Source: Chrysomallon squamiferum
Taxonomy: Eukaryota; Animalia; Mollusca
Length of the DNA stretch: 64,000 nt
NCBI GenBank assembly: GCA_012295275.1
Contig: CM022672.1
Span: 27,714,001 to 27,778,000 of the forward strand
Direction: 5' to 3'
Shown: piece by piece, positions 1-64,000 of the stretch
Position numbering within the stretch: position 1 is the first letter of the stretch
How the letters are laid out: each line of letters opens with the position of its first letter
Notes under the pieces: model-generated
Database searches by the model: none
Told to the model about the DNA's origin: nothing
What the model saw: only the letters and a program-made list of their open reading frames with translations
Translations under genes and position numbers: made by a program

Positions 1-255
1 TTTGAAATAAAATCTGAATATCTGCGACCCCCTACAGAAAGAGCTACATGTTGGTTGTACATTATCTCTTTAGAAAGTATTTGAAACTTTCCCATATCTT
101 TTCATTATTCATTGTACAAATTTGCTTACCATGCTAAGACATGTTATGCCATATACATATATATATATATATATTTTTTAATCCTTGAAATCAGTTACAA
201 AATATCGTACATATCAACAGAGTGCAGATTTTACCTTTTCTGTATCATAACTCAC

Positions 256-435
256 CAAAGATTCTTTGACAGAGAACAGTAGGTGTATTTCTTTTGTAAT
301 GCTCTTCAAAAATAGTAATTTAACCTTCATGACATTTTTCATTTGAGTGAAAACAGAAAAGAAATGAAAATGTATATATATGTTTGTGTGTGCATGTGTC
401 TGTATATCTGTATCTTTAACTGTCTGTTTCTCTAT

Positions 436-475
<40 letters not shown>

Positions 476-1021
476 GTATATATAGCTAGACAGGTAGCTA
501 CATAGACAGACTGATAGCTAGATATATAGATAGACACTTGGATAGACACTTGGATAGAGAGATACATATGTACATACATATGATAAAAGTTTCAACATTA
601 ATGTATGAATAAGTAATATTGCTTGTTGTGGCAGGTATGTCAGTTTTCAACCCTTCAAGTCTCCTCAACCAATTTGTCATCCAGTGGTTGCATTAGATGT
701 AACATTCTTCCACATGTAAATCTACAGATTCACTAATTAACTCAGTAGAGTCAGTAAAACTTGGTTTTCAATAACTGACCATGAACAGTAGAACTGGACG
801 CATCTAGAAATAAGAGTGTGTCTAACTTACAAGTACAAGTTGTTATTCAGTAACAGTTAAAAACACTTTACAAATAAAACTGTCAGCACAGTGTTATGAC
901 TTCTACTACAGAATGAAGAAAGGAAAACTACACTTTTAACAGTTAGTTGATTTTAAACTCTTCTGAGTTATGATTTTACTGTGTTGAGTGACTTACCATT
1001 GCTTGTAACAAAGTGTGACAA
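256..1021 (-). other. Exon-like segments (~997-1021, ~580-802, ~256-340) of the same minus-strand transcript; no continuous frame found
   Basis: Canonical sites: attcag|...AATG|gtaagt (1021-997), tatttctag| (~803), ATAT|gtatgt (~580), TTTG|gtgagt (~256). The middle segment has stops in all frames. Confidence 0.35.
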
Positions 1022-3009
1022 CTGAATAATGTTACAAAACCTTTAAATGCCACCATTTCATCCTTTTAGAATGGTGCATTTTTTTCTGATGCTAGAAGAA
1101 ACTTTAGAGCAAAAAGATCTGTCCAGTATATATTGACATCACGATTACAGAATCAAAGCCAAATATTTTCTTCATTTGTTTTTATGCTTGGGTATTAATT
1201 GAAACTGATGGCAAATAAAGCTTAACTTGGATGTATGGGTAATATATTTAGATAACATCTTCATTTCTAAAAGGTACACTCTAAATATACAACTCTTCAG
1301 TACAGATTACTTTACCACTTCCATGTTGAATATTTGTTTCTAATCACAAAAATTTGATCTGTAGTTGAAGATGACAGTAAGTCTTCTGACATCAAACTGG
1401 ATAGATAAAAGCTGGTATGGTCTACCACACACTTTGTTATATTTCAAAGTATTGGAACAATAAACCATTGCTTCGGGTATTCTAAAGGTACTCAGAATTA
1501 TTGATAATCCAAAAGATACACCAGAACAGATTGGAGGGATCAGTCCTAGCAACAGTTAGTAAATGCTGTCATACTATTTATACTTTTTGTAGAAATGTAA
1601 CAAACTGAATTTTGGTTCAAAACAGAAGATTTCACACGTGCTGGAAGTAACAGATGTTGAGTTACACACAGCTGTTTTCTTTTCTTTAAACATAAAGGCT
1701 TAGATAAAAATATGACCATACACACAGAGCAGGTGCAAAAACATTTATTATTAACGAAAGTCGGATTAGAATCAAATGTCAGTGATCACAAACAGGACTA
1801 AGTGAAATTATTTCTAATATGGCTGTTTATTTGTTTATTTGTTTTTCCACAGCTGTTATGAAAAACAACCAGCTGACACACTTTGTCATTTTGCAACATC
1901 ACAGCTTAAAAAACTTTTATTCTGTATCATTGTAAATATTTACTTCTTCAGTCTTACAAGTTATTTTTTAATTTTTTTGGTGACTGACATAATTATGTCA
2001 TTTTATCACAACAGAGAGAAATGTACCGAAAATCCCTGAAATGCCAGCTATGTAAATGGTTAACTCAGCGACAAAATGAAGCCACAAAAAAAAGAGAAAA
2101 TGTCTTTGCAGTGTAACAATATATTAACAAAAAAATAAGTAATGAAAATACACAGAAATTATAGTTTAATGCTAATTCAGTATACAAATTCTGAAATGTC
2201 CTTGGAAAAAAAGACTACACCGAGAATAATTACAACTACAACTGTTTCCTCAGCAAACCCGATTAGCAGTTTGTATTAGATCAAGTTTAACTAGATTACT
2301 GAAAGGAAGGTGTTAATTATAAAAAATTGTAATTAGATATAGACAACACACATACACACATTTTCACACACATACACATTTAAACACACTCTTAAACACA
2401 TAATCTCTCTCTCTCTCTCTCACAAATTCTTTTCTTACATATATGCATCCACCCAACCACCTACCAACACAACACACACATCCTCACCCACACACACACA
2501 TCGTCACACCCATACCCACACACAAAAGTTTGGCAGGACACTGTGACAGTGTGACAGGTTATACAGACATGTCTAAATATGTCTCACATTATTCAGAGGA
2601 ATAGGGTGTGAAGAAACTGATAAAAAGAATTACTGTGATGAGTGAAGCATGGACCTCATGCTGTTGTTACTGTAGTCATGATGTCAAAACACTGTTGTGG
2701 TTGAAGCTGCTGAAGTATAAGCAACACCTTTATTCATAATAAGAAACTAAATGTGAATAAAAATGGAGGGCAATATAAATATGTTATTAAATACGTACTA
2801 TTATACATGATCAGTATAATGAAAGTTTCAAAAACAAATTTAAAAATGTATTCTGTGTGTTATATAACTGCTCATACTTGAATAAAACCATTCAGTACAC
2901 ACATATCACCTTTAGATTTCTTGTGCCATATCAGTTACAGTATTATTTTACATTTAGTAAGATAACTATGTGATATACGTATAAACACTTATGTAAACAA
3001 TTCAGCTGA

Positions 3010-3064
<55 letters not shown>

Positions 3065-3134
3065 AATCAACATAAACTAGATTAAAGGACTACATACATA
3101 TTTGCACATATAAACAATATTACATAATAATCTA

Positions 3135-3545
3135 GAACTGTATTAGAGAAATGTACATGTGCATTAGTACATATATTAACAGTATTATAAAAGTGTATGT
3201 GTATCAGTACATATATTAACTGTATTATAAAAATGTATGTGTATTAGTACATATATTAAATGTATTAGAGAAATGTATGTGTATTAGTACATATATTAAC
3301 AGTATTAGAAAAATGTACATGTGTATCAGTACATATATAAACTGTATTAGAAAAATGTACATGTTTTCAGTTGGTATATTAACTGTATTAGAAAAAAGCA
3401 CAAGTGTATCAGTACATATATTAACTGTATCACAAAAATGCACATTTGTATCAGTACATATATTAACTGTATCACAAAAATGCACATTTGTATCAGTACA
3501 TATATTAACTGATTTAGAAAAATGTATTAATGAGTACATATAAAC
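3135..3545. repeat. Degenerate ~42-44-bp AT-rich minisatellite (~9 copies)
   Basis: Recurrent actgtattagaaaaatgtacatgtgtatcagtacatatatta. Confidence 0.85.
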
Positions 3546-3560
3546 AATATTAGAGATATT

Positions 3561-3598
<38 letters not shown>

Positions 3599-3628
3599 GG
3601 TACATATATATGAGTATATATATATATG

Positions 3629-3679
<51 letters not shown>

Positions 3680-5667
3680 GAGTACATAACTTGTATTAGA
3701 GGAACGTACCTAATATTATGTAAGAATACATAAAAAGGTATTAGAGAAATATATGTATATGCAAGTACATACAAACTGTATTAGAGAAATGTACTTACAT
3801 ATATGTATATATGTACATACAGTTTTATTAACAACATATTAATCCATTCATATATAAATATAGATATGTACGAGAACCTGTATTAGAATAATGAGTATAC
3901 ACAGGAATGTACAAGTGAATGTATGAAATGTAGAAAACCAGTGAACTGTGTCAGTCACAGCTTGCACTTCTGTATTGTATAGGCTTTTTTTGTTTTAATT
4001 CTTCCAGTTGAATGCATATCAGTGTTTACATGAAAGCACTGTGTAGGATAAACAGACAACTTATCTGATAAATACACAAAAAGAACAAACAACATTTGGA
4101 GTAAATAAATATACAAATAAGCAACCCAAGGAATAAAGATATAAACTAATTTGAAACATTTTGAAAAACAAGAGTAAAAAATCTAAAATAAATAAATAAT
4201 AAATAAAATAAGACCAGTGATAATAATAATGATAGTAATAACAATAATGATGATAATAACAATAAATAAATAATTTAATGATTAATAATAATAAAAATAA
4301 ATAAAATAATTAAGCAGAAGAAAACAAAAAATAATAATAATGATAATGATAATAATAATAAATAAATAAATATAAAATTAAATAAATTTATTAATTAAGC
4401 AGAAGAAAATAAAAGAAAAGAAGAAACACACAGTATCTGCATTTCACAGTGATTTGTGGAGACAGTTGTTAGTTTAGTCTCTTACAATAAATATCATTGT
4501 GTATAACTGAAAGTGAACTACCAGTGAACTACACACAACAGGTTACTGAGCTGGGACACACAGGTTAAATCTGACAAAGATGCTTAGTATTAATACTTTT
4601 ACAACAAAGACCAGACATCAACATCACTCTCAGCCAAGTTCACATCAAATTGTAGCCATTAGGAAGACATTTATTTTAAAACAAATTGGGCAAGGCATCT
4701 CAACATTTTACTTGGTAGTTGCCGTGCAAAAAGTTGCATGCTATCTAATTCCTTTGTGTATGTGGGTTTTTTTTAAAGTAACAATCAAAACAGTTCATTA
4801 ACCCCAGAATACCTGGATTCATGGATTATTTTTGTATGCTGTTGACATGTAATAAATTATAAATTACAGTTTTTAATTATTTTTCTCCACTTGTAATATT
4901 TCAGGTCTTGTAGGAGTACTGAACCAGCGATTGGTCCCATCCTGTCTCAGGAAGTGCACCAGTGGACAAAGACCAATTCCAACAGGCCACTGAACTTCAC
5001 CAATACTGGCCTATAATTAGCAGTTCAAGTAATTCTAGGAGTCTGTCATGCTGTTGTAATTCTTAGCTGTAGTGTAAGCTCATGGATTTAAGAACCACAC
5101 ACAATCCAAGTATCTAGAGTTACCTTCCCTAAGCAATTAGCACAGTTTATTATTGTGCCACCTAGCTGCCATTGTTTGAGATGTCAAAGGTCAGATGATT
5201 CTGGTTGCAGAGCTTATGGCAATTGGTTCTGTAGATAACAGCATATCGGCTGACATACTTTCCTGCCAGCCATCTGCTGTCTGTCAACTTGTGTAGTAAT
5301 CTTTACCTTAGAATCCACAAAAACTTTATGTGTTTTCTTTGATTTTTCAGTTTAACACAATACATTACACATACAGAAATGACACATAATATACAGAGAC
5401 ACACAAATACACATATACATATACATACATACATATGTACATACATTCATAGATACATACACATACAAATGAAATATTGAAACCATGTTTTTAAAAAGAA
5501 AAACAATTATTATCAGGATGTCTGAATTTGTTATAATTTCATTTATATGCTAACACAGAGAATGAAAGAATAAAAAAACATCTGATTATGATTTTTATTT
5601 TATATTTCTGTTTATACAATGGTATCAAGAAATTTATACTCATACTTGATTACTAAAATAATAATTA

Positions 5668-6250
5668 TGTACAGTGAAAACAAATCTATAACTGAACTGT
5701 ACAGTGAAAACAAATCTATAACTGAAATGTACAGTGAAAACAAATCTATAACTGAAATGTACAGTGAAAACAAATCTATAACTGAAATGTACAGTGAAAA
5801 CAAATCTATAACTGAAATGTACAGTGAAAACAAATCTATAACTGAACTGTACAGTGAAAACAAATCTATAACTGAAATGTACAGTGAAAACAAATCTATA
5901 ACTGAACTGTACAGTGAAAACAAATCTATAACTGAAATGTACAGTGAAAACAAATCTATAACTGAAATGTACAGTGAAAACAAATCTATAACTGAACTGT
6001 ACAGTGAAAACAAATCTATAACTGAACTGTACAGTGAAAAAATCAAAACTCTATAACTGATACAGTGAAAAAACAAATCTATAACTGAACTGTACAGTGA
6101 AAACAAATCTATAACTGAAATGTACAGTGAAAACAAATCTATAACTGAACTGTACAGTGAAAACAAATCTATAACTGAAATGTACAGTGAAAACAAATCT
6201 ATAACTGAACTGTACAGTGAAAACAAATCTATAACTGAAATGTACAGTGA
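5668..6250. repeat. 30-bp minisatellite, ~19 copies
   Basis: Unit tgtacagtgaaaacaaatctataactgaa(a/c); one disrupted copy at ~6030-6075. Confidence 0.97.
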
Positions 6251-7082
6251 ATGAGTAATCTCTGTAAACGGCATGTGAGTAATCTAGATAAACAGAAGGT
6301 GAATTATATCAGTCCTAGATAAATAACAAAGTGGGTAAAATATACAGCAGATGAGACATACACACACACATGTGTTATACATATATGTGTATATAATGTG
6401 TGTGTATAAGTGTGTGTAGAGAGAGAACAAGTTCACAGATCAATTCATTTCATATATGATTTACAACTAAAAAAACAAAAATAAAATAACATGAGCACCT
6501 AGCTGTGACACAACACATCACTAAATCAGTAAACAACACAGGTAAACAGCAAGCCTGAAATTCCTGGTATCATTTAACAGTAACTGATCAATAACAGCCA
6601 ATAGTTTAACCTGGTACAATGTACGAGACATTAAAGATTCATAAGTAATTACACAGATGTTAATTTTCTCATAAAGAAATCTACACTTAGTGAATGGTAA
6701 TGGGTAATGAGATACACTGTACACACAGATAAAAGGAGTAATTCACTTGTTATAATCCTTTGTAATATACTTTCCTACATTATATATAATACTGAATATA
6801 TACAAATATACATATATATATATATATACAAACACACGCACACCCACTATTTCATATACATATCTATACATACTTGATTTAATAACTTAGTCAACAATGT
6901 GTCTTTTCATATATATATGTATAAATAATCACTTCCTTTTTATAATAAAAATAATAATAAAATTTAATAACCACTGAATTAATTGAGTGAAGGAGGAATA
7001 AGACAGTTATTATTATTATTATTATTATTATTATTGGTTTCAAAAGATATTTGCAATAATAATCTGTAATTATATTATTATT

Positions 7083-7135
<53 letters not shown>

Positions 7136-7373
7136 GGTTTCAAAAGATATTTGCAATTATAATCTGTAATTTAGATATATGAATTTTATGAGATACTATT
7201 GAAACAAGCACATATTTTATTCTGATATAATCATATCATTTATCAACTTATTTATAATACATTCTGTACAGGTATAGATTTTGTTTTATTACTATTACTA
7301 TCATTATTACTATTATTATTACTGTCACTATTATTATTACTATTACTATCACTATTATTACTATTACTATCAC

Positions 7374-7416
<43 letters not shown>

Positions 7417-7834
7417 TTATTAACTGTTTCAGTCTGTCCACAACAGCACCTGCTTCCACATAGCGGAACAAGGAAATGCAAAAAAGGACAATACAGGTGA
7501 GACCAGAAGCACTGGCCCGTGAAGAAGTTCAGGTGCGATGACAGACACTTCACATTCGTCACATCGCGTCCAAGATCTCGCCATTTGCGTGCAGCGTTTG
7601 ACGGGATCGCTTCACTCCGTGCGCGTGCGAATGCGAAGCAAGCGTTCAACAGTAATTAGAGGAAATGAACGCGCTCTGGGTCAACGTGAAATCACCGGGT
7701 GGGGTTTGACGACGTGCGTTACGGTCGGGGTTACGTGGTGACACACTGTCACTGCAGAGCGTCGCCACTTACTAGCGCTGTCTCTCTGCCACATCGGCGA
7801 CAGCTTTCTGTGAGGAATAACAAATAACATTTAC

Positions 7835-7865
7835 CTTCTAAAAGACAACATGTCCTGTATGCCAT
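7835..7865 (-). CDS. Candidate first coding exon (MAYRTCCLLE+G) of an unidentified minus-strand gene
   Basis: GGAACCATGG Kozak context, 31 nt of sequence, then donor AAG|gtaaat. Downstream exons are not confidently assembled. Confidence 0.4.
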
Positions 7866-7981
7866 GGTTCCGTGTTTGTCAGCCTTCCACACACATTGCC
7901 AAATCCTCTGGCCCGCGCGGGACACTGGTACACACCCGCACACACGCAACAGTAAATCGTAAGGAAACAAACATTCCCGCG

Positions 7982-7993
7982 AGTCACGTGACT
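7982..7993. promoter_or_regulatory. CLEAR-type E-box (GTCACGTGAC; MiT/TFE or USF bHLH-ZIP site)
   Basis: Perfect 12-bp palindrome AGTCACGTGACT ~120 bp upstream of the candidate ATG. Confidence 0.6.
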
Positions 7994-9795
7994 AACCTGA
8001 TTCGGGATGGAAGATAAATAGTCCGTTTCATTGTTGTGATCAAACGCCCTAAGCGGATTGACGTGTCGGTGTTATTAAGATTATCATTATGATGATGTTG
8101 ACGATGAAGACGATGATGATTATTAATATTATTATTATTAAAATTTTAATGAATAAATAAAATAAAATAAAATAAAATAAATAAAAAAAAATAAGTATTA
8201 CAACAAAATTTTAATGAATAAATAAAATAAAATAAAATAAAATAAAATAAGTATTACAAACAAATTACATCAAAACAAAAATTAACAGTATGTTATAAAT
8301 AGTTAAGTTATGAAACGAATGCTATATATTTCTGAATATAAATTCCTTTGGTGTGATAAATAAATAAACTGAAAAACTATATATGCTAAATTTCATCACC
8401 ACGTTATTCATAATCATTTAACTCAGTGAGGTGTTGCTCTGTGCAGTTTATTCACACATTTTCAATTTGTGGGTCACAAATCACATGTTAAACTAGTATG
8501 TCATTGTGTGTTTATTTATTTGTTTATTTATATTCGTATTGTTACTCGATATAAACGGCTGATGTGATACCAGTAATATTTTTTTCTTTCCATTTACTGT
8601 TACGTCATTCAAGTCTTCATTTGAATTTATCAATATTGGAAAAGAATTTTAGAGTCCCACAAACATTTGTTTCCAATTATTTTGTTATTTAACAAATCGT
8701 TTTATGTAAAAGAAACTGTTTATTTGATTATTTCTTAACGTTAAACGTTAAATTTAAATATTTTAACGATAATGTATTTTAAAAATGAAAAGTTATTAAA
8801 ATCTATGAATTAATACCAAAAAAATTCCTTGTGCTTCCAAATGATGTCAGTATATGTAGCGTGCACAGGTCTCGTGATGCCCGGGACCAACTCCTTGACT
8901 GTGTGCCCCAAAGACTCAAGTATGAGGCCTAGTACTGAGAAATATTATGAGAAAGGAAGATATTTTGAATATGTAAGCACAATGTCTATCGAATAGTAGT
9001 AGTAGCAAAAACAGTTAGAGCACAATGGTAGAAGCAGTAGTAGTAAAAATAGTAGCAACAGTTGTGGTAGTAATAGTAGTAGTGCCATGGAGATGGTAGT
9101 AGTAGTAATATTGGTAATAAAATAGCTGTTTCCGTTGATGTCGTTGTTTTGGGGTAGCAACTCATCAGTTCCATTGATTTGCTTCTACCTATGTCCTAAC
9201 CGGGCGCGTGTGATCGCGAGCAGCTCAAGCAAAACAATACAGCGATAGAAATTCTTTCTGTTTCCATCTCGTTCAGAAGTTAGTCGTACTTTACAGTTGT
9301 TCTTTGTCAGCGTGCAAAGATAACAACAGAAAAGAAAACGCCTGGAAGAATTTTGGAAAAATACGGCGAAGAAGATGTTAATGTTTCGTTCATTATTCAC
9401 AAATTAACTGTTTTATTCAAAAATTCTGTCGTGGATCAAAGTTTCAGAAGAGATACGATCTCTGCGTACACGGCTGTTCTTAGTGTCGCTGGCGTCCTGT
9501 CAGGATACAGCTTAAGAAGAAATCAGATCCTTGCTGCTGATCGAGTAGACATGGGTTTCTTCTCTGATTACATGTGTAGTCATTTAGGTTATGTAATGTG
9601 CCACATAATCATTTTAGGTACGGGAATTTTTGTCTTACTTTCCCACCCCCTTCTCCTTAAAACGTTTCAGCCATGTTTCGGAAGTCTGAAAATGATCACT
9701 GATTGATGGAATTTGACTCCCCCTGTCGTCGAATAGGTGACACTTTCCGGGCAAATATTCCAGGTGTTTGAATGTCACATGACTTTAGGGGAGGG

Positions 9796-9839
<44 letters not shown>

Positions 9840-10998
9840 TGTTAGTAGTAGTAGTAGTAGTAGTAGTAGAAGTAGTAGTAGTAGTAGTAGAAGTAGTAGA
9901 GGTAATAGTAGTATTAGAAATAGTAGTATATAATTAATTAAATACACTTTTTTTGTTTTTTTGTTTAATTATATATTTATCTGGTATCATACATATGCCA
10001 TCCTTGAAACAAAACAGCCTAATAAATAAATTTAATTACGTATGAATGAATGTGAAAAAAATCCCAAAAAATAAAAAAATAAAAAACCGTTTAAAGGCTA
10101 TAAAGAACTACGTTCAGTCGAAGTTTCTGGGATGTCCACGCCATTTTTTTATAAATTTTGTGATTTATGTCCTCTGCATCATTAAGTACATTTTTTTCTT
10201 CCATCTTTTTAATGTTTATGTGACATTATGTTGAATCGTGTTTAAAAAAATAAAATGTTAATTACCAAGTATGTTGTACACCTGAAAATAATTTATAATA
10301 ATTAAGAAAGGAAAAAAAATAGTGTTGAATCATAATGCAAAATTTCCTGTTCAAGTTCCGTATTTGCATTTATTTATTTATTTATTAAGAATGTACGGAT
10401 TGATATGATTTGTCATTTAAGACCGATTTCTCATTTGAAGAGATTTTAAGCAGAGTTGCAGTTCTTGTTAGATAATTTTTTATTTATCATACAATTACTT
10501 TAACTAAGCTTTTTACGAGAATTCAAACTACTGAGAAACTGTCATTAAAAAAAAAAAAAAAAAAAAAAAGATTAAAAACAAATTGAAAAATAAATAAATA
10601 ATAATAATAATAATAAATTTCGCACTTGTATAAACACAGCTGATTACTGTATTATTATTTTTTCCAAACGAATTTGCGTCTGAAATTAAAATGAAAAGCC
10701 CGCAGTTGACTGATTGTAACATAGTACGGTGATTCAGTGGAACTTTGTATAACTGGGCTGATTTTCGCTGAAATAAGATAATTTTTTTATTTATTTTTGG
10801 AATGAACTCTGTACATTTATATTATATTTTATTAAATAAATAAATAAACCAATTAATTAATTATTTATTAATTATGTTTCGTATTTCTTCTTTTTTTTTT
10901 GAATTAATTGTACAAGTATACCTGTATCTTGATTTAGTTCCTACTGTTTTAATTTTTTGAAAATAAACTGTAATAGTTCACTTATAACATTTTAATAT

Positions 10999-11052
<54 letters not shown>

Positions 11053-11183
11053 TAATGAATGATATAAATAAATAAATAAAATTGATGAAAGGGAGGTAAT
11101 AGACGTTTGTAAAACATCGTTTGAAAAATAGCAAAAACAACAACGATCCACCCACAGACACAACAACAAAAAGAAAGCAATAT

Positions 11184-11227
<44 letters not shown>

Positions 11228-11238
11228 CAAAATACACA

Positions 11239-11271
<33 letters not shown>

Positions 11272-12725
11272 AGAGACAAGTAAGTACTTGTACTATTTAA
11301 TTACTAATATAAATTTATATTAATAAAAGTATTTTTTTTTAGCTAATCGGGTTCATTCCCGGGTATCATATACCGAATATACGTATATAATCATTTCTTG
11401 ACAAATTTAAGGGGTGTGTGGATAGAATGAAGTAAATAATTTGATGAGATAATATCGAACAAAGGATGGTGAAAGGATTGCCAGTATTTCCTTTCCGCTG
11501 AACATTTTTAGTTTGTTATTAGAAATATCCAAGCTGTTATTAATTCAGTTAGAGCGAGCCGTGCTATTTTGAAACAGACTATAACTACCCCTATTGTAGT
11601 CTCTCACCTTGGACATTCTTGAACAGCAATTTCTGATTAATATTGTGACCTGCGACTATTTCCCTTCCCCTCACAGAGGCTTCTAGTCTTTGCAGTCAGG
11701 AATTCATAACGTAACTTACTTAAAAAATAAACGACTTTTCGACAGTAGTAGCAGTAGCAGTAGCAGTAGTAATAGTAGTAGTCGTAGTAATATTAGTAGT
11801 ACATAAATAAATAAATTAATTAAATAGTTTTATTTATTTAAAATTTCAAAAAGAGAATTAAATTTTTAAAACGCTATAGTGTTTTATAATTTTTTTAAAA
11901 AGTATCTTTGAAAACTATGTATTTTGCAGTGTATTGTATACATACACACATACATACATATATACATACAAGCATATACATATAGATACACACACATATT
12001 TACTGATTTATTTTAAAATAATTTTATTTTATATATGTTTCAATAGTATCCAGCAGCCAATTTTACATTCGTGTTTAAACAAATCTATATTAAACAAATC
12101 GTTAAACAAATCTATATAGGCCCTAAATAAATAAATAAAAGAAAGAATAACCACGTTTTTGAAAAAGAGACAAAAACTGAAAGTGTAAGAGTAAAATAAC
12201 TAATAAGAATTTTACTTTGTACTGACCCATAAAATAGGAAATAAATTACTAAAAGAAGAACAAAAAGCAAACCAAAAGATATTATAATTTAAAATGATCT
12301 ATCTGTAACTGGATGAAGTTACTAATAGAACAATCAATGTTTATAAACCATCTTTAATGTTCAATTGTCGATAACATAATTAACAAATATGAATATTAAA
12401 TCATCTCCTCTTTGTTATTCCTGTTTTATATTAATTCAAAAAAATATATATATATATAAAAAAAAAAAAAAAATAAAAAATAAAAACCTTTTTGACACCT
12501 TACCGGTTGTCCTTGAATGTACCAATATACACTTTTTGTGTGTCTGTCTGTCTGATCATTTTAAGAACGGAAAATCTCTTTCTAATCAGTTATGTTTTCC
12601 TATCTAATAAAACATTTTCAGAGTTAGATGGCGCGTCTTCATCTGTTCAGATGTTCGGAATCCCGCCCTTTATTTTTATTTTTTTCCGATTCGTTGATCT
12701 TAATCGACTGTGTTAATTATTTCTA

Positions 12726-12889
12726 TTTGCCGCCTGGTTTTAATTTAATACCTGGACATAAATAAATATAACTCGAGCGTATTTTCTTGCTGTCTGTTTC
12801 AACTGTTGTTAGATATCATCAGTTAAATGCCACAATCGATCCCTTGTAAGTTTAATTAAACATAAAACAGAGACTGCAAATGACAAACG
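12726..12889 (+). repeat. Local direct repeat copy 1 (~165 bp)
   Basis: Matches 19541-19704 (gcctggtttt..taatacctggacataaa..ataactcgagcgtattttcttgc..gtttcaactgttgttagatatcatcagt..gcaaatgacaaacg). Confidence 0.85.
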
Positions 12890-13511
12890 TTTTAAATCCA
12901 ATTTAAATGTGTTTTCACTTAAGTGCTACATTTAAGTACCTGTTTTGATGAACTCTTTATTTTGTACTTAACAAGATATTTTAATGTTAATGTGTATTTA
13001 TTATAAATTCTTGCGATTTGTTTCTAATGTTAAATAATACAGACGAAACTGGTTAATGTATGTTTGTTTGTCTGTTAGAAGTTTACAGTCTTTTATGCCT
13101 AAAATATATATATTTTAATGTTAATTAAAAAACTTTTCGAATTCGGGTTTAATTCTCTCCAGCTAACTGGGTTACACATAATTTAAAGAGAAAATTAATA
13201 CTTTTGGAAATGTTTAGTTTTTGATTTCTGTATGAGCCTAAGCTAATGCGAAATGTAAAGTAACCGACCTAACTTTGCTATAATTTAGCACGTGTTATTG
13301 TCGGAATTCAGTACATGGAAAAGTATTGCAAGTTAATGATATTTTAATACTTAATGAAATATTTTGGCTCATATGAATGGACCCGAATGTACATGTTAGT
13401 CCGTTATTTTAGTTCATGTGTGAAATTTGATGATGATGAAAATATGATGATGATGACAGTTTGAACGAAATAGCATAGAAACACGAAATACAAGTAGTGT
13501 GTTTAACAGAC

Positions 13512-13578
13512 TTTAATATGCAAACATAGTGCTTTTATAATATAATTATCAAGATTACCTCAGGTTTCAAGCTTTAAT
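13512..13578 (-). terminator. Candidate polyadenylation signals (ATTAAA x2) of the M4 gene
   Basis: Plus-strand tttaat at 13573-13578 and 13512-13517, 80-150 nt downstream of the stop codon. Confidence 0.35.
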
Positions 13579-13660
13579 AAGCAGAAAAATAGTTTCTGTA
13601 TATTTGACTATAAGGTCAATTAGTGAGATATTTACTGGAGAAAAAAGTATGCCATTCAGT

Positions 13661-15608
13661 TTAAAAATAGCATCTATAACGCCCACAGTAATACGTGCGT
13701 AAGGATACTGTTGTGGCCCTGTTGGAAGAAAAGCAGATTAGGCGATCCTCCAGGCTTCTGGGTAAATAATAGAAGAGTCGATAGCTTCTCGATCCAATGA
13801 TATTTTGAGTCGCTGCGTTTATAATTGTCATTCGGACTCTAGATCTAGGTCGTGTTCTTCTTGCGTTGACATATACGTAGTACCAACTTGCCGATCGGGG
13901 CTGAAGTAGAAAACAAGGATTAACTGATGGAGATACAGTGATACTAAGTCTGCCTTGATAAAGTACATCATACGGACCGTTTGCTATTCCACATGTGGCG
14001 GTGTTGATACCTACTGTGGCAAACGCAGCATCGACTTCGTTAATGTATATAGTGTTTGGATCGTTAGCAAGATCTACTGCAGCCTGTCTAACTCCACAGG
14101 CAGCATGGTAGAACCCGCTGTTAGGATTCCAGTACAGTTGATTAGCTAACAAGAACAGGTGATATGCATCTTCCATTGGTATTAACTGTGTGTCCACCAT
14201 CTCAAAAAATGCCTTGTTGAAAATACCACTGCTATAGTGAACATCCATACCGCTGTGGTATTGGTTTATATGGCTTACGTACGGTAACTGAAAAGATCGC
14301 AGTGCCGAACCTGGTGTTTTATGTATATCGTAACCTACCAACCAGTCATGAGTTCTGCAGCCGGAAAGATTTTCAACGCCTCGCCTGTAATATCGGAGAA
14401 TGCTTCATTTACTCCGCCTGACTGATCTGCATAGATCAAATTCGAATTTTCTTGTATTATACCATGAGCTATTTCATGGGCGACAATGTCCAGTGACACC
14501 AAAGTGTAGAAGCTTGTATCAGAATCGCCAAAAAAGGCTGACTTGTAATATGAGCGCCAAACAGCATTTGAATATTGATTTCGATAATGTGTATACAGTA
14601 TCATCTTGTAAGGCAAAGGAGTCATGTTATATTTGTCTAGGAAAACGCTAGTCATTACATTTCCAAAAAAGAATGCATCTAGGTTTGCCGAGTTTGCACC
14701 ATTAATTGAGTCATCAGGCATGACACAATCGTATTCATATGCTGATACTAAGTTATTTGTTTGCTGCATGTCTCCTACCTTCACAAAAGCATTTTCCAGT
14801 ACACAATTAAAACCATTTTCGGTGACATCAAGACAAAATGGCGGCATTCCATAGAAGATAGGTCCAATCTTCGGGTTGCCACCTGTTCCTCCTGCAAAAT
14901 GAAGACAAGTCTGTCTTTTACTCATGTTCGATCTTCTGTACTCCGTTCGGTTTTTGGCTTCCTGAATAGAATATACCGATTCTGTGCGGTTTGGTGTCGT
15001 GTTATACATCGTCAACGTACTGAGAGAGCAAGCATCAACAACTAGATAATATCGAGCCAATTTATCTGGAGCATCGTCTTCGATTTCTATAACATATGCT
15101 AACTTCGCCTTATTCTGGTCATCAAAATAGATGCACCTCTGAAACCTAGACACGCTGCAGTATGGACAGGCGGCTGGGAGTCCAGATTTCTTTTTGCCTA
15201 GAGAAAACAAAAAGTCTTCGTTTCTTTGACAAGCTGAAGAGTCGCTGATGTCATTTTCCAGTCCTGAGACAAACTCGCCAGTCAAAGCTCCTGTATAACC
15301 GTTCTCTTCGTCATACGTTGCCTGTATACTGAGACCGAACACTAGGATGTCATCGAACGTCACTTCTATGCGTTGTTTTGTTTTACCGTTTGCGATTTTA
15401 ACGGTTCGTACAACTTTGAAGTCATAACGACTGTTTGCGTTGAGAATGTCGTGTAAATCTTGGCGGTTCTTTCCTTCTGCATTTATCTCCGAACGGTCTT
15501 GTCGACTATTTTCAGAATGTAAATTGCGACGTTCTGGCATTGCCATGTTTGCTCTTTTTCCGGCATCTACTCTTACAGCAGCGTCGATAGAAATGAGGAA
15601 CATAATAC
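13661..15608 (-). CDS. Peptidase M4 (thermolysin/pseudolysin/vibriolysin-like) zinc metalloprotease, main coding exon; one apparent 1-nt deletion at ~14375 (assembly error or recent pseudogenisation)
   Basis: ORFs 14335-15603 and 13661-14341 join into one M4 protein. Visible motifs: HEXXH (HEIAH), third Zn ligand motif GGVNEAFSD, catalytic-His motif DVHYSSGIFNKAF, and a LasB-like mature N-terminus (GGTGGNPKIG). An ~230-aa propeptide ends in ...SKR. Restoring one base at gag gcg tt|gaa gives GEA-x-ENLSGCRTHDWLVGYDI. The splice acceptor ttatttaaag| ends at 15609. Confidence 0.93.
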
Positions 15609-15857
15609 CTTTAAATAATAAAATAAGTAAATTATTCGTTGATAACGCTGAAAGACCGCCATACTACTTAGCTGATATTGTTTCTAAATAGTTTAAATCA
15701 GTCTTTATATATGACTTTACATATCTTTTTTTATTTTTATGATCTGAGAGGTATCAGAACCTAAAGACTAATCTAAATTATATATTAAGAAGTTTAGAGA
15801 GAAAACAAAAAAGTTTTAATTACTAGTAATGAAGCAGAATGAAAAAGATATACTTAC

Positions 15858-15894
15858 AGACAGTTGTTGGTAACCAAATCTCCATGATGTACAT
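15858..15894 (-). CDS. First coding exon (signal peptide) of the M4 protease gene
   Basis: ATG at 15894 is followed by 37 nt (MYIMEIWLPTTV+T) and a consensus donor |gtaagta. The phase-1 intron 15857-15609 splices in frame to give MYIMEIWLPTTVCIMFLISIDA-AVRV, a plausible signal peptide. The exon is preceded by the acceptor ttttaatttcag (~15917). Confidence 0.82.
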
Positions 15895-16121
15895 TTAAAA
15901 GCTACTTCCGAAACCTCTGAAATTAAAACGTTTTGCTGTAAGTTTGCTTTATTTATTTATTTTTATTTATTTATTTTTTATTTATTTTGTTACTTATTTA
16001 TTTGTTACACTTTCTTAGATAAAGTAGCAAAGTCTATCTACAATTTGCATTTAAAAAGAAAAGTTAAAATAGCTAAAAGAAAGATCTTGTCACAAAAGTT
16101 TCGGACAAAATTATTATTCAC

Positions 16122-16170
16122 CTTAATTCTTTGAGAATATAGATCTCTCTGCAAATTTTCTTCCTTGCAG
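16122..16170 (-). other. Putative non-coding 5' UTR exon of the M4 gene
   Basis: Minus-strand donor aag|gtgaat at ~16121 lies upstream of the acceptor at ~15917. The 5' end is undefined. Confidence 0.35.
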
Positions 16171-16377
16171 TCATATATCATATGCATATCCAGTGGCGCA
16201 AACAGAGCACCTGTTCTGGCTAATTAATTTGCTTTCATTTTAATTAAACTCATTTGAACTTTAGGATTATATACACTTAATAGTGAAGGCTTGTTTATAT
16301 GTTATAAAATACTGGAATTGGTCGTAAATTACAATTTGATTTGCTGATATCAGCCACTTTTCTTAACTGCTTAATCT

Positions 16378-16450
16378 TATCTACCTGGTTTTAAATTAAT
16401 ACCTGCACGTAAGTTAATTTAATTCTGTCCCGTTTGACAATCTGTTTCAG
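16378..16450 (+). repeat. Local direct repeat, diverged partial copy
   Basis: ctacctggttttaaattaatacctgcacgtaag resembles the 5' part of the 12.7-kb and 19.5-kb copies. Confidence 0.55.
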
Positions 16451-17223
16451 TTATAGCTAAATTAAAACAATGAAAATCACTATACTATCAACGTGACAGA
16501 AATATTTAATTTGTAACAGACTGGTGATAACATTTTAAATATATGAATGTGTTCTGTCAACAATTTAGTTAGAAGTTCCGCCTTCTCAGGACTCATATAA
16601 AACTATATATTTGATCCATTACTCGTTTATTACTTAAAACCCTACCTATCTACTGCTTAGTAGTTTTAGAAAAGACTTAAATCATACTGACTCCATATTA
16701 TTATTCCATTATACTGTATGTGACCATAAAAAAGGAATTTACTGTAAATCCCATGTAAATAGTTCGGACTATAGTTTTCTAGCGTTCTCTACGCCATCAT
16801 AACACAACTCACTGTACATTCTGTGTAAATAATACGGACTACATATTCTATGCCGTCATAAGAATACATTTTATACATTTTACTGACTACAATTCTAGCA
16901 CATTGTATGCAATCATAATAATGCAGTTTACTATACAATGCAAAAGTTTATTAAAACGTGGATTACAAACGCATACGGGTGTAAAATATATACGTGTGTC
17001 TACATACACACATATACATATACATACATTTATATGTAAATAGCCGTTTGACTATGTTCTAACAACACATATGTACCAATATTATAAATATACCTACAAA
17101 TACATAAGTATGTAAAGCATTTGTACGGGTACCAAATATTAAAAATTAGGATTTTTGTTTGCATGTAATAGAAGACATTCTCCTGAGCTATTGCGTTTAT
17201 TATCGTTATTATTGTTATTGTTA

Positions 17224-17287
<64 letters not shown>

Positions 17288-18129
17288 TTAGTTATTGACA
17301 TATAGTCCATATGTAACAACTGAATGTTAACAGTTGGGACGTGCTACAAATGGGAGGCAACCTGTGTATATGTATGTAAAAACGGAAAGAAAACACACAT
17401 TTCTGTAAGTGTGTATGCTTGTCTGTGTATGTATTTGTGATTAGACCAAAATATGTTTATTCATCACCATGACAACAGCTGATTGATACATATTATCCAA
17501 ATTTAAAATAATTTCTTTTTCATTTACTACAAATTGCAGAACTCATTTTCTGGCTCTAGCAGGTATGTATTTAGGAATAAATTTACTGTTGTCTTATGTA
17601 CGTCTGATTAGACTGCAGTATTCATGAACATACTGGCGTTATAGAAATATAAAAAACGCCACTACGTTCCCGAATATTAAAGAATAGAAACCTTCTGAAA
17701 CTTCTCATTTGTCCTTGGTTTACCAATACACAGTTTCTCATAAATTAATTAAAGAATGTGTATGTGCGTGTTAGAAAGTTATTGCTGGTGTATTTAAGAG
17801 TACTGTGTGAGTTATAATCAAAACAATAAAACAAATTTAATATAATTCTGTTTAGTCCCAGCTTTTATAATTAACTTTACTAGAAACTGTTTTCAAGATC
17901 ATATCTGTCGGACATCCACCTCTTAGTTACAGCCAAGTGTACACCAACCCTTGTGTGGTCGTCTTAGACAGGTTTCAGTTGTGTAGTAACTTATAACCTG
18001 TGTAAACCACAAGAATTCATCAGTATTCATTTGTTTTTTCATTGGTGAATTACGAGCAGTTTATTTCTTTGCATTCTCTTTTATTTAGTTTTTATACAAT
18101 ATTTGACATTTATGCATACATTTTTCTTA

Positions 18130-18289
18130 TTTAAAAATTCGTTACAAAAGATTGGGGGTAGTTTCGGGGGGCTGGAACGGATTAACGGTATTTCAATTAA
18201 TTTCAATTGGGAAAGTTGATTTGATATACGAGCTCATTTGAGTTACGAGCTCGGTAACGGAACAAATTAAACTCGTAGGTCAAGGTACC

Positions 18290-18293
<4 letters not shown>
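18130..18293 (+). mobile_element. Right end of a pogo/Tigger-like DNA transposon
   Basis: Ends in ...ctcgtaggtcaaggtaccactg (reverse complement CAGTGGTACCTTGACCTACGAG, typical of pogo/Tigger TIRs), with internal tacgag subterminal repeats. The left end is not found. Confidence 0.6.
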
Positions 18294-18369
<76 letters not shown>

Positions 18370-18486
18370 CACGTTACCAGTGCATATGCACTTGCGGCAC
18401 ATGAAACTTGAATACGAGGGTTATAAAAATGCAAGATTTTCGAATACTTCTGTTCGTTATTTTTGTTCTGACCCAACATCAAACAA

Positions 18487-19372
18487 ATGCCACCACGACT
18501 GAGTGAACCGCAACGAAACAACGCCATCGGCCTTTACAAGCTGGCGAATCCTTCTCGGCCGTAGCCCGGGTGTTCCATGTATCCCCAAGCACCATCTTGA
18601 GATTGTGGTATCAGTTCCAGCAACACCAACCAACACGTGACCGTCTCAGATTGGGTAGACCACGTGTAACCACCTGGGCCCAAGACCACTACATACGGGT
18701 ACTTCATCTGCGGGAAAGAACCATAACAGCAACCTCTACTGCTTCAGGAATACCAGGTCTGCGTAGAATATCGGCTCAGACAGTGCGCAATCGTTTACAC
18801 GGGGCAGGTATTCGAGCCAGACTGCCTGTAACAAGAGTGGTTTTGACTCAACAACATCGTTGACTACGACATCAGTGGTGTCAAGTGCACAGAGTCTGGC
18901 CTCAATTACGATGGAAAACTGTCCGGTTTAGTGACAAGGCTCGATTTCTGCTTCGTCGAGCTGATGGAAGATGTCGAGTTTATAGACGTGGTGGTGAACG
19001 TTTTGCTGCAAACTGCATACAGGAAGCGGACAGATTTGGAGGTGGTAGTGCGATGGTGTGGTAACGCTGTATTCCAGCACGCCAATGCGAGACCACATAC
19101 AGCCAGACTCACAACAGCGTACCTTCACAACCAATAACATTCAGGTCCTTCCCTGGCCCTCTAAATCTCCGGATTTGAACCCATTAGAGCATTTATGGGA
19201 CGAGTTGGATAGACGACTGAGGCAACATCAACCACAGCCACAGAATTGTGCTCCGTTAGCATTATTACTACAGACAGAATGAGCCACCATTCCACAAGGT
19301 GTAATTCGTAATGCCATGGGAAGGAGATGTCAGGCAGTTCTGGACTCCCAAGGTGGGCAAACAAGATATTGA
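18487..19372 (+). mobile_element. Degenerate Tc1 (DD34E) transposase pseudogene
   Basis: Stitched frames read MPPRLSEPQRNNAIG..AVARVFHVSPSTI..GRPRVTT..ISAQTVRNRL..WKTVRFSDK..DRFGGGSAMVW [internal deletion] VFQHANARPH..WPSKSPDLNPLEHLWDEL..MGRRCQAV..GGQTRY*. There are stops, frameshifts, and the second catalytic Asp is mutated. Flanked by (GT)n; TIRs not recognisable. Confidence 0.92.
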
Positions 19373-19477
19373 TATTATACTGTTATAACCTTGAACTTGG
19401 AAAAATAAAACTGGGCATATTGTATAATTTATGTTAGTGTGTGTGTGTGTGTGAGTGCGCGCGCGCGCGCGCGTGTG

Positions 19478-19513
<36 letters not shown>

Positions 19514-19540
19514 GTGTTTATGATTTAAATCCAAGTTTAT

Positions 19541-19704
19541 ATCTGCTGCCTGGTTTTGATTAATACCTGGACATAAATTAATATAACTCGAGCGTATTTT
19601 CTTGCAGTTTGTTTCAACTGTTGTTAGATATCATCAGTGAAAGGGCAGAACCGATACCTTCTAAGTTTACTCAGATATATAACAAAGAGTGCAAATGACA
19701 AACG
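19541..19704 (+). repeat. Local direct repeat copy 2 (~165 bp)
   Basis: See 12726-12889. Confidence 0.85.
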
Positions 19705-20156
19705 GTGTAAATACAGTTTAATTACTTGTAATCAGTTTGTGTGTTTGTGTGTTTTTGCCTCCGTGTGATTGTGTGTGTGTGTATGTGAGATTGAGGGCGT
19801 GTGCGTGTGAGTGTGTGAGTGCATGCGAACGTACATGTGTGTTTCTTAGCGCGCCTGTGAGTTTTTCCATGTGTGTCTTTTCGTGTGTGTGTGTTTTTGC
19901 ATGGATGTATGTATGTGTGTTTTTGAGTGCGTATGCCTGTGCTTGCGTGTGTGTGAGTCTGTGTGTGTTAATAAAAAATTGATATATAAAACGAAGATGA
20001 TGATGATAATGAAGCAAAAAAATATAGGTATGGTAATAAGATTAACATACATGAAGCTTGGTGATTGATTTATTGAAACTGAACATTTGTATTTTGTCTA
20101 CGAAACCTCTTTATTATAATTCGGCTTGGCTGTTATTTAGTGTGAATGCAGTAATC

Positions 20157-21076
20157 CAGAGATTCTCAACAAGTGTGCCGCGAAGTTTTGAACGGCACAC
20201 GAAAAAAATGCGAAAAACCACGTGATCCCAAAATAAAACAAACAGTAGTATGCAAGATAAAAACAAAAATATTCTCACTTCAACAGACAAGTTAGTTGCC
20301 CTCAAAAAGAAAATTGTGATTTTGAAAAAAAAGAGCAATCACTGTCAATCTTGATATGGTCCCTTTATTTCGTTCTAACTGCAAATGATCCCTTTTGTGT
20401 GTGCTCATCTGACAGGCCTGGACGAAAGAATCAACAATTACTTTCCGTCATTAAAGTCAGAAAAGTATGATTGGATTAGAGATCCTTTCATAAATCATTC
20501 TTCTAACATTGAACTTGAGTTACAGGAAGAAGAAGAATTAGCCACCCTTTCTAGTGACGGAGGGTTAAAATTAAAACATTCGACTGTGCCCATTGATTCA
20601 TTCTGGATTTCAATTCATATGTAAAAGAGCTTTAGCAATTTTATTACAATTTTCAACTTCTGATATATATCAATTAGGCTTCTCAACACTAAACAATATC
20701 AAAAACAAGCAGTGCAAGAGATCACGTACAACGGAAGAAGAAATGAGGGTGTTTCTGTCTGATATTCGACCAGACATTGAGGAAATTATGAATAAAAGCC
20801 AGGCACAAATGTCTGACTAAAGAAGCCAGCTATTTGATTGATGAAATTCGAAACACTGCAGTGAAGTATAGCTGTGTTTTTCTTTATTTAGTTTGAGTCA
20901 TTCTATGTTTCTGTGACTAATCTGTGTGTACAGTTGTATGCTGTCTATGACTTGCTGTTTTTTTTTTTTTTTTGTGCAAAATTCAAATATTTTTCATATA
21001 TATTTAGGCAGGTGTGCCGCAGTTTTTTCATGTGTTCCAAGGTGTGCCGTTGGCAAGAAAAGGTTGAGAACCACTG
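20157..21076 (+). mobile_element. Internally deleted hAT (Buster/Charlie-type) element, 920 bp
   Basis: TIRs CAGAGATTCTCAAC / GTTGAGAACCACTG, perfect 8-bp TSD CAGTAATC (20149-20156, 21077-21084) with central TA, and subterminal gtgtgccg repeats. Carries a decayed transposase C-terminus (YFPSL..DWIRDPF..DSFW..LLQFSTS..GFSTL..EEEMRVFLSDIRP..QAQMS). Confidence 0.95.
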
Positions 21077-21217
21077 CAGTAATCAATAAAATGTGAACAA
21101 TTATTCTTACAGTCAGAAAAACAGAGAAAAATAAAATTAGATACCTACTTCAAATCACAACACACAGACACAAATATTTATTATTTTTGAATGAAAAGTT
21201 TACCATCATTCATTTTA

Positions 21218-21254
<37 letters not shown>

Positions 21255-21469
21255 CACGTAATTTAATTTCTATGTTGCTGAGTTTGTAAAGCCTTGAAAC
21301 ACATCTGCTGTAGGTTTTCTCATACAAATAAATCAATAAAATTAATAATGTTGCACAGATTGATATTTGTAAGTAAACACATTCATCTCAACCAACTGAT
21401 TTTTTTTTTTTAATAAAATATATAGAATGTGCCAAATTTATTTATTTATTATTCTAATTATTATTATTA

Positions 21470-21515
<46 letters not shown>

Positions 21516-21689
21516 ATTAGTTTTTAATTCTAACTTCAATTTTAATGCTACTACTAGTACAACAACAACAACTACTACTACTATTATCATTATTATTGTT
21601 AATATTATTTTGTATCAAAATTAAAATCACATCACTGCAATCGAATTAATAATGAAAATAAACCACAATCTCAGTTCAGGTTTTAATAT

Positions 21690-22135
21690 ATATATATAAT
21701 GAAATAACCAAAATAATAAAATCAAATAAAAAACACACACAGCAACAGCACAGTAGATACAAAACAGAGACAAAGATACACACACAACATCAGAAATAAA
21801 ACACAAATGTGGAAGAACAACAAACATATAAAATGCAGCACAGCATAGCATTCAAAACAAAACACAAGAGGACTCATACCACATGAAACAAATTACAATA
21901 TTTTCAAACAAACACACACATATACAAACATACAGAACACAAACTACAGACAACACCAGAACCAAACAACAACAAACAACAACAGCAGCACAGGGTACAA
22001 AAAACACACAAGTAGACAGCACCACAGGAAAAAAAAAACACTCAAGAATACAAACAAACTTTAGACAATAAAAGAACACACAAAAAAGCAAATATGCAAC
22101 AAAAACAAATGCCTACAAATAATAATAATAATAAT
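21690..22135 (+). repeat. Inverted copy of the GT/CA-rich block of the 1.38-kb array unit
   Basis: Reverse complement of ~33770-34160 (e.g. caaaacaaaacacaagaggactcataccacat..caaacaaactttagacaataaaagaacacac). Confidence 0.92.
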
Positions 22136-22744
22136 AAACATGTTTCTGAGTATTCTGTAACTGATTTACACATTTTAAAATATGTTCAGTGAAATTTGGT
22201 TCTTTCTGGAGTTGAATATTCGTGAAAACATAACATCACAAACAATTAACTAATAAGTAATGTAGTAGTAGGAGTAGTGGTCGTGGTAATAATACAAATA
22301 ATAATAATAACAGCAACAACAACTGCAATTTAGTCAACATTTACATCGAGTAAAGAACTAATCTTATTTATACTTCAATTGTTATTTACACTTTTATTTA
22401 AATCTCTCACAGTATTATCAGCAAGTAAATGTCTGGAATAAAATTGCATTTTGTTTTTTAATTCAATGGAAACTGAAAAACATTATATTTTTGAAACAGT
22501 CTTTGTATAAACTGAAGATTAAAAAACATAAAAATCCTTGGAATCATAAATATTTTCAGTGAAATATTAAAATTTAATATATATATATCAAAAAAAAAAA
22601 AAAAAACACGAAAGAAAAAACATACAAAAAATTGATAAAAATAGATAAATACAGAAAATCAAAAACAATGACAACACAAATTATTTTGTCACGATTATAA
22701 CATACGTCAGTCAGATTTGTTTTCATTCATAAACCTGTTCATTA

Positions 22745-24430
22745 TTTAGCAGGTGAAAAACCTCGTTTCAAATTTAATGTTACCAAAATATTACATGGAT
22801 GGCGTGGAAAAAATTGAAACAGCCTTGGATTTCTAATTCCTTGAGTCAAGACTAGATGATGATGATGACGATAATGATAATAATATCAGAAAAAATCATC
22901 CATGCAAACAACTAAATATTAACATATATTAAAACATTCAGAATTTGCTCTTAATTTTTACTTCTAGAGTTATGAAATAAGATTTTCTTTCATTAATATT
23001 TATTACCTATATCTTTCTGTTTCTTAATCTTTCAGACTCGCTAGGTGGGATTTGTGGCTTGGAAATCTGGAAGGTTGTGAATGAACGGGAGGGGATTAGA
23101 TTTCTTCAGCAGTCTGAACAGAAACAGACATCTGTAGTAAACTGGTTTTTCTTTTTTATACAAGTTAAGCAATGATGAACTGATTTTGAGAAACTGAATC
23201 AATAAAATGAAAGAAATTCATAAAAATAACCTTCATTTTACTCAATGCTGTATTATTTTTTTATTATTATTTTAAATTTTTATTTACAATCATACAATTT
23301 TACAGTCATTGGAAATGTATTATGCATTATAATGTAGTCGTAAGACTCTCAATCATGTTTTAATTTCTAATCCTAGGTGAGGAAGGCAAAACACTGCCAG
23401 GAGAGAAAGAGGTAATGAACATGAAGACAGAAATACAGAGATGAAGCAGCGTTCAGGGCAATCGCTAATCAGGAATGGGTTTTCATTTTCTTTAGGGTTG
23501 CCGGCATTTGCATTTTAATGTAGTCGTAAGACTCTTAATAATGTTCTGCTTTATAATCCGTAGGTGAGGAAGACAAAAACTGCCAGCAGAGGAAGACAGG
23601 AATGCACAGATGAAGCAGCGTTCAGGGCGCTCGCTAACCTGGAATGAGTTTTCATTTTCTTTAAGGTTGCCGGCATTTGGGTTGAAAGTGTATTATATGC
23701 ATTTTAATGTAGTCGTAAGACTATTAATTATGTTTTGCTTTATAATCCGTAGGTGAGGAGGCAAAGACATCAGGAAGATGAAGACAGAAATACACAGATG
23801 AAGCAGTGTTCTGGGCTTTCGCTAATGAGGAATGGGTTTTCGTTTTCCTTAGGGTTGCCGGTATTTGGTTTGGGATTTTTGAATGTACTATATTTGAATG
23901 TTGTTATCAGACATTAGTAATTTTCTGCTTTATTATCCACAGGCGATGAAGGCAAAAGACTGTCAGGAGTGGAAGACATCAGCTAAATAGCAAACGAAAA
24001 TGCCTGTAGATTTTGTCAAAACGAAATTAATAAAATGTAAATGATAATAGTAAAGGTTTTTGCCTTATTTGAAAGATATAAAATAAAAATATGAAACATA
24101 TGAACATATATGAATAAATAAATAAATAAGTAATAATAATAATAATAATAGTAATGAAAATAATGATGATAATAACAGTAATGATAATAATGTTACTAGT
24201 AATAATAACGATAACACTGGTAATGAAAATAATTATGAAAATAATGACAATGACGAAAACATCATCAACAAAGATAATAAGAAGAGTAATAATGAGAGTA
24301 ACACTAAAAATGATGTAATTAGTTTTGTATTTGTTTTGAAGTTGGTAAAAATGAAATACTGACTATTCTTCGGTCTCTTTTCACAGGATAACAAGAGCAA
24401 GATGAAGACAGGAATACATTGAGGAAGCAT
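22745..24430 (+). pseudogene. Plus-strand paralog of the multi-exon non-coding/decayed gene, including a ~190-bp tandem cassette x3-4 at 23320-23990
   Basis: Exon-like blocks follow acceptors at ~22753 (ttagcag|), ~23036 (tttcag|), 23376, 23563, 23752, 23942 and 24386 (ttttcacag|). Each is homologous to minus-strand blocks at 26.4-26.9 kb, 58-61 kb and in the array. No stop-free spliced frame found. Confidence 0.6.
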
Positions 24431-25062
24431 CGTGAAAATATCTTCGTTTTTGATAATATTTGTTGGCCTTCTTCTGAGTTTATCTGGAGAGTCAATTGAC
24501 AGCCATATATTATATTTATATGTAGTAGTGCTAGTACACTATCGACATAATTCGTCTAGCATGACTGTGAGTATGGCACATTACAGTTAGATCTATGCAG
24601 ATTAACTGAAATGTCAGTTATCCATTTTCAAATTTGTTTTTGAATTTGATTATTACTAGAATTCTTGTGAAAAGATTTTTTAAAAATTAAGTAATAATAA
24701 ATAAAAAAATTAGTCAAATCAGACCAAAGTAACAAATAATACTTATTTAAAAAAATATATATGTGGAAAAACAAAAGGTAATTTTTATATGTGTGACTGC
24801 AGTAGAAAACAGTGCATTTTCTCGTAAATGAAATGAGTAAGAAATGATTTTACACAAAGTATGTTCTGTTTTTCATTTCAATCACTTAGCCAACAGATTT
24901 TGATAAATCATTGCAAAATTGATTTAAATATTTTTTATTTGCAATGGGTATGGAGTCATTTCACAACTGAAATGTATATATATATATATTAATAATAAAA
25001 ATAGTATTTAAGTGATTGATATAAAAATGTTGAGATGTATGATTACTAGTTTTAAATGACAG

Positions 25063-25340
25063 ATATCAATGAAGAAGGATTCTAAATGAGGACTGAAAGT
25101 AACTCAGAAACGTTCAGACATTGGTGCTATATCCAGTGAGAGTCAGGAGGGGGGTCATCAAGAAGAGTGCTGGTGGGGGGAAGAGTGACATATGATGATC
25201 TGGTGGGGGGGAGAGTGACATATGATGATCTGGTGGTGGTGTCATGGAGAGTAGATTGAATTGAAAACACAATCTTGCACCAGCTGGAAGCTGTACTTGC
25301 CCAGCTGGGAACAACTGAAGCTAGCAGAATGACTAAAAGG
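25063..25340 (+). other. Exon-like purine-rich segment containing a 30-bp duplication
   Basis: Acceptor tgacag| at ~25062 and strong donor AGG|gtaagt at 25340. tggtggggggragagtgacatatgatgatc occurs twice. Stops in all frames. Confidence 0.4.
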
Positions 25341-26280
25341 GTAAGTTATTACATTTAGAGTTTCATGCTGGACATTTGTTTACTAACAGTATCTGTGAAC
25401 CAAACTGCACATCATTGTGACTATGTACACATTTTGTCTCATCTAGTTGTGAAATCTGTACATACAATATTTTCAAACTTACCCATTAGTTAATATGATC
25501 TTCCAGCTAGGAAACTGTGTTCTTTATTTTCACATTTGTTTTCTTTACATATTTATTTTTATAATTCACAATTCATCCATGTATAGTCAAGAAATAATTA
25601 ATTTATTTTGGATTATTTCTGTTTTTCAGTATGATACGAATCAGCGTTTACTAGACAATGTCGTTCGGACCTGCCTTACTCCATATATTTTCATCCTGTG
25701 AACAAATAGCCAAATATATTTTGTTTACTTCTGAGATTGTTTCCTGTTATAGTAACTTTAATAATTAAGTAATAAATAATGAGACTGTGTGGATGCTGTC
25801 CTTTTTAAATGTATACAGAAATATAAAGCAAGGAAACCAACATGACACTGATTAGACTATTCTAAAGTTGCTGTACTTTATTGCTTAGTAGCAACAAAAA
25901 CAATCACATGGAAGTATATAAATATTAATTAAACTATCTGATTACATCATTACACAAACACTTTAAGTAACTCAGTCATACTGTTTGGACAGATATGTTG
26001 AAATATGACATTTTTAATGGTTGAAGCTTTTGGTGCTTTCCATTTTTAAAACTTTTGATACCATCAGTTTGCCACACCTCACACAAAATACACATCTGTT
26101 CAAACACATCCATTCCTGCTACTGAGCAGCCTCCTATGAATGCTGCGTGATGACACCTACACATACACCTACACATACACCTACACACACCTACACACCT
26201 ACACACACCTACACACCTGTGCCTGTGCCTATGACTATTTAGATGGTTATTATTATAATTGTTATTATTATCACTATCAT

Positions 26281-26322
<42 letters not shown>

Positions 26323-26349
26323 TATAATTATTATTATTATTATTATTAA

Positions 26350-26885
26350 TTACTTCAGAAATTGCAAATCAAAAATCATTTTGGCTTTGGGAAGCCATCA
26401 TTGTAATATTTTGATTACTTCTAAAAACTGCAAAGCTTTCACCTGCTAAATGTGAAAATTAATTTGTATTATTATTTTAATTTATTGTTTGTGCGACAAA
26501 TAACACGCAGTGCTGTGTTGTATCTGGTGTTTGGCCGATGTATGTGTTTGTGTATGGTGTGTATGTGTTTGTGTATGGTGTGTATGTGCTTTGTTTCTTT
26601 CTCTTGGTTTGTGTGTTTTGTGTATATTTGTCTATATTCAGTCATACGGTTATAAAAGGAAATTAATTTTGTTTATTTGTAACTATACAAGTTTCTACAA
26701 GAATATAGTTTTAGTTTAGAGATGAGTTATTTTTTTATTTTGTTGCCTTATATTTATTCGTTTTAATTTAAGTTTTAATTAAAGTTTATTTCTGCACCAG
26801 CTGCTGTAGAAATCAAATCCTCTTCACTAAATAATCATTTGCAATTTTCCAGTTTTCCAAGACACCGTTTGCTTCTCATTCTGAA
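26350..26885 (-). pseudogene. Two further exon-like cassettes of the same gene family
   Basis: ctttcag|AATGAGAAGCAAACGGTGTCTTGGAAAACTGG (26880) matches the 60.6-kb and 59.5-kb blocks. ttagcag|GTGAAAGC (~26444) matches the 22.75-kb and 60.9-kb blocks. Confidence 0.55.
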
Positions 26886-27188
26886 AGAGGAAGAAACAAT
26901 ATATGAATTTTAGATAATATCAGAGAACAAATACTAATTAAAATTAGTTTTGATACTGTACATATGAAGTTTAAGATGTTTTACAAGAACAAGTTCTGAA
27001 TATTCTACTTTTCTTTAATATAATTGTTGTTGTTTTGTTGTTGTTGTTGTTGTTATTATTGTATAATGTATTATTATCAAGTTACCTGTATATTATAATT
27101 AAATAATTAACATGAACCTTAACTTGTGTTGTGTTATTTCTCTAGTGGCTAGATAGAGTGAGCCCTGTGACGATAATCTACTGAGAAT

Positions 27189-27464
27189 AACTTTTATTTG
27201 TTTCATACTGTTATCATTCTTAGCAGCAGTTTGGTGATTGTTAGTTCAAGATATTTTAACTTTTATTTGTTTCATACTGTTATCATTCTTAGCAGCAGTT
27301 TGGTGATTGTTAGTTCACGATATTTTAACTTTTATTTGTTTCATACTGTTATCATTCTGAGCAGCAGTTTGGTGATTGTTAGTTCACGATATTTTAACTT
27401 TTATTTGTTTCATACTGTTATCATTCTTAGCAGCAGTTTGGTGATTGTTAGTTCACGATATTTT
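27189..27464. repeat. 69-bp tandem repeat x4
   Basis: Unit aacttttatttgtttcatactgttatcattcttagcagcagtttggtgattgttagttcacgatatttt. Confidence 0.96.
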
Positions 27465-28382
27465 ATCCTCAAAAACATAGCCTCTTTGAAATTGTAGCCA
27501 ACATACACCAATCCATCATGAGCCACGCTCCTGTAAATCTGGGGAAGCAAGACTGTAATTATTTAAACTGCATTAGATATTGTGAATGATACATTATACT
27601 TTTGATAGTATTGCTCTTCTCTGTGGACAGATATTCTTGAGATACCTTTGAGATCAACAGTGCATCCTCTTTTTATATTATTCCCATCTCTTCTGTGTAG
27701 CATAAAAAGTAGATCATCTGTATAAAATTTATATGCTCAAGCCCATATTTTTTTTTCAAATGTTTCTCTTTTTTAAAAATGTGTTTATTTATTTTGTATT
27801 ATTTTTATATTTTTTACTCCTATTGTTTTCTTGACCAGTAAAAAAATGAAATTTTGTTTCTGATATATTAAATAAAATAATGAAATTCTGCTGTAATATA
27901 TATATATATATATATATATGTTTTCATAATAAAATTTGATCACAAACTTTTTTGTGACTGATTTATAATATCAATGCGAATTAAAGCTAGTTGACAAAGA
28001 CAATAAAATGAGATGAAATGTATAATATTATATAGGTATGGTGAACTTAATTTTTGCCGTTACACCAAGACTTTCACTCATCATCACAACTTTTCTTTTA
28101 CACCATTATGTTTAGAAAGAAAATGAAAAAAGCTTACACAGACTGAGTTCGAACATACTTATATTAGGCACAGTTCAATGGTACTTGTGTTGGAAGATTA
28201 TTTTGTATTATTATTCTGTCGTTTTTGACACCAACTTGTTTGTTGTTCCTTAATATTATAACAGTTTACAACCAACAAAAAACAACAACACACACAAAAA
28301 ACAACAAAAAACAACAACAACAACACCCCCCCAACAACAACGCCATAAAGCATTGTGAGCATTGTAGCTTTAAATACCCACC

Positions 28383-28478
28383 AGTACCGCAGTCTTCTCC
28401 CCCGAGTCTAACTGCAGTCGTCAATAGCGGTCTGATTCTGGCGCTGCACGTGAAACTCGGAGAAAACACTGCAGTACT
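28383..28478. repeat. ~96-bp imperfect inverted repeat (hairpin / micro-MITE)
   Basis: agtaccgcagtcttctcccccgagt pairs with actcggagaaaacactgcagtact; inner tgcag pairs with ctgca. Confidence 0.65.
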
Positions 28479-28867
28479 TAAATAAATAAACTGTTTTTAA
28501 CGTTCAGTGATGAACAGTTTTGTTGTGGTGTAGTTAGGTCTGAAAGGATTTCACTGCTTGGCAGTTTGACTGTAAGAAAGAATTGGTAGGTGATATTTCT
28601 GTCTTATATTTCAGCTGAAAATTTATTTTTGTCTGATAATGTCAATGTGGTTGTTGGACCATTGCTACAGAGGCTGCATGACAATAACAAATTTTGAAAC
28701 TGAATAACACGAATACTGAATGAAAGTGTTTTTTTGTTTGTTTGTTTTTCATCCTGTACAACAACACCATGAAAAACAGTACAATGCACTGTTAATAAGT
28801 TTTACATCGCCTTCAAGTGTCATGATTAAATATAAATATATATATATTTAATAAGTAAAATATAAAC

Positions 28868-29099
28868 CAGTGGTATGCAGAGGGGGGCTTGAGAGGCGGT
28901 GGCCCCGGTAATCAAATTCAGGGGGGCATCCAATAAGAGACGATAACTTAATAAATCTGGTTGATTTATATTTAAATCGAATAAAGTGTTTGTGTTTCAT
29001 CTGTGTTTACATATGCAAAATATATTCCTTTTTCATAATAGTTCTGGCCTTATACTTGAGTCTTTGGGGCATACAGTCAATGACCTCTGCACGCCACTG
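28868..29099. mobile_element. hAT-type MITE, 232 bp
   Basis: TIRs CAGTGGTATGCAGAGG / CCTCTGCACGCCACTG; 8-bp TSD atataaac / ctataaac (7/8 match). Confidence 0.88.
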
Positions 29100-29454
29100 C
29101 TATAAACCTGACCCGCCCAACGTCTTCTGTGACCGAAGTGCTAGCTCATTTCTTCACAATCTGAGTGTGTACAGTGTGTAAGCTAAGCTGAATACTAAGT
29201 GAATACTGTATCAAGAAAGATTGTGGCAAAGAATATATCTAAAACTTTAACATTAAAATTATTATATTGATTTATAGTGTATAGTTATTGTAGTATGTGT
29301 TGTGATAAATGATAAAAGCACAAATCATTTGATTATAAAACATGAGATTAGTTGTTTTAGACTAAACAATAACTAATAATAAGTTTGTGAAATTGTTTCT
29401 CATCTGTCATAAGCAGTATGGGGGGGATGGTTATGATTTAACTCTGGTTCCATT

Positions 29455-29822
29455 CACACCGGCTCCATAAACACCTGTCACAGTGACACCGGCTCCATAA
29501 ACACCTGTCACAGTGACACCAGCTCCATAAACACCTGTCACCATGACACCAGCTCCATAAACACCTGTCACCATGACACCTGCTCCATAAACACCTGTCA
29601 CCATGACACCTGCTCCATAAACACCTGTCACAGTGACACCAGCTCCATAAACACCTGTCACAGTGACACCAGCTCCATAAACACCTGTCACCATGACACC
29701 GGCTCCATAAACACCTGTCACTGTGACACTGGCTCCATAAACACCTGTCACCATGACACTGGCTCCATAAACACCTGTCACCATGACACTGGCTCCATAA
29801 ACACCTGTCACCATGACACCAC
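29455..29822. repeat. 30-bp minisatellite, ~12 copies
   Basis: Unit cacc(g/a/t)gctccataaacacctgtcac(ag/ca)tga. Confidence 0.97.
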
Positions 29823-30454
29823 ACAACACACGTTTCTCCATCAACCAGGACATTTTCCATTTTCATTTTCAAGATAATTGTGAAGGAGAAATTTAAAACA
29901 CTTTAATTTTTGTTTTGTTTTCTGCATCTGATACAAATGATTAAGTAAAGTTAAGAAAATGTAACTGGTTACTTTTATAATTTTTTTTATTAACAGCAAG
30001 GAGCATATACCCATAACCAGGAAATGTATACCATAGACTGTGATAATTAACTGTGAATAATAGCTGAGCAGTGAGTGAAAGAATGAAGAATAATAATAAG
30101 CATCATGAAGCTATTTGAAAATATTGTATTAATATTTCTGCTAATTTTCAAAATTCAGCTATCATCCTTATGCTGATATATCAGTTGGTATGGACAGTAT
30201 ATTGTTATATATAGTCCATGTTACTTATATTGCTTTGCAGACAGTCACTGTTGTCAAGTTTGTTTATGGATAGTAAGAATCAAGTTTGATTAAGATTATA
30301 ATAAATTAATAATGTGAGCCCTGTTATCTAATTATATTAAAACTTGAACTAACATATGTTGTCCTAAAGTGTAACATTTTTAATGAAATAAGTTAAACAA
30401 CAATGAAATTGTTATTTTCATTATTTTGTTGACTGAAGCAAACATGAAAAAGCA

Positions 30455-32500
30455 AATTGTTGTGGTGTATTGTGTGAGTGTTTTGCATTTTGTTTGTTAT
30501 TGTGAAGTGTTCTGCCTGATGTGTGTCCTGTGTGATGTGGTATGTATGCCGTGGTGCACTGTTTCTAGTCAGTCATATACAGTGTGTGTGTGTCTATTGT
30601 GTGTGTGTGTGTGTGTGTCTGCATGTGTGTGTGTGCGTGTGTGTGTGTGTGTCTGTTGTGTGTCAGTGTGTGCGTGCATGTGTGTGTGTGTGTGTGTCTG
30701 TGTGTGTGTGTCTGTGTGTCTGTGTGTGTGTGTGTGTGTATTCAGTGTGGTCAATAGTTCTATTTTGTATTTTCTCTGCTGTAATGTGTATATCTAATAT
30801 ATTGTCTAGGTATATTGCCATCAACATTACTGTGTTTTATATGCAGTATCATCTCTGTGCTTACTGTGTTTGTCATGTTCAAGTATATTTGTTGCATGTT
30901 TGTGTGTGTTTTGAGTCGAGTGTGGTGTATATGTATGTTGTGTTTTACATTGTGTACCTTGTCCTCTATAGTGTGTGTAATGTGTCTCTTGTTTAAATTT
31001 CTTGTTGTTGCTTATGTGTTCAGTGATCTGTATGTCAGTATAGTGCATGTGTGGGTTTTCAGTGATGTGTTGTAGTGTGATGTAATGCTTGGTGTTTTCT
31101 GTATGTATGTTGTATTATGTGTATGCTGTGTGTGAATATTGTAAGTGATGAATATCATATCCCATATGATGTGCCTTGTACTCGTCATTCATGCACAAAC
31201 ACAACATGTGCCACCAACACAACACAAAACAGAACACACAAGACAACCATTGCACAGTGTGGTGCTAGTGTGCATGTTGTGTGTTGAGAACTTAGTACAT
31301 GGTATGTTTGGTGCATGTTGTGGTCTGGTGTGATGTTCTCTCTGCCTTGTCCTGTTGCCTGTTGTTTTGAATGCTTATGTTTTCGATCCCCTGTGCTGTC
31401 AATGTCTGTGTTTTGTCTTCGGTGTAGTGTTTGTGTGTTTATGTGTGTTTGTTTCATGTGGTACATGTCCTCTGGTGTGTTTTGTCCTATATGGTCAGTG
31501 TATTATATATGTTTGTTGTTGCTGCATGTCTGTGTTTTGTTTCAAGTGTGTTGTGTTCTGTTTCATTTTTTTGGATATTATGGGTGTGTTGTTTTTGTGT
31601 ATGATGTATATTATGTTATGTATGATGTTCTGTATGATATATGTATGGATTGTTGTGTTTTTCTGTCTTGTGCAAGCTGTGGTCTGGTGTGATATTTTCT
31701 CTGCCTTGTCCTGTTGCCTGTTGTTTTGAATGCTGTGTTGTGGTGTTTCATGTGCCTTGTCATGTACGATCTGTGTTGACAAATATATTTAGTTGAAAAT
31801 TTTGTGCTTTCAGTGATATGGTATGTGTCTTGCGCTGTTGCTGTCTGTGTTTTATGTCTGGTATGGTGTGTAGTATGTGTACTGAATATGTGCTGATGTG
31901 TGAGTGCTTTAGATGAGAATTTTCTGTTTTGTATGATGTGGTATCTGCTCTGTTTTCTGTTTTGTATGATGTGGTATCTGCTGTGTGGTGTGTTGTTTTG
32001 AATGTTGTACTTGTAATGATTTTTTTCATTTTCCTTTATGAATGTATGAATTTTTGTATGTTTGTTTTTCTTGCATGTTTTTGTCTGATCTTGTCTGTTT
32101 TCAGTTTTGTGTGTCCTGTGCTGCTGCTGTCTGTGTTTTATGTGTGGTATTGTGTGTAGTGTGTGTTTGGTATGTGTTCATATGTGTTCTGTATGACTGT
32201 TGACGTGTGTTTGTGCTGTAGATGAGAATTTTGTATTTTGTGTGATGTGTTATGTGTCCTTTGGTGTATTGTTTTAAATGTTGTGCTGTAATGATTTTTG
32301 TTCATTGTCCTGTATGATATGTGTAATGAATGTATTTTTGTATATCTGTGTGTGTCTGTGTCAGTTTTATGTGCCCTGTTCTGTTGCTGTGAGTGGTTTA
32401 TATCTGGTATGGTGCATACTATGTGTACTATTATTATTATTATTGTTACTATTATTAGTATGTGTTATGCATGTTTGTTTTTATTATTATTATTATTACT
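30455..32500. repeat. Strand-asymmetric GT-rich degenerate repeat block, an older relative of the array's GT-rich segment
   Basis: Plus strand is dominated by T/G. Internal repeats are visible, e.g. tgtggtctggtgtgat..ctctgccttgtcctgttgcctgttgttttgaatgc at ~31320 and ~31680. Confidence 0.8.
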
Positions 32501-32519
32501 TTATTTTATTTGATCTTGC

Positions 32520-33117
32520 TGTTGTTGTTTGTTGTTGTTTCCCTCTGCTGTTGTCTGTAGTTTGTGTACTGTATGTGTTTGTGTTTGTTTGAAAATATTG
32601 TAATTTGTTTCATGTGGTATGAGTCCTCTGGTGTTGTGTTTTGAATGCTATGCTGTGCTGCATTGTGTATGTTTGTTGTTCTTCCACATTTGTGTTTTAT
32701 TTCTGAACATTGTGTGTGTATCTTTTTCTCTGTTTTGAATCTACTGTGCTGTTGCTGTGTTTGTTTTTATTCAGTGATATTTTTATCAGTGTTTTGTGTG
32801 CCCTGAGCTGTTGCTGTCTCTGTTTTTTCCCTTGTCATCTATAGTGTGTGTATTGAATATGTGCTGAGGTGTGTTAGTTTTGTGTGATGTTGTGTGTTGT
32901 TTTAAATGTTTCGATGTGATATTTTGTCCTGCTTGCCCTATATCTGTAATGTATGCATTTTTATATGTTTGCTTTTGATGCATGTTTGTATCTGATGTTG
33001 TCCATGTGTTAGTTTTGTGTACTCTGTGTGCTCCTCTCTGTGTTTTTTATCTCTGAATATGATGATGATGTTGATGATATTGTTTTGTTGTTCTTATTGT
33101 CATTGTCATTATTATTA

Positions 33118-33172
<55 letters not shown>

Positions 33173-34511
33173 TTGTTGTTATTGTTATTATTAATTTATT
33201 TTATTTGATCTTACTTATTGAATTTCTTTTTGTAAAGCTTATATTTTAATTTTTTTTATTAACCTCTTCTTATGAAAATGTGTAGGCATTTTTGTTTACC
33301 ATTTAGGTGATGTGTTTCTTCTCCAGCGTTCTTTAACCTTCTTCAATGACGTCACCTGTGAATTATAAAGCAGAAAATGCATGTTTAGACAACAATATTA
33401 ACAGTCTGATGACTACATTAAAATGCATACACTCCCACCCAAATGCTGGCAAACCCCAAAAATGAAAAACCCATTCCTGTCTTCATCTGTGTATTCTTCT
33501 CTTCATTTTCCTCCTGTCATCCTGTGAAAACAAAGCAAAGAAATGTCAGTATTTCATTTAACTAAAAATAAAAGAAATACAAAATTAATTCCATCATTAC
33601 TAATATTACTGTTATGAATGTCATAATAATCATTATTCTTATTATTCTCTTAGATGATGGTGAGGATGACATCATTGTTATTGTTCTTATTAACTTTATT
33701 ACTGTCGTTATCAGTACTATTATTTTTGTTATTATTATTACTGCTATTATTATAATTATTATTATTATTATTTTTGTAGGCGTTTGTTTTTGTTGCATAT
33801 TTGCTTTTTTGTGTGTTCTTTTATTGTCTAAAGTTTGTTTGTATTCTTGAGTGTTTTTCTTCCTGTGGTTCTGTCTACTTGTGTGTATTGAGTACCCTGT
33901 GCTGCTGTTGTTGTTGTTTGTTGTTGTTTGGCTCTGGTGTTGTCTGTAGTTTGTGTACTGTATGTGTTTGTGTTTGTTTGTTTGAAAATATTGTAATTTG
34001 TTTGATGTGGTATGAGTCCTCTGGTGTTTTGTTTTGAATGCTATGCTGTGCTGCATTGTGTATGTTTGTTGTTCTTCCACATTTGTGTTTTATTTCTGAA
34101 CATTGTGTGTGTATCTTTGTCTCTGTTTTGTATCTACTGTGCTGTTGCTGTGTTTGTTTTCTATTCAGTGATATTTTTATCAGTGTTTTGTGTGCCCTGA
34201 GCTGTTGCTGTCTGTGTTTTTTTTGTGTCATCTATAGTGTGTGTATTGAATATGTGCTGAGGTGTGTTAGTTTTGTGTGATGTTGTGTGTTGTTTTGAAT
34301 GTTTCGATGTGATAGTTTGTCCTGCTTGCCCTATATCTGTAATGTATGCATTTTTATATGTTTGCTTTTGATGCATGTTTGTATCTGATGTTGTCCATGT
34401 GTTAGTTTTGTGTACTCTGTGTGCTCCTCTCTGTGTTTTTTATCTCTGAATATGATGATGATGTTGATGATGTTGTTGTTGTTCTTATTGTCATTGTCAT
34501 TATTATTATTA

Positions 34512-34552
<41 letters not shown>

Positions 34553-35869
34553 TTGTTGTTATTGTTATTATTACTTTATTTTATTCGATCTTACTTATTG
34601 AATTTGTTTTTGTAAAGCTAATATTTTAATTTTTTTTTATTAACCTCTTCTTATGAAAATGTATAGGCATTTTTGTTTACCATTTAGGTGATGTGTTTCT
34701 TCTCCAGCGTTCTTTAACCTTCTTCAATGACGTCACCTGTGAATTATAAAGCAGAAAATGCATGTTTAGACAACAATATTAACAGTCTGATGACTACATT
34801 AAAATGCATACACTCCCACCCAAATGCCGGCAACCCCCAAAAATGAAAAACCCATTCCTGTCTTCATCTGTGTATTCTTCTCTTCATTTTCCTCCTGTCA
34901 TCCTGTGAAAACAAAGCAAAGAAATGTCAGTATTTCATTTAACTAAAAATAAAAGAAATACAAAATTAATTCCATCATTACTAATATTACTGTTATTAAT
35001 ATCATCATAATAATCATTATTCTTATTATTCTCTTAGATGATGGTGAGGATGACATCATTGTTATTGTTCTTATTAACTTTATTACTGTCGTTATCAGTA
35101 CTATTATTTTTGTTATTATTATTGCTGCTATTATTATAATTATTATTATTATTATTTGTAGGCGTTTGTTTTTGTTGCATATTTGCTTTTTTGTGTGTTC
35201 TTTTATTGTCTAAAGTTTGTTTGTATTCTTGAGTGTTTTTCTTCCTGTGGTTCTGTCTACTTGTGTGTATTGAGTACCCTGTGCTGCTGTTGTTGTTTGT
35301 TGTTGTTTGGCTCTGGTGTTGTCTGTAGTTTGTGTACTGTATGTGTTTGTGTTTGTTTGTTTGAAAATATTGTAATTTGTTTGATGTGGTATGAGTCCTC
35401 TGGTGTTTTGTTTTGAATGCTATGCTGTGCTGCATTGTGTATGTTTGTTGTTCTTCCACATTTGTGTTTTATTTCTGAACATTGTGTGTGTATCTTTGTC
35501 TCTGTTTTGTATCTACTGTGCTGTTGCTGTGTTTGTTTTCTATTCAGTGATATTTTTATCAGTGTTTTGTGTGCCCTGAGCTGTTGCTGTCTGTGTTTTT
35601 TCCCTTGTCATCTATAGTGTGTGTTAGTTTTGTGTGATGTTGTGTTTTGTTTTGAATGTTTCGATGTGATATTTTGTCCTGCTTGCCCTATATCTGTAAT
35701 GTGTGCATTTTTATATGTTTGCTTTTGATGCATGTTTGTATCTGATGTTGTCCATGAGCTAGTTTTGTGTACCCTATGTGCTCCTCTGTGTTTTTTATCT
35801 CTGAGTATGATGATGATGTTGATGGTATTGTTGTTGCTATTGTTCTTATTGTCATTGTCATTATTATTA

Positions 35870-35924
<55 letters not shown>

Positions 35925-37239
35925 TTGTTGTTATTTTTATTATTAATTTATTTTATTTGATCTTACTTATTGAATTTCTTTTTGTAAAGCTTATATATTT
36001 TTTTTTTTATTATCCTCTTCTTATTAAAATGTGTAGGCATTTTTGTTTACCATTTAGGTGATGTGTTTCTTCTCCAGCGTTCTTTAACCTTGTTCAATGA
36101 CGTCACCTGTGAATTATAAAGCAGAAAATGCATGTTTAGACAACAATATTAACAGCCTGATGACTACATTAAAATGCATACACTCCCACCCAAATGCCGG
36201 CAAACCCCAAAAATGAAAAACCCATTCCTGTCTGCATCTGTGTATTCTTCTCTTCATTTTCCTCCTGTCATCCTGTGAAAACAAAGCAAAGAAATGTCAG
36301 TATTTCATTTAACTAAAAATAAAAGAAATACAAAATTAATTCCATCATTACTAATATTACTGTTACCATTATCATCATAATAATCATTATTCTTATTATT
36401 CTCTTAGATGATGGTGAGGATGACATCATTGTTATTGTTCTTATTAACTTTATTACTGTCGTTATCAGTATTATTATTTTTGTTATTATTATTCCTACTA
36501 TTATTATTATTATTATTATTATTATTTGTAGGCATTTGTTTTTGTTGCATATTTGCTTTTTTGTGAGTTCTTTTATTGTCTAAAGTTTGTTTGTATTCTT
36601 GAGTGTTTTTCTTCCTGTGGTGCTGTCTACTTGTGTGTATTGTGTACCTTGTGCTGCTGTTGTTGTTTCTTGTTGTTTGGCTCTGGTGTTGTCTGTAGTT
36701 TGTGTACTGTACGTGTTTGTTTGAAAATATTGTAATTTGTTTGATGTGGTATGAGTCCTCTGGTGTTTTGTTTTGAATGCTATGCTGTGCTGCATTGTGT
36801 ATGTTTGTTGTTCTTCCACATTTGTGTTTTATTTCTGAACATTGTGTGTGTATCTTTGTCTCTGTTTTGTATCTACTGTGCTGTTGCTGTGTTTATTTTC
36901 TATTCAGTGATATTTTTATCAGTGTTTTGTGTGCCCTGAGCTGTTGCTGTCTGTGTTTTTTCCCTTGTCATCTATAGTGTGTGTATTGAATATGTGCTGA
37001 GGTGTGTTAGTTTTGTGTGATGTTGTGTGTTGTTTTGAATGTTTCGATGTGATATTTTGTCCTGCTTGCCCTATATCTGTAATGTATGCATTTTTATATG
37101 TTTGCTTTTGATGCATGTTTGTATCTGATGTTGTCCATGTGTTAGTTTTGTGTACTCTGTGTGCTCCTCTCTGTGTTTTTTATCTCTGAATATGATGATG
37201 ATGTTGATGATATTGTTGTTGTTGTTATTATTGTCATTG

Positions 37240-37314
<75 letters not shown>

Positions 37315-38639
37315 TTGTTGTTATTTTTATTATTAATTTATTTTATTTGATCTTACTTATTGAATTTCTTTTTGTAAAGCTTATATATATTTTTTTTTTA
37401 TTAACCTCTTCTTATGAAAATGTGTAGGCATTTTTGTTTACCATTTAGGTGATGTGTTTCTTCTCCAGCGTTCTTTAACCTTCTTCAATGACGTCACCTG
37501 TGAATTATAAAGCAGAAAATGCATGTTTAGACAACAATATTAACAGCCTGATGATTACATTAAAATGCATACACTCCCACCCAAATGCCGGCAAACCCCA
37601 AAAATGAAAAACCCATTCCTGTCTTCATCTGTGTATTCTTCTCTTCATTATCCTCCTGTCATCCTGTGAAAACAAAGCAAAGAAATGTCAGTATTTCATT
37701 TAACTAAAAATAAAAGAAATACAAAATTAATTCCATCATTACTAATATTACTAATATTACTAATATGTCATAATAATCATTATTCTTATTATTCTCTTAG
37801 ATGATGGTGAGGATGACATCATTGTTATTGTTCTTATTAACTTTATTACTGTCGTTATCAGTACTATTATTTTTGTTATGATTATTGCTACTATTATTAT
37901 TATTATTATTTGTAGGCGTTTGTTTTTGTTTCATATTTGCTTTTTTGTCTGTTCTTTTATTGTCTAAAGTTTGTTTGTATTCTTGAGTGTTTTTCTTCCT
38001 GTGGTGCTGTCTACTTGTGTGTATTGTGTACCCTGTGCTGCTGTTGTTGTTTCTTGTTGTTTGGCTCTGGTGTTGTCTGTAGTTTGTGTACTGTATGTGT
38101 TTGTTTGTTTGAAAATATTGTAATTTGTTTGATGTGGTATGAGTCCTCTGGTGTTTTGTTTTGAATGCTATGCTGTGCTGCATTGTGTATGTTTGTTGTT
38201 CTTCCACATCTGTGTTTTATTTCTGAACATTGTGTGTGTATCTTTGTCTCTGTTTTGTATCTACTGTGCTGTTGCTGTGTTTGTTTTCTATTCAGTGATA
38301 TTTTTATCAGTGTTTTGTGTGCCCTGAGCTGTTGCTGTCTGTGTTTTTTCCCTTGTCATCTATAGTGTGTGTATTGAATATGTGCTGAGGTGTGTTAGTT
38401 TTGTGTGATGTTGTGTGTTGTTTTGAATGTTTCGATGTGATAGTTTGTCCTGCTTGCCCTATATCTGTAATGTATGCATTTTTATATGTTTGTTTTTGAT
38501 GCATGTTTGTATCTGATGTTGTCCATGAGCTAGTTTTGTGTACCCTGTGTGCTCCTCTCTGTGTTTTTTATCTCTGAGTATGATGATGATGTTGATGATA
38601 TTGTTGTTGTTGTTCTTATTGTCATTGTCATTATTATTA

Positions 38640-38685
<46 letters not shown>

Positions 38686-40005
38686 TTGTTGTTATTGTTA
38701 TTATTACTTTATTTTATTTGATCTTACTTATTGAATTTGTTTTTGTAAAGCTAATATTTTGATTTTTTTTTATTAACCTCTTCTTATGAAAATGTATAGG
38801 CATTTTTGTTTACCATTTAGGTGATGTGTTTCTTCTCCAGCGTTCTTTTACCTTCTTCAATGACGACACCTGTGAATTATAAAGCAGAAAATGCATGTTT
38901 AGACAACAATATTAACAGCCTGATGATTACATTAAAATGCATACACTCCCACCCAAATGCCGGCAAACCCCAAAAATGAAAAACCCATTCCTGTCTTCAT
39001 CTGTGTATTCTTCTCTTCATTTTCCTCCTGTCATCCTGTGAAAACAAAGCAAAGAAATGTCAGTATTTCATTTAACTAAAAATAAAAGAAATACAAAATT
39101 AATTCCATCATTACTAATATTACTGTTACCATTATCATCATAATAATCATTATTCTTATTATTCTCTTAGATGATGGTGAGGATGACATCATTGTTATTG
39201 TTCTTATTAACTTTATTACTGTCGTTATCAGTACTATTATTTTTGTTATGATTATTGCTACTATTATTATTATTATTATTTGTAGGCGTTTGTTTTTGTT
39301 GCATATTTGCTTTTTTGTGTGTTCTTTTATTGTCTAAAGTTTGTTTGTATTCTTGAGTGTTTTTCTTCCTGTGGTGCTGTCTACTTGTGTGTATTGTGTA
39401 CCGTGTGCTGCTGTTGTTGTTTCTTGTTGTTTGGCTCTGGTGTTGTCTGTAGTTTGTGTACTGTATGTGTTTGTGTTTGTTTGTTTGTTTGAAAATATTG
39501 TAATTTGTTTGATGTGGTATGAGTCCTCTGGTGTTTTGTTTTGAATGCTATGCTGTGCTGCATTGTGTATGTTTGTTGTTCTTCCACATTTGTGTTTTAT
39601 TTCTGAACATTGTGTGTGTATCTTTGTCTCTGTTTTGTATCTACTGTGCTGTTGCTGTGTTTGTTTTTTTCTATTCAGTGATATTTTTTTATCAGTGTTT
39701 TGTGTGCCCTGAGCTGTTGCTGTCTGTGTTTTTTCCCTTGTCATCTATAGTGTGTGTTAGTTTTGTGTGATGTTGTGTTTTGTTTTGAATGTTTCGATGT
39801 GATATTTTGTCCTGCTTGCCCTATATCTATAATGTATGCATTTTTATATGTTTGCTTTTGATGCATGTTTGTATCTGATGTTGTCCATGAGCTAGTTTTG
39901 TGTACCCTATGTGCTCCTCTGTGTTTTTTATCTCTGAGTATGATGATGATGATGTTGATGGTATTGTTGTTGCTATTGTTCTTATTGTCATTGTCATTAT
40001 TATTA

Positions 40006-40051
<46 letters not shown>

Positions 40052-41391
40052 TTGTTGTTATTTTTATTATTAATTTATTTTATTTGATCTTACTTATTGA
40101 ATTTCTTTTTGTAAAGCTTATATTTTTTTTTTTTATTATCCTCTTCTTATTAAAATGTGTAGGCATTTTTGTTTACCATTTAGGTGATGTGTTTCTTCTC
40201 CAGCGTTCTTTAACCTTGTTCAATGACGTCACCTGTGAATTATAAAGCAGAAAATGCATGTTTAGACAACAATATTAACAGCCTGATGACTACATTAAAA
40301 TGCATACACTCCCACCCAAATGCCGGCAAACCCCAAAAAATGAAAAACCCATTCCTGTCTTCATCTGTGTATTCTTCTCTTCATTTTCCTCCTGTCATCC
40401 TGTGAAAAAAAAGCAAAGAAATGTCAGTATTTCATTTAACTAAAAATAAAAAAGAAATACAAAATTAATTCCATCATTACTAATATTACTGTTACCATTA
40501 TCATCATAATAATCATTATTCTTATTATTATTGTCTTAGATGATGGTGAGGATGACATCATTGTTATTGTTCTTATTAACTTTATTACTGTCGTTATCAG
40601 TATTATTATTTTTGTTATTATTATTCCTACTATTATTATTATTATTATTATTATTTTTGTAGGCATTTGTTTTTGTTGCATATTTGCTTTTTGTCTGTTT
40701 CTTTTATTGTCTAAAGTTTGTTTGTATTCTTGAGTGTTTTTCTTCCTGTGGTGCTGTCTACTTGTGTGTATTGTGTACCCTGTGCTGCTGTTGTTGTTTC
40801 TTGTTGTTTGGCTCTGGTGTTGTCTGTAGTTTGTGTACTGTATGTGTTTGTGTTTGTTTGTTTGAAAATATTGTAATTTGTTTGATGTGGTATGAGTCCT
40901 CTGGTGTTTTGTTTTGAATGCTATGCTGTGCTGCATTGTGTATGTTTGTTGTTCTTCCACATTTGTGTTTTATTTCTGAACATTGTGTGTGTATCTTTGT
41001 CTCTGTTTTGTATCTACTGTGCTGTTGCTGTGTTTATTTTCTATTCAGTGATATTTTTATCAGTGTTTTGTGTGCCCTGAGCTGTTGCTGTCTGTGTTTT
41101 TTCCCTTGTCATCTATAGTGTGTGTATTGAATATGTGCTGAGGTGTGTTAGTTTTGTGTGATGTTGTGTGTTGTTTTGAATGTTTCGATGTGATATTTTG
41201 TCCTGCTTGCCCTATATCTGTAATGTATGCATTTTTATATGTTTGTTTTGATGCATGTTTGTATCTGATGTTGTCCATGTGTTAGTTTTGTGTACTCTGT
41301 GTGCTCCTCTCTGTGTTTTTTATCTCTGAATATGATGATGATGTTGATGATGTTGTTGTTGTTGTTCTTATTGTCATTGTCATTATTATTA

Positions 41392-41452
<61 letters not shown>

Positions 41453-42772
41453 TTGTTGTTATTTTTATTATTAATTTATTTTATTTGATCTTACTTATTG
41501 AATTTCTTTTTGTAAAGCTTATATTTTTTTTTTTTTATTAACCTCTTCTTATGAAAATGTGTAGGCATTTTTGTTTACCATTTAGGTGATGTGTTTCTTC
41601 TCCAGCGTTCTTTAACCTTCTTCAATGACGTCACCTGTGAATTATAAAGCAGAAAATGCATGTTTAGACAACAATATTAACAGCCTGATGACTACATTAA
41701 AATGCATACACTCCCACGCAAATGCCAGCAAACCCCAAAAATGAAAAACCCATTCCTGTCTTCATCTGTGTATTCTTCTCTTCATTTTCCTCCTGTCATC
41801 CTGTTAAAACAAAGCAAAGAAATGTCAGTATTTCATTTAACTAAAAATAAAAGAAATACAAAATTAATTCCATCATTACTAATATTACTGTTACCATTAT
41901 CATCATAATAATCATTATTCTTATTATTCTCTTAGATGATGGTGAGGATGACATCATTGTTATTGTTCTTATTAACTTTATTACTGTCGTTATCAGTACT
42001 ATTATTTTTGTTATTATTATTGCTACTATTATTATTATTATTATTATTTGTAGGCGTTTGTTTTTGTTGCATATTTGCTTTTTTGTGTTCTTTTATTGTC
42101 TAAAGTTTGTTTGTATTCTTGAGTGTTTTTCTTCCTGTGGTGCTGTCTACTTGTGTGTATTGTGTACCCTGTGCTGCTGTTGTTGTTTCTTGTTGTTTGG
42201 CTCTGGTGTTGTCTGTAGTTTGTGTACTGTATGTGTTTGTGTTTGTTTGTTTGAAAATATTGTAATTTGTTTGATGTGGTATGAGTCCTCTGGTGTTTTG
42301 TTTTGAATGCTATGCTGTGCTGCATTGTGTATGTTTGTTGTTCTTCCACATTTGTGTTTTATTTCTGAACATTGTGTGTGTATCTTTGTCTCTGTTTTGT
42401 ATCTACTGTGCTGTTGCTGTGTTTGTTTTCTATTCAGTGATATTTTTATCAGTGTTTTGTGTGCCCTGAGCTGTTGCTGTCTGTGTTTTTTCCCTTGTCA
42501 TCTATAGTGTGTGTATTGAATATGTGCTGAGGTGTGTTAGTTTTGTGTGATGTTGTGTGTTGTTTTGAATGTTTCGATGTGATATTTTGTCCTGCTTGCC
42601 CTATATCTGTAATGTATGCATTTTTATATGTTTGTTTTTGATGCATGTTTGTATCTGATGTTGTCCATGTGTTAGTTTTGTGTACTCTGTGTGCTCCTCT
42701 CTGTGTTTTTTATCTCTGAATATGATGATGATGTTGATGATATTGTTGTTGTTGTTGTTCTTATTGTCATTG

Positions 42773-42841
<69 letters not shown>

Positions 42842-44184
42842 TTGTTGTTATTTTTATTATTAATTTATTTTATTTGATCTTACTTATTGAATTTCTTTTT
42901 GTAAAGCTTATATTTTAATTTTTTTTATTAACCTCTTCTTATGAAAATGTATAGGCATTTTTGTTTACCATTTAGGTGATGTGTTTCTTCTCCAGCGTTC
43001 TTTAACCTTCTTCAATGATGTCACCTGTGAATTATAAAGCAGAAAATGCATGTTTAGACAACAATATTAACAGCCTGATGATTACATTAAAATCATACAC
43101 TCCCACCCAAATGCCGGCAAACCCCAAAAAATGAAAAACCCATTCCTGTCTTCATCTGTGTATTCTTCTCTTCATTTTCCTCCTGTCATCCTGTGAAAAC
43201 AAAGCAAAGAAATGTCAGTATTTCATTTAACTAAAAATAAAAGAAATACAAAATTAATTCCATCATTACTAATATTACTGTTACCATTATCATCATAATA
43301 ATCATTATTCTTATTATTCTCTTAGATGATGGTGAGGATGACATCATTGTTATTGTTCTTATTAACTTTATTACTGTCGTTATCAGTACTATTATTTTTG
43401 TTATTATTATTGCTACTATTATTATTATTTTTATTATTATTATTTGTAGGCGTTTGTTTTTGTTGCATATTTGCTTTTTTGTGTGTTCTTTTATTGTCTA
43501 AAGTTTGTTTGTATTCTTGAGTGTTTTTCTTCCTGTGGTGCTGTCTACTTGTGTGTATTGTGTACCGTGTGCTGCTGTTGTTGTTTCTTGTTGTTTGGCT
43601 CTGGTGTTGTCTGTAGTTTGTGTACTGTATGTGTTTGTGTTTGTTTGTTTGAAAATATTGTAATTTGTTTGATGTGGTATGAGTCCTCTGGTGTTTTGTT
43701 TTGAATGCTATGCTGTGCTGCATTGTGTATGTTTGTTGTTCTTCCACATTTGTGTTTTATTTCTGAACATTGTGTGTGTATCTTTGTCTCTGTTTTGTAT
43801 CTACTGTGCTGTTGCTGTGTTTGTTTTCTATTCAGTGATATTTTTATCAGTGTTTTGTGTGCCCTGAGCTGTTGCTGTCTGTGTTTTTTCCCTTGTCATC
43901 TATAGTGTGTGTATTGAATATGTGCTGAGGTGTGTTTTGTGTGATGTTGTGTGTTGTTTTGAATGTTTCGATGTGATATTTTGTCCTGCTTGCCCTATAT
44001 CTGTAATGTATGCATTTTTATATGTTTGTTTTTGATGCATGTTTGTATCTGATGTTGTCCATGTGTTAGTTTTGTGTACGCTGTGTGCTCCTCTCTGTGT
44101 TTTTTATCTCTGAATATGATGATGATGTTGATGATATTGTTGTTGTTGTTATTATTGTCATTGTCATTGTTATTATTATTATTA

Positions 44185-44237
<53 letters not shown>

Positions 44238-45570
44238 TTGTTGTTATTTTTATTATTAATTTATTTTATTTGATCTTACTTATTGAATTTCTTTTTGTAA
44301 AGCTTATATTTTTTTATTTTTACTAACCTCTTCTTATGAAAATGTGTAGGCATTTTTGTTTACCATTTAGGTGATGTGTTTCTTCTCCAGCGTTCTTTAA
44401 CCTTCTTCAATGACGTCACCTGTGAATTATAAAGCAGAAAATGCATGTTTAGACAACAATATTAACAGCCTGATGATTACATTAAAATCATACACTCCCA
44501 CCCAAATGCCGGCAAACCCCAAAAATGAAAAACCCATTCCTGTCTTCATCTGTGTATTCTTCTCTTCATTTTCCTCCTGTCATCCTGTGAAAACAAAGCA
44601 AAGAAATGTCAGTATTTCATTTAACTAAAAATAAAAGAAATACAAAATTAATTCCATCATTACTAATATTACTGTTACCATTATCATCATAATAATCATT
44701 ATTCTTATTATTCTCTTAGATGATGGTGAGGATGACATCATTGTTATTGTTCTTATTAACTTTATTACTGTCGTTATCAGTACTATTATTTTTGTTATTA
44801 TTATTGCTACTATTATTATTATTATTATTATTTGTAGGCGTTTGTTTTTGTTGCATATTTGCTTTTTTGTGTGTTCTTTTATTGTCTAAAGTTTGTTTGT
44901 ATTCTTGAGTGTTTTTCTTCCTGTGGTGCTGTCTACTTGTGTGTATTGTGTACCCTGTGCTGCTGTTGTTGTTTCTTGTTGTTTGGCTCTGGTGTTGTCT
45001 GTAGTTTGTGTACTGTATGTGTTTGTGTTTGTTTGTTTGAAAATATTGTAATTTGTTTGATGTGGTATGAGTCCTCTGGTGTTTTGTTTTGAATGCTATG
45101 CTGTGCTGCATTGTGTATGTTTGTTGTTCTTCCACATTTGTGTTTTATTTCTGAACATTGTGTGTGTATCTTTGTCTCTGTTTTGTATCTACTGTGCTGT
45201 TGCTGTGTTTGTTTTCTATTCAGTGATATTTTTATCAGTGTTTTGTGTGCCCTGAGCTGTTGCTGTCTGTGTTTTTTCCCTTGTCATCTATAGTGTGTGT
45301 ATTGAATATGTGCTGAGGTGTGTTAGTTTTGTGTGATGTTGTGTGTTGTTTTTGAATGTTTCGATGTGATATTTTGTCCTGCTTGCCCTATATCTGTAAT
45401 GTATGCATTTTTATATGTTTGTTTTTGATGCATGTTTGTATCTGATGTTGTCCATGTGTTAGTTTTGTGTACGCTGTGTGCTCCTCTCTGTGTTTTTTAT
45501 CTCTGAATATGATGATGATGTTGATGATGTTGTTGTTGTTGTTCTTATTGTCATTGTGATTATTATTATT

Positions 45571-45616
<46 letters not shown>

Positions 45617-46958
45617 ATTTTTTGTTATTTTTTTTATTATTAATTTATTTTATTTGATTTTACTTATTGAATTTCTTTTTGTAAAGCTTATATTTTTTTA
45701 TTTTTTTTATTAACCTCTTCTTATGAAAATGTGTAGGCATTTTTGTTTACCATTTAGGTGATGTGTTTCTTCTCCAGCGTTCTTTAACCTTCTTCAATGA
45801 CGTCACCTGTGAATTATAAAGCAGAAAATGCATGTTTAGACAACAATATTAACAGCCTGATGACTACATTAAAATGCATACACTCCCACGCAAATGCCAG
45901 CAAACCCCAAAAATGAAAAACCCATTCCTGTCTTCATCTGTGTATTCTTCTCTTCATTTTCCTCCTGTCATCCTGTTAAAACAAAGCAAAGAAATGTCAG
46001 TATTTCATTTAACTAAAAATAAAAGAAATACAAAATTAATTCCATCATTACTAATATTACTGTTACCATTATCATCATAATAATCATTATTCTTATTATT
46101 CTCTTAGATGATGGTGAGGATGACATCATTGTTATTGTTCTTATTAACTTTATTACTGTCGTTATCAGTACTATTATTTTTGTTATTATTATTGCTACTA
46201 TTATTATTATTATTATTATTTGTAGGCGTTTGTTTTTGTTGCATATTTGCTTTTTTGTGTGTTCTTTTATTGTCTAAAGTTTGTTTGTATTCTTGAGTGT
46301 TTTTCTTCCTGTGGTGCTGTCTACTTGTGTGTATTGTGTACCCTGTGCTGCTGTTGTTGTTTCTTGTTGTTTGGCTCTGGTGTTGTCTGTAGTTTGTGTA
46401 CTGTATGTGTTTGTGTTTGTTTGTTTGAAAATATTGTAATTTGTTTGATGTGGTATGAGTCCTCTGGTGTTTTGTTTTGAATGCTATGCTGTGCTGCATT
46501 GTGTATGTTTGTTGTTCTTCCACATTTGTGTTTTATTTCTGAACATTGTGTGTGTATCTTTGTCTCTGTTTTGTATCTACTGTGCTGTTGCTGTGTTTTG
46601 TTTTCTATTCAGTGATATTTTTTATCAGTGTTTTGTGTGCCCTGAGCTGTTGCTGTCTGTGTTTTTTTTTCCTTGTCATCTATAGTGTGTGTATTGAATA
46701 TGTGCTGAGGGTGTGTAGTTTTGTGTGATGTTGTGTGTTGTTTTTTGAATGTTTCGATGTGATATTTTGTCCTGCTTGCCCTATATCTGTAATGTATTCA
46801 TTTTTATATGTTTGTTTTTGATGCATGTTTGTATCTGATGTTGTCCATGTGTTAGTTTTGTGTACCCTGTGTGCTCCTCTCTGTGTTTTTTATCTCTGAA
46901 TATGATGATGATGTTGATGATATTGTTGTTGTTGTTCTTATTGTCATTGTCATTATTA

Positions 46959-47014
<56 letters not shown>

Positions 47015-48347
47015 TTGTTGTTATTGTTATTATTACTTTATTTTATTTGATCTTACTTATTGAATTTCTTTTTGTAAAGCTTATATTTTTTTTTTTTTTT
47101 TATAACCTCTTCTTATGAAAATGTGTAGGCATTTTTGTTTACCATTTAGGTGATGTGTTTCTTCTCCAGCGTTCTTTAACCTTCTTCAATGACGTCACCT
47201 GTGAATTATAAAGCAGAAAATGCATGTTTAGACAACAATATTAACAGCCTGATGATTACATTAAAATGCATACACTCCCACCCAAATGCCGGCAAACCCC
47301 AAAAATGAAAAACCCATTCCTGTCTTCATCTGTGTATTCTTCTCTTCATTTTCCTCCTGTCATCCTGTGAAAACAAAGCAAAGAAATGTCAGTATTTCAT
47401 TTAACTAAAAATAAAAGAAATACAAAATTAATTCCATCATTACTAATATTACTGTTACCAATATATCATCATAATAATCATTATTCTTATTATTCTCTTA
47501 GATGATGGTGAGGATGACATCATTGTTATTGTTCTTATTAACTTTATTACTGTCGTTATCAGTACTATTATTTTTGTTATTATTATTGCTACTATTATTA
47601 TTATTATTATTATTTTATTTGTAGGCGTTTGTTTTTGTTGCATATTTGCTTTTTTGTGTGTTCTTTTATTGTCTAAAGTTTGTTTGTATTCTTGAGTGTT
47701 TTTCTTCCTGTGGTGCTGTCTACTTGTGTGTATTGTGTACCGTGTGCTGCTGTTGTTGTTTTTCTTGTTGTTTGGCTCTGGTGTTGTCTGTAGTTTGTGT
47801 ACTGTATGTGTTTGTGTTTGTTTGTTTGAAAATATTGTAATTTGTTTGATGTGGTATGAGTCCTCTGGTGTTTTGTTTTGAATGCTATGCTGTGCTGCAT
47901 TGTGTATGTTTGTTGTTCTTCCACATTTGTGTTTTATTTCTGAACATTGTGTGTGTATCTTTGTCTCTGTTTTGTATCTACTGTGCTGTTGCTGTGTTTG
48001 TTTTTATTCAGTGATATTTTTATCAGTGTTTTGTGTGCCCTGAGCTGTTGCTGTCTGTGTTTTTTTTCCTTGTCATCTATAGTGTGTGTATTGAATATGT
48101 GCTGAGGTGTGTTAGTTTTGTGTGATGTTGTGTGTTGTTTTGAATGTTTCGATGTGATATTTTGTCCTGCTTGCCCTATATCTGTAATGTATGCATTTTT
48201 ATATGTTTGTTTTTGATGCATGTTTGTATCTGATGTTGTCCATGTGTTAGTTTTGTGTACCCTGTGTGCTCCTCTCTCTGTTTTTTATCTCTGAGTATGA
48301 TGATGATGTTGATGATATTGTTGTTGTTGTCGTTCTTATTGTCATTG

Positions 48348-48416
<69 letters not shown>

Positions 48417-49756
48417 TTGTTGTTATTTTTATTATTAATTTATTTTATTTGATCTTACTTATTGAATTTCTTTTTGTAAAGCTTATATTTTTTTTTTTTT
48501 TTATTAACCTCTTCTTATGAAAATGTGTAGGCATTTTTGTTTACCATTTAGGTGATGTGTTTCTTCTCCAGCGTTCTTTAACCTTCTTCTTCAATGATGT
48601 CACCTGTGAATTATAAAGCAGAAAATGCATGTTTAGACAACAATATTAACAGCCTGATGATTACATTAAAATGCATACACTCCCACCCAAATGCCGGCAA
48701 ACCCCAAAAATGAAAAACCCATTCCTGTCTTCATCTGTGTATTCTTCTCTTCATTTTCCTCCTGTCATCCTGTGAAAACAAAGCAAAGAAATGTCAGTAT
48801 TTCATTTAACTAAAAATAAAAAGAAATACAAAATTAATTCCATCATTACTAATATTACTGTTACCATTATCATCATAATAATCATTATTCTTATTATTCT
48901 CTTAGATGATGGTGAGGATGACATCATTGTTATTGTTCTTATTAACTTTATTACTGTCGTTATCAGTACTATTATTTTTGTTATTATTATTGCTACTATT
49001 ATTATTATTATTATTATTTGTAGGCGTTTGTTTTTGTTGCATATTTGCTTTTTTGTGTGTTCTTTTATTGTCTAAAGTTTGTTTGTATTCTTGAGTGTTT
49101 TTCTTCCTGTGGTGCTGTCTACTTGTGTGTATTGTGTACCCTGTGCTGCTGTTGTTGTTTCTTGTTGTTTGGCTCTGGTGTTGTCTGTAGTTTGTGTACT
49201 GTATGTGTTTGTGTTTGTTTGTTTGAAAATATTGTAATTTGTTTGATGTGGTATGAGTCCTCTGGTGTTTTGTTTTGAATGCTATGCTGTGCTGCATTGT
49301 GTATGTTTGTTGTTCTTCCACATTTGTGTTTTATTTCTGAACATTGTGTGTGTATCTTTGTCTCTGTTTTGTATCTACTGTGCTGTTGCTGTGTTTGTTT
49401 TCTATTCAGTGATATTTTTATCAGTGTTTTGTGTGCCCTGAGCTGTTGCTGTCTGTGTTTTTTCCCTTGTCATCTATAGTGTGTGTATTGAATATGTGCT
49501 GAGGTGTGTTAGTTTTGTGTGATGTTGTGTGTTGTTTTGAATGTTTCGATGTGATATTTTGTCCTGCTTGCCCTATATCTGTAATGTATGCATTTTTATA
49601 TGTTTGTTTTTTTGATGCATGTTTGTATCTGATGTTGTCCATGTGTTAGTTTTGTGTACTCTGTGCTCCTCTCTGTGTTTTTTATCTCTGAATATGATGA
49701 TGATGTTGATGATATTGTTTGTGTTGTTATTATTGTCATTGTCATTATTATTATTA

Positions 49757-49814
<58 letters not shown>

Positions 49815-51121
49815 TTGTTGTTATTTTTATTATTAATTTATTTTATTTGATCTTACTTATTGAATTTCTTTTTGTAAAGCTTATATTTTTTTTTTTTTTT
49901 TATTAACCTCTTCTTATGAAAATGTGTAGGCATTTTTGTTTACCATTTAGGTGATGTGTTTCTTCTCCAGCGTTCTTTAACCTTCTTCAATGACGTCACC
50001 TGTGAATTATAAAGCAGAAAATGCATGTTTAGACAACAATATTAACAGCCTGATGATTACATTAAAATGCATACACTCCCACCCAAATGCCGGCAAACCC
50101 CAAAAATGAAAAACCCATTCCTGTCTTCATCTGTGTATTCTTCTCTTCATTTTCCTCCTGTCATCCTGTGAAAACAAAGCAAAGAAATGTCAGTATTTCA
50201 TTTAACTAAAAATAAAAGAAATACAAAATTAATTCCATCATTACTAATATTACTGTTATTATTATCATCATAATAATCATTATTCTTATTATTCTCTTAG
50301 ATGATGGTGAGGATGACATCATTGTTATTGTTCTTATTAACTTTATTACTGTCGTTATCAGTACTATTATTTTTGTTATTATTATTCCTACTATTATTAT
50401 TATTATTTGTAGGCGTTTGTTTTTGTTGCATATTTGCTTTTTTGTGTGTTCTTTTATTGTCTAAAGTTTGTTTGTATTCTTGAGTGTTTTTCTTCCTGTG
50501 GTGCTGTCTACTTGTGTGTATTGTGTACCCTGTGCTGCTGTTGTTGTTTCTTGTTGTTTTTTTGCTCTGGTGTTGTCTGTAGTTTGTGTACTGTATGTGT
50601 TTGTGTTTGTTTGTTTGAAAATATTGTAATTTGTTTGATGTGGTATGAGTCCTCTGGTGTTTTGTTTTGAATGCTATGCTGTGCTGCATTGTGTATGTTT
50701 GTTGTTCTTCCACATTTGTGTTTTATTTCTGAACATTGTGTGTGTATCTTTGTCTCTGTTTTGTATCTACTGTGCTGTTGCTGTGTTTGTTTTTTATTCA
50801 GTGATATTTTTATCAGTGTTTTGTGTGCCCTGAGCTGTTGCTGTCTGTGTTTTTTCCCTTGTCATCTATAGTGTGTGTTAGTTTTTGTGATGTTGTGTGT
50901 TGTTTTGAATGTTTCGATGTGATATTTTGTCCTGCTTGCCCTATATCTGTAATGTATGCATTTTTATATGTTTGCTTTTGATGCATGTTTGTATCTGATG
51001 TTGTCCATGTGTTAGTTTTGTGTACTTTGTGTCCTCCTCTCTGTGTTTTTTATCTCTGAATATGATGATGATGTTGATGATATTGTTGTTGTTGTTCTTA
51101 TTGTCATTGTTATTATTATTA

Positions 51122-51176
<55 letters not shown>

Positions 51177-52501
51177 TTGTTGTTATTGTTATTATTACTT
51201 TATTTTATTTGATCTTACTTATTGAATTTGTTTTTGTAAAGCTAATATTTTTTTTTTTTTTATTAACCTCTTCTTATGAAAATGTATAGGCATTTTTGTT
51301 TACCATTTAGGTGATGTGTTTCTTCTCCAGCGTTCTTTAACCTTCTTCAATGACGTCACCTGTGAATTATAAAGCAGAAAATGCATGTTTAGACAACAAT
51401 ATTAACAGTCTGATGACTACATTAAAATGCATACACTCCCACCCAAATGCCGGCAACCCCCAAAAATGAAAAACCCATTCCTGTCTTCATCTGTGTATTC
51501 TTCTCTTCATTTTCCTCCTGTCATCCTGTGAAAACAAAGCAAAGAAATGTCAGTATTTCATTTAACTAAAAATAAAAGAAATACAAAATTAATTCCATCA
51601 TTACTAATATTACTGTTATTAATATCATCATAATAATCATTATTCTTATTATTCTCTTAGATGATGGTGAGGATGACATCATTGTTATTGTTCTTATTAA
51701 CTTTATTACTGTCGTTATCAGTACTATTATTTTTGTTATGATTATTGCTACTATTATTATTATTATTATTTGTAGGCATTTGTTTTTGTTGCATATTTGC
51801 TTTTTTGTGTGTTCTTTTATTGTCTAAAGTTTGTTTGTATTCTTGAGTGTTTTTCTTCCTGTGGTGCTGTCTACTTGTGTGTATTGTGTACCATGTGCTG
51901 CTGTTGTTGTTTCTTGTTGTTTGGCTCTGGTGTTGTCTGTAGTTTGTGTACTGTATGTGTTTGTGTTTGTTTGAAAATATTGTAATTTGTTTGACGTGGT
52001 ATGAGTCCTCTGGTGTTTTGTTTTGAATGCTATGCTGTGCTGCATTGTGTATGTTTGTTGTTCTTCCACATTTGTGTTTTATTTCTGAACATTGTGTGTG
52101 TATCTTTGTCTCTGTTTTGTATCTACTGTGCTGTTGCTGTGTTTGTTTTCTATTCAGTGATATTTTGATCAGTGTTTTGTGTGCCCTGAGCTGTTGCTGT
52201 CTGTGTTTTTTCCCTTGTCATCTATAGTGTGTGTATTGAATATGTGCTGAGGTGTGTTAGTTTTGTGTGATGTTGTGTGTTGTTTTGAATGTTTCGATGT
52301 GATATTTTGTCCTGCTTGCCCTATATCTGTAATGTATGCATTTTTATATGTTTGTTTTTGATGCATGTTTGTATCTGATGTTGTCCATGAGCTAGTTTTG
52401 TGTACCCTGTGTGCTCCTCTCTGTGTTTTTTATCTCTGAGTATGATGATGATGTTGATGGTATTGTTGTTGTTGTTCTTATTGTCATTGTCATTATTATT
52501 A

Positions 52502-52552
<51 letters not shown>

Positions 52553-53888
52553 TTGTTGTTATTTTTATTATTAATTTATTTTATTTGATCTTACTTACTG
52601 AATTTCTTTTTGTAAAGCTTATATATATTTTTTTTTTATTATCCTCTTCTTATGAAAATGTGTAGGCATTTTTGTTTACCATTTAGGTGATGTGTTTCTT
52701 CTCTAGCGTTCTTTAACCTTGTTCAATGACGTCACCTGTGAATTATAAAGCAGAAAATGCATGTTTAGACCACAATATTAACAGCCTGATGATTACATTA
52801 AAATGCATACACTCCCACCCAAATGCCGGCAAACCCCAAAAATGAAAAACCCATTCCTGTCTTCATCTGTGTATTCTTCTCTTCATTGTCCTCCTGTCAT
52901 CCTGTGAAAACAAAGCAAAGAAATGTCAGTATTTCATTTAACTAAAAATAAAAGAAATACAAAATTAATTCCATCATTACTAATATTACTGTTACCATTA
53001 TCATCATCATAATCATTATTCTTATTATTCTCTTAGATGATGGTGAGGATGACATCATTGTTATTGTTCTTATTAACTTTATTACTGTCGTTATCAGTAC
53101 TATTATTTTTGTTATTATTATTCCTACTATTATTATTATTATTATTATTATTATTTGTAGGCGTTTGTTTTTGTTGCATATTTGCTTTTTTGTGTGTTCT
53201 TTTATTGTCTAAAGTTTGTTTGTATTCTTGAGTGTTTTTCTTCCTGTGGTGCTGTCTACTTGTGTGTATTGTGTACCGTGTGCTGCTGTTGTTGTTTCTT
53301 GTTGTTTGGCTCTGGTGTTGTCTGTAGTTTGTGTACTGTATGTGTTTGTGTTTGTTTGTTTGAAAATATTGTAATTTGTTTGATGTGGTATGAGTCCTCT
53401 GGTGTTTTGTTTTGAATGCTATGCTGTGCTGCATTGTGTATGTTTGTTGTTCTTCCACATTTGTGTTTTATTTCTGAACATTGTGTGTGTATCTTTGTCT
53501 CTGTTTTGTATCTACTGTGCTGTTGCTGTGTTTGTTTTCTATTCAGTGATATTTTTATCAGTGTTTTGTGTGCCCTGAGCTGTTGCTGTCTGTGTTTTTT
53601 CCCTTGTCATCTATAGTGTGTGTATTGAATATGTGCTGAGGTGTGTTAGTTTTGTGTGATGTTGTGTGTTGTTTTGAATGTTTCGATGTGATATTTTGTC
53701 CTGCTTGCCCTATATCTGTAATGTATGCATTTTTATATGTTTGCTTTTGATGCATGTTTGTATCTGATGTTGTCCATGTGTTAGTTTTGTGTACTCTGTG
53801 CTCCTCTCTGTGTTTTTTATCTCTGAATATGATGATGATGTTGATGATATTGTTTGTGTTGTTATTATTGTCATTGTCATTATTATTA

Positions 53889-53945
<57 letters not shown>

Positions 53946-55255
53946 TTTGTTGTTATTTTTATTATTAATTTATTTTATTTGATCTTACTTATTGAATTTC
54001 TTTTTGTAAAGCTTATATATTTTTTTTTTTATTAACCTCTTCTTATGAAAATGTGTAGGCATTTTTGTTTACCATTTAGGTGATGTGTTTCTTCTCCAGC
54101 GTTCTTTAACCTTCTTCAATGACGTCACCTGTGAATTATAAAGCAGAAAATGCATGTTTAGACAACAATATTAACAGCCTGATGATTACATTAAAATGCA
54201 TACACTCCCACCCAAATGCCGGCAAACCCCAAAAATGAAAAACCCATTCCTGTCTTCATCTGTGTATTCTTCTCTTCATTATCCTCGTGTCATCCTGTGA
54301 AAACAAAGCAAAGAAATGTCAGTATTTCATTTAACTAAAAATAAAAGAAATACAAAATTAATTCCATCATTACTAATATTACTGTTATTATTATCATCAT
54401 AATAATCATTATTCTTATTATTCTCTTAGATGATGGTAAGGATGACATCATTGTTATTGTTCTTATTAACTTTATTACTGTCGTTATCAGTACTATTATT
54501 TTTGTTATTATTATTCCTACTATTAGTATTATTATTATTATTATTATTTGTAGGCATTTGTTTTTGTTGCATATTTGCTTTTTTGTGTTCTTTTATTGTC
54601 TAAAGTTTGTTTGTATTCTTGAGTGTTTTTCTTCCTGTGGTGCTGTCTACTTGTGTGTATTGTGTACCGTGTGCTGCTGTTGTTGTTTCTTGTTGTTTGG
54701 CTCTGGTGTTGTCTGTAGTTTGTGTACTGTATGTGTTTGTGTTTGTTTGTTTGAAAATATTGTAATTTGTTTGATGTGGTATGAGTCCTCTGGTGTTTTG
54801 TTTTGAATGCTATGCTGTGCTGCATTGTGTATGTTTGTTGTTCTTCCACATTTGTGTTTTATTTCTGAACATTGTGTGTGTATCTTTGTCTCTGTTTTGT
54901 ATCTACTGTGCTGTTGCTGTGTTTGTTTTTTATTCAGTGATATTTTTATCAGTGTTTTGTGTGCCCTTAGCTGTTGCTGTCTGTGTTTTTTCCCTTGTCA
55001 TCTATAGTGTGTGTTAGTTTTGTGTGATGTTGTGTGTTGTTTTGAATGTTTCGATGTGATATTTTGTCCTGCTTGCCCTATATCTGTAATGTATGCATTT
55101 TTATATGTTTGCTTTTGATGCATGTTTGTATCTGATGTTGTCCATGTGTTAGTTTTGTGTACTCTGTGTGCTCCTCTCTGTGTTTTTTATCTCTGAATAT
55201 GATGATGATGTTGATGATATTGTTGTTGTTGTTCTTATTGTCATTGTTATTATTA

Positions 55256-55300
<45 letters not shown>

Positions 55301-56635
55301 TGTTGTTATTGTTATTATTACTTTATTTTATTTGATCTTACTTATTGAATTTGTTTTTGTAAAGCTAATATTTTGATTTTTTTTTATTAACCTCTTCTTA
55401 TGAAAATGTATAGGCATTTTTGTTTACCATTTAGGTGATGTGTTTCTTCTCCAGCATTCTTTAACCTTCTTCAATGACGTCACCTGTGAATTATAAAGCA
55501 GAAAATGCATGTTTAGACAACAATATTAACAGCCTGATGATTACATTAAAATGCATACACTCCCACCCAAATGCCGGCAAACCCCAAAAATGAAAAACCC
55601 ATTCCTGTCTTCATCTGTGTATTCTTCTCTTCATTTTCCTCCTGTCATCCTGTGAAAACAAAGCAAAGAAATGTCAGTATTTCATTTAACTAAAAATAAA
55701 AGAAATACAAAATTAATTCCATCATTACTAATATTACTGTTATTATTATCATCATAATAATCATTATTCTTATTATTCTCTTAGATGATGGTAAGGATGA
55801 CAGCATTGTTATTGTTCTTATTAACTTTATTACTGTCGTTATCAGTACTATTATTTTTGTTATTATTATTGCTACTATTATTATTATTATTATTATTATT
55901 TGTAGGCGTTTGTTTTTGTTGCATATTTGCTTTTTTGTGTGTTCTTTTATTGTCTAAAGTTTGTTTGTATTCTTGAGTGTTTTTCTTCCTGTGGTGCTGT
56001 CTACTTGTGTGTATTGTGTACCCTGTGCTGCTGTTGTTGTTTCTTGTTGTTTGGCTCTGGTGTTGTCTGTAGTTTGTGTACTGTATGTGTTTGTGTTTGT
56101 TTGTTTGAAAATATTGTAATTTGTTTGATGTGGTATGAGTCCTCTGGTGTTTTGTTTTGAATGCTATGCTGTGCTGCATTGTGTATGTTTGTTGTTCTTC
56201 CACATTTGTGTTTTATTTCTGAACATTGTGTGTGTATCTTTGTCTCTGTTTTGTATCTACTGTGCTGTTGCTGTGTTTGTTTTCTATTCAGTGATATTTT
56301 TATCAGTGTTTTGTGTGCCCTGAGCTGTTGCTGTCTGTGTTTTTTCCCTTGTCATCTATAGTGTGTGTATTGAATATGTGCTGAGGTGTGTTAGTTTTGT
56401 GTGATGTTGTGTGTTGTTTTGAATGTTTCGATGTGATATTTTGTCCTGCTTGCCCTATATCTGTAATGTATGCATTTTTATATGTTTGTTTTTGATGCAT
56501 GTTTGTATCTGATGTTGTCCATGTGTTAGTTTTGTGTACTCTGTGTGCTCCTCTCTGTGTTTTTTATTTCTGAATATGATGATGATGTTGATGATATTGT
56601 TGTTGTTGTTCTTATTGTCATTGTCATTATTATTA

Positions 56636-56687
<52 letters not shown>

Positions 56688-57150
56688 TTGTTGTTATTGT
56701 TATTATTACTTTATTTTATTTGATCTTACTTATTGAATTTGTTTTTGTAAAGCTAATATTTTTATTTTTTTTTATTAACCTCTTCTTATGAAAATGTGTA
56801 GGCATTTTTGTTTACCATTTAGGTGATGTGTTTCTTCCCCAGCGTTCTTTAACCTTCTTCAATGACGTCACCTGTGAATTATAAAGCAGAAAATGCATGT
56901 TTAGACAACAATATTAACAGTCTGATGACTACATTAAAATGCATACACTCCCACCCAAATGCCGGCAACCCCCAAAAATGAAAAACCCATTCCTGTCTTC
57001 ATCTGTGTATTCTTCTCTTCATTTTCCTCCTGTCATCCTGTGAAAACAAAGCAAAGAAATGTCAGTATTTCATTTAACTAAAAATAAAAGAAATACAAAA
57101 TTAATTCCATCATTACTAATATTACTGTTATTAATATCATTATTCTTATT
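32520..57150 (-). repeat. Macrosatellite: 18 near-identical ~1.38-kb tandem units, each with two exon-like cassettes
   Basis: Marker gtcacctgtgaattataaagc recurs at ~33351, 34732, 36102, 37493, 38866, 40228, 41630, 43020, 44415, 45802, 47194, 48599, 49995, 51355, 52731, 54124, 55479 and 56867. Length variation lies mainly in (ATT)n tracts. Confidence 0.98.
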
Positions 57151-57189
57151 ATTGTCTTAGATAATCATTATTCATTTGTTTTATTAACT

Positions 57190-57910
57190 TGTATTTTTTT
57201 GCTTTTTTGTGTGTTCTTTTATTGTCTAAAGTTTGTTTTTTTTGTCTTCTTTTATTGTCTAAAGTTTGTTTGTCTTCTTGAGTGTTTTTTGTACCCTGTG
57301 CTGCTGCTGTTTGTTGTTGTTTGGCTCTGGTGTTGTCTGTAGTTTGTGTACTGTATGTGTGTATATGTGTGTGTGTTTGTTTGAAAATATTGTAATTTGT
57401 TTGATGTGGTATGAGTCCTGTGGTGTTTTGTTTTGAATGCTATGCTGTGCTGCATTGTGTATGTTTGTTGTTCTTCCACATTTGTGTTTTATTTCTGATG
57501 TTGTGTGTGTATCTTTTTCTCTGTTTTGTATCTACTGTGCTGTTGCTGTGTTTTTTTTTCAGTGATATTTTTATCAGTGTTTTGTGTGCCCTGAACTGTT
57601 GCTGTCTGTGTTTTTTCCCTTGTCATCTCTAGTGTGTGTACTGAATATGTGCTGAGGTGTGTTAGTTTTGTGTGAGAGTTGTGTTTTGTGTGATGTTGTG
57701 TTTTATTTTGAATGTTTCGATGTGATATTTTGTCCTGCTTGCCCTATATCTGTAATGTATGCATTTTTATGTTTGTTTTTGATGCATGTTTGTGTCCGAT
57801 GTTGTCCATGTGTTAGTTTTGTGTACCCTGTGTGCTCCTCCCTGTGTTTTTTGTCTCTGAGAATGATGATGATGTTGTTGTTGTTGTTGTTCTTATTGTC
57901 ATTGTCATTA

Positions 57911-57970
<60 letters not shown>

Positions 57971-58940
57971 TTATTATTATTATGACTTTATTTCATTTTA
58001 TCTTACTTATTTAAATTTTGTTTTGTTTAGCCAATATTTAAATGTTTTTTTATTAATCTCTTCTTAACAAAATGTACAGGCATTTGTTTGTACCACTTAG
58101 GTGATGTGTTTTTCCTGTAGCATTCTTTCATCTGCTTTACCTGTGGATTATAAAGCAGAACATGTAAGAGTATACATCAGTATTAAGAATCTGATGTCTA
58201 TGATAAAATGCATACAGTCCAACCCAAATTCTGGCTACGCAATGAAAATGAAAAACCCATTCCTGACTTCATCTCTCGATTCTGGTCTTCATTTTGCTCT
58301 GGTCATCCTGTGATAACAAACTGAAGAAGTGTGAGTATTTCATTTAACAAACAAAATATTCCATCATTACTAGTGTTACTCTTATTATTATTTTTTTTAT
58401 TATTTTTTTTTATTATTATTCTTCTTTGATGATGATGTTATGATATTTTATTGTTGTTGTTCTCATTTTGTCATTTTCCGTATTATCATCATTATCATTA
58501 TTATTATTACTATTATTCTATTATTATTATTTTTATTATTACTAATTTGTTTTATTTTGTTTTATCTTACTTCTTTTAATTACTTTTTCTAAAACCATTA
58601 TTTATATTTTTTATTAATCTCTTCTTCACAGAATGAATAAGTATTTCTGTTTACCATTTAGGTGATGTGTTTCTCCTTCCTTTCCTTCCTTTCTGCATCT
58701 GGGGATTCTAAGGCAGAATATCATGTGTAGACATTGGTTTGACTATGCTAAAATGTATACTCTCCAACCCAAATGCTATGAGCCTATGAAAATGAAAAAC
58801 CCATTCCTGACTTCATCTGTGGATTCCTGTCTTCATTTTTTTTCTTGTGTTCTGAAGAAAACAGACCGAAGAAAAATTAGTATTTCATTTAACAAACTTT
58901 AAAACAAATACAAAATTAATTCCTTCATTACTAGTATTAC
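57190..58940 (-). repeat. Two diverged edge units of the array
   Basis: The same cassettes, with many substitutions, at 58095-58310 and 58655-58855; the second lacks the GT-rich block. Confidence 0.85.
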
Positions 58941-59022
58941 TTACTATTTTGATTATTATAATTTTGTTGTTGTTGTTGTTACTGTTGGTGCATCATTATT
59001 ATTGTGATTGTAAATAATATTA

Positions 59023-59073
<51 letters not shown>

Positions 59074-59429
59074 TTATTATCATTATCATTATCGTTATCA
59101 TTATCATCATCTTCTTTATAGCATTTCATTCTGAAAATTTAAAGTCTGGTGATTTATAGAAATATTTAAATGATGTATGACCATATATATTCAAGTTTAT
59201 GTAATCACTGTTAAAAAAGAAAAAATAACCAATAAAATAAACATTATTTAATTTGGTGTTTTTTTTGTAACTGATAAATATAATTATATAATATCTTAGA
59301 AAAACACAATTTAAGATTAGAGGTAACTTATTTTTATGGATTTCTTCCTTATATTTATTTATTTTACTTTGAATAAGTTTTAACTGCTTCGAAGTTAAAT
59401 ATTTATTTTAAAAAGTTTGTTTTCTTTTT

Positions 59430-60950
59430 CTGCACATTTGTTGTAGAAACGAAAATCCTCTCCAGCTACAATCTTCCAGTTTTCCAATTCACCATTTCCT
59501 CCTGTTGGACACTGAAAGACAATGAAACAGTGTATGAAAGTTTAGAAATAAATACATGTAAAAGAAAATTTTATTTATACTCTAGATTTAAACAAACATT
59601 TATTTACTTTTTGCTGGAAGTTGATCACATTATTGTTATTATTACTATTTTAGATTTTGATATCTCATTGAGAAATATTTATTATTTTATTTCAAGAACT
59701 CTCAATTTAATGTTCTATTTCTTTACAAAATCAAGGTGACTTGAATTAAAATATGCTTTCAATCCTGTGAAAGATTTAAATCAAAAATGTAAATAATAAT
59801 TTAATTACGAATATATTTAATTCTTAACTTAAACAAAATTATGTTTTACTCTTATTAATTATTATTGTTGTTGTTGTTGTTTTTTGTTAATTGTTGTTGT
59901 TGTTACTATTACTACTATTTCACTGTTTGATTTTCTGTTTTACGGAAAGTTCAACTTAAGAGAGCAGGAAATTTCACAAAGCAGGCAATAAGAAATTAAC
60001 TTTATGAAAACAATGAATGGATAAACAGCAGACCTGTTACTAACGTCCACTAAGATAACAACTAGTTATGTTTAATTACTCCATGGATTTGGGGCAAGTC
60101 TGTTAAAGATATTGGGAGCAGCCAATCTCTAACATGTCTGCCATATTTTCAAGTCACATTTATTAGTAACAGTCTTTTAAACATTACAGCAGTGTAATAT
60201 TAGTAACAGGTCTTACTGATTCACAGAAATATCAATAATATCACAGGCAGAGCAATATTTATTGATATCTTTCCCATTTACATAACTTATAATTTCATTA
60301 TGTACCTGCTTGTCATGTCTCCTTTTCTTGAACTGACTATAACATTATATTTTATTTTACAGAATGAAAACGGAATGGTTCAATCTTTTCTGTAAAGGAA
60401 TTTTTAGTATGCTGAATATTATCATGAATAACACTAAATAAAATGTTCTCTTTTATATTTACATATTTTGATTTTTCATTCTTTCACAGGATTATGAAAT
60501 AAGTTTAATAAATTTTTCCTCTCATTCATTTTAATTTATATAATTTTTCTTTCCATCATTACTTAACTTGGGTAACAAAAGAAATCCAATCCTCTCCACT
60601 AAATCATCAGTTGCAGTCTTCCAGTTTTCCAAGACACCGTTTCCTCCTGAGGATTTACATGTGACTGTGAAAAAAGAACAAATAATGTATGAAAGTTTAG
60701 GTATGTGATAATAAATATTAATAAAAGAAAATTTTATTTCATACTCAACATAACCAATTTAATATTTTTTTACAAGAACCAGTTGTTTGTAGATGTTTTC
60801 ATTATTATAATCATCATTATTACTAGTATTATTATTGTTGTTGTTGATTTAAGTAATTAGAAATCCAAAACTGTTCATATTTTTACCAAGCCATCCTTGT
60901 GATATTTTTGTCACATATGGAAACTGCAAAGCTTTCATTTCCAGATGATG
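59430..60950 (-). pseudogene. Upstream exon-like cassettes of the minus-strand gene family
   Basis: Acceptors tctttcag| (~59512) and ttttcacag| (~60665) precede the shared AGGAGGAAAYGGTG..TTGGAAAACTGGAAGA core. Block 60855-60945 matches the inverted 22745-22840. Confidence 0.55.
59948..60334 (+). ncRNA. Putative structured RNA element, copy 1 (~385 nt, unidentified family)
   Basis: Nested helices: agttcaa/ttgaact; aggaaatttcacaaagcagg/cctgcttgtcatgtctcct; agacctgttactaa/ttagtaacaggtct; hairpins at 60092-60142, 60183-60198 and 60226-60272. Confidence 0.55.
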
Positions 60951-61256
60951 TTGTTTTTGGACTGCTAAATAAAGAACGCAGCATTATGAATAAAACAAAT
61001 CCCACAGAAGTATTTTATAACTCTCACAAATTAATTTTCACTATTTTTTAAATTGTTTTAATTTTTTTTAATTTTTACCATTTAGATTTTGACATTCATT
61101 GATGTATAATTATTATTTGTTTTTAAAATTCAATTTCTTTACAGGATGTTTGACATTAATTAAGAAATAAAGTTTTATTCCAATTATTTACATGTTCATA
61201 ATTCTGTGAAAGATTTATTCAAAAGTGCAAATAATGATTTAAGTAAATTTAAATTC

Positions 61257-61314
<58 letters not shown>

Positions 61315-61644
61315 TATTTCAAAATCTGCAAGACAGATTCAATTGTTATATTTGTTTTCTAAATCTCTGTCCCCTTTTTAATAACTAGATTTAATTATCA
61401 AGCAGGATAAATCTAAATCTACTAATTACTATAAATTAAATATATATTTTTGAAATCTTAGTGATTTTAGATGAAAGGAATGTTATGTATCACTTCAGCT
61501 CAAAACAATGATTTGATATTTGATGATGGAGTGTAATGAATGATTCACAAAAACTTACTATGAAGAGGTTTGAATTGTATGTTGACGTATTCCTCGTTCT
61601 TACCTCTTATTTTTTTTTTTTTTTAACTTTTTAAACAGATATGA

Positions 61645-62031
61645 TTTCCAAGAAAAAGGAAATTTGACAAAGCAGGAAATGAAAGACATTAACTTTATGA
61701 ATGGATGAACAGCAGACCTGTTACTGACTTCCACTGACATAACAGCTAGATATGATTAATTAGACCACAGATAACGGACAAGTCTGTTAAAGATACTGGA
61801 GCAGCTAATCTCTAACACGTCTGCCGTATTTACAAACAAAACATAAAAGAATAAAAGTCTTTTACAGGTTACAGCAGTGTAATATCAGTAACAAGTCTGA
61901 CTGAAATATCAATAAATCACGGGCAGAGCAAATTATTGATATCTTTTCAATTTATACCACTTTTAAAATTTTTAAATATTTGATTTCATAATATCCCTGC
62001 TTGTCATTTCTCCTTTCCAACAGTTGGAACT
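61645..62031 (+). ncRNA. Putative structured RNA element, copy 2
   Basis: Diverged duplicate that keeps every helix: ttccaa/ttggaa; tgttactga/tcagtaaca; acgg..tgtta/taaca..ccgt; atatcaataa/ttattgatat. Confidence 0.55.
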
Positions 62032-62354
62032 AAGTGTTTTGCTTTTGAGATTATGATAGAAACTTTTAATAACAATTAAATAAATTGTAACTAATAATAC
62101 AACTGTTTAATCTACTTTTAGGTATTTTCTTATATAAATAAATACGACTGTAGTTTTAAAGCAATGATAAACGATTTAACTCAGTCTGGTATGATCATTT
62201 GCGTCAGTTGTTTCATAGTACTTTTAATCTTAATTACTCTGACGAAATATTTAAAAGAAAATTAGTGCTTTAATTACACCAGTTATTTAGATTAAAGACA
62301 ACTATCAGTAAGCTACTTTTTTCTATTTCTACCTATCTTAAATAAACGCTACTA

Positions 62355-62420
<66 letters not shown>

Positions 62421-62836
62421 TTGAATGACCTGTCAGTTTTGTTTATGTACTTATCTTATTTTTGTTTGTATGCGTTTTTGACTCCCTTTTTGTGAAAACG
62501 TCTGCTGGTTTATGGAAGAATCTTCATTCTAGAATTCATATTGAAATGAAAATAAATTGTTTTATAAGTGTAATGCAGTGATACAGAGAATGTTGATATC
62601 TAGGTTTACTTTGTTGATGTCGAGTTAAAACATCTATTTCTATCTACTGTGAAATTATGTAGTTTACTTACCACGAAACACTGAAAACCTACACCGAATG
62701 CATGTAACGAACATATTCTCCGCTTCACACTTTGGAAGTATATACTATGACTATAAAATATATGTCCAAAAAGTTTCAGTCCCATTAAACTGACGAATTT
62801 TTGTTTGAAATTAGTAATCGCGATTACTGACTTCTC

Positions 62837-62868
<32 letters not shown>

Positions 62869-64000
62869 CGTGTTTAAATATTCACAGAAATAACTAGTGA
62901 TTCTGAAAGTTGTTTTACTGCCTAAGATAAATCATAAAAGTTACCATAATATCGTTTTCAAAGATGTGTTATTTCTATCATGGCGACCCAAGCCGATCAT
63001 GTGACCAACCAACCAAAACACGTGCAGTAACATATAAACTCATTTCACTGTGTATTCGTAATATAATAAAATATCATCGGAGGAAACTAGTTAAAGCATT
63101 AATTGCAAAGAAAATGCCAGGCTGTAAACAAAATACCCAGAAACATCTTGATGATAATAACAGCTTTATGCATAAGTCATTAAAATCTTACTAAAAAGTT
63201 AATTCCCCCTTCTTCCCGTAGCACCATAGTTAAGCTTCAGAAATAGTTTGTGTCTTGAGAATTTTATACGCGGCAGCAACTGTTCAGTTTAATATCTTTA
63301 TCATACAGTGTAAGGCGTGTTATTTATTTATTTTATTTTTATATATTTTTTATTATTTATTTATTTATTTATTAGCATGGTAATAGTTGCATACAAATAC
63401 GTTTTAATTTGTTTTTATAAAAAATTATTTATTTATTTATTTATTTGTTTAGTATCAGTATGGTAAATATGGGTCTCATACTAATCAGTTTCTTTTATTT
63501 TTCTAATTTTTTTTTCTTTTTTTTTTTTTACATCACAAACACAACAATAAACAGAAATTCTGCCTTTTCACTGCCAGCGATGCCAAACAATATTTTTATT
63601 GGCATTTAATAATAAGACACATTTTCGTATAACCATCGCAATCAAGATGCTCTAAATGCATGTGTTATAAAACGGGAAGACATGAAAATGAGTTTGTGAA
63701 AATAATGCATTTGGATGCAAAGGACTGTTTCATTTCTTCCAGGGCTTTAAGAATGGTCTGAATTTCAGCAGTGAAAACCGATGCCGAATCGCACAGTCTC
63801 ATGAAAAAGGTTACGTCCGGCTGAAAAACTGCAGCACAAGCTACAGAATTCCCGTCCCGGAATCCATCCTTTATTAGTAAACAGGGATAAAATCACGGAA
63901 TCTTTCTTTTACTTCTATGAAAAATTGATGATAAATAATGATCTGTGCTATCTCTTCTATGATGCACAAGATCCAGCATAATGTTTGGTGGCTTAACACA

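What the first reader, a model, noticed from the sequence alone, without database searches (positions are those of the whole stretch)
13661..15894. Bacterial-type thermolysin (M4) protease domesticated in an animal genome
Seen: a full M4 zymogen (~660 aa after repair) embedded in microsatellite-rich animal DNA. The pro- and catalytic domains sit in one intronless ~1.95-kb exon, while introns occur only in the signal peptide and 5' UTR. Established: M4 is a predominantly bacterial family, and the motifs here (GGNPKIG, INGA.S...DA.FFG, LDIVAHE, DVH.SSG..N.AF) follow the Pseudomonas LasB/Vibrio vibriolysin branch, which are secreted virulence or nutritional proteases. Inference: horizontal transfer from a gammaproteobacterium followed by gain of a host-type spliced leader, possibly for digestive, salivary/venom, hatching or defence use.
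Basis: partly seen in the sequence, partly recalled or inferred. Interest (0 to 1): 0.8.

Follow-up and report, generated by a model that had tools for sequence, protein, structure and literature searches.

The report
Mollusc-type thermolysin protease, bacterial ancestry
This is an animal gene, likely from a mollusc, for a predicted secreted zinc protease of the mostly bacterial thermolysin family; it belongs to a multi-copy family shared by snails, clams and octopuses, so it likely came from bacteria very long ago rather than recently.

Summary
The gene is real: a 658-residue thermolysin-family (M4) pre-pro-protease on the minus strand, split only by a 249-base intron in its signal peptide. 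The frame break near 14378 is missing from all 4 independent sequencing runs laid on it, so the gene is likely intact. The same runs show 3-4 further copies at about 82-86% identity, and one related contig keeps the same splice donor. It is not a fresh bacterial transfer. Of 26 related clusters looked up, 12 carry names, and 11 of those are molluscs (abalone, limpet, Gigantopelta, ark clam, pearl oyster, scallop, argonaut, octopus). The full-length tree nests the protein in that clade (100/98), rejects grouping it with bacteria (AU p=0.0002; catalytic domain alone p=0.10), and four clade-specific cysteines agree. Its nearest non-animal kin are vibriolysin/LasB-type enzymes, and its tail is a diverged bacterial PPC domain. 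An ancient transfer into animals is therefore likely, but donor and date are unresolved. Likely role: secreted general protein digestion. Expression was not tested. I found no paper describing this animal family.

The parts
15858..15885 (-). First coding exon: start codon and first 9 codons of the predicted signal peptide (28 bases, phase 1)
   Evidence: Sequence; spliced to exon 2 it gives a hydrophobic N-terminus. A related contig in runs X1 and X7 has different, still hydrophobic codons but the same donor at the same offset (table 7, read by eye).
15609..15857 (-). Intron, 249 bases, GTAAGT donor and T-rich AG acceptor
   Evidence: spanned by contigs of 4 of 4 DNA runs with 0-3 differences. 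Splicing itself not observed: no RNA run was listed.
13661..15608 (-). Large coding exon: end of signal peptide, propeptide, catalytic domain, C-terminal domain, stop
14910..15579 (-). Propeptide (FTP/PepSY type) and flexible linker
   Evidence: Pfam FTP weak; phmmer to MCP-02 propeptide E 2.7e-7; model matches that propeptide, Foldseek E 1.2e-11, TM 0.71 of target; linker has pLDDT under 50.
14000..14909 (-). M4 catalytic domain
14464..14478 (-). HEXXH zinc motif (HEIAH)
   Evidence: H, E, H match 22 of 22 bacterial and 11 of 11 nearest-clade rows.
14392..14409 (-). Third zinc ligand motif (NEAFSD)
14377..14380 (-). Frame break in the window's sequence, absent from independent runs
   Evidence: All 7 spanning contigs of 4 of 4 runs (3 studies) carry one more base here (table 4).
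14225..14304 (-). Substrate-binding Arg and catalytic His (DVHYSSG); the loop between them is 5 residues short in this copy
   Evidence: 18 residues against 23 in 56 of 59 other rows; a paralog contig has the longer loop (table 5).
13664..13990 (-). C-terminal beta-sandwich, a diverged pre-peptidase C-terminal (PPC) domain
   Evidence: No Pfam hit; profile-profile match to bacterial PPC, probability 93%, 92 columns; model pLDDT about 90; collagen-binding/PPC domains Z 9.4-10.2, tied with SID1 domains Z 10.3-10.5.
15917..16121 (-). Possible 5' UTR intron (unverified), with TATA-like sites upstream at 16271 and 16299
   Evidence: Consensus matches only.
13512..13578 (-). Possible polyadenylation signals (ATTAAA at 13578 and 13517)
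   Evidence: Consensus matches only in AT-rich DNA; may be chance.

Best explanation
This is a host gene, likely of a mollusc, for a predicted secreted thermolysin-family zinc endopeptidase; it is one of several copies in its genome and belongs to a family shared across molluscs that likely descends from one ancient uptake of a vibriolysin-type bacterial gene. Shown: gene anatomy, intact active-site residues, open frame in independent samples, extra copies, placement in the mollusc clade, PPC-like tail. Inferred mechanism: splicing builds a signal peptide; the propeptide folds and blocks the enzyme until it is cut off in the flexible linker (by self-cleavage as in bacterial M4, or at the Lys-Arg pair just before the mature domain); one zinc held by two His and a Glu activates water and cuts proteins on the amino side of bulky hydrophobic residues; the PPC tail holds large protein substrates; clade-specific cysteine pairs likely add disulfides. 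Most likely job: extracellular bulk protein breakdown (gut or digestive gland; about 45% within this reading), ahead of mucus or matrix remodelling and defence.
For: Intact frame in 4 of 4 runs. 3-4 listed paralog contigs per run, each near the depth of the matching copy (table 8). 16 of 44 listed catalytic-domain differences are silent, against 21% expected by chance (p=0.012; pooled, cut tables). 11 of 12 named clusters are molluscs from three classes. Full-length tree: nearest clade 100/97, with the second mollusc clade 100/98, animal-type rows split from bacteria 100/99; grouping with bacteria rejected, p=0.0002. Four Cys shared with 10-11 of 11 nearest-clade rows and 0 of 22 bacteria. Catalytic residues conserved. 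Vibriolysin type against thermolysin/protealysin outgroup 100/100. PPC kinship; PPC raises affinity and efficiency on protein substrates in Pseudoalteromonas E495 (PMC3327674, abstract). M4 'known almost exclusively from bacteria' (PMC7851659, abstract passage).
Against: Catalytic domain alone does not reject grouping with bacteria (p=0.10). Root unresolved; animal-type rows do not nest in a named bacterial group, so direction and donor are not shown. One origin of all animal-type rows is allowed, not shown (p=0.47). 14 of 26 looked-up clusters have no name, so 'animal-type' is inferred for most rows. The window protein and its sister P0001 are long branches. This copy departs from near-invariant sites: a 5-residue loop loss, Thr for a Pro kept in 11 of 11 nearest-clade and 22 of 22 bacterial rows, Val for Phe in NAFW. 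No expression or activity data.
Confidence: 0.7

Rival explanations
1. Recent, lineage-specific transfer from a gammaproteobacterium into this animal.
For: Nearly intronless; GC 41-43% and CpG o/e 0.98 against 31% and 0.55-0.62 in flanks; plain BLASTP scores of some bacterial rows (e.g. P0029, 4.8e-78) are close to those of mollusc rows; catalytic-domain AU test p=0.10.
Against: Full-length AU test p=0.0002; four Cys shared only with the mollusc clade; third-position GC 0.38-0.39; nearest bacteria only about 30-34% identical over the length.
Confidence: 0.04
2. The animal M4 family is not a transfer into animals but an old eukaryotic gene lost in most lineages, or several independent transfers into different animal groups.
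For: Root polytomy; animal-type groups are not one clade in the rooted catalytic tree; unnamed group P0030/P0190/P0191 is much closer to bacteria and keeps two clear PPC domains.
Against: A single clade is not rejected (p=0.47) and appears at 100/99 in the unrooted full-length tree; all close non-animal relatives found are vibriolysin-type bacteria; the ESM Atlas listed bacterial M4 clusters and one fungal M36 cluster, no named animal or protist M4 cluster (weak).
Confidence: 0.18
3. This copy is a decaying or catalytically weak paralog in a birth-and-death family.
For: Frame break in the window; 5-residue loop loss and two unusual substitutions; long branch; another paralog contig is 4 bases short over one stretch in 3 listed runs, a likely pseudogene (table 5).
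Against: Frame open in 4 of 4 runs; no stop in 658 codons; all zinc ligands and catalytic residues kept; confident folds (pLDDT 85-87).
Confidence: 0.12
4. Bacterial contamination or a chimeric assembly.
For: Some runs hold very long contigs (up to 189 kb), so other organisms may be present.
Against: Spliceosomal-type intron spanned by contigs in 4 of 4 runs; donor kept in a paralog; relatives lie on chromosome-scale mollusc scaffolds of 56-110 Mb.
Confidence: 0.01

Closest known systems
Mollusc M4 peptidases in RefSeq/GenBank ('elastase-like', 'neutral protease-like', 'hemagglutinin/proteinase-like', 'virulence metalloprotease-like'; e.g. Haliotis asinina XP_067678922.1 and XP_067678047.1, Gigantopelta aegis XP_041359647.1)
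   Same: Same clade (100/97), same layout of signal, propeptide, catalytic domain and diverged PPC tail, same four extra Cys.
   Different: Only about 33% identical over the length; forms a fast-evolving branch with unnamed P0001; short Arg-to-His loop and further private Cys. No functional study was found.
Vibriolysin MCP-02 / PlM4P (PDB 3nqx, 3nqz, 7ecc) and Pseudoalteromonas E495
   Same: Best solved relatives by sequence and fold; propeptide, catalytic domain and PPC in the same order.
   Different: Spliced eukaryotic leader, extra Cys pairs, PPC too diverged for Pfam, about 42% identity in the catalytic domain.
Pseudomonas aeruginosa elastase LasB (pseudolysin)
   Same: Same active-site residues and hydrophobic S1' pocket by alignment (residue roles recalled).
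   Different: LasB has no PPC tail and is a pathogen's secreted enzyme; nothing here shows a virulence or toxin role.
Thermolysin / bacillolysin / protealysin
   Same: M4 fold, HEXXH plus Glu (Z 13.2).
   Different: Distant (E 7e-12); on the far side of a 100/100 split.

Membership tests
Peptidase family M4 (thermolysin) | HEXXH zinc motif with third ligand Glu in NEXXSD about 20 residues on | tested here: met
   HEIAH 14478-14464, NEAFSD 14409-14392.
Peptidase family M4 (thermolysin) | Pfam Peptidase_M4 and Peptidase_M4_C over cut-off | tested here: met
   64.5 and 61.3 bits against 22.4 and 24.4.
Peptidase family M4 (thermolysin) | Conserved Asn (NAFW), Tyr, Arg, Asp and His around the active site (roles recalled) | tested here: met
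   All present and matching the consensus of 22 bacterial rows; neighbouring Phe and Pro are changed.
Peptidase family M4 (thermolysin) | Thermolysin fold | tested here: met
   Models of the two halves match MCP-02, LasB and thermolysin. The whole protein was not folded in one piece.
Peptidase family M4 (thermolysin) | Zinc-dependent endopeptidase activity, hydrophobic P1', propeptide removal | not testable with these tools
   Needs an assay.
Vibriolysin/LasB type within M4 | Groups with vibriolysin-type enzymes against thermolysin, protealysin and Streptomyces M4 | tested here: met
   100/100 split from 6 outgroup rows.
Vibriolysin/LasB type within M4 | FTP/PepSY propeptide | tested here: met
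   Under Pfam cut-off but matches the MCP-02 propeptide by sequence and fold.
Vibriolysin/LasB type within M4 | C-terminal PPC domain | tested here: inconclusive
   No Pfam hit; hhalign 93%; fold matches PPC/collagen-binding domains but ties with other sandwiches. Likely, not proven.
Mollusc M4 clade | Nested in the clade of named mollusc M4 proteins | tested here: met
   100/98 in both careful trees; AU p=0.0002 full length, p=0.10 catalytic only.
Mollusc M4 clade | Clade-specific cysteines | tested here: met
   10/11, 11/11, 11/11, 11/11 of nearest-clade rows; 0/22 bacteria.
Mollusc M4 clade | Host organism is a mollusc; shared intron position and synteny | not testable with these tools
   No genome held; no eukaryote loci of relatives could be fetched.
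Recent bacterium-to-animal transfer | Nests among bacteria apart from other animals' copies; narrow host range | tested here: not met
Ancient bacterium-to-animal transfer | One animal clade nested inside a bacterial group | tested here: inconclusive
   One clade not rejected; nesting not resolved.

The most novel reading that the evidence does not exclude
One very old transfer of a vibriolysin-type protease gene, PPC domain included, into early animals (before gastropods, bivalves and cephalopods split, perhaps earlier) founded an overlooked, repeatedly expanded family of secreted proteases. Molluscs would then carry their own version of the main virulence protease of the vibrios that kill them, and some 'bacterial vibriolysin' transcripts in mollusc data would be host genes.
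Probability: 0.5. Interest if true: 0.62.

Novelty: new member of a known kind. Interest (0 to 1): 0.45.

Why it matters
The locus itself is one more copy of a family already annotated in mollusc genomes, so it is not a one-off discovery. The family is the interesting part. M4 is described as almost exclusively bacterial (PMC7851659, abstract), and a 2020 clam genome paper stated that no transfer had been reported in Mollusca before it (PMC7826175, passages). A pan-mollusc, multi-copy M4 family of likely bacterial origin would be a much older case, a candidate for undescribed digestive or matrix-degrading activity in a large phylum, and a source of false 'bacterial virulence gene' calls in shellfish transcriptomes. 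My 10 paper searches found no description of it, but the library lacks most subscription journals, and a named GenBank entry (AJF36072.1, abalone 'metalloprotease') hints that a cloning study may exist.

Tried and rejected
No whole genome is held, so paralogs were counted only from contigs of other samples. No RNA holder was listed; this says nothing on expression. The first laying of contigs at 88% showed no cover at the break; the second at 80% on a shorter stretch covered it. Word-seeded protein searches were insensitive: 6 hits and 2 hits at my cut-offs. Metagenome scan with the window protein found no relative; the scan for the P0030 group returned 80 loci at 38-54% identity and not the group itself, so its source stays unknown. 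Pfam found nothing over cut-off in 13 pieces scanned, 12 other long frames and the tail; no other host gene was found to date or place the organism. One apparent stop among paralog differences vanished when the two neighbouring changes were read together. The first careful tree did not finish (quick tree shown). Ten paper searches (listings with abstract starts) gave no paper on animal M4; term look-ups in PMC12773714, PMC12607849, PMC5440852 and PMC9848320 (passages only) found no mention of it. No supplements were read; transfer screens may list this family in supplementary tables. The MCP-02 autoprocessing paper is not held, so self-cleavage is recalled. No complex was predicted. Rejected: venom or toxin label (no evidence), contamination, recent transfer.

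Full report
Observation. The minus strand carries an ATG at 15885, a 28-base coding exon, a 249-base GT-AG intron (15857-15609) and one long exon to a stop at 13661. In the window this exon is split into two frames near 14378. The first gives Peptidase_M4 and the second Peptidase_M4_C over Pfam's cut-offs. Read through with X, the product is 658 residues without a stop. Splicing yields a hydrophobic 19-residue leader (judged by eye and hydropathy, no signal-peptide program was available). The best solved relatives are vibriolysin/LasB-type enzymes. The flanks are 30.6% GC and rich in microsatellites. The 5' UTR intron is only a consensus match.

Is it real and intact? Seven public DNA runs of one organism, from 3 studies, hold 68-82% of the stretch's words; one may be the window's own source. 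In 4 of 4 runs laid, contigs span the exon 2 / intron / exon 1 region with 0-3 differences. In 4 of 4 runs laid on 14080-14680, a 1.66-1.92 kb contig about 99% alike carries one more base at the break, and so do all 7 contigs that span it. The break is therefore likely an assembly error or a private allele.

Copies. Over the zinc motif each run lists 3-4 further contigs about 82-86% alike, each near the depth of the matching contig (table 8, which is cut; depth is no strict copy number). More lie over the propeptide. One related contig, listed in 2 of 4 runs, has different signal-peptide codons but the same splice donor at the same offset (table 7, read by eye), which argues that the intron is real. 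Of 44 listed differences in the catalytic domain 16 are silent, against 21% by chance (p=0.012); this pools paralogs and uses only the rows shown. One paralog contig is 4 bases short over one stretch, a likely pseudogene (table 5).

Relatives. A profile of the window pieces and three animal-type hits was run over 1.84 billion representatives (the best 150 are biased towards this profile). I looked up 26 clusters: 12 carry names, and 11 are molluscs: Haliotis (4 clusters), Patella, Gigantopelta, Tegillarca, Pinctada, Ylistrum, Argonauta, Octopus. The twelfth is a Siedleckia transcriptome, a gut parasite of polychaetes (recalled), so possibly host RNA. Several lie on scaffolds of 56-110 Mb. Named bacteria came from 75 genome loci: 55 Gamma-, 17 Betaproteobacteria, 3 others, plus 6 distant outgroup genes.

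Trees. From 108 rows I dropped 42 (three long branches, near-duplicates, thinning for time) and kept 66; groups were named after FastTree runs, and unnamed rows are 'animal-type' by inference. Catalytic domain, 302 columns: the window protein pairs with unnamed P0001 (96/99) inside a 23-row clade holding 9 named mollusc proteins (100/98); all vibriolysin-type rows split from the outgroup at 100/100; the base is a polytomy. Full length, 60 rows, 599 columns, no outgroup: nearest clade of 12 rows with Haliotis and Gigantopelta 100/97; animal-type against bacteria 100/99. Forcing the window protein and P0001 among bacteria is rejected on full length (p=0.0002) but not on the catalytic domain alone (p=0.10). 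One clade of all 38 animal-type rows is not rejected (p=0.47), which does not prove it. Four cysteines are shared with 10-11 of 11 nearest-clade rows and 0 of 22 bacteria. The host is thus likely a mollusc, and the gene family predates the split of gastropods, bivalves and cephalopods.

Mechanism. Shown by alignment: both zinc His, the catalytic Glu, the third-ligand Glu, and the Asn, Tyr, Arg, Asp and His around the site match the bacterial consensus (their roles are recalled from thermolysin and LasB). Models of the two halves are confident (pLDDT 86.5 and 84.9) and match MCP-02 and its propeptide. The tail folds as a beta-sandwich like collagen-binding and PPC domains (Z 9.4-10.2, tied with unrelated SID1 domains) and matches bacterial PPC by profile (93%; through the Octopus/scallop group 98%). 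In a bacterial M4, PPC raises affinity and efficiency on proteins (PMC3327674, abstract). Inferred: secretion, propeptide removal in the disordered linker, cleavage before bulky hydrophobic residues, tail-assisted binding of large substrates. A Cys just before the usual mature start likely pairs with one inside the domain, so the cut would fall further upstream, for example at the Lys-Arg pair. I favour extracellular protein digestion, from family behaviour and copy number only. Against full activity: this copy lacks 5 residues in the Arg-to-His loop (18 against 23 in 56 of 59 rows; a paralog keeps them) and changes two near-invariant residues.

Origin. Bacterial ancestry is likely: every close non-animal relative found is a vibriolysin-type bacterial enzyme, the domain order including PPC is bacterial, the body of the gene has no intron, and M4 is described as almost exclusively bacterial (PMC7851659, abstract passage). 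But no tree here nests the animal rows in a named bacterial group, so a gammaproteobacterial donor, the direction and the number of transfers are not shown. I did not survey other eukaryote groups.

Verdict. The locus is a new, fast-evolving member of a family already annotated in mollusc genomes. Ten searches of the held library found no description of that family or its origin; supplements and subscription journals were not seen. Interest 0.45.

Noticed in passing
window 32517-58305: Tandem array of a ~1.39 kb unit: 17 whole copies 93-97% alike plus partial copies at both ends, with strong strand skew. Pieces of the unit lie in the opposite orientation at 21713-22137 and 24144-24387. No Pfam family over cut-off in the frames scanned.
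   Followed up: partly
window 18500-19370, + strand: Broken Tc1/mariner-type transposase: DDE_3 over cut-off and a weak Tc3 HTH in separate frames.
   Followed up: partly
paralog contigs over window 14483-14604 (table 5): A paralog is 4 bases shorter over this stretch in contigs of all 4 runs, a likely frameshifted pseudogene of the family.
   Followed up: no
proteins P0030, P0190, P0191: Unnamed proteins on mRNA-sized contigs with an animal-style N-terminus but two clear PPC domains; the animal-type group closest to bacteria. May be a slow-evolving branch or a separate transfer.
   Followed up: partly
proteins P0001, P0049, P0033: Predicted from long contigs yet starting at or inside the end of the signal peptide, as the window's large exon does; a weak hint that the leader intron is shared across the family.
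   Followed up: no
PMC10913743 Table 2 (passage): Two 'vibriolysin' transcripts from whelk egg fluid are assigned to bacteria by annotation; they could be host M4 genes.
   Followed up: no
window 13661-15608: CpG is not depleted in the coding exon (o/e 0.98) unlike the flanks (0.55-0.62), as would fit an unmethylated, tissue-restricted gene.
   Followed up: no
window 12720-12906 and 19536-19721: A 187-base dispersed repeat, 86% alike, lies about 750 bases downstream of the gene's stop codon.
   Followed up: no
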